A DNA stretch of 22,086 nt from Octopus sinensis (Eukaryota). Under the pieces are notes generated by a model. The model was not told where the DNA came from. It saw only the letters and a program-made list of their open reading frames with translations, and did no database searches. Made by a program: the position numbers and the translations under genes. Positions 1-22,086 of this stretch are shown here, in pieces; within the stretch, counting starts at the first letter, position 1; every line of letters begins with the position of its first letter. Location of the stretch: NCBI RefSeq assembly GCF_006345805.1, contig NW_021823612.1, positions 1 through 22,086 on the forward strand, written 5' to 3'.

Positions 1-256
1 TTTGTTTCTGTATTTGTCCCCCACCATCAGTTGAAACCGGTGTTGGTGTATTTATCCCCCGCCACCGATTCAAACCGGTGTGGGTGTGTTTACGTCCCTG
101 AAAACTAGTAGTTTGGAAAAAGTGAGTCCGATGGCATAAGTATCCGGCTTTTAAAAAAACAAGTACTAGTTTCGATTCATTCGACAAAAAATTCTACTAG
201 GCAGTGCCCCAGCATGGCCGCAGTCTAATGACTGAAAGAAAGAATAGATTAAAAGA
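1..256 (+). mobile_element. SINE family A, 3' half (cut by window start)
   Basis: GGTGTGTTTACGTCCC...AAGTACTAG...GGCAGTGCCCCAGCATGGCCGCAGTCTAATGACTGAAA plus an A-rich tail; matches the 3' half of the full copy at 1569-1979. Confidence 0.8.
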
Positions 257-518
257 TGTACTTCGCCCATAACGAACTCCAAAGATCGTTGTTTTTAACA
301 AAATCGTCACCGAAGCAGGTCAACGACTTCAGATTCTGTGTCTCGGACAGTGACAGCTGTGATTCAATGAAGAGCTCATTGTCTTTCGTTAACAATATGA
401 TCGCTATAAAAGATCCAAGCATTGCCAAGCCTGTTTCCGTAGCCTAGTGCCATATTCTAAATTCTCATGACCACCCAGCTTTCAACAAAACCTACATTTT
501 CATTTCCTTTATTGTCAT

Positions 519-631
519 AAACCCACGCACAAGGCTTTGGTTGGCCCGTGGTTATAGCAGAAAATACTTTCGCAAGTTGCCACGCAGTCGGATTGAACCC
601 GGAACCATGTAGTTGGGAAACATAATTCTTA
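519..631 (-). mobile_element. SINE family A, degenerate head fragment
   Basis: ACAAGGCTTTGGTTGGCCCG...GCCACGCAGTCGGATTGAACCCGGAACCATGT is the reverse complement of the head of 1569-1979. Confidence 0.75.
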
Positions 632-1309
632 TAGAAAATAGTTGTGTACGCAATTACATACAAAACTTTAAAAGCAATGAGGTACACACGACAGGGAAAC
701 GATGGGTTCGTACCAGTCATGTTCTCGGGTAGAAAGTCCCCAGTTACCCCTCTTCCTCTAAAATACGTTAACCTTGTATCTAAATCGAAAATTAACCAGA
801 ATTATTATTACATGTAAACAGAGCAACAACCTTTGAAAATATTTGCACTCATCTCGTTGTGATTCACATTTGGAAAAGCAGCAGCTAAAAGCAGAAATGA
901 AGATTAAGTACAACATATATCAGAAGATGAAGAAGAAGAAATCAGAATGGAATGCTTCTCCGAGTGAGTGAATTGCTTACCATTATGTGTACGTTAAATG
1001 GACCGAATGATCTTCTGTCGCTGTTGACACAGTTTGAGCTACAATTTATTCAAGATTTCTCAGCAGAGAGCGAAGCAAATTAAAAAAGCTCACAGCAAAG
1101 CACCGCATGATGTTCATTAAGAGAATATTATGCTCGGTATACGCTGTCACGATTTAGGATTATCTTTGGATGGTTGCCAATTTTTAATGACGACATCAAC
1201 GAAATTTATGCGGTAATATTTACTGATATTTGACGTTTGAATACAAAGTTAAAATTAATCGTCGTATGAAGAGACCAGTGGAAATTTCTATTTTGAGCTC
1301 CAGAACTCA

Positions 1310-1500
1310 TAGGGCTGATTACTCGGTTTCCATGGCATACAAGTGGCCGAAATCACAACATCGTCCCTGAACGGGATGCCATTCCGTCGCAGGGTTACTA
1401 ATTTTCAGCTCATTGAACTGGAGTAAAGTGAAATCATGTGTTTTACTCAACAACACAACGCAGCGTGTGGTTTACGAATGGAAACCACGTCCGGTTCACG
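1310..1500 (-). mobile_element. old CORE-like SINE remnant
   Basis: GGAGTAAAGTGAAATCATGTGTTTTACTCAACAACACAACGC resembles the antisense of a CORE-type SINE domain; a related motif occurs at 2717-2760. Confidence 0.45.
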
Positions 1501-1568
1501 AACAGAAACCACAATCTCTGCCCATTTGAGAACGTCAGAGTAAGTTTAGTTAATAATGATACAGAATA

Positions 1569-1979
1569 CAGCAGGAGTGGCTGTGTGGTAAGTAGCTTGC
1601 TTACCAACCACATGGTTCTGGGTTCAGTCCCACTGCGTGGCATCTTGGGCAAGTGTCTTCTACTATAGCCTCGGGCCAACCAAAGCCTTCTGAGTGGATT
1701 TGGTAGACGGAAACTGAAAAAAGCCCGTCGTATATATGTATGTATATATATATATGTGTGTGTGTATGTTTGTGTGCCTGCGTTTGTCCCCCTAGCATTG
1801 CTTGACAACCGATGCTGGTGTGTTTACGTCCCCGTCACTTAGCGGTTCGGCAAAAGAGACCGATAGAATAAGTACTGGGCTTACAAAGAATAAGTCCTGG
1901 GGTCGATTTGGTCGACTAAAGGCGGTGCTCCAGCATGGCCGCAGTCAAATGACTAAAACAAGTAAAAGAGTAAAAGAGT
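1569..1979 (+). mobile_element. SINE family A, full length (tRNA-derived; resembles the Octopus OK/OR SINE group)
   Basis: A-box-like TGGCTGTGTGGT and B-box-like GGTTCAGTCCC, CORE-like CTTGGGCAAGTG, internal (TA/TG)n, 3' GCATGGCCGCAGTCAAATGACT and a GTAAAAGA tandem tail. More than 10 related copies occur in the window. The family name needs a Repbase/Dfam comparison. Confidence 0.9.
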
Positions 1980-2041
1980 GTTACCTTGCTTTTGGCCCTG
2001 TATGACACATTTAGTACGATAACAAACGTAGAAAGAAAGTA

Positions 2042-2390
2042 CACCTTCTCTTCGACTTACGACCGTGTACCGTTCCTACTGACAGGTCGTAAGTCGATCT
2101 GGTCGTATGTCGGGTTTAGATTTTTCAACACTATTTTCATTCACGCAAAAGATGCTTGAAAACGACTGAGTGAAAGATATTGGCAGGCAGTAGATGCCTA
2201 GGTGTAAGGAAAATAGCCTGCGTTGCCAGATGCTGCCATAGTTATCGTACGCGCAGCTGCCCAACGTCCGAAAATCGATTCTGCATTTATTTATTTATAT
2301 TTGTTTGTTTATTTATTTATATGTTTATTTATTATGGTGGTAAGTGAGGATAGTCGTAAATAGCATCGCTCGTAAGTCGAGGAGAAGGTG
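2042..2390. mobile_element. pogo/Tigger-type MITE (349 bp)
   Basis: 21-bp TIRs CACCTTCTCTTCGACTTACGA (2042-2062) and TCGTAAGTCGAGGAGAAGGTG (2370-2390) with 1 mismatch; TA on both sides (2040-2041, 2391-2392); no transposase. Confidence 0.9.
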
Positions 2391-2559
2391 TATATAAAAT
2401 CTAATGTAAAAACTAGCATTGCTGGCATCGTTTTGCTGTAGGACAGTAGAACTTTTTACATTGAAGTTTCTCAAAGAATAAAAATACAAGAAGCTTCGAT
2501 GCTGTCTGTTAATGAATTACTTGGAATATTGAATTGATGGTAGTCTCCCGTGGTCTGAG

Positions 2560-2760
2560 AATGATAGTTCTTTGGTGTCCTGCTGGACGACCTACACAAA
2601 TGATTTGTTTATGGTGATCAAATGTCCGTGCGGCACTTTAGCTTGCTCTCTCCATCACATCGACGTTGTCTAAACAGGTGCATGGTGTGTCACGCGTCAG
2701 GTGTCGAAGTGATAGTAGAGCAAAGTGAGGTGAAGTGTTTTGCACAAAAATGCAAAGCTT
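2560..2760 (-). mobile_element. old CORE-like SINE remnant
   Basis: GTGATAGTAGAGCAAAGTGAGGTGAAGTGTTTTGCACAAAAA resembles an antisense CORE-type domain, similar to 1420-1460. Confidence 0.45.
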
Positions 2761-2834
2761 CTTTTTGGGGAGGAGGATTTCGTCAAATAATATCAAGGGA
2801 CTTCAGTGGGAAAATGATAAAGAGCAACAAACTA

Positions 2835-3012
2835 TCTTTTCAACTCTAGGCACAAGACCCGAAATTTTCGTGGGATGGGCCAGTCGATTAGATCGACCCC
2901 ACTACTAATTGGTACTTAATTTATCGACCCCGAAAGGATCACAGGCAAAATCGACTTAGAACGTAAAGACAAACGAAATACCGCTAAGCATTTCGCCTGA
3001 CGTGCTAACGTA
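2835..3012 (-). mobile_element. SINE family B, type-2 tail
   Basis: GGTACTTAATTTATCGACCCCGAAAGGAT...GAAATACCGCTAAGCATTTCGCC is the reverse complement of the family B body (see 8214-8448). Confidence 0.85.
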
Positions 3013-3021
3013 TCTGGACTG

Positions 3022-3265
3022 TCTGAGTCATTGGACTGCGGCCATGCTGGGGCACCACTGCGAAAAGTTTAATAGAACGAAATCACACCAATACTTGCGA
3101 ATTCGTTCTATTTACAGTTGTGAAAATAAGTGCTAGACACTTTCACCGATCGGCTAGGTTACAGGGACGTAAACAAAACAACACCGCTTGTCAAGTGGGA
3201 GGATGCGTAAAACACAAGCACTCGCTGCAAGATGTCTCGTGTAGTGGGACTGAACCCCAAAACCA
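3022..3265 (-). mobile_element. SINE family A, degenerate and deleted
   Basis: GACTGCGGCCATGCTGGGGCACC, GGGACGTAAACA and AGTGGGACTGAACCC motifs in family A order. Confidence 0.7.
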
Positions 3266-3412
3266 GGCGGATGCAAAACCACCCAGCACCATCATTTATT
3301 TACTTATTTATTTCATTTCCCTTTTACGTTTTTTTTTTTGTTCCTTCATTAGACTGCGGCCATGCTGGGGCACCGCCTTGAGGAATTTTACTCGTACGAA
3401 CCGACTGCAGCA

Positions 3413-3832
3413 CTTTACTCTTTTACACGTTTCAGTCATTTGACTGCGGCCATGCTGGAGCACCGCATTCAGTCGAAGAAATCGAGCTCAAGAATTATTC
3501 TTCGTAAGCCTAGTACTTATTCTATCGGTCCCTTAGGCCGAACCGACAATTTTCGGGGTCATAAACAAACCAACATCAGTTGTCAAGCGATGGTGGGGGG
3601 GGGTCAAACACAGACACAAAGACACACATAAATACACACACACACACACATACACACACACACACACACACACGACGGACTTCTTTCAGTTTCCGTCTAC
3701 CAAATCGACTCAGAAGGCTTTGGTCGGCCCGAGGCTACAATAGAAGACACTTGCCCACGGTGCCACGCAGTGGGACTGAACTCGGAACCATGTGGTTGGG
3801 AAGCAAGTCTCTTACCACACAGCCACGCCTGC
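3413..3832 (-). mobile_element. SINE family A, full length (extra 3'-end fragment at about 3343-3380)
   Basis: Colinear reverse complement of 1569-1979 with an internal (CA)n. Confidence 0.9.
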
Positions 3833-3844
3833 TCTTTTTTTTAT

Positions 3845-4127
3845 TACCTGGTACTTATTCTGTCGGTCATTTTTGCCGAACTACTAGAGTATGGTGATTA
3901 AAATACACCAACACATACACACACAAACCCACATATACACATACACACATACATACACACACATACGTGTATATGTATATATATTTCCGTCCACCAAATC
4001 CACTCACAAGGCTTAGGTCGGCTCGAAGCCAAAGTAAAAGGCTTTTTCCTAAGTTGCTACACGGTGGGACCGAACTCGGAACCATGTGGTTAAGAAGCAA
4101 ACTTCTTACCTCACAGACACGCCCATG
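3845..4127 (-). mobile_element. SINE family A, partial
   Basis: TTTCCGTCCACCAAATCCACTCACAAGGC...GGGACCGAACTCGGAACCATGTGG. Confidence 0.8.
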
Positions 4128-4582
4128 TGTTTTTTCGTGTGCAATAGTAACTTATTGAAGTTTAAACTGAGTCATCAAAATCGATTCCATTAAGCCGTGT
4201 GAAAGAAAATTAAGTGCTTCGCAAAGGTCGATTCACGATAAAATAATAGACGATATCTCTAAATGCTAAGAGCTTGCAAAGTTCAATTATTGATAAAAGA
4301 AAAATTCCTATCTATAAATGCCCTTACTATATCACTCTGGAATTAGGTTCTGATCTGTCGAAATGAAAATTAAATGCTGTTTAATTACCACCAATATATG
4401 CATTATTGCGAGTGATATCGGCGCCATTGTCATTATTTTTATCTCGAGTGTTGACATTGTATATCTGTAAAGTGATACTTAAACAATGCCCTCAGTGGAG
4501 TGAGGTACAGCTTTTTGCTGGGGCTGGGGATTGAAGGGCGAAGAGAGAGAGAAAGAGATAAAGGAAATAGATCGATCAATCG

Positions 4583-4783
<201 letters not shown>

Positions 4784-5944
4784 GAAGAAAATAGATTTAA
4801 GCCAAAGAAGATGAAAGATATGACCCACACAACCGCTAACAATATGTATGTGGGAAACTGCTGCAAAAATGAAAACTACGATAAGCTTTCGATCTTAACT
4901 TTACAAGGAGTGACTTTTGTTTTTTTTCTGTTTCTTTTTTGTTTTTTCGCTTTCTGTCTTTAGCCTAAAGACAGAATGAATAAAAAGGAAAGGGAAAAAG
5001 TCACAAATACAAACAGTATAATGCATAAACTCATACACACAGCACACAAAAGACACGCATACACATACTGAAGACGGAATGAGAAAAAAAGAGAGAAGGA
5101 AATAAGGAAATAAATTTAAAGAAAAAAGTTAAATAAAGGACACGAGTACAAACAGTATAGCAGGCAAACCCATAAAAAAAAGACAAACTATACAGACACG
5201 CACGTGCACGCACACACACGCACACACATATACACAAACAGATACAGTGACAAACACATGCGCAGATGACAAGGATGCACACCAAAGAAAGACAAAATGG
5301 ACTAAACAGGACGAGAGAAGACACGTGTGATGGCGAATCGATGTAGAGGTCACAATTTGGATGATGAATGGTTTCCAGACAATGGACATAAAGTATGAAC
5401 AGTAATAGAATAAATCTGATGTCAAGGACGTATATACAGTACGTTTGTTTACTTAGCCAAAAAAAAAACAACAAAAAATTACCATCCCCGAACAAAACAA
5501 TATATGTTTCAAGACGTGATTTCACATCAAGAATCTTGCAAAACAAACACATAAACGTTTATTGAGCTACGTTTTGACGTTCGAGCATGCATATGCATGT
5601 ATGCGTGTATATGTGAGTATGTGAAAGTGTGAAAGTGATGGGGTTCGTCTACGTCTACAGAGGAGTATACGATATTTATGTGTAGCTGTGTCTGTTTTAA
5701 ATCTGACTGTCTGCATAGCCGTATCTGACCTACTGAACGGCTTTTGTCCCCATTCAAAGTTTATGAAGATATACTGACATCCATCAAATTGTTATTAGTA
5801 ACAAGGCACAGATATTGAATATTATATGAATATGTATATAGACACACACACACACATGCACATACATTTATATGCATATATATATATATATATAGATATG
5901 CACACACACATACATATACGTGTATATATATATACACGCGCTGC

Positions 5945-6420
5945 TACTACACTTTCGTCCTTGCCAGCAAAAAGGTTCTTCGTTCGTCCCCTGTGTGGTT
6001 AATTTCCTGTTTAGTATTCTTGTTATTTTCTCGTTTTGTAACTAATTGTACTTTTTGTACATGTATTTTAATTTTTGCAGTTTTATTGTTTGTCTTGCCA
6101 GAAAAAAGGCTTTTCGTTCGTCCTCTTGTGTTGTTTTTGTACATGTATTTTAATTTTGCAGTCTATTGTTCGTCTGTTTGTGTTCGTACTCATTGTGCCC
6201 CGCTGCTTGAAATTTTATTTAATTCTCTCGCAGGAAGGCCTATGGATTAGTGTTCTGTATGCCTTCGAAACATGCCTGACTCCTCTAGCGACAGCTGATG
6301 ACGGGGGTTTGTCCTTGTGTAACGTGTCCTGTATTTGGTTTTCGTTTTCCGTTTTCTTGTTTTTTGTTTTTTGGCTTTTTCTGTTTCTACGTCTTATTGT
6401 GATGTCCTGTACTTCCGTAT
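5945..6420 (+). mobile_element. T-rich putative Penelope-like pseudo-LTR remnant with degenerate hammerhead motifs
   Basis: Lies between two (TA/CA)n arrays; contains a hairpin plus GAAACATG (6234-6274) and a CTGATGA hammerhead-like fold (6291-6332); no RT ORF. Confidence 0.4.
6291..6332 (+). ncRNA. degenerate minimal type I hammerhead ribozyme
   Basis: Stem I ACAG/CTGT, core CTGATGA (6295-6301), stem II CGGGGG-TTTG-TCCTTG, then GTAA-CGTG-TC. This is two changes from GAAACGCGTC, the form typical of Penelope-associated hammerheads. Confidence 0.5.
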
Positions 6421-6503
6421 AATATTTATATATGCATGTATATATACATGTAGATGTAGGTACGTACATATATGTTTGTATGTATGCATATTTTTATTTA
6501 TCT

Positions 6504-6504
<1 letters not shown>

Positions 6505-6536
<32 letters not shown>

Positions 6537-6565
6537 ATATCTATATATATATATATATATTATAT

Positions 6566-6596
<31 letters not shown>

Positions 6597-6600
6597 TATA
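6505..6600. repeat. (TA)n microsatellite
   Basis: Interrupted TA array. Confidence 0.95.
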
Positions 6601-6706
6601 TTTGCTTATATGGTTATCTGTGTCCGTGAGTATGTGTGTGTGTATATATATATATATGCTCCAGCATGGCCCCAGCCAGCTGAAACATAAAAAAGAATAA
6701 AAGAAT

Positions 6707-6756
<50 letters not shown>

Positions 6757-6757
6757 C

Positions 6758-7313
6758 CTCTTTCTCTTCTACTCTTTTACTTGTTTCAATCTGTGGCTAT
6801 GCTGGAGCACCGCCTTTAGTCGAACAAATCGACCCTAGGACTTATTCATTGTAAGCCTAATACTTATTGGAGGCGTAATGGCCCAGTGTTAGGGCAGCGG
6901 ACTCGCGGTCATAGGATCGCGGTTTCGATTCCCAGACGGGCGTTGTGAGTGTTATTGAGCGAAAACACCTAAAAGTTCCACGAGGCTCCGCAGGGGATGG
7001 TGGTGATCCCTGCTGTACTCTTTCACCACAAACTTTCCTCACTCTTACTTCCTGTTTCTGTTGTACCTGTATTTCAAGGGGCCGGCCTTGTCACTCTCTG
7101 TGTCACGCTGAATATCCCCGAGAACTACGTTAAGGGTGCACGTGTCTGTGGAGTGCTCAGCCACTTACACATTAATTTCACGAGCAGGCTGTTCCGTTGA
7201 ATTCGGATCAACCGGAACCCTCGTCGTCGTAACCGACGGAGTGCTTCCAATACTTATTCTATCGGTCTCTTTTGCCGAACCACGAAGTTACGGGGACGTA
7301 GACACACAAAGAT

Positions 7314-7364
<51 letters not shown>

Positions 7365-7530
7365 TATACATATATACGACGGGCTTCTTTCAGTTTCCGT
7401 CTACCAAATCCACTCTCAAGGCTTTGGTCGGCCCGAGGCTATAGTAGAAGACACTTGCCCAAGGTGCCACTCAGTGGGACTGAACTCGGAACCATGTGGT
7501 TCGTAAGCAAGTTACCACACAGCCACTCCT
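6758..7530 (-). mobile_element. SINE family A, full length, split by a family C insertion
   Basis: The 3' part (6758-6868) and the remainder (7249-7530) join into the family A consensus once 6869-7248 and one TSD copy are removed. Confidence 0.9.
6869..7248 (+). mobile_element. SINE family C, full length (tRNA-Arg-like head)
   Basis: A box TGGCCCAGTG, TCG in the anticodon-like loop (GGACTCGCGGTC), B box GTTTCGATTCC; perfect 10-bp TSD AATACTTATT at 6859-6868 and 7249-7258. Confidence 0.9.
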
Positions 7531-8125
7531 ATGTCTATATATACATGCGCTTACGCACACACACAGATACATACATACATACATACATACATACATACAT
7601 ACATACATACTTATATCCATACATATACATACACATGTTGCGTGTGCGTGTGTATGTGCGTGTGTGTGTATGCGTGTGTGTGTATGTATAACAGTAAGAC
7701 AATATAACCGAACACAAATGAAAAGTCTACAGGATCGCCCCATCGCCCTTCCTCACCCTTCGCTTTAGAAGTCACCCACCACCACCACCACCACCACCTC
7801 AGAAAAAAGAAGAAATGTAAAGAGAAGAAAAGAAAATATGATAACCGACGTCATTATCTTCTTAATCTGCCAGATATCCGATGACAGGAAAAACAGGTGG
7901 GCTGATAGCAGTAACAATTCTCAAGAATGCCATTGTTGGGTGCGTAAACGAAGCTCATGTTCCAAACGCTAATTGAGTCTTATTATCTCGAAGCACTTAT
8001 TCTTGCTAACGTTGGTCTGGTCTGGTCTGGTTAGGGCCGGAGCCAGGTTTGCCTCGGCTCGGCTTAGCTTGGCTTTGCTTAGCTTTGATTTCGTTTGTCC
8101 TTATGCTTTATTATTATCATCCTAT

Positions 8126-8473
8126 TTCTACTCTAGCCGCAAGGCCCGAAATGTTTTGGTGGAAGGGGCCAGTTGGATGGTCGACCGCAGTACGCAAGTG
8201 GTACTTAGTTTGTAGGGCGGCGAGCTGGTAGTAACGTTAGCACGCCGGACGAAATGCTCAGCGGTATTTCGTCTGCTGTTACGTTCTGATTTCAAATTCC
8301 GCCGAGGTCGACTTTGCCTTTCATCCTTTCGGGGTCGATTAGATAAGTACCAGTTACACACTGGGGTCGATGCAATCGACTTAATCCGTGTGTCTGTCCT
8401 TGTTTGTCCCCCTCTGTGTTTAGCCCCTTGTGGGTAGTAAAGAAATAGGTTTGTCGACCCTGAAAGGATGGCA
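8126..8473 (-). mobile_element. SINE family B fragment (type-2 tail), host of a nested opposite-strand copy
   Basis: GGTACTTAGTTTGT (to 8213) resumes as GTTTGTCGACCCTGAAAGGATG (8449-8469). Confidence 0.75.
8214..8448 (+). mobile_element. SINE family B, full length, type-1 tail
   Basis: GGCGGCGAGCTGG...TTCAAATTCCGCCGAGGTCGACTTTGCCTTTCATCCTTTCGGGGTCGAT...AAGTACCAG (Nin/Deu-like central domain)...TGTGGGTAGTAAAGAAATAG; GTTTGT duplicated at 8208-8213 and 8449-8454. Confidence 0.9.
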
Positions 8474-8617
8474 GGTATCCATTGATGAGGTTGCAGTTGC
8501 AACGAAAATTTTAGGTAAAAAAAGGTATAAATAATAAGAGTGGAAATCGAACCGGTGTGTGTGTTAAATATTAAGGCATTAAGGCAGTATGACTCTCCCC
8601 AGACACAGAGAAAGGAT

Positions 8618-9049
8618 TATTTCAAATTTTTGCCACAAGGGCAGCTTGGGGGGGGGGGCGGTGGGGATGAGTCAACTACATCGATCCCAGTGTTCAACTG
8701 GTACTTATTTTATTGACCTTGAAAGGACGAAAGACAAAGTCGAACTCGGTGGAATTTGAACTCAGAACGTAGCGATGGGCAAAATACTGCTAAGCATTTC
8801 ACCCAGCATGCTAACGATTCTGCCAGCTCGCCACCTTAGGTTTCAAATTTTGCCACAAGGGTATAAAATTTTGAGAGAGGGAATAAGTCATTTACATCGA
8901 CCCCAGTGTTTAACTGGTACTTATTTTATCGACCCCAAAAGGATGAACGGTAAAGTCGACCTCGGCGGAATTTGATATTGTAGCGACGGGCGAAATACCT
9001 CTCCACATGTCGTCCGGCGCGTTAGCGCACCCTGCTAGCTCACAGCCTT
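8618..9049 (-). mobile_element. two tandem SINE family B copies (about 8618-8838 and 8841-9049), type-2 tail
   Basis: Each starts TTCAAATTTT(T)GCCACAAGGG and contains CTGGTACTTATTTTAT(T/C)GACC...AAAGTCGA..TCGG.GGAATTTGA. Confidence 0.85.
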
Positions 9050-9999
9050 AGAATAAACAAAATAATCTTTTGGGGGTTTGTTCCCTTACGTTTGAATGAT
9101 TTTATTTTTATGTATATATATACCTTGTTTTAGCTTCCTACTTTACGTATTTCTTTCTACAACACTCGCAACTTTCCTCTTTCTCAACAACCACCTCCAC
9201 CATTACCACCGTCACCACCACGACCACCACCACCAAGAGAGACAACAGTTTTCAAGATCAAGTTAGGTTAGGCAATGTTACGCTGTACTGCTACTTATAC
9301 ACATACATAAACACTCATACACACATATAGATAGCCATATATTGACATAGGTGCACACACACACACAAAAGCATATATACGTATATATCTATATATGTGT
9401 GTGCGTTTGTTCGTTTGTGTATGTATATACAACGTGTCTATATATGAGTATATACGTATGTATACATACTCCTATATATAAATAAATAAATATATATAAT
9501 TATTATTATTAAAGAAATCCGGGATCTGGAATTATCCAGCAATATTTTTGCTTGTTTATTTTGTTTTTTTGTCTTTTCTCCTGGTGCTGTATGAACATTT
9601 AATGTGGTTTTAGAGTCAAGTTTTAGCTGCTATATCTAGCATGGTGGTATCGCTTAGATACCCTAATTTATAATTTTAATAATAATTATTACCTTTGAGG
9701 TTTTTATTCCCATGCTGGCCACCTGATAAGATCGGTATTTTAAATAACGAGTTTATCCTTATTCATATAAATTTATATATATATATATATAAATGTGTGT
9801 ATATAAGCATTTAAACATATGCGTATAAATATATATCATATCAGTTTATCACGGTATCGAACAGACTATCGCTGTTCACAATGCGGTTCGCATTGCATTG
9901 CTTTAGCTTTCGAATGGCGCCACCTCGCTGGTTAGGTGAGAAGGCCAATAAACACACACACACAGTTATATGTATATTCATATATATACATTTACATAG

Positions 10000-10340
<341 letters not shown>

Positions 10341-10524
10341 TACTGAGACACATGCGAATATTTCTGGAAACCAATTAATCTCAGAGAAAATTAGCTGTGA
10401 CCTTCATCAGCCGGGGCATTTCGTAATGAGCAGATTGTATTTACCCAAAATATCAGCATTTTTTTTCTCGAGCAAACTCAGTGAAACGTCATAGAATCGA
10501 ATGTATGTTTTTGTTTGAGGTTAT

Positions 10525-10725
10525 TCCACCACTGTTTGTAAACCGGCGATGGTTTGATCACATCGTTGCGCATAGCAGTCCAGCAAAAAGAGACTGATAA
10601 AATAAGTACCAAACTCAAAATAAATCACTGCAGTCGACTTCTTTCGGCGAAACCCTTGAAGTCGGCACCCCAGCTTGGCCTTAGTCAATGACTGAAACAG
10701 GGAACTGAATAACAGAATATAGAAT
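10525..10725 (+). mobile_element. SINE family A, degenerate 3' half
   Basis: GCAAAAAGAGACTGATAAAATAAGTACC...CCCCAGCTTGGCCTTAGTCAATGACTGAAAC. Confidence 0.75.
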
Positions 10726-10832
10726 AATATAGAGGCATGAGGGTTGCAACAAGGAGATATTATAGAACGACTTTCTTTAGACGAGCAATTACGACAACTT
10801 CGAAGTCCCAATTTACAAAGAAATTATATTAT

Positions 10833-10985
10833 CATTAGAATTAATGATTTCTTTTCCCTAATATATATTGTTAATTGATCTACCACATTAATCTTGTTGG
10901 CTACCCTAACACTTAACTGTGTACTCCCTAGGAAGATTATGTCCCTGGGTAAATCCCGCACTACTCGTTATATTACGGAGGGAGA
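10833..10985 (+). repeat. unclassified dispersed repeat X, copy 1
   Basis: ATTAGAATTAATGATTTCTTTTCCC...TAACTGTGT...GTCCCTGGGTAA...GTTATA is colinear with 12962-13090. Confidence 0.8.
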
Positions 10986-11123
10986 GCGCTAATATATTTT
11001 CAGTCCGAATATATTTGATGCAGGTTCGAATAGGGGAAGAAGCTACTCACTGAGACAACTACTCCGAAATGTTAACATCTTACAGTTTGGGTAGATGGCG
11101 CTGCTAGCTGATCTAGGTGTATA

Positions 11124-11345
11124 CAGTAATCCTCGACTACTGCGGGTGCTACGTTTCAAAACACCCCGCGATAGATGAAAATCCGCGAAGTAGAAACAGT
11201 ACTGTACTGTATATTTTTATTAATTATTTTTATAATTTGTATATATTTATTTTATTATAAATCCAAAACAACACCGTGGATTAATCAAAGTAAGATTAAA
11301 TAATAAACCGCGATAGGTGAATCGCGATATAGCGAAGGATTACTG
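11124..11345. mobile_element. pogo/Tigger-type MITE (222 bp)
   Basis: TIRs CAGTAATCCT.../...AGGATTACTG (outer 10 bp perfect, then degenerate); TA at 11122-11123 and 11346-11347; subterminal CCGCGATAG repeats. Confidence 0.85.
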
Positions 11346-11556
11346 TACTACGCACCATTTGTCAACAAGCGAGATATATTCTCGGTGACAAAACGCTGTG
11401 AGTAGCTTGTTCCCCAGTTCGAACGCGCAAGAAGCATATCCGGACTGCTAATTACTAGTTAAATTGTTTTTTGAGTTTAAATCAGTCTATAGGGGGGTAT
11501 ATGTGTACAGAGGACAGCAGGTGTGGTTAGAGAAGTAAGTATATGTGGGTACTAAC

Positions 11557-12277
11557 CAGGGCCGGATAAAGACCTATCGAGGCCCTAAGCACTTACAAGA
11601 TTTTAGTACCCGCATAAAATATTATGTAATTCAAAATATAAACAATAATAAACCATAACGAAACGAAACAGTAAGAGGGAAAATAATGTTTATTTTTGTA
11701 TACTTCCATTTTATTTATATTTGAAAAGTTTCCTCCTACTTTTTTGAATCGCAAAGTCTTTGAATCAAATCCTCAAAATTAATCTCAGGTAACACATCTG
11801 CATCTGTATCAGGGACAGATCATCTCGACGTCTACTCAGCAAGACGGCGATGATTCACGCGTAGAATATGCTGAGAGCTTAGCTCTCAGCATGGGGTCCC
11901 TGCGGGCAGGAGCCATGTACGATGACTAGGAATAACTAAAACCAAAATAGAGACAATATACCGGATATGACAAACAGGTGGTACCACGTTCTCTTGGCAG
12001 GACAGTGGGGTCGCCCCAGGCTTTGCCTGCCGTTCATGCGCGTCGCTAATGACGGGACATTAAGTAGGACCGCCCACTATAAAAATAGGGAAGCGACATT
12101 AAATGCCAATAATTACAATAGAAGAGATAAAGGCATCCTTAATATTATTTTTGCAATTTTAAAGTGATTTCTTTTGTGCCGTAGACCATTTACCATTTTT
12201 GTGGTACAGCCCCCCCCCCCACCCCCCGCCGCGCCCTAAGCACGTGCTTATCTTGCTTAATGGTTAATCCAACGCTA
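11557..12277 (-). mobile_element. internally deleted hAT DNA transposon
   Basis: Left end CAGGGCCGGATAAAG; degenerate right end GGTTAATCCAACGCTA; subterminal GCCCTAAGCAC at both ends; hAT C-terminal remnant inside. No clean 8-bp TSD is visible. Confidence 0.65.
11711..11807 (-). pseudogene. hAT transposase C-terminal (dimerisation-domain) remnant
   Basis: Translates TDADVLPEINFEDLI, then a 1-nt frameshift, then KDFAIQKSRRKLFKYK*. This matches the I-D-F-D-D-I-I-x-x-F-A-x-x-K-x-R-K pattern ending hAT (Tip100/ZMYM1-like) transposases. Confidence 0.7.
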
Positions 12278-12324
12278 TAGTCAAACGCAGATCATGTTTT
12301 TACTTCATTGTACACTTTTATTAG

Positions 12325-12742
12325 TTTTACGCGTTTCAGTTATTTGACTGCGGCCATGCTGGAGCACTGCCTTAAAGGCTGTTAGTCGAAGAAATCGACC
12401 CTAGGACTTATTCTTTGTAAGCCTTCTACTTGTTCTATTGGTCTCTTTTGTCGAACCGTTAGATTACAGGGACTTAAACACACCAGCATTGAATGTTAAG
12501 CTATGGCGGTATGAGGGGGACAAACAGACACAAACACACCATTATATAATATGTGTGTGTGTGCATGTATGTATGTATGTATGTATATATGACAGGCTTC
12601 TTTCAGTTTCCGTCTACCAAATCCACTCACAGGGATTTGGTTGGCCCGAGGCTATAGTAGAAGATACTTGCCCAAGGTGCCACGCAATGGAACTGAACTG
12701 TGGTTGGGAAACAAGCCTCTTTCCACACAACCACGCCTGCGC
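12325..12742 (-). mobile_element. SINE family A, full length
   Basis: Colinear reverse complement of 1569-1979. Confidence 0.9.
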
Positions 12743-12769
12743 CTATATATATATATGTGTGGGGGGGTG

Positions 12770-12960
12770 TCTGTATTTGTCCCACCACCTTCACTTGGCA
12801 ACCGATGTTCGGCAGGAGAGACCCATAGCGTTTCGGCAGGAGAGACCGATAAAATAAGCACCAGGCTTACAAAGAACAAGTCCAGGGATTGATTTCTTCG
12901 ACCAAAAAGGCGGTGCTCCAGCATGGCCACAAACAAATGACTGAATGAAACGTGGAAAAG
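12770..12960 (+). mobile_element. SINE family A, 3' half with an internal duplication of TTCGGCAGGAGAGACC
   Basis: GAGACCGATAAAATAAGCACCAGGCTTACAAAGAA...GGCGGTGCTCCAGCATGGCCAC. Confidence 0.85.
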
Positions 12961-12961
12961 A

Positions 12962-13193
12962 ATTAGAATTAATGATTTCTTTTCCCAACTGGTCCACCAC
13001 GTTTATCTTGTCAGCGATCACCTAACTGTGTCCTTCCCATGCAGATCACGTCCCTGGGTAATGCCACACCACCAGTTATATGTTGGAGGTCACAGACTGC
13101 CTGACAAGTGGTTCAACGTGGACTGATTCACTTTGGTGGTTTTAATGACCGAAAGCGGAATTAAAAGAACAATAGGACATCTGCAGAGTTCAG
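12962..13193 (+). repeat. unclassified dispersed repeat X, copy 2
   Basis: Left part matches 10833-10985 (direct); right part 13071-13193 matches 18253-18374 (inverted). Confidence 0.85.
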
Positions 13194-13210
13194 AACAATT
13201 TGTTGTTAGC

Positions 13211-13218
13211 AGGTGGAG

Positions 13219-13258
<40 letters not shown>

Positions 13259-13300
13259 TAGTAGTAGTAGTAGTAGTACTTGTAGTAGTAGTGGTAGTAA

Positions 13301-13332
<32 letters not shown>

Positions 13333-13443
13333 CTTGTAGTAGTAGTAGTAGTAGTAGTAGTACTTGTAGTAGTAGTGGTAGTAGTAGTAGTAGTAGTACT
13401 TGTAGTAGTAGTGGTAGTAGTAGTAGTAGTAGTAGTAGTACTT

Positions 13444-13478
<35 letters not shown>

Positions 13479-13534
13479 TGTGGTGGTGGTGGTGGTGGTG
13501 GTGGTGATGGTGGCGGCGGTGGTAGTAGTAGTAG
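13211..13534. repeat. (GTA)n/(GGT)n trinucleotide array
   Basis: Read directly; source of the poly-S/V/L/Y ORFs. Confidence 0.97.
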
Positions 13535-13872
13535 CACGAAAAGGAGAAAGTGAAGTGGTGGCAGAGAAAGAGGTGGTGGTTGAGGAGGAGTAAAAGGTGG
13601 AAGAGGCGGAGGAGGCGGAGGAAGATGAGGAGGTAGAGGTGGAGGCAGAAGGCGACGACCACGACCTCGAGGACTGTACTCGTAACTGTAATAGTGATGT
13701 TGGACTATGACGATAATGATGTGGATGATGATGATGATGATGATGATGATGTGGAGGAGGAGGACACGAAGAGGTCGACCACGAGGCCTAGGAGATTGAA
13801 GAGGAATAACACACAAAAGCAGGAGGCCAGAAATTTGACAAACGCTTCACAACTGTTGTTGGTGTGTTTACG

Positions 13873-14064
13873 TACCTATTTCTTTATTACCCACAAGGGG
13901 CTAAACACAGAGGGGACAAACAAGGACAGACATAGGTATTAAGTCGATTATATCGACCCAGTGCGTAACTGGTAAACTTAATTTATCGACCCCGAAAGGA
14001 TGAAAGGCAAAGTCGAACCTCGGCGAATTTGAACTCACACACGTAACGCAGACGAAATATCTGC
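13873..14064 (-). mobile_element. SINE family B, type-1 tail
   Basis: TACCTATTTCTTTATTACCCACAAGGGGCTAAACACAGAGGGGACAAAC...ATCGACCCCGAAAGGATGAAAGGCAAAGTCG. Confidence 0.9.
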
Positions 14065-14169
14065 GTACCAGTAACCTATCGGTTCGTCAAAGCACACCGA
14101 CAGAATGAGTACCAGGTTTAAAAATTCATTTGAGTAAAAGTCTTAAAAGAATGTGTGTGCGCGCGCGCG

Positions 14170-14550
14170 TGTGTATGTATGAATGTATGTATAAATGTAT
14201 GTATGTATGTATAAATGTATATATGTATGTATGTATGAATGTATGTATAAATGTATGTATGTATGTATAAATGTATGTATGTATGTATGTATAAATGTAT
14301 GTATGTATATATGTATAAATGTATATATGTATGTATGTATGAATGTATGTATAAATGTATGTATGTATGTATAAATGTATGTATATATGTATGTATAAAT
14401 GTATGTATGTATATATGTATAAATGTATATATGTATGTATGTATGAATGTATGTATAAATGTATGTATAAATATATGTATAAATGTATATATATGTATGT
14501 ATGTATGAATGTATGTATAAATGTATGTATGTATAAATACATGTATGTAT
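14170..14550. repeat. complex (ATGT)n array with ATAA/GAAT variants
   Basis: Read directly; probably an expanded internal microsatellite of the family A copy that follows. Confidence 0.95.
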
Positions 14551-14554
14551 ATGG

Positions 14555-14735
14555 GTGTTATCTTGTGTCTGTGTTAGTACCCTCACCGCTTGATAACCGG
14601 TGTTGTGTTTACGTCCATGTAACTTAGCGGTCTCATAGAAGAATCCTGATATAATAAGTACCAAAGTTAGAAAATTGGTGGTGGGGTCGACTTTTTCGAC
14701 TAAACCCTTCAGTTCAAAGACAGAAACATGTAAAC
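14555..14735 (+). mobile_element. SINE family A, 3' half
   Basis: CGCTTGATAACCGGTGTTGTGTTTACGTCCATGTAACTTAGCGG...ATAAGTACC...GGGGTCGACTTTTTCGACTAAA. Confidence 0.8.
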
Positions 14736-14921
14736 GATTTCAAAAAAAAGTTGAATAGTTTCCAGCGGTGGCGCTCCTGAAAAGTCTTATTTCTTGCCAT
14801 ATTTTGCCAGGGAATGCGACCAGTCTACTCGATTATTCTTCCCCTTCAGAATGGTAATGTAATGTTAAAGGTACGGTCAAGTGCATTGGTCGACAGACAG
14901 CGCTGAGTGTCAGATCTCTGC

Positions 14922-15112
14922 CAGAGAGAGAGAAAGAGAAAGACTGAGTGAGTGAGAGAGTGAGTGAGTGAAAGAGAGAGAGAAGAAGAAGAAGAAGAAG
15001 AAGAAGAAGAAGAGAAGAAGAAGAAGAAGAAGAAGAAGGAGGAGGAGGAGGAGGAGGAGGCGGAGCAGTAGAAGGAGAAGAAGAAGAAGAAGAGAGTGAA
15101 GGAGAGAGAGGT
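14922..15112. repeat. polypurine (GA/GAA/GGA)n tract
   Basis: Read directly. Confidence 0.95.
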
Positions 15113-15332
15113 TGGAAAAAAGGTGAGTAAAAAGTTCTATTGGAAAAATGTGCTTGATAAAAGGCAACATTTTCGCGTGCAGGAATGTCTGCCCATGGTC
15201 ATCGTCCGGCCATAGCCAACTATCAACGGCCATATATAGAATGTGTAGGCAAAAGTGAGACCGCCTGGACATTGACCAAAGGAATGTGGTGTCTTCCTCC
15301 GGAGCGAACGCTGTAATTCGGTCAGACGGAAC

Positions 15333-15342
15333 CTGACGTCAG
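15333..15342. promoter_or_regulatory. palindromic CRE/ATF-type motif (function unproven)
   Basis: CTGACGTCAG in a non-repetitive, CpG-containing stretch. Confidence 0.3.
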
Positions 15343-15819
15343 ACGCTGCATTAAGTGTAATATTGTTAGTGGTGGTGTCAGGAGAGGAAAGGAGTGGTAA
15401 AGACAGAGAGAGAGAGAGAGGGAGAGGGAAGGAGGAAGGGAGAGAGAGAGGAAGTGGAAGGGAGCAAGGGAGGGAGGGACAGTGAAGGATTGGGAGAAGG
15501 CGCGAAGATGGAAGGTTAATCAAACGATCGAAATAAGTGGACCAGGAGAGAGACTTTTTCAAACATCCACAACAAAAACACAGAAAGAATACAGAACAGG
15601 TATAATGCACCTACAACATCGACAGCAACCAATAAAAACATTTATAACATTTACGACTAGGACGGCGATAGCAGAGAGCACAAGTACGCAAGCAAATGAC
15701 CCAAAAAAAATTTAATAATAATTATTATAAAAAATAATAATGATAATAATAACAACAACAACAACAACAATAATATAACAACAAAAATAATAATGATAAT
15801 AATATGATAATAATAATAG

Positions 15820-15966
15820 GCACTACTAGGCACTGCACACATCCTACGCAGAACACTTTCCATACAATAACCATCAGAGCATCAAACAAATCACAGCACA
15901 TACCCAAGGCACACAGAGCTGCGCTCGGTAGTGAGTGAAAGCACGCTATAAAAATAAAACTACTGA
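15820..15966 (+). mobile_element. R4/Dong-type non-LTR retrotransposon, extreme 3' end
   Basis: 15820-15870 reads ALLGTAHILRRTLSIQ*, the LLGTA-x-ILR terminal motif of R4/Dong ORFs; short 3' UTR; embedded in (TAA)n on both sides. Confidence 0.8.
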
Positions 15967-16138
<172 letters not shown>

Positions 16139-16139
16139 A

Positions 16140-16456
16140 GTGGGGGAGCATCATAGCCTTGTGTTGAGAGGGATTTTGGGGTTTGAATAATTCACCTCTG
16201 GAAACATCCTTAAACAACCCTTATTTAGGGACCTTTTGAGCGGGATGGGCTACTCAACCTGAAGAAAATTCTAACTGGGCCCCACCTGCAAGGTCATGTG
16301 CTGTTTATCTTGATATGAGATCACCATGTCGCGCACATATGGTTGTGATGCATGTACCTAGTGTACCCTTATCAGACGAGTATTCATGATGGGTATATTG
16401 GGCTTCGTATATTTTACCCCAGTGTCACTTTGATGGCATGAACTGCTCTCTCACTC

Positions 16457-16495
<39 letters not shown>

Positions 16496-16506
16496 TATAA
16501 TTATAA
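16140..16506 (+). mobile_element. probable retroelement 3' UTR with (TAA)n tail, unclassified
   Basis: Complex sequence ending CTCTCTCACTC-(AAT)n in a stack of LINE ends; no diagnostic ORF seen. Confidence 0.4.
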
Positions 16507-16988
16507 TCCTTTATTTACTGGCCCCCAAGGGCCAAACACAAGAACATATAGGGACAATACAAAGCAAGGGACAAGCGGGGTTTAAAATCAGAAAACGTAT
16601 AAACAATAAAAACAGTTAACAACAACAACAAAAAAAAAGAAACAACAAAATTCCCTAATGGGGGGATAGAGTTCCACCCAGGACCAACGAGGTACCCCAG
16701 ACATGTTGGTCACCCCGACTTGCAAGGGCACGCCATGCACGTAGATACCGCTCTTCCCCTCAACTGCTCCGGTTTATTGGAGAGTATTCTGAGGAGGCCC
16801 GTTCACGCGAGCCTTTTTCGCAACATTTACCCACCTTTTAACAAGCTTACTGATGGTGCGAGATAGTCAGTACTCTCTACTGTCATTTTCCCTTTCAAGT
16901 GCAATTTGAAAAAGTCGATGAGGGCTCAGCCGAAGAGGAAAGTATCTGTCTTCACTTTTTTCAGCCTCGTCCACCACTCTACTTCTTA
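16507..16988 (-). mobile_element. Tx1/L1-like LINE 3' end (ORF2 C-terminal remnant plus 3' UTR)
   Basis: Minus strand reads EVEWWTRLKKVKTDTFLFG*ALIDFFKLHLKGKMTVE, then a frameshift, then KLVKRWVNVAKKARVNG. This resembles the W..R / F..RW C-terminus of Tx1-clade ORF2. A T-rich UTR ends AGTAAATAAAGG before (TTA)n. Confidence 0.55.
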
Positions 16989-17080
16989 ATAACATGATAC
17001 GATGTTGCGTGCTCCTCTGACCCATGAATAGTCAAGAAGGAAAGTGGAAAGTTAGATGGGTAGATAGATAGATAGATAGA

Positions 17081-17217
17081 TATGTTTCTTTATTAGCCAC
17101 ACAGGGCTGCACACAGACGGGACAGATTACAAAGTAGAGCTTTTCTTTTTGGGGGAGAGAAAAAAAAATACAAAGGTGGGGTAGGTTTTCGATCAAAAGG
17201 GATCGTAAAAGGGAAAG

Positions 17218-17218
<1 letters not shown>
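17081..17218 (-). mobile_element. Tx1-like 3' UTR fragment inserted in (GATA)n
   Basis: Minus strand ends TGTCCCGTCTGTGTGCAGCCCTGTGTGGCTAATAAAGAAACA-(TATC)n, similar to the 3' end at 16508-16560; GATA arrays on both sides. Confidence 0.55.
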
Positions 17219-17298
<80 letters not shown>

Positions 17299-17310
17299 GG
17301 ATGGATGGAT
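17219..17310. repeat. (GATA)n/(GGAT)n microsatellite
   Basis: Read directly. Confidence 0.97.
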
Positions 17311-17313
17311 GGA

Positions 17314-17625
17314 CAACCCGCTTAAGTGCGAAATAACCCGGCTATGGAAAATGAAGAAGGTGAAAATAGTGCCAATTATTGTTCGGTCCTTGGGAACAGT
17401 ATCAGAAGGCATCAAAAGGAATATAAAGGAAATTGGAATAGAATGCCCAGTAGAACTGTCAAAAAAGATTTGCTTCCTTGGCACGGCCAGAATAGTCAGG
17501 GAAGTATTAAATAGCTGAAAAGAACGGTTAGCATGGTACCGTAGACTGCAGGTAGTAAGCCCGCTACATATGCAAAGACTCCAGGAGCTCCAACAAAATC
17601 TCTGAGAAAGAGAAATAATAATAAT
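17314..17625 (+). mobile_element. R4/Dong-type non-LTR retrotransposon 3' end (C-terminus of the restriction-like endonuclease region)
   Basis: PLKCEITRLWKMKKVKIVPIIVRSLGTV...LSKKICFLGTARIVREVLNS* (stop ends at 17518) fits L..EI.RLW....VIPVVIGALG...LQK..LLGTA.ILR.VL; about 95-nt UTR then an AAT-repeat tail at 17614-17625. Confidence 0.85.
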
Positions 17626-17796
17626 GGCTTCAAATTTTGGCACAAGGCCAGCAATTTCGTCCCCAGTACGCAACTGATACTTAATTTATCGACCCCAAAA
17701 GGATGAAAGACAAAGTCGACCTCGGCGGGATTTTGAACTCAGGACGTAGCGACGGGCGAAATATCGGCGTGCTAACAAGTCTGCCAGATCGCCCCT

Positions 17797-17797
<1 letters not shown>
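17626..17797 (-). mobile_element. SINE family B, type-2 tail
   Basis: TTCAAATTTTGGCACAAGGCC...TACTTAATTTATCGACCCCAAAAGGATGAAAGACAAAGTCGACCTCGGCGG. Confidence 0.85.
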
Positions 17798-17857
<60 letters not shown>

Positions 17858-17915
17858 AAGAAGAAGAAGAAGAAGAACAACAACAACAACAACAACAACA
17901 ACAGCAATAACAATA
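17797..17915. repeat. compound (CTA)n-(GAA)n-(CAA)n
   Basis: Read directly. Confidence 0.97.
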
Positions 17916-17919
17916 ATTA

Positions 17920-18433
17920 AGGTGAAAAGCTGGTAGAATCGTTAGTACGGTGGACAGAATGCTTAGCGATATTTCGTCTGCCATTACGTTCTGAGTTCAA
18001 ATTCCACCGAGGTCGACTTTGCCTTTCATCCTTTCGGTGGGGGGGGGGGTCGATTAAATAAGTACCAGTTACGCACTTGGGTCAATCTAATCGACTTAAT
18101 CCGTTTGTCTGTCCTTGTTTGTTCCCTCAGTGTTTAACCACTTGTGGGTAGTAAAGCAATAGGTATTTTGCCTGTCGCTACGTTCAGAGTTCAAATTCCA
18201 TCCAGGTCGACTTTGTCTTTCATACTTTCATACTTTAAGTACCAGTGAAACACTGAACTCTGCAGATGTCCTATTGTTCTTTTAATTCCGCTTTCGATCA
18301 TTAAAACCACCAAAGTGAATCAGTCCTCATTGAACCTCATGTCAAGCACTCTGTGAACTCAACGTATAACTGGTTGTCGATGTAATGGACTAATACCGTC
18401 CCCACAAATTTTAGGCCTTGTGCTACGAGCAGA

Positions 18434-18435
<2 letters not shown>
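17920..18435 (+). mobile_element. SINE family B tandem (full unit plus headless second unit, the latter interrupted by repeat X)
   Basis: Unit 1 ends AAAGCAATAGG and runs into TATTTTGCCTGTCGCTACGTTC. Unit 2 stops at ACCAGTGAAACA (18252) and resumes GTCGATGTAATGGACT (18376) with a type-2 tail. Confidence 0.8.
18253..18374 (-). repeat. unclassified dispersed repeat X, copy 3 (inverted)
   Basis: Reverse complement of 13071-13193; 18253-18326 is 73/74 identical to 13120-13193. Confidence 0.9.
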
Positions 18436-18528
<93 letters not shown>

Positions 18529-18692
18529 CAATATAAAATAATAATAATAATAAAATAATAACAATTAATAATAATAATAATAATATGATTATTATTATTA
18601 TTATTATTGCTATTATTGTAGTTGTTGTTGCTGTTGTTATTATTATTAATATTATTATTGTTGTTATTGTTGTTATTATTATTATTATTATA
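18433..18692. repeat. (TAA)n followed by (TTA/TTG)n
   Basis: Read directly; the array switches strand near 18585. Confidence 0.95.
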
Positions 18693-19054
18693 ACAACGAA
18701 AACAAAGTAAATTAAAAAAAACACAAAGAGAAAGAAAAAAACAAAAACAAAAAGATAAACAAAAGCAAGCAATAAACCTAAACCCACGCCCTCTCCCATT
18801 ATGCCCATCCCCACTGTAACTTGTTCGTCAACAATTTAGAAATTAACAAAGCTTTATTATTAATAACAAGTGAAAATATGTACGATTCATACAAAAAACC
18901 GCAAGGCATGTATTGTAGGTTTCCTTATATACATACATACAGACATACAAATGTATGTATACATATATTGTGTCTATTAACATGTTAAACGAACAAACGA
19001 ATGGATTTCAAATTTTACAGCCATTGTTTTGCTGAGAACCTTCATTTAAGACAA

Positions 19055-19470
19055 GAGCTGGCAGAGTTGTTAAGCACGGTGGGCGAAATGCTTAGCGGCA
19101 TTTCGTCTGCCGCTACGTTCTGAGTTCAAATTCCACCGAGGTCGACTTTGCCTTTCATCCTTTCGGGGTCGATTAAATAAGTACCGGTTACGCACTGGGG
19201 TCTATATAGTCGACTTAATCCGTTTGTCTGTCCTTGTTTGTCCCTTCTGTGTTTAACTAACCCCTTGCGGGTAGTAAAGAAATAGGTATTTCGTCTGCTG
19301 GTACGTTCTGAGTACAAATTCCACCGAGGTCGACTTTGCTTTTATCCTTCCGGGGTCGATAAATTAAGTACCAGTTACGCACTGGGGTCGATGTAATTGA
19401 CTAAATACTTTTGTCTGTCCTTGTTTGTCCCCTCTGTGTGTTAGCCCCTTGTGGGCAATAAAGAAATAAG
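19055..19470 (+). mobile_element. SINE family B dimer, type-1 tails
   Basis: Full unit to AAAGAAATAGG (19287), then a second unit starting TATTTCGTCTGC and ending GGGCAATAAAGAAATAAG. Confidence 0.9.
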
Positions 19471-19497
19471 AATCTTTATTTACTAAACGCATAATGT

Positions 19498-19595
19498 GGA
19501 GGCTCAATGGCCCAGTGGTTATGGCAGCGGATTCGCGGTCGTGGGATCGCGGTTTCGATTCCCAGGCCTAAAGCTCCATGAGGCTCCGGCAAAGT
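19498..19595 (+). mobile_element. SINE family C head, deleted and truncated
   Basis: GGAGGCTCAATGGCCCAGTGGTTATGGCAGCGGATTCGCGGTCGTGGGATCGCGGTTTCGATTCCCAG...CTAAAGCTCCATGAGGCTCCGGCA matches 6869-6995. Confidence 0.85.
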
Positions 19596-19887
19596 GGCCA
19601 GCAAACATAATTCAAATATGCAAAATATCTATTAAAAGTCAGGCCACAATATGTACCTGTTTGCTTGAAAAAAGAATAAAAGTCTCCAAAACCACGTATC
19701 TTTCTATATGTAAGCACTCGCGGAGAATGTAGCAAATACATTTTGAAAAACGATTTTTCCAGTTTGTAAATATAGAAATGAGAGGATAGATATCCCAGTA
19801 TCAATTGATTTCGCTTTCTATGTCGAAGCGACACTCAAAGCTTGTCTGTCAATTAGGCATACTACGTAAACTATTTTTAAAGATATA

Positions 19888-21016
19888 TTGGGTTGTCTGG
19901 AAAGTTCGTGCCGATTTATAGTAGCTTACTTTTCGACTTATTTTAGAACAGGGTTGAGTCGATAAAACAGGATTTGACTACACCTCCTTTTAGAGCACAG
20001 TTTAAGCTATCTTTTCCTGGAAGTAGGGTTATGTTCTTATAATCTGTGTTAATTCTGTAACTCTTTAAAATAGAGAGATAAGAAAGTTCATTTTCGGCAC
20101 TTGATGCTTTTCTTTTTCCGTAAAGGGAAAAATGCCTCACAAGCAACCAAAGAAATATGCTCAGTTTACGGTGATGTTTCTTTATGCGAAAGAACTGTAC
20201 GGAAGTGGTTCGCGAGGTTCCGAGCGGGAGATTGCAGCCTTATTGATAAATAGCGATCAGGCAGACCATCCACTACAGATGATGACCAAATCAAGTCATT
20301 AATTGAGAATAACTCACATTGCACAACCCGAGAATTGGCAGAAAGCCTCAACCTATCAAAATCCGTCGTTCATGAGCACCTGGTAAAGCTTCGGTACACA
20401 AATCGCTATGATGTTTGGGTGCCACATATGTTGAGAGAGAAGAACCTTTTGGATCGCATTTCCATCTGTGATTCGCTTTATAAACGGAATGAAAACGCGC
20501 CTTTTTTAAAGCAAATTGTGACAGGTGATGAGAGATGGATTATCTACTGAAATGTTCAGAGAAAGCGATCCAGAATTCAGAGAAATCCTCCAGAATTGGC
20601 CAACAGGAAGGGTGTTGTTTTCCAACATGATAATGCAAGACACACGTTTCTTTAAGAACCAGACAAAAATTGCTGCAGCTTGGCTGGAATGTGTTACCCT
20701 GCCCTCCATATTCACCAGATATTTCCACTTGATTGATTGATTGATTGATTCTAGTTTCAGCTCACGAGCTGTGGCCATGCTGGGGCACCGCCATCAGGTT
20801 TCTGCAAAATAGTCTTATTGGTAAAAAATTTCAATTCCTTGGATGACGTAAAAAGATACCTTGATGAATTCTTTGCCATAAAACCACATCAATTGTGGGA
20901 AGAGGTATTATGTGCAACAAAATGGTTCATATTTGGTTGATTAAAAATGTAATGGCAAGTATTTATTGATCTTTGCTTTCCTTTAAAAATCGGCACGAAC
21001 TTTCCGGACAACCCAA
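19888..21016 (+). mobile_element. mariner DNA transposon, non-autonomous (1129 bp)
   Basis: 30-bp TIRs TTGGGTTGTCTGGAAAGTTCGTGCCGATTT and AAATCGGCACGAACTTTCCGGACAACCCAA with 1 mismatch; TA at 19886-19887 and 21017-21018. Confidence 0.97.
20077..20944 (+). pseudogene. mariner transposase pseudogene
   Basis: DKKVHFRHLMLFFFRKGKNA...WFARFRAGD...*RSGRP...WVPHML...IVTGDERW...HDNAR...PPYSPDI...QQNGSYLVD*. It has a TAG stop at 20251, frameshifts, internal deletions and a 65-bp insert at 20729-20793. Confidence 0.95.
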
Positions 21017-21085
21017 TATTTACCCTTCTTATATGCTTATATATCTACACTCACACACACGCTAAGATATTTATATATACACATA

Positions 21086-21250
21086 GGCGCAGGCATAGCC
21101 GGTGTGATAGGAGACTTGCTTCCCAACTGTATTGTTCCGGGTTCATTCCCACTGCGTAGCACGTTCGGCAAGTGTCTTCTTCTATAGCCTTGGGCAGACC
21201 AAAGCCATATGAGTGGATTTGGGAGAAGAAAACTGAAACACGTCCGCCAC
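21086..21250 (+). mobile_element. SINE family A, head half
   Basis: GGCGCAGGCATAGCCGGTGTG...GGGTTCATTCCCACTGCG...GAGTGGATTTGG...AAACTGAAA. Confidence 0.85.
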
Positions 21251-21312
21251 ATATGTGTGTGTGTGTGTGTGTGGGTGTGTGTGTGTTTGTGTGTATGTCT
21301 GTGTGTGTATAA

Positions 21313-21546
21313 AGGCAGCGAGCTGGCAGAAACGTTAGCAGGCCGGGCGAAATGCGTAGCCGTATTTCGTCTGTCGTTACATTCTGAGTTCAAATTCCAC
21401 CGAAGTCGACTTTGCCTTTCATCCTTTCGGGGTCGATAAATTAAGTACCAGTTACGCACTGGGGTCGATGTAATCGACTTAATCCGTTTGTCTGTCCTTG
21501 ATGTCTTCTCTGTGTTTAGCCTCGTGTGGGTAGTAAAGAAATAGGT
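21313..21546 (+). mobile_element. SINE family B, full length, type-1 tail
   Basis: Highly similar to 8214-8448. Confidence 0.9.
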
Positions 21547-21589
21547 ATATTTATATATATATGTTATTATTATTATTATTATTATTATT

Positions 21590-21848
21590 GTTTTTACGTA
21601 TTATTTTTGTATTCATATTCGTGTACATCGATCGTCCGTTTTTCTGTCCTTGTTTTGTATACATTCGAAGCTTTCTTTCCCAGGAATCTAATGCGCTTAG
21701 CTCATGTTTTCCTTGGGCTGGCGAGATTGGAGCAATCTCAAGATTATCAGTCGAATTGCGAGGATGATCCGGTTCTTGACTGAAGATTGAAGGCTTCGAT
21801 TTCCGTCCGTGATTTTTGCATCGTCTTCTAAATGAAAGAAGTTCGTCG

Positions 21849-21850
<2 letters not shown>
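21590..21850 (+). mobile_element. T-rich unclassified element abutting (TA)n, architecture like 5945-6420
   Basis: CGATCGTCC and TTTTGTATACAT motifs, a hairpin plus GAA module, CTGAAGA at 21780-21786, then (TA)n. Confidence 0.35.
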
Positions 21851-21898
<48 letters not shown>

Positions 21899-21983
21899 CT
21901 ATATCTAGAAAGAAGCAACAAATGGATTAGTTTTTAGTACAATTGTTTCATACAAAGACAGGCTTTATTAAAAGTTGCAAATA

Positions 21984-22086
21984 TTGCAGCAGATAAAAGA
22001 CATATGAGTTCCCTAAACATCTTAGATGTTTAGGGAACTCATATGTGTTTTAGCTGATGAGTACGGGACACTTTTATCTGCTGCAA
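21984..22086. repeat. long inverted repeat (head-to-head junction)
   Basis: Perfect 23-bp arms at 22000-22022 and 22024-22046 around one T; perfect 16-bp outer arms at 21984-21999 and 22071-22086; 24 extra nt (22047-22070) only in the right arm. Confidence 0.97.
22047..22086 (+). ncRNA. 5' part of a type I hammerhead ribozyme (runs off the window; the 3' part is visible in the inverted copy at 21932-21999, minus strand)
   Basis: TTTTAG-CTGATGA-GTACGGGACA... joined to the inverted copy's ...TGTCTTTGTAT-GAAA-CAATTG-TA-CTAAAA gives stems I, II and III with an intact core. Confidence 0.7.

What the first reader, a model, noticed from the sequence alone, without database searches (positions are those of the whole stretch)
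21905..22086. Complete hammerhead ribozyme split across the arms of a head-to-head palindrome
Seen: the right arm (+) reads TTTTAG-CTGATGA-GTACGGGACA-CTTTTATCTGCTGCAA up to the window end. The left arm (- strand) reads CTTTTATCTGCTGCAA-TATTTGCAACTTTTAATAAAGCC-TGTCTTTGTAT-GAAA-CAATTG-TA-CTAAAA. Overlapping the shared 16 nt gives stem I TTTTAG/CTAAAA, intact CUGAUGA and GAAA, a long stem II (GTACGGGACA/TGTCTTTGTAT with G-U pairs and a bulge), palindromic stem III ACAATTGT and a GUA cleavage site. The left arm lacks exactly the 24 nt carrying CUGAUGA (TTTTAGCTG/TTTTATCTG microhomology), so only one direction could self-cleave. Established: this minimal type I form and inverted terminal segments are hallmarks of Penelope-like elements. 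Inference: a young snap-back insertion next to (TA)n whose transcript would be a long hairpin with a ribozyme-defined end.
Basis: partly seen in the sequence, partly recalled or inferred. Interest (0 to 1): 0.75.

Follow-up and report, generated by a model that had tools for sequence, protein, structure and literature searches.

The report
Two-armed Penelope retrotransposon stump with hammerhead
This is one of many hundred short back-to-back copies of a Penelope-type jumping gene that carries a hammerhead ribozyme motif predicted to cut RNA; the ribozyme only looks split because the assembled sequence stops here, and the regular pairing of one short-ended and one long-ended arm suggests that the enzyme likely copies the RNA onto both cut ends of the target DNA.

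Summary
Observation confirmed; interpretation partly supported. The window is a whole contig, so the ribozyme is cut by the contig end. The parent is a 4.2-4.6 kb Penelope-like element whose ORF has the diagnostic motifs of the Hydra clade (Craig 2021). Insertions sit in (TA)n as two head-to-head arms. Of 81 junctions, 73 join an arm ending 35 nt after the ribozyme cut site (A) to one carrying a 118-nt tail (B); none is A+A or B+B, and one later exception was found. Either arm can be the longer, which fold-back of a single cDNA cannot give, so priming at both DNA ends is likelier. Only the central 23-nt mirror looks like local snap-back. A read-through RNA would bury the ribozyme in duplex, and copies almost never start at the cut site, so a 'ribozyme-defined hairpin' is unsupported. 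Known architecture; new family with a long helix II and a long tail. The scan noted this two-ended pattern before on other DNA. Cleavage is untested.

The parts
21849..21904 (.). (TA)n target microsatellite
   Evidence: TA repeats flank both ends in 64 of 73 A+B insertions and one end in the other 9
21907..21999 (-). Inverted, 5'-truncated pLTR arm ending at fixed site A (about 35 nt after the ribozyme cut site); truncated inside helix II
   Evidence: 98% to reference copy L048, ref 4206-4300; truncation within 1 nt of the same point in L002, L014 and L092
21932..21960 (-). 3' half of the hammerhead motif: helix II 3' strand, GAAA box, palindromic stem III, GUA, stem I 3' strand
22000..22022 (-). 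23-nt inverted copy of the start of the right arm (likely local snap-back filler at the junction)
   Evidence: perfect mirror of 22024-22046; carries a variant 20-mer found only here, once per strand, in the whole assembly
22024..22086 (+). Direct pLTR arm, 5'-truncated about 30 nt before the CUGAUGA box; cut by the contig end; predicted to go on about 200 nt through the ribozyme and the 118-nt tail to site B and (TA)n
   Evidence: 94% to ref 4156-4221; continuation inferred from 73 of 81 junctions
22048..22070 (+). 5' half of the hammerhead motif: stem I 5' strand, CUGAUGA box, helix II 5' strand

Best explanation
The feature is a 5'-truncated, two-armed insertion of a Penelope-like retrotransposon with Hydra-clade motifs in a (TA)n repeat, and it was likely made by reverse transcription primed from both ends of the cut target at two fixed internal sites of the element RNA. 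Shown: the family (unit 4.2-4.6 kb, one ORF of about 940 codons with RT, Asn-rich linker, CxCx5C finger and GIY-YIG domain; hammerhead motif 210 nt before the start codon), the two end sites A (cut site +35) and B (about +153), the near-strict A+B pairing, independent truncation of the arms, and junctions with microhomology or templated filler. Inferred: the endonuclease cuts both strands of (TA)n; one 3' end primes at A and the other at B on unspliced, uncleaved sense RNA that runs on into the ORF; the two cDNAs stop at unrelated points and are joined by short homology or template jumps. In this copy the B cDNA likely folded back for 23 nt and then jumped to the A cDNA through the 8-of-9 nt repeat, which gives the apparent 24-nt deletion. 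The ribozyme is predicted to be weak as a monomer and to need a dimer through its palindromic stem III, or protein help; in the head-to-head copy it would be buried in duplex RNA, so this locus is most likely an inert by-product.
For: Family and ORF: (RWK, DKT, LYRDD, CxCx5C, VIYKC..YIG, CxxC, CxH in order in tandem copies L103, L203, L205; L204 lacks the exact LYRDD match), against the Hydra definition in PMC8557442 section 11. Orientation: of 90 core matches listed on contig C1, neighbours under 10 kb apart were head-to-head 23 times, tandem 4 times, tail-to-tail never. End pairing: 73 of 81 distinct junctions A+B, 0 A+A, 0 B+B, 8 unclassified (after dropping 6 duplicate rows of the 87); 27 of 28 in loci fetched by patterns blind to end type. 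Arm lengths in 52 young A+B insertions: A longer 23, B longer 17, within 10 nt 12. Junctions in 51 young copies: microhomology 18, blunt 4, filler of 1-7 nt 17, filler of 8 nt or more 12 (counted). Both sites are internal: tandem copies read through A and B into the ORF. In vitro precedent: Poseidon_Ac cuts and extends both strands, starts at two internal sites that bound the tail, and uses uncleaved RNA (PMC11167929). Ribozyme: 93.7% of cells paired and 7 of 47 pairs changed on both sides over 18 copies, among them one in helix II and one in the stem III palindrome; monomer fold 2.0-5.4 kcal/mol above the minimum in 6 of 6 variants.
Against: The mechanism is read from insertion anatomy only. 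Pairing is not absolute: L248 joins a B arm to an arm that runs 43 nt past A before unrelated sequence cuts it, and L126, L140, L252, L253, L258, L259 show one arm with no partner next to it. Genome-wide pattern counts are 341 A ends and 203 read-throughs into the tail, not 1:1, although the two patterns differ in length and subfamily reach. Much of the junction sample came from queries that contain one end. Clade membership rests on motifs and not on a tree; Pfam gave only RVT_1 at E 0.0013, under its cut-off, and no GIY-YIG hit. No copy with a fully open ORF was seen. The covariation test does not control for relatedness. The centre of this copy is unconfirmed by other data.
Confidence: 0.75

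Rival explanations
1. Self-priming or snap-back of one strand makes the whole palindrome (the first reader; also the antisense self-priming hypothesis of Arkhipova et al. 2013).
For: This copy has a perfect 23-nt mirror with a private variant on both sides. 12 of 52 insertions have arms that start within 10 nt of each other. Arms share variants: 23 private variants on both arms against 61 on one arm, in 43 insertions. PMC3846280 (passages) reads junction palindromes this way.
Against: A strand folded on itself cannot copy more than it holds: the tail-less arm is the longer one in 23 of 52 cases, often by 1-3 kb (L044, L050, L216), and a template that ends at A cannot supply the tail. It also does not explain a second fixed end at (TA)n. 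Shared variants are expected as well from one RNA or one source locus, and 15 of the 23 come from three copies of thinly sampled subfamilies.
Confidence: 0.12
2. The centre of this particular palindrome is a read or consensus artefact at a contig end, although the family architecture is real.
For: The contig ends 63 nt past the centre; the copy has several private differences in 180 nt; no contig of four public runs covered 22005-22032 and none showed the 24-nt joint.
Against: A fold-back read would mirror the left arm, yet the right arm holds 24 nt of true family sequence that the left lacks. Similar templated fillers occur at mid-chromosome copies (L020, L123, L136, L198). The runs laid may be other individuals or species, and their contigs drop records.
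Confidence: 0.08
3. The locus works as a source of a long hairpin RNA whose end is set by one-directional ribozyme cleavage.
For: A read-through transcript would fold into a long hairpin; 18 of 52 insertions have a complete motif in only one arm.
Against: The antisense arm pairs with the GAAA box, cut site and stem I 3' strand (analogue L002). No promoter or transcript was shown. Arms that begin exactly at the cut site: 2 clear and 1 ambiguous among the 4 matches in the genome.
Confidence: 0.03
4. The two arms are separate insertions that happened to land in the same (TA)n, or were joined later by recombination.
For: The family strongly prefers (TA)n; single-armed copies exist.
Against: Separate insertions would give all orientations and end pairs and leave TA between the arms; found were 23 head-to-head against 0 tail-to-tail, 73 A+B against 0 A+A and 0 B+B, and direct arm-to-arm junctions.
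Confidence: 0.02

Closest known systems
Hydra clade of C-terminal EN+ Penelope-like elements (Craig et al. 2021, PMC8557442; section 11, passages, and supplement part 2 and search hits seen), e.g. Penelope-13_HM and Hydra-1_Obim
   Same: RWK, DKT, CxCx5C, CxxC and CxH motifs, C-terminal GIY-YIG, (TA)n targets, type I hammerhead near the 3' end. Penelope-13_HM is listed with a 5'-truncated inverted copy, a hammerhead on both strands and the same G-U pair closing helix II.
   Different: Unit 4.2-4.6 kb against 'generally under 3 kb'; long Asn-rich linker; helix II domain of 60 nt with an inner hairpin against loops of 3-10 nt in the listed Hydra motifs; tail 118-119 nt against 30-40 bp. By eye, protein start and ribozyme differ from Hydra-1_Obim as printed in the supplement, so it is another family.
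Poseidon_Ac of the green anole, in vitro (Frangieh et al. 2024, PMC11167929; parts 1-2 of 4 read: main text and start of methods)
   Same: Two internal RT start sites that bound the tail; AT-rich target; both strands cut and extended; ribozyme not needed for insertion and silent without protein.
   Different: Other clade; its sites lie inside the ORF and about 30-40 nt apart, here both lie upstream of the start codon and 118 nt apart. In the parts read, the paper found no strand difference in start site and does not report one-of-each pairing.
Minimal PLE hammerheads (Cervera and De la Pena 2014, PMC4209133; parts 1-2 of 4 read)
   Same: Type I topology, short palindromic helix III suited to dimers, motifs found close together on opposite strands, low predicted monomer activity.
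   Different: G-U or A-U in place of the conserved G10.1-C11.1 pair, no extra base after A9, far longer helix II.
Adineta vaga Penelope insertions (Arkhipova et al. 2013, PMC3846280; passages seen)
   Same: [quoted passage not shown]
   Different: Clear 8-10 bp target duplications there, not discernible in (TA)n here; the authors favour self-priming, which the arm lengths here do not fit.

Membership tests
EN+ Penelope-like element | Single ORF with RT and C-terminal GIY-YIG endonuclease linked to the repeat | tested here: met
   (motifs in order; all whole copies seen are broken by stops or frameshifts); RVT_1 E 0.0013, below cut-off; Atlas look-alikes at 0.91-0.98, several with RVT_1. GIY-YIG called from motifs, no Pfam hit
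EN+ Penelope-like element | Tandem or partial-tandem units forming pLTRs | tested here: met
   L103, L203, L204, L205: two ribozyme motifs 4199-4627 nt apart around the ORF
EN+ Penelope-like element | Inverted 5'-truncated copy and a tail at one end | tested here: met
   73 of 81 junctions; tail 118-119 nt, longer than the 30-40 bp described
EN+ Penelope-like element | Target-site duplication | tested here: inconclusive
   both flanks are TA repeats
Hydra clade | RWK motif and DKT in place of DKG | tested here: met
Hydra clade | CxCx5C linker, CxxC and CxH around the catalytic E and N, no CCHH | tested here: met
   CxCx5C, CxxC and CxH found in 4 of 4 tandem copies with a whole ORF; absence of CCHH judged by eye
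Hydra clade | (TA)n insertion preference | tested here: met
   64 of 73 both sides, 9 one side
Hydra clade | Length generally under 3 kb | tested here: not met
   4.2-4.6 kb; a descriptive trait in the paper ('generally'), not a diagnostic one
Hydra clade | Placement in the RT phylogeny | not tested
   reference proteins were seen only as supplement text; no tree was built
Neptune / Nematis clades | CX2-5CxxC linker finger | tested here: not met
   linker is CxCx5C (definitions)
Naiad / Chlamys | N-terminal endonuclease | tested here: not met
   endonuclease motifs are C-terminal
Type I hammerhead ribozyme | CUGANGA and GAAA boxes and NUH site, with helices I-III | tested here: met
   stem I 5-6 bp in all four subfamilies
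Type I hammerhead ribozyme | G10.1-C11.1 pair | tested here: not met
   G-U in 14 and A-U in 4 of 18; G-U and U-U also stand in published Hydra motifs
Type I hammerhead ribozyme | Monomer folds into the active shape | tested here: not met
   z -0.24 and another minimum fold; ensemble share 0.0001-0.003 in 6 of 6; prediction only, and as expected for dimer-type motifs
Type I hammerhead ribozyme | Self-cleavage | not testable with these tools
   needs an assay
Non-LTR retrozyme | Tandem non-coding units, each with a ribozyme | tested here: not met
   this locus is head-to-head and belongs to a coding element (definition in bioRxiv 10.64898/2026.07.22.740005, part 1 of 5 read)

The most novel reading that the evidence does not exclude
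The Penelope enzyme acts as an asymmetric dimer that primes both ends of a cut TA repeat on one uncleaved RNA, one active site at A and the other at B 118 nt downstream, each placed by a hairpin just behind it. This would account for the one-sided tail and the inverted pLTR of the whole class and replace the self-priming model; this family, with many hundred young copies, an unusually long tail and a 60-nt helix II hammerhead, would be a ready test case.
Probability: 0.4. Interest if true: 0.7.

Novelty: new member of a known kind. Interest (0 to 1): 0.38.

Why it matters
The locus itself is a dead stump. The family matters because the way Penelope-like elements, the sister group of telomerase, build their inverted ends and one-sided tail is still open. 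The near-strict pairing of one A and one B end, with either arm the longer, argues against the published self-priming idea and gives a concrete in vitro test. The long-helix-II hammerhead widens the known shape range of Hydra ribozymes; Rfam gave no hit on the halves in the window.

Tried and rejected
Reading past 22086: not possible, the contig ends; no second assembled copy of the locus by a flank search (a repeat, best others 91%, 40 of 1880 candidates scored) or by an exact 27-mer. Public runs: all holders are contigs; the first laying was swamped by the flanking repeat, the second showed no cover of 22005-22032 and no 24-nt joint in four runs, which proves nothing either way; expression and small RNAs could not be judged. 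Neptune, my first guess, was dropped on the linker and DKT/RWK motifs. Ribozyme-cut RNA as main template: only 2 clear starts at the cut site among 4 matches, with other starts spread over neighbouring positions; starts masked by a chance A are not counted. Twin-hairpin lead from earlier notes: the hairpin behind A is supported (3 of 9 pairs changed on both sides; -10 to -15 kcal/mol), the one behind B is weak (-2.8 to -4.0) and the two stretches are not significantly alike (181-492 of 2000 shuffles scored as high). One RNA against two RNAs: arm variant sharing does not decide it. The first ribozyme descriptor missed the family through lazy matching and was redone. One search opened an unrelated paper under an id I misremembered; the 2017 paper on dimeric PLE hammerheads (Lunse et al.) is recalled only, not read. 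Paper searches found no description of this family or of one-of-each end pairing; subscription papers and Repbase were not searched, and bioRxiv supplements are closed. No structure, complex or large homologue search was run.

Full report
1. Observation. The + strand carries stem I, the CUGAUGA box and the start of helix II at 22048-22086; the - strand carries the rest of helix II, the GAAA box, a palindromic stem III, a GUA site and the stem I partner at 21960-21932. The window is the whole contig G000:C83, so the right arm is cut by the assembly. The stretch is a dispersed repeat: 125 matches from 40 scored of 1399 candidates, 1459 exact matches to the 5' core and 652 to the 3' core, reversed controls 0. 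Rfam found no hammerhead in the window.

2. The parent element. Walking upstream from the ribozyme in longer copies led to one ORF. Four natural tandem copies give a unit of 4199-4627 nt, a start codon 210-211 nt after the ribozyme cut site, an ORF of about 2.8 kb and a 3' region of 1.2-1.5 kb. The motifs RWK, DKT, LYRDD, CxCx5C, VIYKC..YIG, CxxC and CxH come in order (L204 lacks the exact LYRDD match). RWK, DKT, CxCx5C, CxxC and CxH are the diagnostic marks of the Hydra clade in Craig et al. 2021 (PMC8557442 section 11), with (TA)n targeting. Pfam gave only a weak RVT_1 match (E 0.0013; nothing), and the ESM Atlas returned look-alikes at 0.91-0.98, several with RVT_1. No tree was built, and every whole copy seen is broken. 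By eye the family differs from Hydra-1_Obim as printed in the supplement.

3. Insertion anatomy. Among 90 core matches listed on contig C1, neighbours under 10 kb apart were head-to-head 23 times, tandem 4 times and never tail-to-tail. Mapping all loci to one natural copy gave 87 junction rows, 81 after dropping 6 duplicates. Arms end at one of two sites: A, about 35 nt after the cut site, or B, 118-119 nt further on. 73 of 81 junctions join A to B, none A to A or B to B, and 8 were unclassified (the window among them); four of these are A+B on longer stretches or by a variant end (L003, L011, L016, L166). In loci fetched by patterns blind to the end type the count is 27 of 28. Against this: one targeted exception (L248), six single-armed copies, and genome counts of 341 A ends and 203 tail read-throughs from patterns that are not strictly comparable. 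TA repeats flank both ends in 64 of 73. In 52 young A+B insertions the A arm reaches further 5' in 23, the B arm in 17, and 12 are within 10 nt. Junctions of 51 young copies show microhomology (18), blunt joins (4), short filler (17) or filler of 8 nt or more (12), several plainly copied from nearby sequence. Tandem copies read through both sites into the ORF, so both are internal to the RNA.

4. This copy. The left arm is an A arm truncated inside helix II, within 1 nt of the point used in L002, L014 and L092. Then comes a 23-nt perfect mirror of the start of the right arm bearing a variant found nowhere else in the assembly. A plain fold-back read is unlikely because the right arm holds family sequence that the left lacks, but four public runs did not cover the centre, so the locus-specific junction is unconfirmed.

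5. The ribozyme. Over 18 copies from four subfamilies the core is invariant, 93.7% of cells pair and 7 of 47 pairs change on both sides, one in helix II and one that keeps the stem III palindrome (relatedness not controlled; three of the seven lie in the hairpin behind site A, outside the ribozyme). Helix II spans 60 nt with an inner hairpin, against loops of 3-10 nt in the published Hydra table, which also has G-U and U-U at the base of helix II. The monomer is not predicted to fold as a hammerhead (z -0.24; 2.0-5.4 kcal/mol above the minimum in 6 of 6), while the palindrome can form an 8-bp duplex between two copies, as described for PLE motifs that work poorly and as dimers (PMC4209133, parts 1-2). 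In a read-through transcript of the nearest analogue the inter-arm duplex wins by about 95 kcal/mol. Arms that start exactly at the cut site are rare: 2 clear, 1 ambiguous and 1 substitution among 4 genome matches. So cut RNA is not the usual template, in line with PMC11167929.

6. Mechanism. Inferred: the endonuclease cuts both strands of (TA)n, each 3' end primes reverse transcription, one at A and one at B, and the two cDNAs are joined after independent truncation. The strict one-of-each rule is most easily met if both primers use one RNA held by an asymmetric dimer; arm variants fit this but do not prove it. A conserved hairpin lies about 9 nt behind A; its counterpart behind B is weak and not significantly similar.

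7. What is known. Hammerheads in pLTRs, inverted 5'-truncated copies, the one-sided tail and two internal start sites are all published. Seven paper searches found no account of this family or of a counted one-of-each rule. Earlier notes of this scan report the same two-ended pattern in other genomes and in other repeats of this genome; they are unchecked AI notes, and my count came before I looked.

8. Verdict. Real, and ordinary in kind: a new Hydra-type family with a long tail and a long helix II. Interest 0.38, carried by the testable end-pairing rule and not by this locus.

Noticed in passing
L003, L009, L012, L018, L057, L090, L102, L139, L166, L186: Hammerhead motifs of other, unrelated families in the flanks, nearly all with a palindromic stem III and many with a helix II domain of 25-70 nt; long helix II seems common in this genome.
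   Followed up: no
G000:C5:18602210-18603685: Four copies of the tail at spacings of 344, 679 and 342 nt: possibly a short tandem, retrozyme-like derivative of this family.
   Followed up: no
L013/L017, L113/L114, L163/L164: Whole two-armed insertions duplicated in tandem (about 810, 390 and 400 nt); real duplication or assembly effect not decided.
   Followed up: no
L046:4710-5753 (-), L052:7527-7970 (-), L058:8663-10000 (+), L048:3-668 (-): Pieces of other Penelope-like ORFs near the copies; the first three look Hydra-like, the last has a CxxxxCxxC finger (Neptune-type label from the definition, by eye).
   Followed up: no
family tail, alignment A1 columns 202-234: A third long hairpin just before site B; 88% of cells paired, little covariation.
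   Followed up: partly
family, ref 4193-4225: 15 of 52 A arms are truncated inside helix II, and 7 of 52 B arms start within 12 nt of the CUGAUGA box; the sample is biased by the queries and no null was run.
   Followed up: partly
family ORF, e.g. L090:4039-6180: Long Asn-rich stretches between RT thumb and endonuclease, as described for Adineta Penelope elements (PMC3846280).
   Followed up: no
window 20254-20900: Broken mariner/Tc1-like transposase remnant (label recalled from the motifs, not searched).
   Followed up: no
window 21564-21835; 19100-19468 and 21314-21500: Two other abundant dispersed repeats directly left of the (TA)n: a 270-nt element (1880 candidates) and a 187-nt SINE-like unit.
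   Followed up: partly
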